Positions 1-64,000 of a stretch of DNA of 64,000 bases are shown here, one piece after another. Position 1 is the stretch's first letter, and each line of letters opens with the position of its first letter. A model generated the notes under the pieces. That model was not told the DNA's origin. It worked only from the letters and a program-made list of their open reading frames with translations, and did not search any database. Source of the DNA: Squalus acanthias (lineage: Eukaryota); assembly GCA_030390025.1 (NCBI GenBank), contig CM059452.1, positions 16,678,001 through 16,742,000 of the forward strand, in the 5' to 3' direction. A program made the translations under genes and the position numbers.

Positions 1-3000
1 CTGAACCTGACGCTACCTCACCAGCCCCTGTCCCAGACTGAACCAGACCCTCCCTCACCAGACCCTGTCCCAGACTGAACCAGACCCTCCCTCACCAGCC
101 TCTGTCCCAGACTGAACCAGACCCTCACTCACCTGTCCCTGTTCCTGAATGAACCAGACCCACCCTCATCAGTCCCTGTTCTTGACTGAAACAGACGCTC
201 GCCCACCGATCCCGGTCCCAGATTGAACCGGATCCTCCCTCACCGGTCCCGTCCCTGAGACAGAAAAATACAGTCCCTCAGCCGCCCATCTACCAGACTG
301 AAACAGACCACTTTCTCACAAGCCGCTGTCACAGACTGAACCAGACCCTCCGTCATCAGTTCCTGTCCCAGACTGAACTAGACCCTCCGTCACCAAACCC
401 TGTCCCAGACTGAACCAGACCCTCCCTCACAATCACTGTACCACGCTGAAAAAGACGCCCATCACCAGTCACTGTCCCAGACTGAACGAGCCCCAACCTC
501 ACCAGCCCCTGTTACAGACTGAACCAAACACTTCCTCACCAGCCCTTGTCCCAAACTTAACCAGACTCTCCCTCACCAGTCCCTGTTCCAGATTGAAGCA
601 GAACCCCCTCACCAGTCCCTGTCCCAGACGGACCCAGAACCACCCTCACCAGTCCCTTTTCCAGACTGAAACAGACCCTCCCTCATCAGTCACTCTCCCA
701 GACTGAACCAGACCCTCCCTCATCAGTCCGTATTCCAGACTGAAACAGACCCTCCCTCATCAGTCACTCTCCCAGACTGAACCAGACCCTCCCTCATCAG
801 TCACTCTCCCAGACTGAACCAGACCCTCCCTCATCAGTCCGTATTCCAGACTGAACCAGACCCTCACTCACCAGTCCCAGTCCCAGACTGAACCAGAACA
901 ACCCTCAACAGTCCCTGTTCCAGACAGAAGCAGATCCCCCTCACCAGTCCCTGTCCCAGACTGAACCAGAACCACCCTCACCAGTCCCTGTTCCAGACTG
1001 AAACAGACCCTCCCTCATCAGTCACTCTCCCAGACTGAACCAGACCCTCCCTCACCAGTCCCTGTTCCAGACTAAAACAGACCCTCCCTCACCAGTCCCT
1101 GTTCCAGACTGAAACAGACCCTCCCTCATCAGTCCGTATTCCAGACTGAACCAGACCCTCACTCACCAGTCACTCTCCCAAACTAACCCGGTACCTCCCT
1201 CACCAGCCTCTGTCCCAGACTGAACCAGACCCTCCCTCATCAGACCCTGTCCCAGACTGAAACAGACCCTCCCACACCAGCCCCTGTCCCAGACTGAAAC
1301 AGACCCTCCCTCACCAGTCCCTGTCCCAGACAGAAACAGACCCTGCCTCACCAGTCCCTGTTCCAAACTGAAACAGACCCTCCCTCATCAGTCCGTATAC
1401 CAGACTGAAACAGACCCTCACTCACCAGTCACTCTCCCAGACTAACCCGGTACCTCCCTCACCAATCCCAGTCCCAGACTGAACCAGACACTCCCTCATC
1501 AGTTCCTGTCCCAGACTCAAACAGAACCTCCATCACCAGCCTCTGTCCCAGACTGAAACAGACCCTCGTACACCAGCCCCTGTCCCAGACTGAACCAGAC
1601 CCTCCCTCACCAGCCTCTGTCCCAGACTGAACCAGACCCTCCCTCACCAGCCCCTGTCCCAGACGGAAACAGACCCTCCCTCACCAGCCTCTGTCCCAGA
1701 CTGAAACAGACCCTCCCTCACCAGCCTCTGTCCCAGACTGAAACAGACCCTCCCTGAGCAGTCCCTGTCCCAGACTGATCCTGGCCCTCCCTCACCAGTC
1801 CCTGTCCCAGACTGAAACAGACCCTCCCTCACCAGCCTCTGTCCCAGACTGATCCTGACCCTCCCTCACCAGTGTCTGTCCCAGACTGAAACAGACCCTC
1901 CATCACCAGCCTCTGTCCCAGACTGAAACAGACCCTCCCTCACCAGCCCCTGTCACAGACTGAAACAGACCCTCCCTCACCAGCCTCTGTCCCAGACTGA
2001 TCCTGACCCTCCCTCACCAGTGTCTGTCCCAGAATGAACCAGACCCTCCCTCATCAGTCCGTATACCAGACTGAACCAGACCCTCCCTCACCAGTCCCTG
2101 TTCCAGACTAAAACAGACCCTCCCTCACCAGTCCCTGTTCCAGACTGAAACAGACCCTCCCTCATCAGTCTGTATTCCAGACTGAAGTAGACCCTCATTC
2201 AACAGTCACTCTCCCAGACTGAACCAGACCCTCCCTCATCAGTCCGTATTCCAGACTGAACCAGACCCTCACTCACCAGTCACTCTCCCAGACTAACCCG
2301 GTACCTCCCTCACCAGTCCCAGTCCCAGACTGAACCAGACACTCCCTCATCAGTCCCTGTCCCAGACTGAAACAGACACTCACTCACCAGCCTCTGTCCC
2401 AGACTGAAACAGACCCTCCCTCACCAGCCTCTGTCCCAGACTGAACCAGACCCTCCATCACCAGCCCCTGTCCCAGACTGAAACAAACCCTCCCACACCA
2501 GCCTCTGTCCCAGACTGAACCAGACCCTCCATCATCAGTCCCTGTTCCAGACTGAAACAGACCCTCCCACACCAGCCTTTGTCCCAGACTGAAACAGACT
2601 CTCCCTCACCAGCCTCTGTCCCAGACTGAAACAGACCCTCCCACACCAGCCCATGTCCCAGACTGAAACAGACCCTCCATCACCAGCCTCTGTCCCAGCC
2701 TGAAACAGACCCTCCCACACCAGCCTCTGTCCAAGACTGAAACAGACCCTCCCTCACCAGTCACTGTCCCAGACTGAAACAGACCCTCCATCACCAGCCT
2801 CTGTCCCAGACTGAAACAGACCCTCCCTCAACAGCCTCTGTCCCAGACTGAAACAGACCCTCCCACACCAGCCTCTGTCCCAGACTGAAACAGACCCTCC
2901 CTCACCAGCCTCTGTCCCAGACTGAAACAGACCCTCACTCACCAGACTCTGTCCCAGACTGAAACAGACCCTCCCTCACCAGTCCCTGTCCCGGACTGAT

Positions 3001-6000
3001 CCTGACCCTCCCTCACCAGTCCCTGTCCCAGACTGAAACAGACCCTCCCTCACCAGTCCCTTTCCCTGACTGAAACAGACTCGCACTCACCAGCCTCGGT
3101 CCCAGACTGAAACAGACCCTCCCTCACCAGTCCCTGTCCCAGATAGAACCAGACCCTCCCTCACAGCCCCTGTCCCAGACAAAAACAGACCCTCCATCAC
3201 CAGCCTCTGTCCCAGACTGAAACAGACCCTCCCTCACCAGCCCCTGTCCCAGACTGAAACAGACCCTCCCTCACCAGCCTCTGTCCCAGACTGATCCTGA
3301 CCCTCCCTCACCAGTGTCTGTCCCAGACTGAAACAGACCCTCCATCACCAGCCTCTGTCCCAGACTGAAACAGACACTCCCTGACCAGCCCCTGTCCCAG
3401 ACTGATCCTGACCCCCCCTCAACAGTCCCTGTCCCAGACTGAAACAGACCCTCCATCACCAGCCGCTGTCCCAGAATTTTCCAGACCCTCCCTCACCAGC
3501 CCCTGTCCCAGACTGAACCAGACCCTCCCTCACCAGCTTCTGTCCCAGACTGAACCAGACCCTCCCTCACCAGCCCCTGTCCCAGACTGAAACAGACCCT
3601 CCCGCAACAGCCTCCGTCCCAGACTGAAACAGACCCTCCCTCACCAGCCTCTGTCCCAGACTGAAACAGACCCTCCCACACCAGCCTCTGTCCCAGACTG
3701 AAACAGACCCTCCATCACCAGCCTCTGTCCCAGACTGAAACAGACCCTCCCACACCAGCCCCTGTCCCAGACTGAAACAGACCCTCCATCACCAGCCTCT
3801 GTCCCAGACTGAAACAATCCCTCCCACACCAGCCTCTGTCCCAGACTGAAACAGACCCTCCCTCACCAGTCCCTGTCCCAGACTGAAACAGACCCTCCAT
3901 CACCAGCCTCTGCCACAGACTGAAACAGACCCTCCCTCACCAGCCTCTGTCCCAGACGGAAACAGACTCTACCTCACCAGTCCCTGTCCCTGACTGAAAC
4001 AGACCCTCCCACACCAGTCCCTGTCCCAGACAGAAACAGACCCTGCCTCACCAGTCCCTGTCCCAGACAGAAACAGACCCTGCCTCAGCAGTCCCTGTCC
4101 CAGACTGAAACAGACCCTCCCTCGCCAGTCCCTGACTCAGACTGAAACAGACCCTTCCTAACCAGTGTCTGTCCCAGACTGAAACAGACCCTCCCTCACC
4201 AGTGTCTGTCCCAGACTGAAACAGACCCTCCCTCACCAGTCGCTGTCCAAGACTGAACCAGACCCTCACTCACCGGTCCCTGTCCCAGACTAATCCAGAC
4301 CCTCCCTCACCAGTCTCTGTCCCAGACTGAAACAGACCCTCCCTCACCTGTCCCTGTCCCAGACAGAAACAGACCCTGCCTCACCAGTCCCTCTCCCAGA
4401 CAGAAACAGACCCTCCCTCACCAGTCCCTGTCCCAGACTGATCCTGACCCTCCTTCACCAGTCGCTGTCCCAGACTGAAACAGAACCTCCCTCACCAGTC
4501 CCTGTCCCAGACTGAAACAGACCCTCCCTCACAGCCCCTGTCCCAGACAGAAACAGACCCTCCATCACCAGCCTCTGTCCCAGACTGAAACAGACGCTCC
4601 CTCACCAGCCCCTGTCCCAGACTGAAACAGACTCTCCCTCACCAGCCTCTGTCCCAGACTGATTCTGACCCTCCCTCACCAGTATCTGTCCCAGACTGAA
4701 ACAGACCCTCCATCACCAGCCTCTGTCCCAGACTGAAACAATCCCTCCCACACCAGCCTCTGTCCCAGACTGAAACAGACCCTTCCTCACCAAACCCTGT
4801 CCCAGACTGAAACAGACCCTGCATCACCAGCCTCTGTCCCAGACTGAAACAGACCCTCCCTCACCAGCCTCTGTCCCTGACTGAAACAGACCCTCCCAAA
4901 CCAGCCTCTGTCCCAGACGGAAACAGACTCTACCTCACCAGTCCCTGTCCCTGACTGAAACAGACCCTCCCTCGCCAGTCCCTGACTCAGACTGAAACAG
5001 ACCCTCCCTCACCAGTGTCTGTCTCAGACTGAAACAGACCCTCCCTCACCAGTCGCTGTCCCAGACTGAACCAGACCCTCACTCACCGGTCCCTGTCCCA
5101 GACTAATCCAAACCCTCCCTCACCAGTCTCTGTCCCAGACTGAAACAGACCCTCCCTAACCTGTCCCTGTCCCAGACAGAAACAGACCCTCCCTCACCAG
5201 TCCCTGTCCCAGACTGATCCTGACCCTCCTTCACCAGTCGCTGTCCCAGACTGAAACAGAATCTCCCTCACCAGTCCCTGTCCCAGACTGAAACAGACCC
5301 TCCCTCACAGCCCCTGTCCCAGACAGAAACAGACCCTCCATCACCAGCCTCTGTCCCAGACTGAAACAGACCCTCCCTCACCAGCCCCTGTCCCAGACTG
5401 AAACGGACCCTCCCTCACCAGCCTCTGTCCCAGACTGATCCTGACCCTCCCTCACCAGTATCTGTCCCAGACTGAAACAGACCCTCCATCACCAGCCTCT
5501 GTCCCAGACTGAAACAGACACTCCCTAACCAGCCCCTGTCCCAGACTGATCCTGACCATTCCTCACCAGTCCCTGTCCCAGACAGAAACAGACCCTCCAT
5601 CACCAGCCCCTGTCCCAGACTGATCCAGACACTCCCTCACCAGTCCCTGTCCCAGATTGAAACAGACCCTCCCTCACCAGCCTCTGTCCCAGACTGAAAC
5701 AGACCCTCACTCACCAGCCTCTGTCCCAGACGGAAACAGACCCGCCCTCACCAGCCTCTGTCCCAGAGTGAAACAGACCCTCCCTCACCAGCCTCTGTCC
5801 CAGACTGAAACAGACCCTCACTTACCAGCCTCTGTCCCAGACTGAAACAGACCCTCCCTGACCAGTCCCTGTCCCAGACTGATCCTGACCCTCCCTCACC
5901 AGTCCCTGTCCCAGACTGAAACAGACCCTCCCTCACCAGTCCCTGTCCCTGACTGAAACAGACTCTCCCTCACCAGCCTCGGTCCCAGACTGAAACAGAC

Positions 6001-9000
6001 CCTCCCTCACCATTCCCTGTCCCAGATAGAACCAGACCCTCCCTCACAACCCCTGTCCCAGACAGAAACAGACCCTCCATCACCAGCCTCTGTCCCAGAC
6101 TGAAACAGACCCTCCCTCACCAGCCCCTGTCCCCGACTGAAACAGACCCTCCCTCACCAGCCTCTGTCCCAGACTGATCCTGACCCTCCCTCACCAGTGT
6201 CTGTCCCAGACTGAAACAGACCCTCCATCACCAGCCTCTGTCCCAGACTGAAACAGACCCTCCCTCACCAGCCCCTGTCACAGACTGAAACAGACCCTCC
6301 CTCACCAGCCTCTGTCCCAGACTGATCCTGACCCTCCCTCACCAGTGTCTGTCCCAGAATGAACCAGACCCTCCCTCATCAGTCCGTATTCCAGACTGAA
6401 CCAGACCCTCCCTCACCAGTCCCTGTTCCAGACTAAAACAGACCCTCCCTCACCAGTCCCTGTTCCAGACTGAAACAGACCCTCCCTAATCAGCCTGTAT
6501 TCCAGACTGAACCAGACCCTCATTCACCAGTCACTCTCCCAGACTGAACCAGACCCTCCCTCATCAGTCCGTATTCCAGACTGAACCAGACCCTCACTCA
6601 CCAGTCACTCTCCCAGACTAACCCGGTACCTCCCTCACCAGTCCCAGTCCCAGACTGAACCAGACACTCCCTCATCAGTCCCTGTCCCAGACTGAAACAG
6701 ACACTCACTCACCAGCCTCTGTCCCAGACTGAAACAGACCCTCCCTCACCAGCCTCTGTCCCAGACTGAACCAGACCCTCCATCACCAGCCCCTGTCCCA
6801 GACTGAAACAAACCCTCCCACACCAGCCTCTGTCCCAGACTGAACCAGACCCTCCATCATCAGTCCCTGTTCCAGACTGAAACAGACCCTCCCACACCAG
6901 CCTTTGTCCCAGACTGAAACAGACTCTCCCTCACCAGCCTCTGTCCCAGACTGAAACAGACCCTCCCACACCAGCCCATGTCCCAGACTGAAACAGACCC
7001 TCCATCACCAGCCTCTGTCCCAGCCTGAAACAGACCCTCCCACACCAGCCTCTGTCCAAGACTGAAACAGACCCTCCCTCACCAGTCACTGTCCCAGACT
7101 GAAACAGACCCTCCATCACCAGCCTCTGTCCCAGACTGAAACAGACCCTCCCTCACCAGCCTCTGTCCCAGACTGAAACAGACCCTCCCTCAACAGCCTC
7201 TGTCCCAGACTGAAACAGACCCTCCCACACCAGCCTCTGTCCCAGACTGAAACAGACCCTCCCTCACCAGCCTCTGTCCCAGACTGAAACAGACCCTCAC
7301 TCACCAGACTCTGTCCCAGACTGAAACAGACCCTCCCTCACCAGTCCCTGTCCCGGACTGATCCTGACCCTCCCTCACCAGTCCCTGTCCCAGACTGAAA
7401 CAGACCCTCCCTCACCAGTCCCTTTCCCTGACTGAAACAGACTCGCACTCACCAGCCTCGGTCCCAGACTGAAACAGACCCTCCCTCACCAGTCCCTGTC
7501 CCAGATAGAACCAGACCCTCCCTCACAGCCCCTGTCCCAGACAGAAACAGACCCTCCATCACCAGCCTCTGTCCCAGACGGAAACAGACCCTCCCTCACC
7601 AGCCCCTGTCCCAGACTGAAACAGACCCTCCCTCACCAGCCTCTGTCCCAGACTGATCCTGACCCTCCCTCACCAGTGTCTGTCCCAGACTGAAACAGAC
7701 CCTCCATCACCAGCCTCTGTCCCAGACTGAAACAGACACTCCCTGACCAGCCCCTGTCCCAGACTGAAACAGACCCTCCATCACCAGCCTCTGCCACAGA
7801 CAGAAACAGACCCTGCCTCACCAGTCCCTGTCCCAGACAGAAACAGACCCTGCCTCAGCAGTCCCTGTCCCAGACTGAAACAGACCCTCCCTCGCCAGTC
7901 CCTGACTCAGACTGAAACAGACCCTTCCTAACCAGTGTCTGTCCCAGACTGAAACAGACCCTCCCTCACCAGTGTCTGTCCCAGACTGAAACAGACCCTC
8001 CCTCACCAGTCGCTGTCCAAGACTGAACCAGACCCTCACTCACCGGTCCCTGTCCCAGACTAATCCAGACCCTCCCTCACCAGTCTCTGTCCCAGACTGA
8101 AACAGACCCTCCCTCACCTGTCCCTGTCCCAGACAGAAACAGACCCTGCCTCACCAGTCCCTCTCCCAGACAGAAACAGACCCTCCCTCACCAGTCCCTG
8201 TCCCAGACTGATCCTGACCCTCCTTCACCAGTCGCTGTCCCAGACTGAAACAGAACCTCCCTCACCAGTCCCTGTCCCAGACTGAAACAGACCCTCCCTC
8301 ACAGCCCCTGTCCCAGACAGAAACAGACCCTCCATCACCAGCCTCTGTCCCAGACTGAAACAGACGCTCCCTCACCAGCCCCTGTCCCAGACTGAAACAG
8401 ACTCTCCCTCACCAGCCTCTGTCCCAGACTGATTCTGACCCTCCCTCACCAGTATCTGTCCCAGACTGAAACAGACCCTCCATCACCAGCCTCTGTCCCA
8501 GACTGAAACAATCCCTCCCACACCAGCCTCTGTCCCAGACTGAAACAGACCCTCCCTCACCAAACCCTGTCCCAGACTGAAACAGACCCTGCATCACCAG
8601 CCTCTGTCCCAGACTGAAACAGACCCTCCCTCACCAGCCTCTGTCCCTGACTGAAACAGACCCTCCCAAACCAGCCTCTGTCCCAGACGGAAACAGACTC
8701 TACCTCACCAGTCCCTGTCCCTGACTGAAACAGACCCTCCCTCGCCAGTCCCTGACTCAGACTGAAACAGACCCTCCCTCACCAGTGTCTGTCCCAGACT
8801 GAAACAGACCCTCCCTCACCAGTCGCTGTCCCAGACTGAACCAGACCCTCACTCACCGGTCCCTGTCCCAGACTAATCCAAACCCTCCCTCACCAGTCTC
8901 TGTCCCAGACTGAAACAGACCCTCCCTAACCTGTCCCTGTCCCAGACAGAAACAGACCCTCCCTCACCAGTCCCTGTCCCAGACTGATCCTGACCCTCCT

Positions 9001-12000
9001 TCACCAGTCGCTGTCCCAGACTGAAACAGAATCTCCCTCACCAGTCCCTGTCCCAGACTGAAACAGACCCTCCCTCACAGCCCCTGTCCCAGACAGAAAC
9101 AGACCCTCCATCACCAGCCTCTGTCCCAGACTGAAACAGACCCTCCCTCACCAGCCCCTGTCCCAGACTGAAACGGACCCTCCCTCACCAGCCTCTGTCC
9201 CAGACTGATCCTGACCCTCCCTCACCAGTATCTGTCCCAGACTGAAACAGACCCTCCATCACCAGCCTCTGTCCCAGACTGAAACAGACACTCCCTGACC
9301 AGCCCCTGTCCCAGACTGATCCTGACCATTCCTCACCAGTCCCTGTCCCAGACAGAAACAGACCCTCCATCACCAGCCCCTGTCCCAGACTGATCCAGAC
9401 CCTCCCTCACCAGTCCCTGTCCCAGATTGAAACAGACCCTCCCTCACCAGCCTCTGTCCCAGACTGAAACAGACCCTCACTCACCAGCCTCTGTCCCAGA
9501 CGGAAACAGACCCGCCCTCACCAGCCTCTGTCCCAGAGTGAAACAGACCCTCCCTCACCAGCCTCTGTCCCAGACTGAAACAGACCCTCACTTACCAGCC
9601 TCTGTCCCAGACTGAAACAGACCCTCCCTGACCAGTCCCTGTCCCAGACTGATCCTGACCCTCCCTCACCAGTCCCTGTCCCAGACTGAAACAGACCCTC
9701 CCTCACCAGTCCCTGTCCCTGACTGAAACAGACTCTCCCTCACCAGCCTCGGTCCCAGACTGAAACAGACCCTCCCTCACCATTCCCTGTCCCAGATAGA
9801 ACCAGACCCTCCCTCACAACCCCTGTCCCAGACAGAAACAGACCCTCCATCACCAGCCTCTGTCCCAGACTGAAACAGACCCTCCCTCACCAGCCCCTGT
9901 CCCAGACTGAAACAGACCCTCCCTCACCAGCCTCTGTCCCAGACTGATCCTGACCCTCCCTCACCAGTGTCTGTCCCAGACTGAAACAGACCCTCCATCA
10001 CCAGCCTCTGTCCCAGACTGAAACAGACCCTCCCTCACCAGCCCCTGTCACAGACTGAAACAGACCCTCCCTCACCAGCCTCTGTCCCAGACTGATCCTG
10101 ACCCTCCCTCACCAGTGTCTGTCCCAGAATGAACCAGACCCTCCCTCATCAGTCCGTATTCCAGACTGAACCAGACCCTCCCTCACCAGTCCCTGTTCCA
10201 GACTAAAACAGACCCTCCCTCACCAGTCCCTGTTCCAGACTGAAACAGACCCTCCCTAATCAGCCTGTATTCCAGACTGAACCAGACCCTCATTCACCAG
10301 TCACTCTCCCAGACTGAACCAGACCCTCCCTCATCAGTCCGTATTCCAGACTGAACCAGACCCTCACTCACCAGTCACTCTCCCAGACTAACCCGGTACC
10401 TCCCTCACCAGTCCCAGTCCCAGACTGAACCAGACACTCCCTCATCAGTCCCTGTCCCAGACTGAAACAGACCCTCCCTCACCAGCCTCTGTCCCAGACT
10501 GATCCTGACCCTCCCTCACCAGCCACTGTCACAGACTGAAACAGACCCTCCCTCACCAGTCCCTGTCCCAGACTGAAACAGATCCTCCCACACCAGCCCC
10601 TGTCCCAGACTGATCCTGACCCTCCCTCACCAGTGTCTGTCCCAGACTGAAACAGACCCTCCCTCACCAGTCCCTGTCCCAGACTGAAACAGACCCTCCC
10701 TCACCAGTCCCTGTCCCAGACTGAAGCAGACCCTCCCTCACCAGTCCCTGTCCCAGACTGAAGCAGACCCTCCCTCACCAGTCCCTGTCCCAGACTGAAA
10801 CAGACCCTCCCTCACCTGTCCCTGTCCCAGACTGAAACAGACCCTCCCTCACCAGTCCCTGTCCCAGACTGAAGCAGACCCTCCCTCACCAGTCCCTGTC
10901 CCAGACTGAAGCAGACCCTCCCTCACCAGTCCCTGTCCCAGACTGAAACAGACCCTCCCTCACCAGTCCCTGTCCCAGACTGAAGCAAACCCTCCCTCAC
11001 CAGTCCCTGTCCCAGACTGAAGCAGACCCTCCCTCACCAGTCCCTGTCCCAGACTGATCCTGACCCTCCCTCATTAGTCCCTGTCCCAGACTGAAGCAGA
11101 CCCTCCCTCACCAGTCCCTGTCCCAGACTGATCCTGACCCTCCCTCACCAGCCTCTGTCCCAGACTGAAACAGACCCTCACTCACCAGTCCCTGTCCCAG
11201 ACTGAACCAGACCCTCCCTCACCAGCCTCTGTCCCAGACTGAAACAGACCCTCCCTCACCAGCCTCGGTCCCATACTGAAAAAGACCCTCCCACATCAGC
11301 CTCTGTCCCAGACTAAACCAGACATAGCCTCATCAGCCCCTGTCCCAGACTGAACCAGACCCTCCCTCACCAGCCCCTGTCCCAGACTGAACCAGACCCT
11401 CCCTTATCAGCCCTGTCGCAGACTTTCCCAGATCCTCCCTCATCTGCCCCTGTCCCAGACTGAAACAGACCCTCCCTCATCAGCCCCTGTCCCAGACTGA
11501 ACCAGACCCTCCCTCATCAGCCCTTGTTCCAGACTGAACCAGATCCACCCTCACCAGTCCCTGACCAAGACTGAAACAGACCCTCGCTCAAAATCTTTTA
11601 ACCCAGACTGAACCAGACCCTCCCTCACCAGCCTCTGTCCCATACTTTCCCAGACCCGCCATCACCAGCCCCTGTCCCAAACTGGACCAGTCCCTCCCTC
11701 ACCTGTCCCTGTCCCAGACTGAAGCAGACCCTCCCTCACCAGTCCCTCTCCCAGACTGATCTAGATCATCACTCACCGGCCACTGTCCCAGATAGAACCA
11801 GACACTCACTCACCAGCCCCTGTCCCAGACTGAACCAGACCCTCCCTCACCAGTCCCTGTCCCAGACTGAAGCAGACCCTCCCTCACCAGTCCCTGTGCC
11901 AGACTGAGCCAGACCCTCACTCACCGGCCACGATCCCAGATAGAACCAGACACTCCCTCACCAATCCCTGTCCCAAAGTGAACCAGACCCTCCCTCACCA

Positions 12001-12349
12001 GCCCCTGACCCAGACTAATCCAGACCCTCCATCACAAGCCCCTTTCCCAGACTGGACCAGACGCCCCGTCACCCGACCATGTCTCAGACTAAACCAGACT
12101 CAACCTCACCAGTCCCTTTCCCAGACTTAACCAGACCCTCCCACACCCGTCCCTGTCCCAGACTTAACCAGACCCTCTCACACCAGCCCCTGTCCCAGCC
12201 TAATCCAGACCCTCCCTCACCCGTCCCGTCACCCGACCATGTCCCAGACTAAACCAGATTCAACCTCACCAGTCCCCATCCCAGACTGAACCAGACCCAC
12301 CCTCACTAGTCCCTTTCCCAGATTGTACCAGACCCTCCCACACCAGCCC
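1..12349. repeat. 37-bp tandem satellite (consensus CCAGACTGAAACAGACCCTCCCTCACCAGYCYCTGTC), roughly 330 monomers, running off the left edge of the window
   Basis: 37-nt periodicity is directly visible. Monomers are degenerate at ~1-600 and ~11300-12349 and homogeneous in the middle. The 61-73 aa ORFs here are read-throughs of the repeat. Confidence 0.97.
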
Positions 12350-13074
12350 ATCACCTGCCCCTGATTAGAGATTTCTCCCCTCTACCGAAACAGAATAACT
12401 GCATATTTCTCATAATGTCTACATCATTAAAGCAATAGATCATTATATAATTTTATAAAGAGGCCACCTGTAAGTGTGCGTGCGTCACCCTCAGTGATCC
12501 GGGTACCAGTTCCACATGGGAACAAAGCACTGCCAGGATTATCTACTTTACAACTTCCGCAATAACTATATCCTAATAGAACTTTTAATTCATTATCACT
12601 GACAGTGTCACCGATCGTGCTGATCTATAGTCAGGAGATTACAGTTAACTGTATATTTATGTATAATATATCATTCAAGAAGTTTTAATTTGAAGTACAA
12701 TGTTTCATACAGAGAATATGTAATCCTATCTGGTCCACAGTACATGCAGGTGGATGCAATGGTTTGGTATATAGCTATAGTGTTCCAAGTATTAGAGTGA
12801 AAGGCGCTCAGTGATGGTCCGGCTGAGCACTGATGTGTTCAGGGTTGATGGGGAGGGTGATGTGAGGGGTTGAAACAGATTGTGACAGAGGCACCGGCAG
12901 GCCCTGTTCACCGACATGTAAGGCGCGGAAGAATGACAAGAATATCGCTGACAAAAACAACACCATCGCTCCGAATGACATTTACTTCATTTTCAACACT
13001 ATTGACAATTCGGGAAATATAAACAGATGAGTTAGTAAACCAGGTGACTGTTCCCAGGTAACTTTATCCTGTTT

Positions 13075-13460
13075 CTCCCACCCAGAGACTTCAGCACATA
13101 TATTAGGCTGACCCTCCAGTCAGTACTGAGGGAGAGCTGCACTGTCCGAAGTGCGGTCTCTCGGATGAGACGTTAAACCGAGACCCCGTTCTCTTGCTCA
13201 GGTGGATGTAAAAGATTCCATGGCATTATTTCGAAGAAGACCAAGGGAGTTCTCCCCGATGTCCTGCTCATAATTTATCCCTGAAAAAATATCACTAAAG
13301 CAGATTATCTGTTAATTTGTCTCATTGCTGTTTGTGGGACCTTACTGTGCCTAAATTATCTGATTGTTTCCTATATCACAACATTTCCAAAAATGTACTT
13401 CAGCGGCTGTAAAGCGATTTGGGCCTCCAAGAAAGGCGATATATAAATGCAGGTCTTTCT
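13075..13460 (+). mobile_element. DeuSINE-type (SacSINE1-like) SINE, 5' truncated
   Basis: Core GGATGAGACGTTAAACCGAG...AAAGATTCCATGGCA and 3' tail AAAGGCGATATATAAATGCAGG are shared with the copy at 35845-36318. Confidence 0.7.
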
Positions 13461-13640
13461 TTAGTCGCTTTTTCCACATGCCTGATATCATTGATTTCAT
13501 TACCAACAACATTCACACTATTCTCAAAACAACAACCGCTGCACTAATCTATCCCTTATACCAACACAGTACAAGCAAGGGCGGTAATCAATACCAATTA
13601 ATCCTCATCCAAGTCATGCAATACCTAATTTATCACATTA

Positions 13641-14305
13641 ATAGAATCATAGAATCATTCTACACAGAAAGAGGCCATTCGGACCATCGTCCCTGTGCCG
13701 ACTCTCTGAAAGAGCTATTCAATTAGTCCCACTACCATGCTCTTTCCCCATTGTCCTGTAAATGTTTCCTTTTTAACTATATATCGAATTCCTTTTTGAA
13801 AGATACTATTGAATCTGCTTCCACCTTCTTTCAGGCACTACATTCCAGATCACAACAACTCGCTGTGGAAAAACAAATCACCTCATCTCCCAATGTGATT
13901 TTTTTGCCAAATCTCTTAACTCTGTGTCCTGTGGTTACCGACCCGCATGCCAGTAGAAACTGTATATTCCTATCTACCCTATCAAAAGCCCTAATCATTT
14001 TGAACACCTCTATTAAGTCTCCCCTTGATTTCATTGCTGTAAGAGGAGCAATCCCAGCTTCTCTATTCTCTCCACGTAACTGAATTCCCTCATCACTGGG
14101 CCCATTCTGGTAAATCTCCTCAGCATCATCTTCAAGGTATTGACATCCTTTCTAAAGTGTGATGCCCAGAAGTGGATACATTACTCCAGCTTAGACCTAA
14201 TCACTGATTTATAAAGATTTAGCATAACTTCCTTGCTTTTGTACTCTATACCGCTATTAATAAAACCAAAGAACCCGTATGTTTTATTAACAGCCTTCTC
14301 AACTT
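13641..14305 (-). mobile_element. CR1 LINE 3' fragment, interrupted by a younger CR1 (host resumes at ~15805-15890)
   Basis: Minus ORF 13831-14034 reads RGDLIEVFKMIRAFDRVD (CR1 ORF2 C-terminus). (ATAGAATC)n tail at the left end. Confidence 0.85.
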
Positions 14306-15800
14306 AGAAACATAGAAACATAGAAAAATAGGCGCAGGAGTAGGCCATTCGGCCCTTCGAGCCTGCTCCGCCATTCAGTATGACCATGGCTGATCGTCTA
14401 TCTCAATACCATATTCCCGCTCTCTCCACATACCCCTTGATGCCTTTTGTGTCTATAAATCTATCTATCCTCCTTCTTAAATATATTCAGTGACTTGGCA
14501 TCCACAGCCTGCTGTGGTCGAGAATTCTATAGCTTCATCCCCCTCTGAGTGAAGAAATTTCTCCTCATCTCAGTCCTAAATGTCCTACCCGGTATCCTGA
14601 GACTGTGACCCCACGTTCTAGACACGCCAGCCAAGGGAAACATCCTCCATGCATCCAGTCTGTGTAGCCCTGTCAGAACTTTATACGTTTCAATGAGTCC
14701 CCCTCTCATTCTTCTAAACTCTAGTGAATACAGGCCTAGTCGACCCAATCTCTCCTCGTACGACAGTCCTGCCATCCCAGGAATCAGTCTGGTGAACCTT
14801 CGCTGCACTCCCTCTATGGCAAGTATATCCTTTCCTAGGTAAGGAGACCAAAACTGCACACAGTACTCCAGGTGTTTTCTCACCAAGGCCTTGTATAACT
14901 GTAGTAATAGATCCTTGCTCCTGTACTCAAATCCTCTTGCAATGAAGGCCAACATACCATTTGCCTTCCTAACTTCTTGCTGTACCTGCATTTTTGCTTT
15001 CAGTGACTCGTGCACATGGACACCCAGGTGCCTTTATACATCAACATTTCCCAATCTATCGCCATTTAAATAATACTCTGCCTTTCTGTTTTTCTATCGA
15101 AGTGGATAACTTCACATTTATCCAAGTTATACTGCATCTGCCATGAATTTGCCCACTCAATCAACTTGTCTAAATCGCCTTGAAGCCTCTTTGCATCCTC
15201 CTCACAACTCACAATTCCACCTAATTTCGTGTCGTCAGCAAACTTGGAAATATTACATTTGATTCTCTCATCCAAATCATTGATATATATTGTGATTAGC
15301 TGGGGCCCCAGCATGGATCCTTGCGGTACCCCACTAGTCACCGCCTGCCACCCCGACAAAGACCCATTTATTCCTACTCTCTGTTTCCTGTCTCTTAACC
15401 AATTTTCAATCCATGCCAGTATATTACCCCCAATCCCATGTGCTTTAATTTTGCACACTAACCTCTTATGTGGGACTTTATCGAACGCCTTCTGAAAATC
15501 CAAATACACCACATCCACAAGTTTCCCTTATCTATTCTACTAGTTACATCCTCAAAAAACTCCAGTAGGCATGTCAAACACGATTTCTCTTTCATAAATC
15601 CATGTTGACTTTTTTTCTAATCCCCTTGATATTTTCTAAGTGTCCTGTTATCACATCCTTTATAATAGAATCCAGCATTTTCCCTACATCTGATGTTAGG
15701 CTAACCGGTCTGTACTTCCCTATTTTCTCGCCCTCCTTTTTCAAATAGTGTGGTTACATTTGCCACCCTCCAATCTGCAGAAACTATTCCATGATCTATA
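14306..15800 (-). mobile_element. CR1 LINE fragment (RT domain to 3' end), frameshifted
   Basis: ORFs 15066-15518 (DVVYLDFQKAFDKVPH...GVPQGS...KFADDTKL) and 14527-15015 (LEYCVQFWSP...QRRFTRLIPG). (AGAAACAT)n tail. Confidence 0.93.
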
Positions 15801-16619
15801 GAATTTTTGTTTTGCCACTTCACAGATTAGTGTGTGTTAATCCCCAGGTCTCTTGTTCTTGCAGCCCCTTTAAAATTCATCCCTTAACATTGCCGATTTG
15901 TATCACTGCATTCTCCAGATCGGCCCCTCAGTGTCACACAGCAGCGTTTGATCATTTTGTCATGATGAACCATATGGACCTTCTTGGAGATGTCAATCTT
16001 GGTATCATTACATTGCACCTTTCTCTGTTTCCTGTTTGCTGCCCATCTCCACCAACCCGCTCTAAGATTGCATGGTTCAGAAGAAATCTGACCAGATCTG
16101 TCGATTTTTGCTGCAGGTGTTGACCTGCTCAACATGGGGCGGGTTCGCCCCCAATTTTCATATTGACTTATGTTTTTTTGTCTGCAGGAAATCAGATTTA
16201 AGAAGTTAGTCACAAGTGCTGCCTAACCTAAAGAATCCATTTATTAATAAAGATTTTACACTAATCAATTCAGCTGAAGTGCGATCAGTTGATAGACAGC
16301 CAGCAAGAGTTGTTACTATCTGGTTTAACCTGTGTACCATTCAGTAAACACACTTATTTCGGATCTAATTTTTAGGAGTAATACCTTGTTAGTTTGCTGC
16401 AACATAGCGCTCAGCTCGCAGAATGCAAGTTACTGAGCCGTAACTGAGCACTGGTCCCAGACCAGCCATCTGTAGCGTGTCGGCAGATTGTGACCGACAG
16501 CCGAATAATACAAGTACTGGTGCCGAGAAACATTGGAAATGTTAGTTCCTGGCTATGCTGTGCGATTTCTTTGCAATGCTTTGACCTATTTGCCAAGGTC
16601 ATTCTTATTTTAGTAGATA

Positions 16620-16760
16620 AGAACATAAGAAATAGGAACAGGAGTGGGCCATTCGCCCTTCGAGTCTGCTCCGCCATTCAATAAGATCATGGCTGATCTG
16701 ATCTTGGCCTCAACTCCACTTCCCTGCCCGATCCCCATAACCCTTGACTCCCTTATCGTT
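16620..16760 (-). mobile_element. Short CR1 3' end
   Basis: AGAACATAAGAAATAGGAACAGGAGTGGGCCATTCGCCC matches the 3' termini at 14306 and 47520. Confidence 0.7.
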
Positions 16761-18505
16761 CATTAGTAGTCGTCAGTCTGTGCTTCCCATCAATAATACA
16801 TGACCGATCCATTGTTAGTCGCTCGCTGAATGACGCTGTATTCGGTTAAGCTCCCAAATATGTTAGGTACTTTTCTCAACCATTTTTCAGAAAGAAATTG
16901 CAGAAATGAGATGTTTAACAAACGGCTCTTCTAACTTATCTCCAAAATTATCGGACCTTAACGTCGACTCGCTTTAAGACAAATTCTGCCTGAAATGTTG
17001 TCAGAGGAACTGAACCATTTGGATCTGGCCTCGGTTCTCGCCGTTTCAGCCATAACTTGGAATGTGTATTTCCCAAACAGCCTAAAGCTCACTTACTTTA
17101 AACCCAGTGATATGGACAGAAAGTAGAATAGCTTTAGATATATAACATCATCTTTTTCCGTGTCTGACACAAGCCGATTGTATTTTACTAAATTGAGAAG
17201 ATTGCTCGGGATGGTGACTGATGTGAGGAAAGAATTATCATTATTAGTTGATGATATGGAAGCGGGAGGTCATGGCGATCACACACAACGAATGAGTCAG
17301 TTCCTTGTTTTAGTTCCCGTATGATATGGAAACTTCAGGCTATAAGTGAGATCGGGGCGAACCCCGCCTGTGAGTTGCGGTGAAACCCGTCAACATTGAT
17401 TGGATGGACTCAAGTCAGCATTTACTTGTTAAACACCATTGGGATTGAAACGACATCGACACTGTTTATCAATTGCTTTGTTTTATTTTATTATATTATA
17501 AAAAATATAATCTATATTAGCACACCAGCGAATGGAGCAATAAACTTCATTAAATGTAAAAGAATTTGTACCGCGCATTCCACCACCTCATGACGTCCCA
17601 AAGTGTTTCACAGCCACTGGAGCTCTTTCTGTCGTCACTGTTGAATAAGAAACATGTTTATATATTGTTAAAGTCCCAACATTTGTGTTAAGAGACGAGG
17701 TGGTGGTTCACTTGGAACTGTATTCCTTGATGTTTATTCACAGAGCAACTTTCAAAAATCACAAGTGTTCAGTGCAACTTGGCCACTGAATCGTTATTCC
17801 TGAAATAAAGGTGTTTATCTTTAGCCATGGGACCGGGTGCCCTTGCACTAGGTTTTCTGCTTGGTTCATACTCGAGAAATGACTAGTTGGATTAGGTATC
17901 CTAGACCTGGGAGCGCCCATGGAACCTCAGTCCAGACAGAGTTAGTGCGTTCTGGAGAAGATGGGAACATTCTGTAGCAGTATTGCTTTGGACTGATGAG
18001 GTTGTTGACATCAGTGTTCGGGGTGAACGCTGCAAGGGGGGGTGGCTCTAATTATGGTGTCCAATGGGGGTAAATTTAGTGTTAGTTCCAATATGAACAA
18101 GAAACTGAGGGATTAACAATACTGAGCATGAACCTGCGGAGTGTGTCAGTGCTACTGTCACTGGGTTTGTGACAAGGCTGAAGTTTTTGGTATACAGTAC
18201 AGACATAAGCAAAAGTGAGAGAGGAATTCGATTCTTCTACCTCATCCTTCCTTAGAAATCCCAACTGCCTATTGTAAGATTTAAAGATCTTGCTCAGACT
18301 TCCCTCCCGGAAGAGCTTCCCAGTGATTGGTCATTCTTTGTGTACAGAAGTCTTATCTTACGTCAGTCCTGAACTTGCCTCTTACCAGATTGTACCTGTG
18401 TCTCATTGGCCAGCAGTCATAGTTTAACTTGAAGTAAAGCTCGGCTTTCTTATGCCACTTATACATTCGCCTCTTTAAAGAACAAACAATCCAGCATTTC
18501 CTGAT

Positions 18506-18970
18506 CTTTGCTCATAACACGGCTCTCTGACAGTGGAGATAAACTCGGTGACCCAACTTTGCTCATAACACGGCTCTCTGACAGTGGAGATAACCTCGGT
18601 GACACTACTTTGCTCATAGCCTGGCCCTCTGACAGTGGAAATAACCTCGGTGACCCAACTTTGCTCATAACCCGGCCCTCTGACAGTGGAGATAACCTCG
18701 GTGACACTACTTTGCTCATAGCCTGGCCCTCTGACAGTGGAAATAACCTCGGTGACCCAACTTTGCTCATAACCCGGCCCTCTGACAGTGGAGATAACCT
18801 CGGTAACACTACTTTGCTCATAGCCTGGCCCTCTGACAGTGGAAATAACCTCGGTGACCCTACTTTGCTCATAACCCTGCCCTCTGATAGTGGAGATAAC
18901 CTCGGTCACCCAACTTTGCTCATAACCCGGCCCTCCGACAGTGGAGATAACCTCGGTGACCCTACTTTGC
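18506..18970. repeat. 51-bp minisatellite, ~9 copies, alternating A/B variants (102-bp dimer)
   Basis: Unit CTTTGCTCATAACCCGGCCCTCTGACAGTGGAGATAACCTCGGTGACCCAA. The variants TAGCCTGG/GGAAAT and TAACCCGG/GGAGAT alternate. Confidence 0.95.
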
Positions 18971-19479
18971 ACCGCCCCCAGTGTTTGGACCTTTCTGTAG
19001 CGCCACGATGACTCGAACTGAAATCTGTGTCCAAGGCGTGGCCTGATCGGCTCACCGTGCAGCATAAACGTGATCGTCTTCGAACCGCGCCTCACTGAGA
19101 TGGCAATCTTGCTCAGTATTCAGTTTCCTTCTTAAAAATGGCTCAGTTCTCCACCATATTTCTAGGGACCATTGCTCATCCTTAGCACCTGCCTGGGAAG
19201 CATCGGCTGGGTAACTGAGAGGAACATCGGGCAGGGAGAATCTTCACCAATCTAAGTAGGAAGAAAATCGGCCCGGCTCCTCCACCAATGTGCGATTCTT
19301 TCCTCCTGAATTTCCTCTCTCCGCTGACGATACTTTAAGCTCAGACCCTGACTACACAAACCGACCTCCCATATCTTTCAGCTTTCTTCCCAGAGACTTA
19401 CATATCATCAAGTAAACATGTTCGTTTTACTTTAAACTTTTACTTTAAATGTTACTTAGTTGTCTTACAATTAATGTGT

Positions 19480-19860
19480 AGTAGAGGTGTTGAAAATCAT
19501 GAACTATTTAGATAGAGTAAATAAAGATAAGCTGTTTCCAATGGCTGCAGGGTCGATAACCAGAGGACACAGATTTAAGGTGATTGACAAAAGAACCAGA
19601 GGTGACACGAGGAAAAAACCTGTTTACACAACGAGTGGTTAGGATTTGGAATGCACTGCCTGATAGGCTGGTGGATACAAATTCAATAGTAGCCTTCAAA
19701 ATGGAATTGGAGAAATACTTGAAGGAGAAAACATTGCAGGGGTTTTGGGAATGAGCAGGTGAGTGGGACTAACTGGATTGCTCTTCGAAAGAGCCGGCAC
19801 AGACCCGATGGGCCGAATGGCCTCCTTCTGTGCGGTACTATTCGATGATTCTATGACTCT
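19480..19860 (+). mobile_element. CR1 LINE 3' fragment
   Basis: Encodes DRVNKDKLFP...TRGHRFKV...FTQRVVRIWNALP. Ends in GGCCGAATGGCCTCCTTCTGTG and a TTCTATGA-like tail. Confidence 0.85.
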
Positions 19861-20657
19861 AGTCCGGCTCACAGTAAAATATTACTTAGGTTCTCCAGTA
19901 ACCCACGGATTGTGCAATTAGATTTTTTCCTCCGTCCTTTTATATGCGATTTGCACCAACTTACATTACTTTCTGAATTAGGGCCACTTGTAAAATGAAC
20001 AAATATTGACTCACATCCCTGGGGCACTCCACACATGTTCTCAACCCCAAATCAGTCCCCAAAGCAGTACCAGGCTCCTATCCACTTTTATCCAAATGCT
20101 GACCCAGCTCCAGGTGTTACCAATTACACCGCTGGAAAATAAATCGAGGCCGGTGTGAAACGGGCTGCCGAATCGTGATCACCCGCCTTTCGCCCAGCAA
20201 TCAGTAAACATTACCCTCCCCCGGGGTTTTACTCCAGTGTTACAGTCTTTGATGTGGAACTTCACGGAAAGCTTTGTGGAAGCCGAGTATACGTCATCAC
20301 CAGGCTTTCCAACATTCACTGTGGGAGTCATTTCATCACAAAAGGAGTTTGGTGAGGCAGGTATTTGATTTGCAATACTAACCGGCTGCCAATTACTAAT
20401 GTTCTTTCCTATAGACGATGCTCAAGTTTGTTCCGAACGACAGATTCTGTGAGATGCGTTTTCCAGGGCCTACGACTGGGCGCCTCAAACATTGGACAGT
20501 CGGGCTGGGTCCATCAAAGTTGTGCGCCGCGCTCTGCCTGATGTTCCAGTGCCCAGGTGATCACAATGGCCTCAGGCAGCGAACCGAGGCATCTACAACT
20601 GTTACTTTAACAGTGATGTAAGGCTTATTATACCACATTTCTTGAAAATAGCTATAG

Positions 20658-20778
20658 GGGCTAGAAATTCGTCTTGGGCAGTGATGGCAATGGAACTAAA
20701 TATCAGGCGCTGCGTGTAAGGGGCGGCCTACCCAATACCGCCCGTTTTGCGCCACCGCCCGAGACGAAAATCTAGGCC
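20658..20778. mobile_element. 121-bp MITE (PIF/Harbinger-like) with ~26-bp imperfect TIRs and a TAG target-site duplication
   Basis: Left end GGGCTAGAAATTCGTCTTGGGCAGTG; reverse complement of right end GGCCTAGATTTTCGTCTCGGGCGGTG. TAG at 20655-20657 and 20779-20781. Confidence 0.75.
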
Positions 20779-20877
20779 TAGCTTTTCTTTCTGCAACACA
20801 GAAGGATTTCTCTGCATCACCTGATTCCCTCATGATAGCCCCTGCACTGGGAAGCTTTCATCTCTTGTGCCACTGAG

Positions 20878-21668
20878 CATATAAGTGCGAGGTGATTCAT
20901 TTTGGTAGGGCAAATTTGAATAAGGATTACAGGGTCAACGGCAGGGTTCTGAGGAACGTGGAGGAGCAGAGGGATCTGGGGGTTCATATCCACAGATCTC
21001 TGAAGGTTGCCACTCAAGTGGATAGAGCAGTAAAGAAGGCCTATGTTGTGTTGGCGTTTATTAACAGAGGGTTTGAGTTTAAGAACCGTGAGGTTATGCT
21101 GCAACTGTACAGGACCTTGGTGAGACCACATTTGGAATATTGTGTGCAGTTCTGGTCACCTCACTATAGGAAGGACGTGGAAGCATTGGAAAGAGTGCAA
21201 AGGAGATTTACCAGGATGCTGCCTGGTTTGGGGGGGAGGTCTTATGAGTAAAGATTGAGGGAGTTGGGGCTTTTCTCTTTAGAGCGGAGGAGGATGAGAG
21301 GCGACTTAATAGAGGTTTATAAGATGATGAGGGGGATAGATAGAGTGGATGTTCAGAGACTATTTCCTCGGGTAGAGGCAGCTGTTACAAGGGGGCATAA
21401 CTATAAGGTGCATGGGGGGAGATATAGAAGGGATGTCCGAGGTAGATTCTTTACTCAGAGAGTGGTTGGGGTGTGGAATGGACTGCCTGCTGTGATAGTG
21501 GAGTCGGACACTTTAGGAACTTTCAAGCGGTTATTGGATAAGCACATGGAGCACACCAGAGTGATAGGGAGTGTGATAGCTTGATCTTGGTCTCGGACAA
21601 TGCTCGGCACAACATCGAGGGCCGAAGGGCCTGTACTGTGCTGTACTGTTCTATGTATCTATGTATTG
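20878..21668 (+). mobile_element. Young 5'-truncated CR1 LINE
   Basis: ORFs 20892-21251 and 21255-21584 are in one frame, separated by a single TAA. They encode the CR1 ORF2 C-terminus. (TCTATGTA)n tail. Confidence 0.93.
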
Positions 21669-22804
21669 TCGCGTAAGTAATCACCTTCCCTGGAAATGTA
21701 TCGCTTTGGAGAGCTGAACTCTGTATAGACAGCCCTTACAAATGATAGGTTCTGGTTGATAGATGCAAGGAGATGTAATGTATTGTACTGACTTGTCAGG
21801 ACCTTTAGGCAGTAGCGTTGCTCCAGGTATTGAGGGTGTTGAAGACTATCATTCTATAGATTTACCAGATGTCTCGATCTTGACTGAACGGCAGGAGACC
21901 TTTGGCACCACAGCCGAGTGGGTCACTGTTTATCCTTCAGGGACTGTATTTCTGACCGACTCTCCTAATCCAGGGACACCCCATCCCCACACTCTGCTGA
22001 TTGAGATAGGATGTGAAAGCCTACTTATCTACAGATCAGACACGAAGACTCAACGTCTGATCCTAACGCTCTCGTTCGGTTTCAAATTGATTGGAATGGA
22101 TTCGGGATCAGAGTGATAAATATGTTAATGAAACTGCAGTTTGAGATATTTAGGAGTGGATTGATTGAGCTACGAATATATTAACATCTTAAAGCACGGG
22201 AGAGTGAAGGGCCATTGAGCACATGGGGACTATTCCTTCCGCAGATCAAGCACAATGGATTGATACCAGATCATTAAACTACAAGTCAGTACTATTAATT
22301 CTAACTTCGGATAGATCGTAGAATTTAAGGGCAATGAGAGACACCAGCAGATCTCACCTGCTCTTCTTCAAAACGTACCATTATATATTGGACATGCGTC
22401 TGAGTCTCGGTATAACAGCTCTTGCGAAAGCCTAACGGCCTTCGAGCGCCCGTTGAAAGGCCTCCCTAAATTAGCTACATCATTAATCCTTGAGCGCAAA
22501 ATTGCGAGTCGATTAGCGTCCGTTAAATTCTACCCCTTTAAGAAACAGCAAAGATGCAAGACTCTGGAGGAAGTTGTCTACAGACCTCTTGAAGGCGGTG
22601 ATGTCATAGCAGGATGCATAAATACGGAGATCAGATAAGCATGTAACAAAGTTAAACTGCTTATAATGGGAGATTTTAATTTACAGAGACTGTCAGATGC
22701 AAAACAGCTCAAGTGGTAAATGCAATGAATTTCTAAAGTGTATCCAGGACAATTTTCTGAAACATTGCGGACAAGGGAAAAGGCCAAACTAGATTTGTTG
22801 ATAT

Positions 22805-24010
22805 GAACATAGGAATAGGACCATCCATTTAGCTCCACGCGCCTCTTGCGCCATTCAATTAGATCATGGCTGATCTGTGACCTAACTCCATATACCTGCC
22901 TTTGGCTCACATCCCCTAACACCTTTGGTTAACACAAATCTCTCAATCTCAGATTTAAATTTAACAATTGATCGAGCATCAAAAGCCATTTGCGGAAGAG
23001 AGTTTCAGACCTCTACCACCCTTTGTGTGTAGAAATGTTTTCGAACTTCACTCCTGAAAGGTCTGGCTATAACTTTTAGGGTTATGTCCCCTAGTCCTAC
23101 ACTCCACAACTAGCGGAAATAGTTTGTATCTATCTACTCTATCTGTTCCACTTAATATCTTGAAAACTTCACTCAAATCTCCCCTTAACCTTCTAAATTC
23201 CAGACAATACAACTCGAGTTTGTAAAATCTCTCCTCGTAATTTAAACTTTTGAAATCCGGGTATAATTCTCGTAAACCAACGCTGCACTTCCTCCAGGCC
23301 AATATATCCTTCCTAAGGTGTGGTGACAAGAACTGCTCACAGTGCTCCAGCTATGGTCTAACCAAGGCGTTGTATACCTGTAGAATGACTTCTAACCCCC
23401 AGTATTCCATAACCTCTAGATATAAAGGCCAGCATTATATTAGCCTTTTTGATTCTTTTTAGTAGAGTTAACCAAGTGGCCCACTACCCTGCTCTTTCCC
23501 CATAGCCCTATAATTTGTCCCCTTCAAGTAATTATCCAATTCTCTTTTGAATGTTGCTATTGAATCTGCTTCCACCACCGTTTCAGTCAGTGCATCCCAG
23601 ATCACGAAAACTCGTTGTGCAAAAGAATGTTTCCGCATGTCACCTCTGGTTGATTTGCCAATCACCTTGAATCTGTGTCTTGTTGTTAACGACATTCTGC
23701 CACTGGAAATAGTTTATTCTGATTTACTCTGTCATTAGCTTTCATGATTGTGAACACCTCTTTCTAAACTCTTCTAACCGTCTCTGCTCTAAGGAGAACA
23801 ACCCCGGCTTCTCCAATGTCTCAACATAACTGAAGTTTCTCATCCCAGTTGCCATACCAGCAAATCACTTCTGCACCGTTTCCATGGTCCTGGCATCATT
23901 CCTAAAGTGTGGTGCCCAGACATGAACGTCACACTCCAGCTGAGACCGAATCAGTGTTTTATAAAGGTTCAGCATAATTTCCTTGCTTTGGTACTTTATT
24001 TCACTCTTAA
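22805..24010 (-). mobile_element. Two adjacent CR1 3' fragments (22805-23460 and 23465-24010)
   Basis: Minus ORFs LEFRRLRGDLSEVFKIL...TRGHN and RHRFKVIGK...FAQRVFVIWDAL. Confidence 0.85.
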
Positions 24011-24066
24011 TAAGGACTCCTCCCTCCAGTCGAAAATCAAACTTTCACCACTACACTCTGCTTTCT

Positions 24067-24840
24067 GTTCCAATTTTGTTTCCGTGCTGCACACAGCGTA
24101 GGCCGTCGTAACCCATCAGGAAGGCCCCAAAAGTTCCGGGTTTCTGCATACGCTGCGCATGCGCGAAAACATGGAACTTGTGATATGCCAAGGTTTGCCT
24201 TGACAGATCTACCACACCGCCCCAAAAACCACTTTCGCTGGCACAGAGCTGGGCTGTTTGCCTAATGGCTGCAAAGAAAATCCCCACGAAACCCTTACAT
24301 CTGGTAAAAGCGGGCATCGGGCCTGCTTTCACCAGCGTAGTGGGAAATATAAATCTTAAATTAAAAATTTTAAAATTAAAAATCATGCACAGACATTTTA
24401 AAATTAGTTTATGTAAATTATGGCCCGTAGTAAAATGTTTAACATTATTTTTCAAAAGCTATATTTTTATTCTATATGCTTTATTGAAGGGACTTTAATG
24501 AAATTTGAATATGGGAACACTCATATTTATTCCAGTTCCATAAATCATTTAATTATCTGGCGATTCCTCATATGCTTATGTTCATTCCGTCCATAAATGG
24601 AATCGCCCTAAGCACATTAAGAATCCTCCTTTGAGATTGGAGGACCGGGCCCACGTGATCCGAGAGACACTTCAAAACTCCCTGCGTCACTGGGATCCGT
24701 GGGTCTTTACGCAGGCGTACGACCGCAGGCCCAGGACCCGAATTCTCCGAAGGCTGGGAGACTGAATGTAAATGGGGATTTTTTTTATCGTGTGGGAGGC
24801 GTACTCCTTAGGTACACCTCCGACAGCAATTTCCGGATCT
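24067..24840. mobile_element. Non-autonomous multi-hairpin interspersed element (probable DNA-transposon derivative)
   Basis: Homologous to 61760-62090 (same orientation) and 63335-64000 (inverted). Contains internal stems and GCGCATGCGC. Confidence 0.55.
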
Positions 24841-25769
24841 GTATCTTCAGTAACCAAGGAGCTCTAGCTTTGGATACGCTTCCTTTTCCCCTCATGCGAA
24901 TGTGTCAACTATCCACCACAACCATCTCTCCTTTGAGGGCCGGCCATTGTTCAATTACTATTTTGCCTTCCAATATTTTGATGCCAATCCACCTGGACGA
25001 GATCCCTTTTCAACTCACTGAAGTTAGCCCTCGTCCAGTTAAGCATTTATGTGCTTGATTTGTATCTTGATTTGTACGTTGTCCTTTCCTATAACTATTC
25101 TAAACCTGATTATATTATGGTCACTGTTCCCCAAATGCTCTCCCACTGAAATGTGCTCCACTTGCGTTCTGCCTCAGTTGTACAGACACTTGATGTAAGT
25201 ATAGGTGCAGCAGGGAAAATAGCCAAACTAAACTTCAAAAACATATATCTACATAATATTACTCATTCTGAAATGGCTAGACATAGTCAGGCCGGGAGTA
25301 TTGGAGACAGTACCCCATTAACCGTTCTTGAGAAGCGATAAGAAATATGGTAAGTATATATTAAATCAGTCAATAATACGGAGGGGAACGGTTTGAATAG
25401 GCTTGTGTTGTGGATGTACGGGGAAGGGATAAGTCTTTAAATGCTGACTCATGTGTGGAATGTCCGAGTGTAATAAACAACCTAAGATATCAGAGGCATT
25501 GACAGAAAATGGTAGCAGTTAACCTTACCACTAAACGAGCTTTCGTATCAACGGCATAGACACAGAACGTGGTGCTCTCTGGTACACACATTTGTCCTAC
25601 GTAACTAAAGATATAATAGGTATAACACACCGGAACTTATGGGGAACTTGAATCCTGAAGATGTCCTTGGTATGTGAGATGTGTTGCCTATATCTCAAAT
25701 GCACTGCATTCAAGGGGTTGTATCTTACTGACTTGATGTATTAAACAAAATTAAACAGACGTTTCAGTG

Positions 25770-26115
25770 TTTCTTAGTCCTCGAAGTTGTTTCCACTTGT
25801 GGGGGATGCCAGAACTAGGAGCCGTAAATATAAGATATCCAATAATCAATCCAAGATGAATTCAGGAGAAATGTCTTTACTGAGCGAGTGGTGGGAATGT
25901 GGAACTAGCTACCAATGGCGTCGCTGAGGTGAATAGAATAGATACATTTAAGGGGAAGCTAGAGTAAATGTGAGTCAGAGGAATAGAAGGATATGTTGAT
26001 AGGGTGAGATGATGTAACGTGGGAGGAGGCTCGTGTGGAGCACAAATACTGGTAAAGCCCTATTGCGCCGAATGGCCTGTTTCCGTGCTGTACATTTCTC
26101 TGTAATTCTGTGTAA
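25770..26115 (+). mobile_element. CR1 LINE 3' fragment
   Basis: Encodes KLFPLVG...FRRNVFTERVVGMWN. 3' GCCGAATGGCCTGTTTCCGTGCTGTA. Confidence 0.75.
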
Positions 26116-27380
26116 TAAAGGTCAACATTCCATTAGCCTTCTTGATTGATTTTTGTATCTGTTTACTAGCTTTTGTGCACGTGGACTCTCAAATCACTTT
26201 GTTCTTCTACAGTTCCTCCTTTCTCAGCATTTAGAAAATACTGCAATTTATTTTTCATGGGTAGAATGTGGATGATCTCACACTTGCCCACAGTGATCGC
26301 CATTGGCTATAGTTAATCTGTCTCTGTCCCTCTGAAACTTTCTGCCCCCATTTTCACTACTTACTCTCCCGCATAATTAGTGCCATCTGCAGACTTGGAT
26401 ATACAGCTGTCTACTCCTTCAGCCAAGACATTAATAAATATGGTGAGAAGTTGAGTGGCCAGAACATAGGCCTGGGAACGCCACTTGTCCGATCCTGTCA
26501 ATTTGCGTACATACCCTTTACCCCACTGTCTCTGTCCTACTTTTCGCTACTATTTTTTTGTGTGGAACCTTATAGAATGCTTTCAGGAAGTCCATTTGGA
26601 TGACATCCATAGACACGCCATTGCTTTTCTTATTAGTGACCTCCTCAAACATTAAACTCGATTATTCAGTCCTGACTTACCCTTAAAAAAGACCACGCTG
26701 GATCTCTCTGATCAGCTGATATCCGTTGGCGGGCTCACTCACTCTATCCTCCAATGACAGACTCTAGCAGTTTCACCACAACTGACAGGTATGAGGTTAC
26801 TTGGTTTCTCTGTCCCTCCCTTCTTAAATAATGGAGTGATATTAGCAATTTTCCAACCTAATTGCACAATTCCTGAATCAGGAGAGCATTGAAACATTCT
26901 GACTAACACGTCTGCAAATTCATCACCTATTTATTTTAGTAGGCTGAGGTGGAAACCATCAGGACTTGGAGATTTATTTATCCTAAGTCTCATTATTTTC
27001 TCCATTACCGATTGTTTTTGCTAATATTGAATACTTTAATTTCCTCTCCTTTATTTATTTTAGTTTCCCTTCCATTACCTGATAATTTATACTCTTCCTC
27101 TACTGTGAAAACGGATCCAAATTACTCGTCTAATAAATCTGCCATGATCTCGTTATTTATTACAGTATTAGCTATGTTGGTCTTTAATGGGCCTACAGCT
27201 CGCTTAGCCACTGTCTTACTGTTAATACACTCATAATTTTTTTCACTGTAAGTCTTTCTATTACTTGGAAGTTTTTTGTATTCTCTTATTACAGCACTTA
27301 ATATTGTCTTTGTGTCTCTTTGTTGTTTTCTCTCAGTCTCCAAGTCCTCTGGATTGCCACTTTACTTGACATTTGTGTAA
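26115..27380 (-). mobile_element. Degraded CR1 LINE (RT region and upstream linker)
   Basis: Reverse strand has decayed remnants of the MDFLKAF, GVPR and KSADG motifs. ORF 27122-27343 (INSKTVAKRAVGPLK...EIMADLLD) resembles the CR1 linker. Confidence 0.7.
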
Positions 27381-27634
27381 GGTTATTACCTATAATGTAT
27401 TAGAAGTGAAACGTGATTGATTATTTGCAAAGATCGGCTCAGTGAAGCCAATAAGAAAATATTGAGAGGAAAAAGAGCAAGTGAACCACCTCGGAAATGG
27501 AATGGACTTTGAGATAATCGACTTTCAAAGTCAGGAGGATGACCCAGGCCTGACGCTGCTGAAGACAGTGTCAAGAACACAGGCTTCAGGAGGAAGGGGA
27601 AATACCATTGCTGAAGTCTGCGCTGAGTTTAAAA

Positions 27635-27950
27635 AGAAAGAAGGAAACACTTGCATTTCGGCAGCGTCTTTCACGACCTCAGGACATCCCAAAGCGCTTT
27701 ACAGCCAATGAAGTACTTTGGAAATGTAGTCACTGTTATAATGTTAGGAACGGGCAGGCAATTTGTGTACAGCAAGCTCCCAAATACAGCAATGTGATAA
27801 TGACCAGATAATCTGTTTCAGTGATGTTGATTGAGGGATAAATATTGGCCAGGAGAATTCTCCTCTTCGAAGTAGGGCCATGGGATGTTTTACATCTACC
27901 CGAGAGAGGAGACGTCTCATCCGAAAACCCCACCAGACAGTGCAGGAGGC
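27635..27950 (-). mobile_element. DeuSINE-type SINE fragment
   Basis: Reverse complement of the core and tail of the copy at 35845-36318. Confidence 0.75.
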
Positions 27951-29459
27951 AACGCCTGATGTAACCTCCAGGTTAAAAAACACAACTTGTTTGTGAGCAA
28001 CATGGCTCACCGAAGATAAATGCAGTTTTGCTCATCAGAGCCTCGTTTTATGCGACACTCGACGCCAAAAGCATCAACAAAAAGCATTATCGAGGATAAT
28101 TAATCCGGCTTGACAATTTGATCCACCTCGCGGACACAATTATCACCAACTCCCCCTCCCGCATTTGAGTTCATTTTAATAACTTGCCTAATGTTTACCT
28201 TTTTCAAGATTCATTTGAATTCCCGCACAGTTAAGGTTTGCAGTTGTACAATCGCATGCGCAGGGGTGTGAAGTGGTTGGGGTTTGTACTAGTAGCGAAG
28301 GTGCCAGTGCAGTGATGGGGTGTAGTGTGCAGAGTGCTCAATGGATGGGAATGTGTTTGCAGCGGGTGAGATTGCCAATGCAGTAAATGTGTGCTGTAAA
28401 ACCAGCTCCAATCGGCAGCGCCAGCTACAGTATAACTGCAGTCCAATGAAGAGGGACAGTTTAAAATGCCAAGGTTGTACATGGAACTCCTACCCACTTT
28501 AATCTAACATTACAAAGTATCTGCCCGGGGAATGGAGCTCACGCAATGTCCCTGTGACCCTGGACTTTGAGCAAGGTGCAGGTGACTGTGTCTCTCACTC
28601 AGACAGCTGTACATCACCCCACCCATGGCGATCTGATACTGCAACCTGTCCAATAGTTGTACTCACTGACTCATCTCCTAGTTTTACTTCTTGAAAGTTA
28701 TTTGAGAACCTCAGTCTATATGTAGCACGGGGCACACCCAATCTCCGATGTTGCGGCGTCCGCCTACACAACAGATGGTTAATAATTGAGAGTAGAACTC
28801 AAGATAGGAGCGGAGAAAACCCGCTCCTATAACATTCCTCTTTCCGTTCCTTAGCTGGGGTTAAACCATGCAATATATGTGTTAAAACAGCGAACAGAGG
28901 AAACGCTTCCCAACGCTGGAAATGCTGATTCGCCACCGTCATCAACACTGATCTCCAGGCCGTGATGTCCGGTGCAATGGATGTTCATCAGAAATCCGGC
29001 TGAGTTAATATCAGTAATAATCAGATCGGAAATAACTTTCATGATGTGAACTCTAACGTGGTCCATTAACACTTACATGATGCCAGGTTAGATGGCCAAA
29101 GTTATGAATGACAACTCCCACCAGGTGACACCTCTTTTGATTATATGGTCAAAACATTTCCAGCCAGTAATTTACCGCCCATGGACATTAATGGGCGGAA
29201 AAACACGCGAGCGGGGCGCAATTTCACGGTTTGCGCTCCGGAGCACGGCACAGGTCAGCAGCGGAAACGCGCCCTTTGACTCTCGCGGAGAGACCAGTAT
29301 CGGTAGAGTAACTCTACCATGTAGGCCCCCTGTGTGCCGGTAGACACGGCTGCGGTGAATGGTTCAGAGAGAACAAGTCTCAGCTCTCAAGGGAAATTTA
29401 CACATGTGCCTTCCAATGGGAATATGGTTTGGTATTTTTCCGGATGTAGTGCATGTTGG

Positions 29460-31430
29460 AATCATACAATCGTAGACATTTACTGCACAGAAGGAGGCCA
29501 GCGTGTCTGTGCCGGCCGAAAAACATCTTTCCAGCCGAATGCCACATTCCAGCTCATGGTCCGTAGCCTTGCAGGTTTCGGTACTTCAAGTGCACATCCA
29601 AGTACGTTTTTAATGTGATGAGGGTCTCTGCCTCTATCTTCCTTTCAGGTAGTGAGTTCCAGACCTCCTCCACCCTCTGGGTGAAAAAAGTTCTCCTCAA
29701 ATCCCTCTAAACCTCCTACTAATTACTTTAAATCTATGCCCCCTGGTCATTGACCTCTCTGCTAAGGTAAATAGGTCCTTCCTATCCACTCTATCTAGGC
29801 CCCTCATAATTTTATACACCTCAACAAGGTCGCCCCTCAGCCTTCTCTGTTCCAAAGAAAACAACGCCAGCCTATCCAATCTTTCCTCATATTCTCCAGT
29901 CCTGGCAACATACTCGTAAATCTCCTCCGTTCCCTCTCTACTGTAATTAGTTCTTTCCTGTAATGTGGTGACCAGAACTGTACGAGGTACCTTAGCTGTG
30001 GCCTAACTAGTGTTTTATTTAGTTCAAGCATAACCCCCCTGCTCTTATATTCTATGCCTCGGCTAATAAAGTAAAATATCCCGTATGTCTTATTAACCAC
30101 CTTATCTACCTGTCCTGCTACCTTCAGGGATCTGTGGCCATGCACTCCAAGGATCCTCTTTTCCTCTACATTAGTTGTGTATTCCCTTGCCTTGTAAGCC
30201 CCCCCCCCCCCCCCCCCCGCAAATGTATTACCTCACACTTCTCCGGATTGATTTCCATTTACCACTTTTCTGCCCACTTGACCAGTCTGTTGATAGCTTC
30301 CTGCATTCTACAGCTTTCTTCATCACTGTCAACGACACGGCCAATTAATTTATCATCTGCAAACTTCTTAATCATGCCCCTACATTGAAGACTAACTCAT
30401 TGATTTATACCACAAAAAGCAAGGGACCCAGTACTGAGCCCTGAGGAACCCCACTGGAAATAAACTTCCAGTCACAAAAACACCCGTCGACCATTACCCT
30501 TTGTTTCCTGCCTCTGAGCCAATTTTGGATCCAACTTGCCACTTTCCCTTGGATCCCATGGGCTTTTACTTTTCTGACCAGACTGCCGTGTGGGATATTT
30601 TGAAAAGCCTTGCTAAAATCCATGTACACTACATCAAACGCACTACCATCATCAACCCTCCTTGTTACCTTCTCAAAAAATTCAACCACGTTAGTGAGAC
30701 TTGAACTTCTATTAACACATCCATGCTGACTGTCCTTGATTAATCTGTGGTTTTCTAAGTGACGATTAATACTATCCCTCAGATTTTTTCCAGTAATTTT
30801 TCCACCACCGAGATTAGGCAGACTGGGCTGTAATTGCACGCTCTTTCTTTTTCTCCGTTTTTAAACTATGATACAACTTTAGCTGTCCTCCAGTCCTCTG
30901 GCATCACACCTGTAGACAGAGTGGATTTGAAAATTATGATCAGAGTCTCCGCTTATTTCATCCCTTGCCTCTCTTAAGAGCCTGGGATACATTTCATCCG
31001 GGCCTGGCGATTTATCTACTTTCAAATATGCTCAACCCATTAATACTTCCTCTCACAATGTTTATCTCATTTATTATTTCACACATCCTCCTCCTTAACT
31101 ACAATGCCTGCATCGTCCGACTCTTTTTAGAAGGCAGACGGAAAGTAATGATTAAAAACCATACCCACGTCTTTAGTCTCCACACACAGTTTACCTTCAT
31201 GGTCTCTAATAGGCCCCGCTGTTTCCTTAGTTACTCTCTTGCTCTTTAAGTATTTATAAAACACCTTTGGGTTTTCATTGATGTTACTTGCCAATATTTG
31301 TTCATGCCCTCTCCTTACGTTCCTAATTTCGTTTCTAATTTCACCCCTGCAATTTCTATACTTCTCTAGGCTTTCTGCAGTATTTAGCTCTCTTTATCTG
31401 ACATAAGTTTCCCTTTTTGCCTCATCTTGT
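29460..31430 (-). mobile_element. CR1 LINE fragment (linker, RT, 3' end)
   Basis: Minus ORFs 30405-30839 (DVVYMDFSKAF...GVPQGSVLGPLLF), 29837-30145 and 29697-29879. Confidence 0.9.
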
Positions 31431-31819
31431 CTTATGTTGTTTCAGTCAGAGCTATTGAAGCTGGGTCCTTGTGTTCTGCCATGGAGATAGAACCGCTATA
31501 TCAACTCTAGACAGCTCAGAACCAGATAAAGGCTTTTATCGGGTTAGTGATGATGGAGGACCGACCGGCCACCCGCCCCATTACTTGTAAGGCAGTCAGT
31601 CAGATGGACATTCCCCTTTCAACCAGCAGGGGTCCATGTTCGCTTTGGTCGTGTCGCTGGTACACAGAGGTTAAATGATTTAATTTTTAATTTTAGGCAG
31701 CTGAAATCTCAATGCGAAGTAACTAAATTAACAGATGACATCAAGCTAGGAGAATTATGGAATTCGCTTATGCAGCCAAAATATTAAATTGACAGCTCTC
31801 CACGGTATGCACCTAATAC

Positions 31820-32940
31820 ATAGAAATATATACAAGTTACAACACGGAATCAGACTTTTGGACCCAACCAGTCAGTGTCGGCGTTTACCCTCCGCACAAG
31901 CAAATAGTTCTAATCACATTTACCCGCCTTTATCCACAGCCCTTCAACCCCATTGCTACATCCACCTCTCCAGTCTAATTGTGAATGATGACATAGTTTC
32001 TGCCCCAACCACTAAACCTGGAAGTGAATTCCGCAGCCTCATAACTCTCTTTGTGAAGAAGTTTCTCCTGATTGCTGTTCTAATTCTCTGACATTTAATC
32101 TTGTATCTAAGTCCCCTAAAAGCCCTCCACCATTGGAAACAGCCTGCTTATATCTACCCCGTCCCATCTTTCATAATTTTAAATATTTCTATTTTATTGA
32201 CCCATAATCTAAGTTATCAGAACGAAAATTGAGCAATTTTCGCATATTTCTTCATATTTATATTTCATCATACCAGGCCGCATTCTACTGAATCTGTGTA
32301 GTACAATCTTTAAATCCTCAATATCCATATTATCGTGAGTAGCTGAATACCGCACACAGTACTCTAACTGAAGTATTATTTTTACCATTACCTCTTGTTT
32401 TTATATTCTATATCTCTTATGATAAAACCTGGGAATCCCATTAGCTTTTTTACAGCCTGATCAAGCTGCGGTGCTGCCTCACTCTTCTCTTCCACAGCAC
32501 CGAGCCTACTTCCATTCAGAGAATCATTACTATTCCTTTTACAAAAATCCATCAGCTCATACTTGCTGATGTTGAATTCCATCTGCCACTTTTCAGCTCA
32601 TTCCTCCATTGTATCAATCTCACTTTGCAGCTTCCGTTGGTCTTCCCAATAATTACCTCTGCCTCTTATTTTGGTAAAATGTTCAAATTTCGAAACACTC
32701 TCTTTAGGCCCAGACCCAAATCATTGATATACGCGGCGAACGGAAGAATCCCCAGAACTGATTCCTGTGGGATTCTCTACCCACTCCCAACCGCTCTTAA
32801 TATAATGAGCTCTCCGTTTTCTCTCTTCTAATCTCTATTAATCCAGTGTGCTCACCTCTCCTTAATTCTGTACTCATTACCCGTTACTTAATGTCCGCTG
32901 TAGTAACTTGTCAAAGGCTTTCTTAAAGTCCAGTTACATT
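31820..32940 (-). mobile_element. Old, degraded CR1 LINE
   Basis: ORF 32388-32582 MEFNISKYELMDF...QAVKK...IEYK and decayed RT motifs near 32750-32935. Confidence 0.7.
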
Positions 32941-33391
32941 ACAAATTAGATTACTAAAGATCGAGAGACCACAGCACAAACCAAACTGCAGGTCTGTTTC
33001 TATTAACGCGGCCGGTGCCAAGCTGGGGGTCCTTGGTTACCGCGGGGCGGGCGCTCGGTTTGTCACAGTAAAGGAATTAGAGGTTCAGTAGTAATTATTT
33101 GAGTGAGCGCTTTTTGTGGCGTTCGCTTTGTCAAGCTGGCATATAAGGGCGGATATTATTATTAATATAGCATTAAAGTATCGCCAAATTATTAACTAGG
33201 AATTTATGGAAACACAATCAGTGTGGATGCAAACAAACCAAACACAGTTATCGTGAAGCGTGTTCTCTATATCTCCACTGATCTGTTCATGTTAATTGGT
33301 GCAGATGTCACCAGTGTGACGATGGATATCGGGGACACAATGCAGCCCCTCACAGCCCGTGAGCTATACTCACTGCTATTGGTCCCTCACT

Positions 33392-33431
33392 CCGCCCCAT
33401 GCAAATGAGCCGAGTCTCTCGAGGCTTATAA
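33392..33431 (+). promoter_or_regulatory. IgNAR V promoter: GC box, Ig octamer ATGCAAAT, TATA box
   Basis: CCGCCC 33392-33397, ATGCAAAT 33399-33406, TATAA 33427-33431. These lie ~95-125 bp upstream of the leader ATG. Confidence 0.85.
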
Positions 33432-33524
33432 GGTCGGTGCTCAGACACACACGGTTACACAGAGCAGTCGGTGTTGGGTCTGGAGTTCGCTCTGTTTAAA
33501 GTGCTCTTTGCTGGTGAAGAAACA

Positions 33525-33567
33525 ATGAATATTTTCTGGGTTTCGGTCCTTTTAGCCTGGTTACCAA
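33525..33567 (+). CDS. IgNAR: IgNAR leader exon, MNIFWVSVLLAWLP + 1 nt
   Basis: Typical IgNAR signal peptide. Donor GTAAGT at 33568, phase 1. Confidence 0.95.
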
Positions 33568-33707
33568 GTAAGTGTTGTTTAATAAAGAGATTAAATGTTA
33601 ATTGGATAAAATTGTGCGGCAGCGTCTACATTGCGGAAATTGCCTTGCCTTTAAACTCTCGTATTGTTTCAGATACGCGATGTATTAAATATATTTTCTC
33701 CATTCAG

Positions 33708-33980
33708 ATGCCTTCGGTGCAAGAGTAGACCAAACACCAAGAACGGCAACGAAAGAGACAGGAGAATCCCTGACCATCAACTGCGTCCTAACTGATACCA
33801 GCTGTGTTTGTACAGCACATCCTGGTTCCGGAAAAATCCGGGTACAACAGACTGGGAACGCATTTCGATTGGCGGCCGATATGTCGAATCAGTCAACAAG
33901 GGAGCAAAGTCATTTTCTCTGCGAATCAAGGACCTAACAGTTGCAGACAGTGCCACGTATTATTGCAAAGCTCAAAGCTA
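33708..33980 (+). pseudogene. IgNAR: VNAR exon (type II-like, Cys29 in CDR1) with a -1 frameshift in CDR1
   Basis: Acceptor TTCAG ends at 33707. Reads (N)[32 protein letters not shown], then a 2-nt codon (GT), then [57 protein letters not shown]. The unshifted frame stops at TAA 33935-33937. Confidence 0.93.
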
Positions 33981-34019
33981 CACAGCAGTGGAGGAGGCGG
34001 TCCCTGCAATACACAAACT
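33981..34019 (+). other. V recombination signal sequence, 23-bp spacer
   Basis: CACAGCA (33981-33987), 23 nt, ACACAAACT (34011-34019). Confidence 0.93.
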
Positions 34020-34208
34020 ATCAGCACACTTTGTTACAAGAGCAAGGGCACTATTTATCTTTTACTTAATCATGAAGAGAAGATCCTGAGTATTTTGGAG
34101 GGATAACACTCTTGGTTATAAAAGAAACCCTGACAAGAAGTGTTAAGGTAGGAATCTGGTTTGGAATAAGTGCCTCGACCTGAGGCTCTCGCACTAATGC
34201 ACATGAGA

Positions 34209-34291
34209 CCTTTTTGTACTGGTCTCTGTGACTGTGTGGATACATGGATGTACCACAGTGATGAATCTTGGATTCCCGTAATACATAAACT
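34209..34291 (+). other. IgNAR: D1 segment TGGATACATGGATGTAC (34237-34253) with 5' 12-RSS and 3' 22-RSS
   Basis: CCTTTTTGT-12-GACTGTG | D | CACAGTG-22-ACATAAACT. Confidence 0.92.
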
Positions 34292-34617
34292 GTCCCCACA
34301 CCTCTTAATACAAAGTTAATACAGATTATTCTTTCGGTGGCTAATAACCTCATGGTTAAATACTCATTGTCTCTGTCACATACTGGCTGACATATTAAAG
34401 CCTTTTCTCTATTTATTTCTGTGATTTTTCTATCAATGTTATGCTCAATTTTATAATGGAACATTGATATTTCTCCAGGACTTTTATGAGTAGCTGGGAA
34501 TTATAAACATCTACATGGATCCCAATATAAACGCAATGAATTGAATCATATTTACTGCAATTTTCAATCAATATCTTGGAATATCTGAAGGATTTTCTGT
34601 GATGTTTGCAACAATGG

Positions 34618-34686
34618 AGTTCTTGTGCTGGTGTGAAATGATGTGTATACTGTGGTGACACAGTGACTCGGGCCATAGCACAAACC
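34618..34686 (+). other. IgNAR: D2 segment TATACTGTGGTGA (34646-34658) with 12-RSS on both sides
   Basis: AGTTCTTGT-12-TGATGTG | D | CACAGTG-12-GCACAAACC. Confidence 0.88.
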
Positions 34687-34997
34687 TCTCCAACAGTTAT
34701 CTGTTATCCTACTCATGGAGGTGGCTGCATAATGTGCTTCTTGCTCATGTATGTTACTGCATAGAGCTTGAAATCAATTCCAGTTCGACCTTTGGTTGAA
34801 ATCGATCCGCATTCCCTGATGTTAAATCAGTGGATTATCTTCTTCAGTGTTACAGGAGTTCGCATTGCAAATATTGAATGGCTGGTGGAGAGAAACTGAC
34901 GGAAAATGAAGATTTACCAATGACTCCAATATATCTGGAAGGTCCGAGGAGCGGTGATGATTTGTTGTATTAATTACCGGACCTTTGCTTCAATGAC

Positions 34998-35036
34998 CCT
35001 TTTTGAACTGGGCTGACTGGGAGCTGACTGACTGTG
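34998..35036 (-). other. J recombination signal sequence, 23-bp spacer
   Basis: On the + strand: CCTTTTTGA (34998-35006), 23 nt, GACTGTG (35030-35036). Confidence 0.9.
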
Positions 35037-35086
35037 TGGCTATGACTGGTATGACGGAGCTGGCACCGTGCTGACTGTGAACTCTG
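35037..35086 (+). CDS. IgNAR: IgNAR J segment GYDWYDGAGTVLTVNS + 1 nt
   Basis: VNAR FR4 motif YDGAGTVLTVN. Donor GTAAGT at 35087. Confidence 0.96.
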
Positions 35087-35844
35087 GTAAGTGACCTCTC
35101 TTGCTGCTTTATTGATAAGATTTTGATGCTAGAATTTGAAAAGAATCAGTGTTGTCGTTAAAATGGCCTGAAGCGCAAAATGCAATAGCCGAAGCTCTTT
35201 GTGAAGACTCGGTTAGGTTCACTGTCAATTTATTTGGCATAAACTTAAAAATGGTTTTCAAAAGAGATTTTGCCCGTCAATAAAATAAACCTATATTTAA
35301 ATTTATAACTTCCGTCCAAACAAACCCGTATTTAAATATAAAACTTACCTGTCATGCATTATTTAAGATGCTTATTTGAATAGATTGTGATAGTTTAAAT
35401 AGTTTAAACGGAACCAGCCCAGTAAAGTTACTCCTTACTGAGGTGTCCCAGTACATCTTTGATATACAGTATATCTGATTCGAAGAATTAAAACAATTAT
35501 TGGAACAGGAACATTTGCTGCAAACAAGGAATGAATACAACGTGTAATTTTATAAAATGTTCCCTTGGAAAATCACCCCTCTATATAAAACAATGACTAC
35601 TAAATTAATATCGGCACAGATCCTGCAAATATGTTGTCACTTCGAATCGTGTCATTTGTTGGTCGGGATTAATGGCGCACACTTCAGTGACCGAGCTGTA
35701 ACTCTGAGGAAGCTCTTTACATGAAAGCCAGTCCCCGAGACATCCGTATTTGAGCTTATCGACGCGTTCTGTGCGTAACATTAAGCGAGCAGCAGAGAAC
35801 TTTGAAACTACAGTGGGTTTCAGTGTAATAAGTGGGCTCTGTTT

Positions 35845-36318
35845 TAGTGTCAGCTGTGGCTCAGTTTGTACCACTCTCCCCTCTGAGTCAGAAGGTTGTG
35901 GGTTCAGAGTCCCACTCCAGAGACTTGAGCACGATAAATGCAGGCTGACACTCCAGTACAGTGTTGAGGGTGCGCTGCACTTTCGGAGGTGCCGTCTTTT
36001 GGATGCGACGTTAAACTGAGGCCCCGTCTTCTCTCTCAGATAGATGTTAATAGATCCCATGGCATTATTTCGAGAGAAGATCAGGGGAGTTACCCCCGGT
36101 GTCTTGGCCAATATTTATCCCTCCATCAACATCATATAAACAGATTATCTGGTCATTATCAAATTGCTGTTTGTGGGAGCTTGCTGAGCGCAAATTGCCT
36201 GCTGCGTTAAGTACATTACATCAGTGCCTACACTCCAAATGTACTTCACTGGCTGTAAAGCGCTTTGGTACATCCGGTGTTCTTGAAAGGCGCTATATAA
36301 ATGCAAGCATTTCTTTTT
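35845..36318 (+). mobile_element. Near full-length tRNA-derived DeuSINE-type (SacSINE1-like) SINE in the J-C1 intron
   Basis: tRNA-like head (A-box TGGCTCAGTTTG, B-box-like GGTTCAGAGTCCC), Deu-like core GGATGCGACGTTAAACTGAGG, L2-like tail AAAGGCGCTATATAAATGCAAG. Confidence 0.8.
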
Positions 36319-38299
36319 AATGTGTATGCATAGAAATGAAGTAAGTGTTATTCAATGCTTCGAGGAGAACAGTGAAGTCTCTGACTCACTGTTTATACTA
36401 TTTACGGGACGTTTACTTATTTTAGTTGAAAAAGCAATCAGTTTATTTATGGCCTGAGTCTGGGTCTGATAGACTGTAAATTCAGTCAGCGTTTCGAGGA
36501 GAGGAGAATCCCGAAGCTGATGTGCAGAGTCAGGATTTGTTGTTGCCATCCCATGGTCTAGCTATCGCGTGCCTGGAGATTGGACCGGTTAAACTTCGGG
36601 ACAGATGATCGGAGTGGGTCCACGGACATGGGTAGCAATCGGACACGGAATCCGGTAAAATATATACCGTCAAATTCCTAAAACGTGACAAAACGTTAAA
36701 ATCGATCTGCACCATCCCACCAAATAGTTCCAGGTCATGTGAAGCTGATCCACACTCCCTCCGCAGGAGAAGATACACCGCGAATATTACAGGACGAAAG
36801 TTCAGCTGATCAGAATGGCCCCTGAACTGAGAAAGTGTCTGGTGTAGAACTCCCAAACTGTGGCAGTCAGTAACATGAGAAGAACAGTGTCTTTGAAGGG
36901 GGCAGTGGGATACAGATTGGACTAGAAACATTGCTGAGGTTCAGGGTTTCCTCGCAGAGACAGAACACGTCACTGAGCGACAGGAAACACGTTCTAAGAA
37001 GGCGAGAAAGGTCAATTGGATCCGTTACACGGTTCCATGGGGATTGTTCCACCATGGAATTCCCTCCTCAAACAACTAGGACACTCCAGTTTAAACAGCG
37101 CAAAAACTGGCACTTTGCCCGCGTGATATTACAGGGCCAACCGCTTTACTCTATCCGCTACATTAGCCCAGACCTTAACTGTTCTATTTAAAATGGGTTC
37201 ACCGCTCTAGTAGAACAGTGAACTGAGGAGAGTCAAGCGTTAAGCCTGGCTCCCTGAGATGGGCAACGGTGATGTTAGAGCTAATTTCCTTCCTTGCCTC
37301 CTCTGACTGAACACAACGAGTGAAGCAATGGTATTAATGTTTCTGTCAATGGTATTCACAGTCCCACTATCATAGGGTAATCATTATATATAATCTTCCA
37401 ATTTGCCCAAGGATTGGAAATATAGTGCCTGTATTTATAGTCGTTGTCCAGCTTCATAACGTGTTTACTTCCACCTCGCTATTTCATTACTTCTTATGTC
37501 ATTGTTTTAAAGACTTGTTTCATTGTCTTCACTCAGCCTTTTGTAAAACTTCATCAGTTGTAATTTAAGATTCATCTCCTTTTCTCTGAAGTTTCCATTT
37601 GTTCAGCAGCCATTATTTCCCAGGCTCTTGTACGGACCCAGCCCAATCCTGCGTATGTTCAGTTCCTTGCATATTTGAAGTGTATCTGTTTGTTTATACA
37701 TTTCACTTTAACACATTCAGGACTAGAAACCCCTCTAGCCCACAGCACATATGGCGAATTCTGTCCGATGCTTCGGAGCAATTTCCCATCTCTTCAGTTT
37801 GCTGGTTGGCAGATTGTGAGCAGCACATTCCCCAATGCTGTAGTGTCATTTTATTAAACTTGCCCCAGCCTTGTGATCTTCCACCGAAACCATTGTGTTC
37901 TGTATCCCATTGTGTTGTGCTTCTTTCAAACGAACGGGATACGGCGCACTCCCAGCCCTGGTTTTCAGTCCATTGACATATATAGGGCTGGGTTTGTACA
38001 ATTTCCAGATATGTGATCCTCATCTGTGCTGGAAATGCAGAATGGTAAATCTTGCCCTATACTTAATTTATTTATCACCTGTAACATCGTTAAGCAGATT
38101 CCATCTTTTCCCGTTGAGCTTTGAGCAAAGTTTCACAATTTATTTTCACTGTAACGTTCCCGATAGCTTCAGAATTTGTTTTTTGTATCATGTGTTTAGA
38201 CCCGCATTGTTGTTCCTTGCCCTCACAATTGAGAGAAATCTCGAATCCAACAATAATTATTCAGCATAGTTCAAGTTACAAACCAGTTCCTCAAGTCAG

Positions 38300-38920
38300 T
38301 AAGAATGACTTGTATTTATACCGCGTGCTTTTAACTTAACTTGGGACGGGGGATTCAGGTCTAAAGAAGTAGGAAGGAGACAGGTGAAGACAAGACCACG
38401 AATTTTTAACTTACGGCATTCGGATGAAATAAAGATCAGCGCGGTCGGGGCTGGTGGTCCATTGGAACTTGGTGTAGATGGGATCGTGGTATCAGAGATT
38501 TGGAAAAACTGATGTTTCTGCATGGCGGGAGATGTAAAAATGGCAAGTAGAGCATTGCAGGAACCAAAGGAGCGTATAAATAAAACAAATGCAGTGGATG
38601 TTGTGTATATTGATTTTCAAAAGGCGGTTGATACAATGCCAGATAACGGGTTTGTTGCTAAAGTAAAGGTGCGTATTATTGAAGAGAGGTAAGAAACTTG
38701 GGGAAGAGCTTCACTAAAGGACATAAAGCAGGGGACAGTAGTTAATAATGTAAAATCGCATGTCTGTGGGTTTCAGTTGCAGGGGGGTTGAAGTAGGATT
38801 GCAGGCGGGAGATGTTACGGAGGCTGATGTGGACAATCATTGCGATGGAATTATATGGGGTGAAAGGATATGAGGCTCCATTATGAAGCTCATGCAGAGG
38901 CTGCGAAGTGTTTGCTTGTG
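38300..38920 (-). mobile_element. Degraded L2-like LINE interrupted by a 190-bp CR1-derived insert
   Basis: 3' terminus ACTTGTATTTATACCGCG resembles that at 41340. Flanks resemble the 41335-42050 element. Confidence 0.5.
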
Positions 38921-39080
38921 ACTGAGACTGTTGCCAGAGAGGCGGGTAGAATTAGTGGTCCGGGAACAGAGTTTGCGACAGGGATAAATATTAAAGGTAA
39001 AGCTAGCATATGCTATATGCTTTGATAGCCTGTCACATATATAGTGAGAAGAAAAAATCACTGATTACGAAAATAAATAT

Positions 39081-39405
39081 ATTTGCATTTGCAGCCTTGT
39101 TCTCAAATTGTCCCTGGTGTAATCACTGAGCCCTTCGGATGTGGCATTAGATTAATAATTTGCAATTTTCTAATGCTTTCCTCATTTGCAGAGAGTTCTC
39201 CATGCGATTTCTTACTTAGCGCTGATGAGCAATTCATAAAGTGCTTTGTTTATCACAGTCACTTCTCTCCCTATTTGTTTATTCTTAACCATCCTGCTGC
39301 AATATGCACACCTTGAATCATTGTCATGTCATTCTATGTGAATTAAACCACTTCTTTAGTAGGATCACTGCCTGCAAACTTGTGATGGCCGAAAGTTACA
39401 TGTGA
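39081..39405. promoter_or_regulatory. Candidate intronic enhancer: octamer ATTTGCAT, Ets/PU-like TTTCCTC next to ATTTGCA, E-box CATGTG
   Basis: ATTTGCAT 39081-39088, TTTCCTC 39177-39183, CATGTG 39399-39404, in apparently non-repeat J-C intron sequence. Confidence 0.35.
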
Positions 39406-41330
39406 GGACTGCAAAAATCTAAGCTTTAGTATTGCACAAAGAGATTCCTGAAATGTTGAGGAGGTTATTGGGAAGTTGTGGAAGGTTATGGAGAGTATTA
39501 TTGTGAAGTCCCTTGGATAAGTAGAAACACTAAGAGGAGAGTTAAAAAGTGGCACGTGAGAAATCTAAAGATAAGATTAGATTAAAGATGAAGAACGGAA
39601 TCTTCTTCAGGAAGATGAATGAATGAAGGAGATGCTAACCAACGACTTTGTCTCGGCTTTTAAAAAAATACGTTAGTGGGAGTTGAAAGGTACAAGGGGA
39701 GAATGCGGAGCAGCTCAATATGAAAAATATAGATAAGGAAGGAGTGCTGAAAAAAATGATGGAAGTCAAAAGATGGCCTGTATCCTAGAATGTTGAGAAC
39801 AGACATGCAGCAAATAGTAGATGCTCTGACCACAAACTTTCAAACAACCTAGGATCTGAAACCTGTGACAGACGACTAATATATTATCTTTGTTCAAGAA
39901 GGGAGAGAAGTATAACTGTGTTGCAGTCAGCCAATCGCCGGAAGTGGGTCATTTTCTACAGTCAGAAATTAACATTCACTAACCGAGAAATCTTTTAATT
40001 AAAGACAGTTAGCACGGGTCTGTAAACGGCAAGTTCTCCCTGACAGATATACAGAGTTCTTCGAAGAACTCTGCACATTTCCAGTTCAGTTCTGGGCACC
40101 ACGCCTCAGGAATGATATATTAGCCTTGAAGGGAGTGCAGTGCAGGTTCACCAGAATTATAGCAGGGCTAAAAATGTTAAATTATGTGGACAGGCCGCAC
40201 AGGCTAGGCTTGTATTCCCTTGAACATAGAATATTAAGTGGTGATTTAACTGAGGTGTTTAAGATGATTAAAGGGTTTGATGGTGTGGATAGAGAGAAAA
40301 TATTTCCTGGGAGTGTCAAGAACAGCGGGGCATAACCTTAAAATTAGAGCTCGACCGTTCAAGGATGAATTCCGGAAGCACTTCTTCACAAATCTGTTGC
40401 GGAAATCTGGAATTATTTCCTCCAAAAGGCTGTTGAGCTTATGTCAACTGAAAAGTGCAAAAATAACATAGATAGATTTTTGTCATGTATGGGTATTAAG
40501 GGTTACGGAACTAAGGCGTGTAGATATAGTTAAGCTACAATTTGGCCTTGATTACATTGAAGGGCGGAATAGGCTCACGGGGATGAATATCCTATTCATG
40601 TTCCTACGAAATAACGGAGCGTATAAATAAAACAAATGCAGTGGATGTTGTGTATATTGATTTTCAAAAGGCGGTTCATACAATGCCAGATAACGGGTTT
40701 GTTGATAAAGTAAAGGTGCGTATTATTGAAGAGAGGATAGAAACTTGGGGAAGAGCTTCACTAAAGGACATAAAGCAGGGGACAGTGGTTAATAATGCAA
40801 AATCGGAATGGAGGAATGGAAGCTCGAGTGTTCCTAAAGGTTCAGTATTCGAACTATATGTAATAGGATTCTAGTATAGGAGGCTCAATGTCATAATTTT
40901 AAAATGAATTCAGCAGTTCCCAGACAGTTTAGTAGATTGGGCAGGTAGATGGCAGATGACATGCAATATGGAGAATATAAAGTGATATATTTTGAGAGGA
41001 AGAATGAGATAACATATTTATTAAATTGTAATGTTTTTAATGGAGAAGAAGAATAGAGAGACACAGGTGTTCAGATAGACAGATCATTAAAAGTGGAAGG
41101 CTGTTAATTCAACGTACGGGATGCTAGGCTTTCTCAGCAGGGGTAGCGAATGCTAAAGGGAAAGGAGAGAGAACCCTACATTTAAAAATCATTGTTTAGG
41201 CCTAAATTTAAGATTATGCCCCGTTTTGGTGCCTTACGTTAGGAAGGATTTCAAGGCCATGGAGAGGGTGCAGAAGGGATTCACCGAGATAATGCCTTAG
41301 ACGGGAAGCTCTAGTAATGAGAAGAACATA
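39400..41330 (+). mobile_element. Old CR1 LINE with a nested CR1 3' fragment (~40080-40605)
   Basis: ORF 40641-40874 MDVVYIDFQKAV continues the host RT. ORFs 40126-40471 are a separate ORF2 C-terminus inserted in it. Confidence 0.8.
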
Positions 41331-41334
41331 ACAA

Positions 41335-42050
41335 CCGCAGCAACTTCCATTTATATAGCGCCTTTAACGTAGTAAAATGTACCAAGGCACTACACAGGGG
41401 GCTTGCTGAACAAAATTTGACACCGAGACACATACGGGGATATTAGGACAGGTGACTAAAAGCTTGGAAAAGAGGTAGGTTTTCAGGAGCATTTTAAATG
41501 AGGATAGAGTGTAGAGCGGCGTAGAGGTTTATTGAGAGCATTCCAGAGCTTAGTACCTAGGTATGGCCGCCAATGGTGAAGAAATGGAAATCGGGAATGC
41601 GCAAGAGGCCAGAATTGGAGGAGCGCAGACCTCTCGGAGGGTTTTAGGGCTGGAAGATCTGACAGAGATACCACAAGGATAAGATGCCAATGTAGGTCAG
41701 CGAGTAGGTCCTGCGAGTTAAGTTAGGGACAGCAAAGTTTTGGATCAGCTCAAGATTACGAAGCGTGACTGGTGGGAGGCCAGACAGGATCGCGTTGGAA
41801 TATTCAAGTCTAGAGGTGACACAGGCATGGATGAGGGTTTCAGCAGCCGATAGGCTGAAGCAGGGGCAGACTCGAGCAATGAAACGGAGGCAGAAATAGG
41901 AGCACTTGGTGACGGTGAGTATATGGGGTCGAAAGCTCAGCTCCGATTGAAGTTGGACATGGAAGTTGCGAACAGTCTGATTCAGCCTGAGACAGTGGCC
42001 ATGGAGGAGAATGGAGACGGTGGTCAAGGAACAAAGTGAAACTTGGGCTC
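41335..42050 (-). mobile_element. L2-like LINE 3' fragment
   Basis: Minus ORF 41644-42057 AETLIHACVTSRLEYSNAILSGLP...LELIQN, the L2/CR1-superfamily ORF2 C-terminus. Confidence 0.85.
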
Positions 42051-43274
42051 TTTTCATGAGAACAAACTGTAAGAGGCAGTAAAATTATGAAGCATTTGAT
42101 AAGCTAAATGGAAATAAACTATGTGCATTGGTCGTTAACTAAAGGGTATAATTTCAAAATCTTCAGCCAAAGAACGAAAAGAGAGATAAGGAGAGCTATT
42201 TTATTTTAGAGAGGGTTGCTAGAACACGGGACGTCCTACCACAAACAGAATCAGCACATTATTTTAAAAAGGAGGTAGACAAACATTTGAAAATCGAAGT
42301 ATGGGGACAGGACAGGGAAATAGTGCTTAAGAATAAAATTTCTGCTGCGCCGCTTCTTAACGGGAACTGCGCAATCCCAGCCGTGATTCTCCATTTACCA
42401 TAGTGAATTGATATAAAATACAGGCCGGGAATGGGCAATTGCTCCATGTGCGCTCCCGGCGTCCGCCACCAGGGGCGCAGCGGTGTTTCTACTCCTCAGT
42501 GGATTGCTCTTGCTCAGAGCCGGCAGTGGCGCCCTGATCTGAATCAATCCTTCAGTGCTGTAAATGCTAGGATTCTATCGGTCCCTCAACTAGCATTACC
42601 AAACCTCACTGCTGTCTCTGATCCCTGAGTTACGAAATAAAACTGCTCCAAAAGCAGGAAAATTAAAAGAGGCTATTGGTAACAATAATCGATATACATT
42701 TAATATCTGACGCCAAATGGAGAGTACAGATGTTTTCGGCAAGGTGCATTGATCATCCTTCACTCCGAAATTAACAACTGATCAGAATATTATTTGAATG
42801 TTCATTCATTACCAGAACCTCTTTATCCTAACACGCCCACTGTAATGTCGTCACAATTCCTCCCAGCTTCAATACACCACAGCCACACAGCAATAGTAAA
42901 TTGTAGTTTGTTAAACACAGAGTCGCTGGGAAAGTGGCAACGCCAATTGGTATAATCCCTTATCACGCTGTGGCCTTGGACTTTGTCCTTTCCCGTAATA
43001 AAACAATGCAACTCGTAAAACAATAATATATTGTTGAATGTGAATGGATCGGTAACATTTCAGATGAGGTTAATTTTAATAATAGACTCTTATATGTCAC
43101 CAATGTGTGTTAAACATTGCCGAGCCCGTGGCTGCGAGCCAATCACATTATCTTAATCAATAGCTGGAACCTAGTTTTCAAAATATTTCAGATGGTGTCA
43201 AATTTCACAGCGATGTTAAGGGAAGTAAAACAAACGACAATTATCTACAGACAATACGTTCAATACATAAAAGA

Positions 43275-43470
43275 AGAAAGACTTGAATTTCTATCGCGCC
43301 TTTTACGTCATCAGGACGTCCCAAAGTGCTCTACAGCCAACGACATATTTTTGAAGTGTAGTCATTGTTGCAATGTAGTAAACGCGGCAGCCAATTTGTG
43401 CACAGCACGATTCCTAAAACAGCAATGTGATAATGCGTTGGTTGAGGGATAAATATTGGCCAGGACACGG
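43275..43470 (-). mobile_element. DeuSINE-type SINE 3' fragment ending ~55 bp upstream of the C1 acceptor
   Basis: Reverse complement of the SINE tail and of GGCCAATATTTATCCCTCAAC. Confidence 0.75.
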
Positions 43471-43526
43471 TAGAAATGGTCTAATCTTCATGATAGAAGG
43501 AAGTAAGTCTTTCTTTGTAATTTTAG

Positions 43527-43847
43527 CACCACAAAATAATCCACCAATCATCAGTCTCCTCTACTCTGCAACTGACGAACTGAGAGAAAAGGGTTTTGTG
43601 CAACTGGTTTGCCTCATCAGCGAATACCAGCCAGAAAGCATTGGAGTGAGCTGGGAGAAGAACGGTAACGCCATACAGTCTGGCTTTACCACCTCATCCG
43701 CAGCTAAAAATTCGAACGGAGACTTTAGCTCCACCAGCCTCCTTCAAGTCCCCCTGCAGGAATGGGCCAGCGGTTCAATGTACAGCTGCCAAGTGTCCCA
43801 CTCTGCAACCAGCAGTAACCAACGGAAAGAAATTAGATCAACATCAG
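43527..43847 (+). CDS. IgNAR: IgNAR C1 exon
   Basis: TTTTAG|CA...TCA G|GTGAG, 321 nt. Reads APQNNPPIISLLYSATDELREKGFVQLVCLISEYQPESIGVSW...YSCQVSHSATSSNQRKEIRSTS. Confidence 0.96.
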
Positions 43848-44639
43848 GTGAGCAAATGTAACCAATTCATAAGCTTGCACTGGTGAAACTTTCTCACTTT
43901 CTTTATCAGTATTGGATTAATTGGGATGTTATTGGATAATCTAACGATAAGGATTCAACTTCCCTGAACTGGTCCTGAGTGAGATCCGTGCCAGTTTAGG
44001 GGCAGTGAAATGCTACCTTCAAAATATTGGGATTTGTTTCAGCGGCAATGGCCGAGGTAACTGAAGGTGATCTTTCAAAGAGCCGGCACAGGCACGATGG
44101 GCCGAATGGCCTCCTTCTGTGCTGTATCATTCTCTCATTCTATGTTTCAGCGGCAATGGCTGAAGTCGCTGAAAGCGCTCGCTGAATGGCGGATGTTGCA
44201 AAAAGCAGTTATAAGAAGTCTTGAAACATACACGAATATTGTGCTGCGGTCACCGAACACATCGAGCATAATATCGATGATATTACAAACAATTTATAAC
44301 GGATTGTGATAGACCCTATTGAATTCATTCACCAAATCAATCCGGGCGAAACAGAACAGAAAGACAGAGCGTAGCGTAGAGTTTACAAAAGAGGATCAAA
44401 CATTAACAGTGCGGTTCTATTACTAGTTACACTTGTGAGAATTTATTGTATTTGCTGCTGGATATCGGCACAAAAATGAAACGGGTGAGANNNNNNNNNN
44501 NNNNNNNNNNNNNNNNNNNNNNNNNNNNNNNNNNNNNNNNNNNNNNNNNNNNNNNNNNNNNNNNNNNNNNNNNNNNNNNNNNNNNNNNNNNNNNNNNNNN
44601 NNNNNNNNNNNNNNNNNNNNNNNNNNNNNNNNNNNNNNN

Positions 44640-44990
44640 GACAGATGGAGATAGTCAGCGAAACAAAGACAGAGCGAAAGAGACAAAGAGAGTGAGATAG
44701 AGAGTGACAGGGAGACAGATGGAGAGAGAGGGAGACAGACAGAGAGAGAGAGACAGAGAGAGAGACAGAGGGAGAGAGAGAGACAGAGTGAGACAGAGAG
44801 TGAGAGAGAGACAGACAGACAGCCAGAGACAGAGAGAGTGAGAGACAGACAGAGAGAGAGAGAGAGACAAAGGGACAGAGAGAGAGAGTCAGCGAAACAA
44901 AGACAGAGCGAGTGAGAGAGAGTGAGATAGTGAGTGAGAGAGAGACAGGTTGAGAGAGAGGGAGACAGAGAGAGACAGAGAGGGAGAGTT
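44640..44990 (+). repeat. Imperfect (GA)n/(GACA)n microsatellite between two N gaps
   Basis: Visible purine-rich tract. Gaps at 44491-44639 and 45021-45182. Confidence 0.9.
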
Positions 44991-45367
44991 TGATGAGTTT
45001 TACAAAGTTATGATGCGAGANNNNNNNNNNNNNNNNNNNNNNNNNNNNNNNNNNNNNNNNNNNNNNNNNNNNNNNNNNNNNNNNNNNNNNNNNNNNNNNN
45101 NNNNNNNNNNNNNNNNNNNNNNNNNNNNNNNNNNNNNNNNNNNNNNNNNNNNNNNNNNNNNNNNNNNNNNNNNNNNNNNNNNTGTCACTAGATTAAACTG
45201 ACAGATACGATCACAAAACCCTGCAACAATAAGCTGATCTTTCTTTTAAAGATATTCTTTAAAAAGACCTGGGTAAGGACCAGGGATATATGACTAAGTA
45301 GAGAGCACTTTCAGGGATCTCCCAGACACGATGGACTGAATTCCTTCTACCCTGTGGAATTAATTCA

Positions 45368-45772
45368 TTCTCTCTCTCGCTGCCTCCCTCTCTATATCTA
45401 TCTTTGTCTCTGTCTCTCTGTCCCCCTCTATCACACTTCCTATCTCTCAATGTCTGCCTCGGACTTACTATCTCTGTCTCTGTCTCTGTCTCTCTCTCCT
45501 CCTCGATGTATCTCTGTCTCTCTCGCTGTCTCTATGTCTCTCTTTCTCTCTCTCTGCCTCTCACCCTTTCTCTGTCTGACTTTCCTTTTGTCTCTCTCGC
45601 TCTCTTTATATATCCGTCTCTGAATGTTCTTCTCCCTCTGCCTCTCTCTCTCTGCCTGTCTGTCTCTCTGTCTTCTCTCTATCTCTCTGTTTCTCCCTAT
45701 CTCTCTGTCTCTCTGTTTTTCTCTTTCTATGTGTTTCTCTCCCTCTCTTTATGTCTCTCTGTCGCTCTCTCA
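45368..45772 (+). repeat. Imperfect (CT)n/(CTGT)n microsatellite
   Basis: Visible pyrimidine-rich tract. Confidence 0.9.
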
Positions 45773-45981
45773 GTTTTGATGAGTTTTACAAAGTTATGAT
45801 GCGACTCAACATAGGTGGAAAAACCAAAATAATGTTTTAAATTCAATAATAATTAGCAGAGACATGATCACATCTTGCCATGCTCTCGATTATCACTGAA
45901 ATTAAAATCCTTGTTAAAGGTCCGAAGTCGTCAACACTGAAACATTGCCCCGATTCTGAACCTCTGGTTTCTCACTGACAG

Positions 45982-46284
45982 GGCTCGCAGTTTTCCTCAG
46001 AGATCCTTCCGTGGAAGAAATTTGGATCAATAAAACGGCCACCCTGTTGTGTGAAGTGGTCTCTACAGTTCCCACAGAGGTTGCGATCTCTTGGACAGTG
46101 GATGGAAAGATGAGGACTGAAGGAGTCCTGACCGAACCAGCTACAAAGTATGGAGACCAGTACCTGACCATCGGCCGCTTGACCAGCAGCGTGGAAGAGT
46201 GGGAGAGCGGGGTTGAATATTCGTGTTCGGCACAGGAGGGTCAATCTTCGACTGCGGTATCACAACGAACAGGAAAGGCAAAAG
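45982..46284 (+). CDS. IgNAR: IgNAR C2 exon
   Basis: GACAG|GG...AAA G|GTGGGT, 303 nt. Reads GLAVFLRDPSVEEIWINKTATLLCEV...EEWESGVEYSCSAQEG...TGKAK. Confidence 0.96.
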
Positions 46285-46359
46285 GTGGGTAACAATCTAC
46301 AGCCTTGTTTCCGAGTTACAGTGGATGGGAGACTAACACTGGGTGAACTTCTGTTACAG

Positions 46360-46676
46360 TCGAGCCAATGAAGCCAAAGCTCCGTCTCCTGCCTCCATCG
46401 CCAGAGGAGATTCAAAGTACGAGCGCCGCTACTCTCACCTGTTTGATAAGAGGATTCTACCCGGACAACATCACCGTTTCCTGGGAGAAGGATGGAGCTG
46501 CTTTGAGCGCGAACGTCACCAGTTTCCCCACTGCGCTTGAACAGGACCAGACCTTCAGCACAAGGAGCCTCTCACTTTACCTTCAGCGGAATGGAAGAGA
46601 GGATCAACATACACCTGTGGCGCCTCACATCCACCTTCACAATCCACCGTGAAGGGGGCCATCAGCAGCCCGAAAG
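46360..46676 (+). pseudogene. IgNAR: IgNAR C3 exon with a -1 frameshift
   Basis: 317 nt, not a multiple of 3. Reads VEPMKPKLRLLPPSPEEIQ...TFSTRS, then CTCTC where two Leu codons are expected. The shifted frame gives LTLPSAEWKRGSTYTCGASHPPSQSTVKGAISSPK. The unshifted frame stops at TGA 46650-46652. Confidence 0.92.
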
Positions 46677-47519
46677 GTAGGGACAGTACCTCAAAATACA
46701 TTCACACAATCAGCGTTTTGTAGTTACATCTAAAGCCGACATTGAACAATGCAGGCCCTAGTGGTCAGATCACTCCAGGTTACAGGTGTAACAAACTCTA
46801 GGGACATCAATTAATGCGCCCTTAACTCACAGGCGGCGAGCAGACGTTAAAGTGATCAGCGCGCAATATGTGCGCCGCCACAAGCTATGTGAGGACCAAT
46901 GGTAAGAAGAGCACATGATCAGGATTTGCTAACTTCACTGCATGTTACCCTGGGGAACGTGGGTTGTCTTTAAACAGCAATATGCAGTGGCTAAAGACAC
47001 CGAGCGTCCCACACTATGTGGGGATTAGACTTTGAATGGTGTTTGCTTCACTCTGCACTTCCTGATTTAAGGCTAGCACAACACTGAGTGGTTGCAGGCA
47101 GTGAATTAAAAGACAAAAGCAGCCAGTTATCAGGGGGCGCAACCAATTGATGTGAGTAACTTTGTACATTTGAAGTATTCAAATCTCTGCACCGCCAGCG
47201 TTAGATGTCACAGGAGGAGATAAATAATGTCTTCATGTTCTGAACCCAATTATTTGACCTTCAGTTTTTGATGATTACAATCTCCGCTTCTGCGATTACT
47301 TTTCCATCTCCATTTATTTTTATTCAATCAAATCAAAATGTGTGCACAATAATCATCCCAGCACCTCCGTGCGAGGGACGGAGAGGCATTCAAACTTCCC
47401 TGGATCTTAGGTTGGAACACCGTTTTCTGCTGAGTTCGTTGATCTCACCTGGTGGCGTCCCGGGCCTTATAATCGGTCTCAGTGTCGCATGATTCGTTAA
47501 ATAGCAAAGCCCCTGGTTC

Positions 47520-48750
47520 CATAGATACATAGATACATAGATACATAGAAGATAGGAGCAGGAGTAGGCCATCCGGCCCTTTGAGCCTGCTCCGCCATTT
47601 AATGAGATCATGGCTGATCCTCCAATTCAGTATCCCGTCCCCGCCTTCTCTCCGTAACCCTTAACCCCTTTTGCCTGTAGAAATATATCTAATTCCCTCT
47701 TAAATATATTTAATGAGCTGGCGTACACTGCCCTCTGTGGCAATGAGTTCCACAGGTTCACCACCCTCTGAGTGAAGAAATTCCCCCTCATTTCTGTCCT
47801 AAATGGTTTAGCCCTTATCCTTAAATTATGTCCTCTAGTTCTGTTCTCACCCGCCAAGGGAAACATTCCTTCTGCATCTAGTCTGTCTAGACCTGTCAGA
47901 ATTTTATACACTTCTATGAGGTCCCCTCTCAATCTTCTAAACTCCAGTGTGTACATCCCTAAACTACATAGTCTCTCCTGATAGGTCAATCCCGCCATTC
48001 CTGGTATCAGCCTGGTGAATCGCCGCTGCACCCCCTCCATGGCAAGAACATCTTTCCTCAGATGAGGCGACCAAAACTGTACACAGTACTCGAGGTGTGG
48101 TCTCACCAGTGCCCTGTACAGCTGCAGCAATGTATCCCTGTTCCTGTATTCCAACCCTTTTGCTATGAAGGCCAGCATACCGTTTGCCTTCTTGACCGCC
48201 TGTTGCACCTGCATGCTCGCCTTCAGTGACTGGTGTACAAGAACACCCAGGTCTCTCTGTACTTCCCCCTCTCCCAATTTATTGCCATTTAAATAATAAT
48301 TTGCCCTCCCGTTCCTGCACCCAAGGTGGATAACTTCGCACTTGTCCACATTATAGTGCATCTGCCATTTATCCGCCCAATCACCCAGTCTGTTCAAATC
48401 GCTCTGGAGCTTCCTGGTCTCCTCCTCTGAGCCCACCCCCCCTCCTAGTTTAGTGTCGTCTGCAAATTTGGAAATGCTGCATCCGACTCCCTGATCCAGG
48501 TCATTAATGTAAATTGTGAACAGCTGGGGACCCAGGACAGATCCCTATGGTACCCCACTTGTTACTGCCTGCCATTCAGAAAATGAACCGTTTATTCCAA
48601 CTCTCTGTTTTCTATCTGACAGCCAGTTCTCTATCCACGTCAATACTTTCCCCTTTATCCCATGAGCTTCAATTTTCCATGCTAATCTTTTATGTGGGAC
48701 CTTGTCGAAGGCCTTTTGGAAGTCCAGGTACACCACATCTACGTTCCGCT
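47520..48750 (-). mobile_element. Young CR1 LINE fragment in the C3-C4 intron
   Basis: 269-aa ORF 47627-48436 plus upstream DVVYLDFQKAFDKVPH...SGVP* in the same frame. (ATAGATAC)n tail 47521-47548. Confidence 0.95.
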
Positions 48751-50858
48751 CCTGATCTATGGTAACTGCGCCTGGGATCAATCTGGTGACGACAAGATAG
48801 GACTTGTCTGCGATGCCCTCGCGGTACAACAGCCTGCTGATACTCATTGTGAACGATGACTCACGCCGCATATTCCATTGGCTGAGGTACCAGAGGGCGA
48901 CTGACAGATCTCATACAGCAGTGAGGAAAGGAGAGGATACATTAGGGCCAATACTGCTGTTAGGCGTAGTCACAGACACTTAATACTCGAGATCCTCCGA
49001 TTGCTAAGCAGCTGTTCACTGTAATTCGCGAGCCATGTGCACTAAGAAGCCCCTGTGTTCCGTCGCCGGACTTTGCTGAGTGAACTGATCTCAACTAGTG
49101 GCTTTTTGGAAGTTGCAGTGGCCTAGGCACATCCGGGTCACTGAGGAGACACCCGTTATTTTCTCTTCCTCCTATCTGAGGAGGGCTGGTGGAAGTCGGC
49201 GTGTTGGCACCTGTGCTGAGCGCACGACTGGACGGGGCTCTTCCTGCGGATCCACTAAGAATGGCCGCTTGAGAGAGATACTCAAGGCGACGTACCTCAG
49301 TGGGGCCTGTACCGGATAACAGTAAAACCAGGCATGTAATGAGCACCTTTAAGCGCCTTGTGCCGCTTCACAGAGTTGTAAGGAAAGCGACAGGAAATGA
49401 ATGTAAAGTTGCCCATTGTCTTTATTTTAGAAGACTGCGGTGAAGATTTCAGTGTTGAAATCAGCCCATTTCCTACACGTGAATATTCTGCTGTTGATTG
49501 CTTCAAATTAGCTCCGTGTTGAAACTCAGTTTACTGTTTAAACTTGTGAAGATGATTGATTTTATTACACTCAGTCATCTGACATTCTCATTAATTCTCA
49601 CCCTTCTAACATTTTGATTTACTGCCAAAGGATGGTAATCTTGGGTAATGAAGATATCGCCAAACCCCTTCAAAAGGAGTGATCTTGTAACATACAGTGT
49701 GAAATATGTCCCACTGTTTTATGAAGGAGTGGTAACTCAACGCATTTCAATCAGGGATCCTAGTAGAAAAGTACATGTTCATAATGAGAGTCTGGGAGGG
49801 GAGAAAATGGAAGTGATTATAATCAGTCCGGCAACATTTTCTACAACACTCCCCTACGGAGCATTGGCATCATTGGGAGAAATGGACCAATTTTACTGTA
49901 AGATTAGGAAACAAAGTTACAATGTTGGGCTTGTGCAATTGACACGTCACTTTGGTTGACTCTGGGGGTGTTGGGAATTTCAGAGCTGACGCCCTGGGGA
50001 ATATAATGAAGGCGGCTGCTATCATTTTAAGAGTAATACATTGAGCTTTTAGTCAGTACTTTAAAACTGAAGGCATGTTTTCCAATTTCTGGTAGTAAAT
50101 CGCTTTCAGTTTTCAAGGTAAGGATATCAGAGAAGACCTTACCACTGTCACTAATGTCAATATTGAGCACTTCCGATCAGGTATCTCATGGTAAAGCTAT
50201 AGACTGTCTCACTTTACACTCTTCAAACAATGGTGTCTTGAACCTCAACCTTCACAAGAGCGCTCCTTCCTAGCCCTGAGTGGCAGTTCCTATATTATTT
50301 CTAAACACATTCCACTCTCTAAGTGAAACAGCGAAATCGGTGTCAAATGATGCAGAACATCTGCAGATTGATGCTGATGCTGAGGGCACGTTTCCGTTCA
50401 TTGGTCAGACCTGGACAAGCTCATTTCAGACCCAACCTTTAGGACTGGAATACAGAGGACTTTAAGTCACTTTAGATGAGCTGTATTGGAACCCGCCAGA
50501 TACAGACCACAGGCGCAGCGTTTGGCCTCCAGCATCAGTCAGTCTGATGGGTGAAGATTTGCAACACGGGAGCGGGGACTATTAGCCCCCATTAAATCCC
50601 AGGCAGCGCAATGCTCGAGCTGTGGAATAAATGATCGGAAATATTATCGAGGACATCATCCAAAGAAGCCAGAGGGACGAAATCAACGAGAGCAGAAGGG
50701 TGGTGTACCATCTTATTAGCTAAGCAAAAATAACCAGAGAAAAGTCATAATTTACTAAAGTAAGTGGAATTATTTAACATCTCTGTGTGTGTGTTACATT
50801 TGTTGGTACCCGTGGTTTCAACATGACAGTTTGAAATAACCACTCCCTCTTTTTCCAG

Positions 50859-51179
50859 GTGATTGTCACGAGGCAGACATTTCTGTCAAGATACTGAACC
50901 CTCCCTTTGAAGAGATCTGGACCCAACGGACAGCGACCATTGTTTGTGAAGTTGTTTACAGCGATTTAGAGAACGTCAGCGTGTCCTGGCAAGTGGATGG
51001 GAGTCGGAGAACGGAAGGAGTCGAGACTCGGACTCCTGAGTGGAGTGGAAGTAAATCCGCCATCGTTAGCAAATTGAAAGTCACCAGGGCAGAGTGGGAG
51101 AGTGGGGTTGAATATCTCTGCTTCGTAGAAGACAGTGCATTGCCAACACCAGTGAAAATCTCCACCAGAAAAGTAAAGG
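50859..51179 (+). CDS. IgNAR: IgNAR C4 exon
   Basis: TTCCAG|GT...AAG G|GTAAGC, 321 nt. Reads GDCHEADISVKILNPPFEEIWTQRTATIVCEVVYSDLENVSVSW...EWESGVEYLCFVEDSALPTPVKISTRKVK. Confidence 0.96.
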
Positions 51180-51599
51180 GTAAGCACAGATAATACTCGT
51201 TCAGAGACTGATTCGGTGACCAATGGTCGGAACGAATCATCCGGTGTCTACATTAAATGCTCATATAGTCAATGAAATATAGTCTGGGATCACCTGCCTT
51301 TCACCACACGGGTAAAGACTAGCATGAAAAATATAAACGGTTTGTAATTGTTGCGTCCCAACAGTGTCAGTGATTTTTAAACATGTGATTGTCTCCAACT
51401 CTTTGCAATCTAACATCAGACCACAATAAAAAAAACAACTTAAGAAGACACCCCTGACCACGCAGAGAAATGTGTAAACTCTCACAGATAGGAGACAAGT
51501 TCAAATGCCCAAGTGTGTACTATTATTAACAGAGGGGATTGGGAAATGAAGATCGGACAAGAGAGAGACTCAGTTTAACAAATATTCTTCTCTTTGCAG

Positions 51600-51982
51600 T
51601 TGGTGAAATGTATCCACCGAAAGTCTACGTCCTGCCTCCATCGGCGGACGAGATTGACACTGAGAATACGGCTACCCTGGTGTGTCTAGCCACCGGATTT
51701 TACCCTGCCGAGATTTACATCGCTTGGATGGCCAATGACACCCTTTTGGATTCAGCTTACCCGAGCCAACCGGACACCGAGAAGACAAACGGTTCCAGCT
51801 CCATTGGCAGCAGGCTGAGACTGACCGCGGCGGAGTGGAACAGCGGCACCACTTACTCCTGTTTAGTGGGACACCCGTCCCTCAAAATGAATTTAATCAG
51901 AAGTATAAATAAATCTCACGGTAAACCTACTTTAGTGAATATTTCACTTGTTCTAACCGACAGTTTTAAATCGTGCGCATAA
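51600..51982 (+). CDS. IgNAR: IgNAR C5 exon plus secretory tailpiece (internal donor after 51920 for the membrane form)
   Basis: TTGCAG|TT. Reads VGEMYPPKVYVLPPS...YSCLVGHPSLKMNLIRSINKSH G|GTAAAC...KPTLVNISLVLTDSFKSCA*. Confidence 0.96.
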
Positions 51983-52309
51983 CCCCCCGTGGTTGAGTAG
52001 CTGATTCCTATCGAAGTGTTACCGCTGTTCTGTTCATTACTGTTTGAGCATCTGAATCAGCGAATCTCCCATTTATCCAACCTCACTGTCACCCTCCAGA
52101 TCAGAGAGCAATTCTTGAGATATTTTGCTAATATATGAAACTATATCAGTTAATGAGGGATAAATATGGTTAGAATCAGAAAACCATGAATAACCTTAGT
52201 ACCATTTAAAAGAAGTTGCAACATTGTTTTAGATCCCTTGAAGGGTTCAGTGACGTTATTGGATAAATAGGAAATGGCGCTTTAGTCTGTATGTGGCTCC
52301 GCTAATTAC

Positions 52310-52315
52310 AATAAA
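52310..52315 (+). terminator. Candidate poly(A) signal for the secretory transcript (second AATAAA at 52578-52583)
   Basis: First AATAAA found downstream of the secretory stop. A GT-rich tract follows at ~52348-52365. Confidence 0.5.
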
Positions 52316-52629
52316 TGCAGAATGAAAACCTTCTGTCTCCCAGAATCTTTGTTTTTGTGCGTGTTATCTCCGCGATGATGATTTACAACTTGATCCAGAT
52401 ATATATGGTGTCCTTGTCTAATCTTGGACCTGTGCAGCACTTTTCCATCCCCTCACTTTTTAGAGACATTACGGGTGATTTGAATCAGACTGCACTAATC
52501 CTCACCATTCTTGGCAGCTTCCAGAACTCCTGTGATTTACAATTGGCCAATGAGCTATCTACTTGTAGAACGGAGTGAATAAAGGTGGACGAACATCCGG
52601 TCACACTTTAGAACGCCAATTAATCACCA

Positions 52630-53700
52630 ATACTGGTGATTGCCTGGTGTCACGCTTACTTATCTAGTGGTAGCCAGAGAATCTCCTGCAAGGGCTTCTC
52701 TTCTGGCTCCCTCACCGTTACCTCTGGAGTCTCCAGAGGATCTATTCTTGGTGCCCTCCTCTTTCTCATCTACATGCTGCCACTCGGTGACATCATCCGA
52801 AATCAGATTCCACATGTACGCTGAAGACACCCAGCTCTTCCTCACCATCACCTCTCTCAATCCTTGCACTGCCTCTGATTTGTGACGCTGTTTGTCCGGC
52901 ATCTCGAATTGGATGAGCAGAAATTTCCTCTAATTAAATATTGGGAAGACCGAAGCCATGTTCTTCGAACCGCGCCACAGACTCCATTTTCCAGCCACCG
53001 ACTCCATCCGACTCCCTTTTACTACAATTTTATGAGGCTGAACCAGACTGTTTGCATCTTTGGCATCATAACTGACCCTGATCTGAACTTCCGACCATAT
53101 ATGCACTCCGTCACCATGACCACCTACTTCCACCTCAGTAATAGCGCCTGTCTGTGTCCCGTGTCGCAGCTCACCTACTGCTCAAACACTGTGTGACGTC
53201 CAGACTCGACTATTCCAATGTTCTCCTGGCTGGCCTCCCATCTTTTACCCTCTGTAAGCTTGAGCTCATCTAAAACTATGCTGCCCATATCCTAAATCGC
53301 AACAAGTCCAATTCAGACATCACCCATCTGCTCGCTGACCTACATTGGCTCCTGGTCCGTCAACGCATCAGTGGTAGAATTCTTATCCTTGTTTTCATAT
53401 CCCTCCATGGCCTCGCCCCTCCGTATCTCTGTAAGCTCCGCCAGTCCTAATATCCTCAGATATCCTTGCGTTCCTCCAATTCTGGCATTTTGTGGATCCC
53501 TGATATCCATCACATACCATTGGCATGCGCGCCTTCATCTGCCTCCTCACAGCCTACCTCTTTGACCAAGCTTTTGGTCATCTGCTATAACATCTCCTTA
53601 TTTGGCTTTGTGTCAAATTATGTTTGATGACGCTCCTGTGAAGCGCCTTGGGACGATTTGCACCGTTAAGGATGCTCTATGAATGCAACTTGATGTTGTT
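52630..53700 (+). mobile_element. L2-like LINE fragment
   Basis: Encodes SGVSRGSILGALLFLIYMLPLG...FHMYAEDTQLF...SRLDYSNVLLAGLP. 3' end AAGCGCCTTGGGACG...ATGAATGCAAC. Confidence 0.88.
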
Positions 53701-53779
53701 GTATTGGACTATCCATCTGCAGTTTCCAATGGTTTCATTTCCAAGGTATGTCTGGACTTTGAAAGTATCTCTTGTCAAT

Positions 53780-54210
53780 TTAGTGTCAGCTTGGTTCATT
53801 GGCAGCTGCCTGGCTTCTGAATCAGAAGGTTCTGAGTTCAAGCTCCTCTCCAGGACTTCGACCCACAATCGTGGCTGACAATCCAGTGCAACGATCACGG
53901 GGTTGCTCCATTGTCAAAGGTGCACAGTTCCGGATGAGAAACTTCTCCCAGGCCTCGTCCAACTGTTCAGTTGGATGTTAAAGATCCAATGGGAGTACTG
54001 AAGGAGCAGCGAGCTCTCCTGGAGTCCGGCCCTATGTTCTGTTACTTGTTAGACTAACTTCCCATTTACCTCAGTACTGCTTTTCGGGCCTTGCTCTGGG
54101 TAAATTGTCTGTGGAGTTGTTGATCAAACACTTTAAACAGTAACTATTTGGCTGTGAAGCTTTTGGGACCTCCTGAAGCCCTGAAAGGCGATCTGTGAAG
54201 TGGAATCTAC
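53780..54210 (+). mobile_element. Degraded DeuSINE-type SINE
   Basis: Head TAGTGTCAGCTTGGTTCATTGG...CTGAATCAGAAGGTT matches 35845. Core CGGATGAGA...TAAAGATCC. Confidence 0.7.
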
Positions 54211-54560
54211 CTTCTTATCGTGATCAGTTAAATCACAGGTCAGGGAGAAGCACAGATTCGGCCAGCTTATCGAATGGGAAGCTGAGCCACATAGACCAAG
54301 AATATTCTAAGCGGATCTAAGTGAGTCAGCTGATCCGAACCTGACCTCAATGGTGGCGCTGCATTTTCTTCCCAAGGGTAAAATAAGCCGTTATTTAGTG
54401 TGTTCTCTTGCAACTACATAAGCATAGGCCCGTGCACATAGAACCCCACATTCTGAACTCTTGTGGAATCAATAACACAGCGTATCATATGGTGGCTCGA
54501 ATATTCTGCAATATAACCACAGTATGTGCATTTTCCCCGTGCTTTATGGCGATGGGAGTC

Positions 54561-55294
54561 TGCCCGCAATTTGCGGGGGGTTATAACAGCAAACTGTCAG
54601 CGTTCGCCGGCAGCACCGCTCTGAAACTGACCGTAGAATCAGGATTTAGCGCATGCGCATCTAAACGTGGAAATGCTGAAGTTGTGGTCAGTCATTCACT
54701 GCTCGGACACTGGCTGCGCTGAAGAGCTCCCCAAAGCAAGCAATTTGTGTAATCAGTGAAACTGACAAAAATGATGACCTTTTCCGCGGTAATATCGCTT
54801 TTACGCACCACATTAAATGTTAAACCTTTTTGGAATATGTGTAACTGGGGGTTTAATAGATTATTGACTGCTAAACAACCGTTCTGACCCTGAAAAAGTA
54901 TTTTTGTTACATTTGTGGAGTGTCACATTTCTCCATTATGATAAAAATGACACGTTTTTAAAAACGTTTTAAAAAATTAAAGATTTGTCATGATATTTCA
55001 GCTTCTACCTTATCCCCATGTGAGACTGCCAATCTTTATTTCGGTCTCTGTAACATTTTTACAAAAGTCCGGATAAAAGCAGCTTCTCTTTTCCTGTTTG
55101 CTGACTGTGAGATTTCTTCAATGTGATTGGCTGCTCAGACACATTGTTGACGTCACTGCTGCAGCGTTTCACTTGTGATCCCCTATTCACGGCACTGCAA
55201 TCAAATGCAGGGCGAAAAAGGCAAACTTCTCGCAGCTTTCTTCGGAGCTAACAGCGAACACATTGGCTTCGCTGCTGACCGCAATTTTCGGGCC
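54561..55294. mobile_element. Probable non-autonomous DNA transposon with imperfect TIRs
   Basis: Left end TGCCCGCAATTTGCGG vs reverse complement of right end GGCCCGAAAATTGCGG (13/16). AT-rich interior. Contains GCGCATGCGCA. Confidence 0.45.
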
Positions 55295-56090
55295 ATTAAT
55301 AACAATCGATAAAGCAGAGAATTGTAGAAGTGATATATCTCGTCAGTAATCCGAAACCTAACAGTATGGGAGCGGCAGCATCGTGAGTCACAACTAAATG
55401 TAATGACAGTGAGGCGAGTCTAACGCTCTGTGTAGATGATAATGTAAAATAGTGCCACTTCAACCGATTGAAATCCTATCACAAAACTTGTGTATATTTG
55501 CGAGTAACGTTTTATTACTAAATATCAATGTGTTTCCACAGTCCAACATAAACTGCGCTGATCAGACACAGTTGAATCTATAGCCCGAAATGTGACAGAG
55601 TCCCCATTTTACTGCCGATCTCTTATATCAGTTTAGCAGGTGAACCGCAAGGGATTTAATCCTATAATCAGTCCACCCTTCTGTTTAGAGTGGCGTCGAG
55701 TTTCACTATTTTAAATAGATTTTCATTAATTTTTGTTGTTATCAGCTGCCAAAAGAAAAAAAATACATTAATCAAACGCGCTTGTCAGCGTCATGAAGCT
55801 TTAAGGTAAAAAGGTTGGTTATATGTGCGGTATAAACTCAATCCTCCGTCCTGTGTACTCTGTCTGACCGCGACTGTCACCACACAACAAGCATCTCCTC
55901 AGTCTCCTGAAAATCACTTTCATCCACATCGAGCTGGTTAATGAAAGAACTACATGTTCACGTTCTATAAGTTCAACTTCTAACGCATCATGTCCGAGCG
56001 TCTGCCGGTTTCGTGTTATTACACCGCCTTTGTGTCTATTCTGTTTTCAACATGAACACATTTATAACAATATCCATCTATTGATTCCAG

Positions 56091-56248
56091 AAACTCCACC
56101 AATAAGTGAAGAGCCAGATGACCACGAGGTCGAGGAAGGAGGATTAGAAAACTTAGATGAGAATGCCGGCACTACAGCAACAGTGGTCGCTCTCGTGATC
56201 CTGTTTATTCTCAGTATCCTGTACAGCACATTTGTAACCGTCATTAAG
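56091..56248 (+). CDS. IgNAR: IgNAR transmembrane exon 1 (acidic spacer + TM helix)
   Basis: TTCCAG|AA...AAG|GTAATG. Reads ETPPISEEPDDHEVEEGGLENLDENAGTTATVVALVILFILSILYSTFVTVIK, with the conserved Ig TM motif LFxLSxxYSTxVT. Phase matches the C5 donor at 51920. Confidence 0.93.
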
Positions 56249-57114
56249 GTAATGCCGACCTTCAATAGCACAGTGACACTGTAAAAATTCATTTGAAACT
56301 TGAGTTTATTCTTTAGATATAGTTAAGGTGCTAATGATGAACTAAATATTCCAATATCAGCATTAATCCTATCGTCCCCACAGTATCAGATTGTACTTCA
56401 TTATTCGTTCCCATGTGATTAACTGTCACATTTAATAAGCCTGCTGAATATGATGACTTAACAGAGGAAGGCATGCATATGAGTATTAATGGGACATATA
56501 AGAAGCAGATATATATATATTTCAAAAATGGAATGTATTACATTGCTCCTAGATTTAGGGCCGGTAGAAGCACAGTGAAAAGGACAGCGATTTATCAAAT
56601 GATTACGAGTAATAACCCATACATTTTTAGCGACATGGTGATAAACAAGCTTCCTGGGAATAGTGAGCATAACAGGTTTGAGAGAGAGAGAGAGAGAGAA
56701 ATGTTCTGCACGTAAACCTGGATCACTGTGAAGATACGAGGAAAGCATTAACTACGGAAGGATGGGCGAACATTTCAGTTGGTAAATCGATGAACAAATA
56801 GTGCAATTTATTCAAGAAGCTGATCAGCGCACACAAAAGTACACAATCCCCAAAATAGAAATTCTAATTGAATGAGTAAATTATGTTGAAAGAGAACAGT
56901 TAGGGCCAGGATTAAACCAAAGCGGGAAGGTTATGTCAAGGCGAAGAAAATGGTAAGTTTGACAGCTGGGAGTATTGTAAAAAACATAGTGACAAGACAT
57001 AATGAAATTAAAAAATGCAACGTTCGGTACGAAACAATTATAGGGACATGAAGGATAACATCAAATGTTTTACAGGTACATAAAGAGAAAGAGAACGTGC
57101 AGGTGAGGTTGTTG

Positions 57115-59545
57115 CATAGGAACATGGGAAGGCCATTCAGCTGCACGGGCCTGATCCGCCGCTCAGTTAGACCATGGCTGATCTGTAACGTACCTAATGA
57201 TAAACACCTTGGTTTCACGTCTTGTAATAAAATGACCTAACATAAATCTATCAATCTCAGTTTTGAAATGTTCAATTGACCCCCAGCCTCAACAGCTTTT
57301 TGGGGTAGAAAGTTCCAGATTTCCCGTACCCTTTGTGTGGTGAAGTGCTTCCTGACATCGCCCTGAACGGACCAGCTCTGATGTTATCTTCATTCCACCT
57401 TGTTCTGGTGTCGCCCGTCAGTGGAATTAGTTTCTCTCTATCTACCCTTTAAATCCCTTTACTCACCAGAAACACCTAAATCACCCCTTAATCTTCTCTA
57501 TCCAACGGAACACAACGCTAATCTAAGGAACATGCCCTTCTAATTTTAACCCTTTTAGTACCGGTATCATTCTGGTGAATCTGCGCTGCACCGTCTCCAC
57601 GGCCAATATATCCTCCTGGGCTGCGGTGCTCAGAACTGACCGCAGGAACCGAAGCTTTAGACAACTATAGCATAACTTCCACCCCTTTGTATGCCAGCCC
57701 CACTGAGATAAAGGCTAATATTTAGAAAGACAGGGATTATTCAAGGTTGGCCAGCACTGATTTGTCAAGGGAAGGTCGTGTCTGACAAACTTGATAGATT
57801 TTTTTCAGGAGGTAACAAGCAGGGTCGATGAGGGTAGTGCGTTTAATGCAGTGTATATGGACTTTAGCAAGGCTTTTGATAAGGTTTCACATGGCAGACT
57901 GGCCACGAAGTGAAAAGCCCATGGGATCCAGGGCAAAGTGTCAAGTTGGATTCAAAACTGGCTCGGAGACAGGAAGCAGAGGGTAATGGTTGATGGGTGT
58001 TTTTTGTGATTGGAAGGCTGTTTCCAGTGGGGTTCCGCAGCGCTCAGTACTAGGTAACTTGCTTTTTCTGGTATATATCAATGATCGAGACTTGAATATA
58101 GGGGGTATGATTAAGAAGTTTTCAGATGATACTAAAATCGGTTGTGTGGTTGATACTGAAGAAGGAAGCTGTAGACTGCAGGAAGATATGAATAAATTGG
58201 TCAGGTGAGCAGAACAGCGGCAAATGGAATTCAATCCGGCGAAGTGTGAATTAATGCATTTGGGGAGGGCTAACAAGGAAAGGGAATACACATTAAATGG
58301 TAGGACATTGAGTAATGTAGAGGAACAAAGGGACCTTGGAGAGCATGTCCACAGATCACTGAAGGTAGCAGGCCAAGTAGATAAGGTGGTGAAGAAGGCA
58401 TACGGAATGCTTGCCTTTATTAGCCGTGGCATAGAATACAAGCGCAGGGGGGTTATGATTCAACTGTATGAAACATTAGTTAGACCTCAGCTAGAGTACT
58501 GCGTGCTGTTCTGGTCACCACATTACAGGAAAGATGTGATTGCACGAGAGAGGGTACAGAGGAGATTTACAAGGATGTTGCCGGGAATAGAGAATCTTAG
58601 CTATGAGGAAAGATTGGATAGGCTGGGTCTGTTTTCCTTGGAACAAAGGAGGCTGAGGGGAGACGTTATTGAGTTGTTTAATACTATGAGGGGTATAGAT
58701 AAAGTGGATAGAAAGGACCTAATTACCGTAGCAGAGGGATCAAAAACCAGAGGGCACAGATTGAAAGTAATTTGTGGAAGGTTTAGAGGGGATTTGAGAG
58801 GACATTTCTTCACCCAGAAGGTTGTGGGGATCTGGAACTCACTGCCTGAAAGGGTGGTAGAGGCAGGAACCCTAACCACATTTAAAAAGTACTTGGATGT
58901 GCAATTGGGATGCTCTAACCTGCAGGGCAACGGAACAAGAGCTGGGAAGTGGGATTAGGCTGGATAGCTCTTTGTTGGCCGGCGCGGACACGATGGGCCG
59001 AAATGGCCGCCTTCCGTGCTGTAACTTTCTATGATTCTATGATTTCATTAGTGCATTTAATTATCTTTTGTGCCTGTCCACTAGCTTTCAGTGATCTCTG
59101 TAATTGGATACCTGAACCTCTCTGCTCCTCCGCAGTTCCCAACTTCTCGCCATTTACAATAAAACTCTGATCTAATTTCCTTAGCTTCAAACTGGATGAC
59201 CTCACACTTTCCAACACGGAACTTCATCTGCCATAGTTTTCCCCACTCATTGAAGTAATCAAATTCCCTTTGCAACTTTCTGTTCCCACCGACACTACTT
59301 ACTCTGCCACCTATAATAGTGCGTCAGCCATCTTGGATATACGGCTCTCGAATCCGTCATCTAAGTCGTTGAAATATATAGTGAAACACTGCGGTCGCAA
59401 TGCAAATCCCTGGGGGACACCACTCGCCACAATCTGCCAAATGGAGCACATTCCCATTATTCCTACTCCCTGTCTCTGACCTCCTTTCCCATTCCCCATC
59501 CAAGTCAATAGGTTGCCTCCAATTCTATGCACTCTCATTTTCATT
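57115..59545. mobile_element. Nested CR1s: minus-strand host (57115-57722 and 59043-59545) split by a plus-strand CR1 (57722-59042)
   Basis: Plus ORFs 57990-58208 and 58224-58958 (244 aa). Host sequence GATAAAGGCTAATATT resumes as TCATTAG after the (TTCTATGA)n tail of the insert. Confidence 0.9.
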
Positions 59546-61759
59546 TAAAGAAGATTGAGGTTCGACAATAATGGAGGATAAGGACAACGAAAAACAAAAA
59601 CCAAAGTATATGTTGCTACAGCTTTCAAATGAAAATGGACAACACATAACCTAAAGCTACTTGGAGCACTATTTAGTAGAAAATTGCATTTAATGCCAAA
59701 ACAACACGACCAAAGATGAACTATTGGAATTGAAACCAGTCAAAATCTACAGACGAAGACGGGTTTACCCGAACGCATTAAAATATCTAGATCTGTGCAC
59801 TGGCTATTTATTAGTTACAGCCTCCCGAGGATCGCTGGATGCAGGAGTCATTTCAGGGAAGAGAGAGACAGTAACCGTTGCACTTTTAGTCAAAAATACA
59901 TCTAACTAATGGCCAGTGAGGAACTTTGAGCAAGGACATTGAGCACTGGGAAAGGATAAGCTGATTAAGAAGAGTCACCAAGGCTTTATGTATCTAACCT
60001 GATAGAGTTTTCTCTTAGAGCCACTGCAGTGGCCGACAGGGAGAGTTTGTGAATGTCAGAAACATGGATTTCCATGAGACAATAATTAATATTTCCGACA
60101 GATATTACTGAAAAGGTTAAAGCACGTGGAACTGACAACAACCTCGTGTGATTGATAGGAAAATGGATTTATTTGTAGGAGTTAGAAAATTGGGATAGAT
60201 GAGGGCATTTCTAACTCTTACAAAGCAAACCAATTCGAATGTGTGGAATCATGAGCGCCATCTCTGGGGAATCTGGAGGAACCCGACCACCAATAATCTA
60301 GCACGGCATAATAATTTTATTGTTAGATATTTAATATATGAAAAATCGTACGATTTTCTGCAGTTCCTGTATGAGCTATTTTTAAATGTTCAATTTCGAT
60401 GCCCACCTTAATAACTGAAACTACCTATGTAAACTGGGGAGGCTGAAATGACACCCTTCAGTCATTGGATATTCTATATGTCTCGTCTCTCACGGATACT
60501 CAGCCTAAACTGCAGATAAACACCAAACAATCATAGATCTCTGCTCCTCAGATTGTTGTTAGTTCGTTTCAATCTAACTATGAATAATATGACATAATAT
60601 CAAAGTATTATAGAAACCCAAGGAAAGTCTGTATGCATTAGAATGGAGACTGGAATGTATTAGCGGGCTTTTGTCCAATTATCCCTGTCGTTTAGAATAG
60701 AGGCTTAACTCATAGATTACATTTCAGTTTAACTTCTTCTGTGCAATGCGATTGCAGTGTAAAAACTGCATACAGAGAGAGATATCAAATTAGGAACAAT
60801 TACGCCATAAAATGTGAATTGTANNNNNNNNNNNNNNNNNNNNNNNNNNNNNNNNNNNNNNNNNNNNNNNNNNNNNNNNNNNNNNNNNNNNNNNNNNNNN
60901 NNNNNNNNNNNNNNNNNNNNNNNNNNNNNNNNNNNNNNNNNNNNNNNNNNNNNNNNNNNNNNNNNNNNNNNNNNNNNNNNNNNNNNNNNNNNNNNNNNNN
61001 NNNNNNNNNNNNNNNNNNNNNNNNNNNNNNNNNNNNNNNNNNNNNNNNNNNNNNNNNNNNNNNNNNNNTTTTAATTGATAATTTGTCATTTAATCTCTCC
61101 TGCCTTCCACCCTATCACAGGCCTTTCCTTTGTGCTTTCCTCCCCTCCTCCCTTTCCCTGTCCCAGACTTGCTTAAAAATCAGTTACTTCTCCAATTTTG
61201 CCAGTTCTGACTATGGGTCATCGGCCTGAAACGTTAACTTTGTAGGTTTTGCCATTGAGCTATAATACTGCTATGTAAAATCAAAGTATTATCTGAAACT
61301 TAGGACACGGTGTATGACGTTAAAATAGGAAATGAATGCACTTACTCATAATGTGAGAAGTATACATCTAAACACTTCACCTGAACATTAAGGTGCAGGT
61401 GGGATTATATACAAGATTACTGAGAATGCAAACCAACGGAGTACAATAGACTGTGAACAGGCCAGCATATTGCAAAAGAAGATATATGCATTAAGCATTG
61501 TGGATAGATGTATGACTGATACTGTTCACTGCAACAACGTGTGAGGTTGACACTTTGCGTGTAAGAATGGTAGTTGGGAATAATGTGGAAATGGCGAAGT
61601 TCTGGGGAGACATACATGAAAAGCGATGTCGTTGTCCACGTCAATATGTCTCTGAAAGCTAACGGGTGATGAAAAGGACTAATGGGTTTCCGGGTTTCAG
61701 ATCAAGAGGTACGGAATAAACAGCAAGTTAAACAAAGAGCCAATCACACCTCTTTTGGA

Positions 61760-62090
61760 ATGGCCCGGATTTTCCGTGGCCGCGGTGCGTACACGGCCGT
61801 AAGTGTCTCACAAGTTCCGAGTTTACGCACGGGCTGCGCATGCGCGGAAACCCGGGACTTGCGATCTGCCAAGAATCTTTTTGGCAGATCTTCCGCATCC
61901 CCGGGAAATGGACATTCGCTGTCGGAGATTTGAGTCATTTGTCCATCTCTTGCCCAGCGAATTCCCATGAAACTCTTACACCTGGTAAAAACAGGCAAAA
62001 GGCATTGTTTTCCCAGCGTAAGGGTGAAAATATATACTAAAATAACGTTTTAAAATCAATTTAACATTCAAAAACCTGTAAAATAAGTTT
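61760..62090. mobile_element. Multi-hairpin element, same family as 24067-24840
   Basis: Shared blocks AAGTTCCG...GCGCATGCGCG...GACTTG and CTTACA.CTGGTAAAA...CCAGCGTA. Confidence 0.55.
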
Positions 62091-62094
62091 GTGT

Positions 62095-63330
62095 TATAGT
62101 CATAGAGTCATAGAGTCATAACGGCACAGAAGGAGGCCATTACTTCCATCGAGTCGGTGCCGGCTCTCCGTAGAGCAATCAAGTCAGTCCCATGCCCCCA
62201 CTCTATCCCCGTAGCCCTGCAAGTATATATCCCTCAAGTGCCTATCCAGTCTCCCCTTCAAAACATTGAGTGCCTCCGATTCTAGCACTTCATTCGGCAG
62301 CGAGTTCCAGGTCCTCACCACTCGCTGCATAAAAAAGATTTTCCTCACGTTCACCCTGTATCTCTTGCCCAAAACCATAAATGTGTGTCCCCTAGTCCTT
62401 GTACTATCAACTTTTGGGAACAGCCTTTCCCCGTCTAACCTATCCAAAACCGTCATAATCTTGTACACCTCTATCAAATCACCCCTCAACCTGCTTTGCT
62501 CTAATGAAAACAAATCCAGCATCTCCAACCTGACCTTGTAGCTAAGATCCCCCATCCCCGGAACCATTCTGGTAAATCTCCTCTGTTCCCTCTCAAGGGC
62601 CTTCATAACCTTCCAAAAGTGTGGTTACCAGAGCTGGACGCAATACTCCATTTGCGGCCTAACCAGCGCTTTAAAAAGGTTCAGCATAACGTCTCTACTT
62701 TTGTACTCAATACCTCTATTTATGAAGCCCAAGATCACATATGCTTTGCTAAGCACTCTCTCAATATGTCCCGGCAGCTTGAGGGACCTATGCACATTAA
62801 CTCCCCAGTCCTTCTGTCCCTGCACACTCTTTAAAACTGTGCCATTAAGTGTATATTGCCTCTCCCTGTTCCTTCTGTCAAAATGCATCACCTCACACTT
62901 CTCTGTATTACATTCCGTCTGCCATTGTCTGCCCATTCTGCTAGCCTTTCTATATCCTGTTGCTTCGATTGGTGTCATCCTCACTGTTAGCCACACCCCC
63001 AGATTTGATGTCATCGGCAAATTTAGAAATGCTACTCTGTATTCCAATATCCAGGTCATTTATATATTTCAAGAAAATCAGTGGCCCCAGCACTGATCCT
63101 TGGGGAACACCATTGTCTAACATCCTCCAGTCTAAAAAACAGCCATTTACCACAACTCGCTGTTTTCTGTCCTTAAGCCAATTCCTTATCCAAGCTGCCA
63201 CTGACCCACCTATTTCATGAGCCTTAATTTTTTTAACCAGCCTTCTATGTGATACTTTGTCAAACGCTATCCGAAAATCCATGTAGACAACATCCATTGC
63301 ATTCCCTTCATCAATCCTCCCTGTTACTTC
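62095..63330 (-). mobile_element. CR1 LINE fragment
   Basis: ORFs 62950-63297 (DVVYMDFRIAFDKVSH...KFADDIK), 62625-63059 and 62184-62606. (ATAGAGTC)n tail. Confidence 0.93.
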
Positions 63331-63334
63331 CTAT

Positions 63335-64000
63335 TTTTGGCAACTTAAAAAATGTTAACATTTACTTTTCGAAAAAATAATTTAAAAAAATGTTTAATTA
63401 TATTGTATTTTAATAAATTTTAAACCCACGGTTTACGGTTGGAGGCTTCAAGCATGGAAATGCCTCCGATCCACAAATAAAATGCCCGCCTTCCTGGTGG
63501 TCCGGAAGTTACGCATACGCGTGGTCCTGGGCCTCTCTGCGTACCCGCGGGTAGAGGCCCCCGTATCCAGGGGCGCATCCGAAACCCAAGCGCGCCTGGG
63601 ATCACGTGGGCTTGCCCAACGAATTAAAGAAGGACATCCCCATTCATGCTTTTGAGATACTGTATGTACGGAATCCCCATAGGCATGAATGGCAAAACCC
63701 GATTAAGTACATGTACTCATCAAATAAATAATAATAAATTATATATTTAAAATGAATTAAAATGCCTTTCAATTAAATATTTAAAACAATAATTAAATTT
63801 TCTAAAAAATAAATGTAACAGTTTTAAAGGGGCTAAAAATTACCTTACCTCATTGTGCAGGTTTTTTAATGTACAAATAATTTAAATTTTTTTTTTTGTT
63901 TATTTAAACTCTTAAGTTGGTAAAAACAGAGCTTACGCGCGAAAACCTGAAAGTTGCGCGGCCCTTACAGGCACGTACGCCCATTTTAATGATTTATTTT
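63335..64000. mobile_element. Inverted copy of the 24067-24840 family
   Basis: Reverse complement GCCCACGTGATCC...GGCCCAGGACC matches 24649-24740. Confidence 0.5.

What the first reader, a model, noticed from the sequence alone, without database searches (positions are those of the whole stretch)
34998..35045. J 23-RSS looks like a D1-type 12-RSS expanded by an 11-bp duplication
Seen: the J signal is CCTTTTTGA-ACTGGGCTGACTGGGAGCTGACT-GACTGTG-TGGCTA. The D1 5' signal is CCTTTTTGT-ACTGGTCTCTGT-GACTGTG-TGGATA. They share the non-consensus heptamer, 8/9 of the nonamer, the spacer start ACTGG and the coding start TGGnTA. GCTGACTG occurs twice in the J signal (35012-35019 and 35023-35030), exactly 11 nt apart. 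Collapsing the repeat leaves ACTGGGCTGACT, a 12-nt spacer matching the D1 spacer at 8/12. Inference: a trace of 12-to-23 spacer conversion by slippage, and of shared D/J ancestry. The reverse deletion would permit direct V-J or D1-J joining.
Basis: partly seen in the sequence, partly recalled or inferred. Interest (0 to 1): 0.7.

Follow-up and report, generated by a model that had tools for sequence, protein, structure and literature searches.

The report
Shark IgNAR J recombination signal
This is the cut-and-join signal in front of the J piece of a shark single-chain antibody (IgNAR) gene; its long spacer matches the one in a related shark receptor gene, so it was likely inherited rather than made by doubling a short spacer, though it likely swapped short patches of sequence with a neighbouring short signal.

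Summary
The letters are as described. The site is the J 23-RSS of a shark IgNAR cluster (V23, 12-D1-22, 12-D2-12, 23-J). The NAR-TCR J signal in the same genome is an ungapped 23-mer, 17/23 identical, without the repeat (16 of 16 signals). At all 4 positions where the first 12 spacer bases differ from D1, they match NAR-TCR J. IgW and IgM J signals also have long spacers. A toy likelihood puts a duplication in the IgNAR line at about 0.001 against inheritance. An older duplication is not excluded (0.3-0.8; 6-9 if IgW is ignored). The repeat looks secondary: point changes or a short length-neutral recopy inside an existing 23-mer, only 6 nt in the most divergent paralog. The D1/J likeness is real: rank 1 of 1770 signal pairs on nonamer plus heptamer, through non-consensus letters that the outgroups lack. 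It is best read as patch exchange between the two signals (inferred). No collapsed J was found. The scan's notes held no earlier report of this.

The parts
34998..35036 (-). J 23-RSS: nonamer 34998-35006 (3 mismatches to consensus), spacer 35007-35029, heptamer 35030-35036 (1 mismatch)
35012..35019 (+). first copy of the 8-nt repeat (spacer positions 6-13); 7 of 8 letters shared with the NAR-TCR J spacer
35023..35030 (+). second copy (spacer 17-23 plus first heptamer base); 4 of 8 letters differ in NAR-TCR J, 2 of 8 in paralog L004
35037..35086 (+). IgNAR J coding segment (YDWYDGAGTVLTVNS), splice donor at 35087
34209..34236 (-). D1 5' 12-RSS, sharing the CC nonamer end and the G heptamer base with J
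34237..34253 (+). D1 coding segment
34254..34291 (+). D1 3' RSS, 22-nt spacer
34618..34645 (-). D2 5' 12-RSS, heptamer with 3 mismatches; spacer 11/12 identical to IgW D2
34646..34658 (+). D2 coding segment
34659..34686 (+). D2 3' 12-RSS, the partner that the 12/23 rule predicts for the J signal
33981..34019 (+). V 23-RSS
33708..33980 (+). IgNAR V exon with a 1-nt frameshift near 33800-33812
33525..33567 (+). leader exon (read from the sequence)
43530..52000 (+). IgNAR constant-domain exons, approximate span; 4 found by a C..W..C scan

Best explanation
This is the J recombination signal of a shark IgNAR cluster, with a 23-nt spacer likely inherited from the ancestor it shares with the NAR-TCR J signal, and RAG is predicted to pair it with the D2 3' 12-signal. 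The spacer has not changed class in the IgNAR line (inferred from outgroups). Later, in IgNAR only, the J and D1 signals likely exchanged short patches at the nonamer and at the heptamer/coding border, by gene conversion or by way of germline D-J joined clusters. The 11-nt-offset repeat is likely secondary: an old TGACTG core plus a few IgNAR-specific changes (two of them shared with D1), by point change or one short length-neutral recopy. Shown: anatomy, outgroup homology, paralog variation, rank of the D1/J likeness. Inferred: direction of change, exchange mechanism, RAG activity.
For: NAR-TCR J: 16 of 24 loci examined carry a J signal; all 16 have 23-nt spacers, none has the repeat, and the commonest is 17/23 identical ungapped. 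At 4 of 4 positions where J spacer 1-12 differs from D1 it equals NAR-TCR J. Spacer 14-17, which breaks the repeat, is shared with IgW J. The same 12-D-22/23, 12-D-12, 23-J order and similar spacing occur in IgM and IgW clusters. IgW D1 and D2 5' spacers match IgNAR's at 8/12 and 11/12. Duplication Bayes factors are 0.001, 0.4-0.8 and 0.3-0.4. Heptamer G is derived (ancestral probability 0.01) and spacer C7 probably so (0.23). The D1-J pair ranks 1 of 1770 on nonamer+heptamer; a CC nonamer end occurs in only these 2 of 60 signals; IgM D1-D2 ranks 5, a parallel within a cluster. Contigs of two other organisms cover the J signal without an indel.
Against: With IgW left out, the model favours an ancient duplication by 6-9 (2-28). 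IgW homology is weak: p 0.03 to IgNAR, 0.17 to NAR-TCR, from a single copy in a cluster with a broken V. Intergenic DNA is saturated (matching segments z -1.3 to 3.3, non-matching up to 4.6), so orthology rests on order, spacing and the signals themselves. IgM J is not detectably similar (8/23, p 0.25). Exchange between homologies of about 15 nt is unusual (own knowledge) and is inferred from only 3-4 shared derived letters. L004 J lacks the G heptamer. The likelihood models use guessed branch lengths and rates.
Confidence: 0.62

Rival explanations
1. Inherited 23-RSS in which both the repeat and the D1 likeness are coincidences of independent point changes in relaxed, G/T-rich signals; no exchange and no recopy.
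For: All six signals of the cluster have 2-3 nonamer mismatches. The spacer is low in complexity, dinucleotide-shuffle p 0.018. 23/28 identity is reached by 5 of 1225 natural 12-RSS pairs and 6 of 500 best-collapse pairs.
Against: Weighted for rare letters, D1-J ranks 1-3 of 1770 in 6 of 7 frames (34 in the seventh). A recopy on the IgNAR branch has mean Bayes factor 67 over 19 lags.
Confidence: 0.25
2. An ancient 11-nt duplication turned a D1-type 12-RSS into the J 23-RSS before IgNAR and NAR-TCR split; IgNAR kept the trace and NAR-TCR lost it.
For: Bayes factor 6-9 when IgW is treated as unrelated in both models. The offset is exactly 11 and the best unit is 9/11. D1/J likeness is real.
Against: Bayes factor 0.4-0.8 once IgW homology is allowed. 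It needs nearly all change on the NAR-TCR branch, including reversions to consensus at the nonamer end and heptamer. NAR-TCR keeps 3 of 8 pairs and IgW 2 of 8. IgM and IgW J already have long spacers in the same layout.
Confidence: 0.08
3. In the IgNAR line the J signal was replaced by D1's 12-RSS and re-expanded to 23 by slippage.
For: D1/J share the derived CC and G; germline D-J joins that put a D 12-RSS before J exist in this genome (L005, L006, L114, L031).
Against: Spacer 6-18 matches NAR-TCR J at 11 of 13 positions, including 4 of 4 sites where J differs from D1. Bayes factor about 0.001.
Confidence: 0.02

Closest known systems
IgNAR clusters of bamboo and nurse shark (PMC8692893, passages read)
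   Same: V-D-J-C minicluster with 12-, 22- and 23-bp spacer signals; pre-joined D segments in some clusters
   Different: Two D segments here, against three in the complete bamboo shark clusters. The passages read give no signal sequences and no D1/J likeness.
NAR-TCR V-D-J cassette (PMC12227049 and PMC3457774, passages read; Criscitiello 2006 not held)
   Same: Related V domain; J spacer 17/23, D 5' spacer 9/12 and 22-nt spacer 15/22 identical; similar spacing
   Different: No repeat, consensus-like nonamer end and heptamer, one free D, followed by a supporting V-delta
Shark IgM/IgW clusters (PMC2435157, passages read)
   Same: V, two D, one J with a long-spacer signal; germline joins by RAG in germ cells (PMC2193156, passages read)
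   Different: IgM J spacer not detectably similar (8/23); IgW weakly (11/23); neither has the repeat or the CC nonamer

Membership tests
RAG 23-RSS of an IgH-type J segment | CAC-starting heptamer abutting the coding end | tested here: met
   1 mismatch, at heptamer position 7
RAG 23-RSS of an IgH-type J segment | A-rich nonamer 23 nt away | tested here: met
   3 mismatches, A tract intact
RAG 23-RSS of an IgH-type J segment | J coding with GxG motif and splice donor; 12-RSS partner upstream | tested here: met
RAG 23-RSS of an IgH-type J segment | Cleavage by RAG with a 12-RSS | not testable with these tools
   Indirect only: D2-J germline joins in 2 of 6 paralogs
IgNAR cluster | NAR-type V, J without the WGxG tryptophan, downstream NAR/IgW-type C exons | tested here: met
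   family labels come from recalled hallmarks and in-genome comparison, not from a named database hit
IgNAR cluster | Three D segments, as in bamboo shark complete clusters | tested here: not met
   Two D found in the window and its paralogs. This differs from PMC8692893 but does not exclude IgNAR.
12-to-23 spacer conversion by 11-nt tandem duplication | Tandem 11-nt unit | tested here: inconclusive
   best 9/11 in the window, 7/11 in L004
12-to-23 spacer conversion by 11-nt tandem duplication | Outgroups have a 12-nt spacer or keep the repeat | tested here: not met
   NAR-TCR 16 of 16 are 23-mers without the repeat; IgW and IgM likewise
12-to-23 spacer conversion by 11-nt tandem duplication | Collapsed spacer closer to D1 than to the orthologous J | tested here: not met
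   first 12 bases: 8/12 to D1, 10/12 to NAR-TCR J
Concerted evolution of signals within a cluster | Shared derived letters absent from outgroups | tested here: met
   CC nonamer end, G heptamer base, C7
Concerted evolution of signals within a cluster | Co-variation of D1 and J across species | not tested
   Letter-level J signals of other organisms were not seen (one search showed only part of its rows)

The most novel reading that the evidence does not exclude
The NAR J 23-RSS arose from a D1-type 12-RSS by one 11-nt slippage before IgNAR and NAR-TCR split, and IgNAR alone kept a readable trace: a fossil of a spacer-class switch that rewired V(D)J joining rules.
Probability: 0.08. Interest if true: 0.7.

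Novelty: new member of a known kind. Interest (0 to 1): 0.3.

Why it matters
How signals switch between 12 and 23 spacers among antigen-receptor loci is an open question (own knowledge), and a dated case would be valuable. This site probably is not one. The smaller result that survives is that a 12-RSS and a 23-RSS 800 bases apart share rare derived letters, which suggests that signals within shark miniclusters evolve in concert across spacer classes. That is testable with a handful of shark genomes. It also warns that likeness between signals does not show common descent of D and J.

Tried and rejected
Intergenic alignments between IgNAR, NAR-TCR, IgW and IgM gave no usable homology. A NAR-J pattern returned only the 6 IgNAR J segments. 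A 12-spacer pattern with the shared nonamer and spacer start gave 4 hits: 3 D1 signals and 1 elsewhere (L130, not examined); no collapsed J. Only one IgW J signal could be found. Of 9 runs found, 4 were laid. Two cover the J signal without an indel, but 68 difference rows were not shown, so their letters are unknown; X6 and X9 do not cover it. The J-coding comparison at the end was out of register and was redone (IgNAR vs NAR-TCR 24/34, vs IgW 23/34, vs IgM 24/34: uninformative). The script stopped on an error after printing what is used here. Tandem Repeats Finder does not report the site. Collapse followed by re-expansion in IgNAR was rejected because spacer 14-16 would then copy 3-5 or 25-27, yet it matches IgW 3/3 and NAR-TCR 2/3. 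The TGG coding start was rejected as evidence (2 of 4 J). Criscitiello 2006 and Zhu 2011 were not held. The one supplement file of PMC8692893 held no signal sequences; its figures, not held, may show them. The scan's notes had no look-alike in other genomes.

Full report
Setting. The window holds one shark IgNAR cluster: leader, V exon with a 23-RSS, D1 (12/22), D2 (12/12), J (23), and constant exons from about 43.5 to 52 kb. Family labels rest on recalled hallmarks and on comparison within the genome. The genome holds 6 such clusters by three searches. Four keep a J signal and 2 are germline D2-J joined.

Observation. All letters and coordinates of the finding are right. The lag-11 run of 8 has p 1.7e-4 under mononucleotide shuffling and 0.018 under dinucleotide shuffling; 86 of 51,405 window 39-mers have one. 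The signal also repeats at lags 4, 9 and 15. The best 11-nt tandem unit is 9/11. In L004, the most divergent paralog (90-93% identical), the run is 6 and the heptamer starts with T. The TGG coding start is in 2 of 4 J segments.

Outgroup 1, NAR-TCR. A search with the V peptide gave 36 matches; 30 were fetched, 6 IgNAR and 24 NAR-TCR-type. A supporting V-delta follows L089. Sixteen of the 24 carry a J signal; all 16 have 23-nt spacers, 11 of them identical. This spacer is 17/23 identical to IgNAR J without gaps (shuffle p 2e-5) and keeps only 3 of the 8 repeat pairs. That divergence is like that of the other signal spacers: 15/22, 9/12, 5/12. At the 4 positions where J spacer 1-12 differs from D1, it equals NAR-TCR J in all 4.

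Outgroups 2 and 3. One IgW J signal was found (L113; IgW by its C exons; its V is broken). It is 11/23 identical to IgNAR J (p 0.03) and 10/23 to NAR-TCR J (p 0.17), and it shares spacer 14-17, the letters that break the repeat. Of 39 IgM-type J hits, 30 were fetched; 17 have a 23-nt J signal, and three more clusters have 22. The IgM spacer is not detectably similar (8/23, p 0.25). Intergenic DNA is saturated among all four types, so orthology rests on order, spacing and the signals.

Other organisms. Four of 9 runs were laid. Contigs of organisms C and D span the J signal with no indel; their substitutions there were not displayed. In organism B, 11 of 12 differences on the D1 contig are listed and none falls in the D1 signal.

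Likelihoods (toy models, guessed branch lengths). With outgroups the Bayes factor against plain inheritance is about 0.001 for a duplication on the IgNAR stem, 0.4-0.8 before the IgNAR/NAR-TCR split, and 0.3-0.4 before the IgW split. If IgW is ignored, the pre-split duplication is favoured by 6-9. A length-neutral recopy on the IgNAR branch scores about 1000 at lag 11, 118 at lag 20, 83 at lag 4, and 67 averaged over 19 lags; on the NAR stem it averages 2. Such events have a low prior (own estimate), so point change and recopy remain about equally open. Either way the second copy likely arose inside an existing 23-mer. The heptamer G is derived (0.01) and C7 probably so (0.23).

D1/J likeness. 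The comparison set was 50 12-RSS (55 distinct, 5 near-duplicates dropped) and 10 23-RSS; 22-nt spacers were left out. Raw 23/28 identity is the best of 50 but is not unique: 5 of 1225 natural pairs and 6 of 500 best-collapse pairs reach it. Weighted for rare letters, D1-J ranks 1 of 1770 on nonamer plus heptamer alone, 1-3 in 6 of 7 frames and 34 in the seventh; with the L004 J it ranks 1-10 in 6 of 7 and 307 in the seventh. The CC nonamer end occurs in only these 2 of 60 signals, and IgW D1, IgW J and NAR-TCR J lack it. The spacer start is a general feature of D signals here. IgM D1 and D2 rank 5 on the same test. The simplest account is patch exchange within the cluster (inferred). Two of the five letters that separate IgNAR from NAR-TCR inside the repeat (C7 and the heptamer G) are shared with D1. 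Germline joins, common here and attributed to RAG in germ cells (PMC2193156, passages), offer a route: a D-J joined cluster puts a D signal before J, with long downstream homology for conversion.

How it works. By the 12/23 rule (PMC2193808, passages), J pairs with D2 3', D2 5' with D1 3', and D1 5' with V. Losing 11 nt would allow V-J and D1-J and would block D2-J. None of 4 J signals is collapsed, and a pattern search found none. The equivalent shortcut exists as D2-J joins in 2 of 6 clusters.

Literature. Nine searches listed no title or abstract start on the origin of the IgNAR J spacer or on D1/J signal likeness. I read passages only, of six papers, and searched one supplement file. Key germline papers were not held. 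PMC12227049 proposes transfer of a NAR V(D)J unit between TCR-delta and Ig, which agrees with the homology found here.

Verdict. A real, ordinary IgNAR J 23-RSS. The spacer-switch story is unlikely (about 0.1 in all forms). A modest new point survives: D1 and J signals appear to have evolved in concert. Interest 0.3.

Noticed in passing
L089-L112 (e.g. L089:1669-1706) versus window 34254-34291: The NAR-TCR 'V' signal has a 22-nt spacer 15/22 identical to the IgNAR D1 3' signal, and the distances to the next D and J (403 and 383 nt) match IgNAR D1-D2-J (405 and 377). NAR-TCR V segments may be ancient germline V-D1 joins of a V-D1-D2-J cassette; IgNAR L004 has the same join. Intergenic alignment could not confirm it.
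   Followed up: partly
window 33800-33812: The V exon lacks one base relative to paralogs L003 and L004, which shifts the frame after the first cysteine: pseudogene or assembly error.
   Followed up: partly
L005, L006 (D1 5' signal); run X9 at window 34223: Two IgNAR clusters have a D1 5' spacer of 10 nt plus a germline D2-J join; organism E shows a 2-nt deletion in the same spacer.
   Followed up: partly
window 34639-34645: The D2 5' heptamer has 3 mismatches and is the same in all 6 clusters; it may be a weak signal that shapes joining order.
   Followed up: no
L090, L105 V ends versus D segments: Some NAR-TCR V ends repeat the last 11 bases of the common D segment up to the heptamer, which suggests exchange at signal borders.
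   Followed up: no
L011 D1 and D2 5' signals: IgM D1 and D2 share a non-consensus nonamer (15/16 on nonamer+heptamer, rank 5 of 1770) and the same coding start.
   Followed up: partly
G000 C29 5.9-10.3 Mb and 16.7-18.0 Mb: IgM clusters, NAR-TCR cassettes and IgNAR clusters lie on one contig, as in the antigen-receptor complex of PMC12227049.
   Followed up: no
L022, L029: Two IgM J segments have lost their signal to what looks like the same inserted repeat directly upstream.
   Followed up: no
window 1-12000: Strongly C-skewed, 58% GC stretch, probably a satellite.
   Followed up: no
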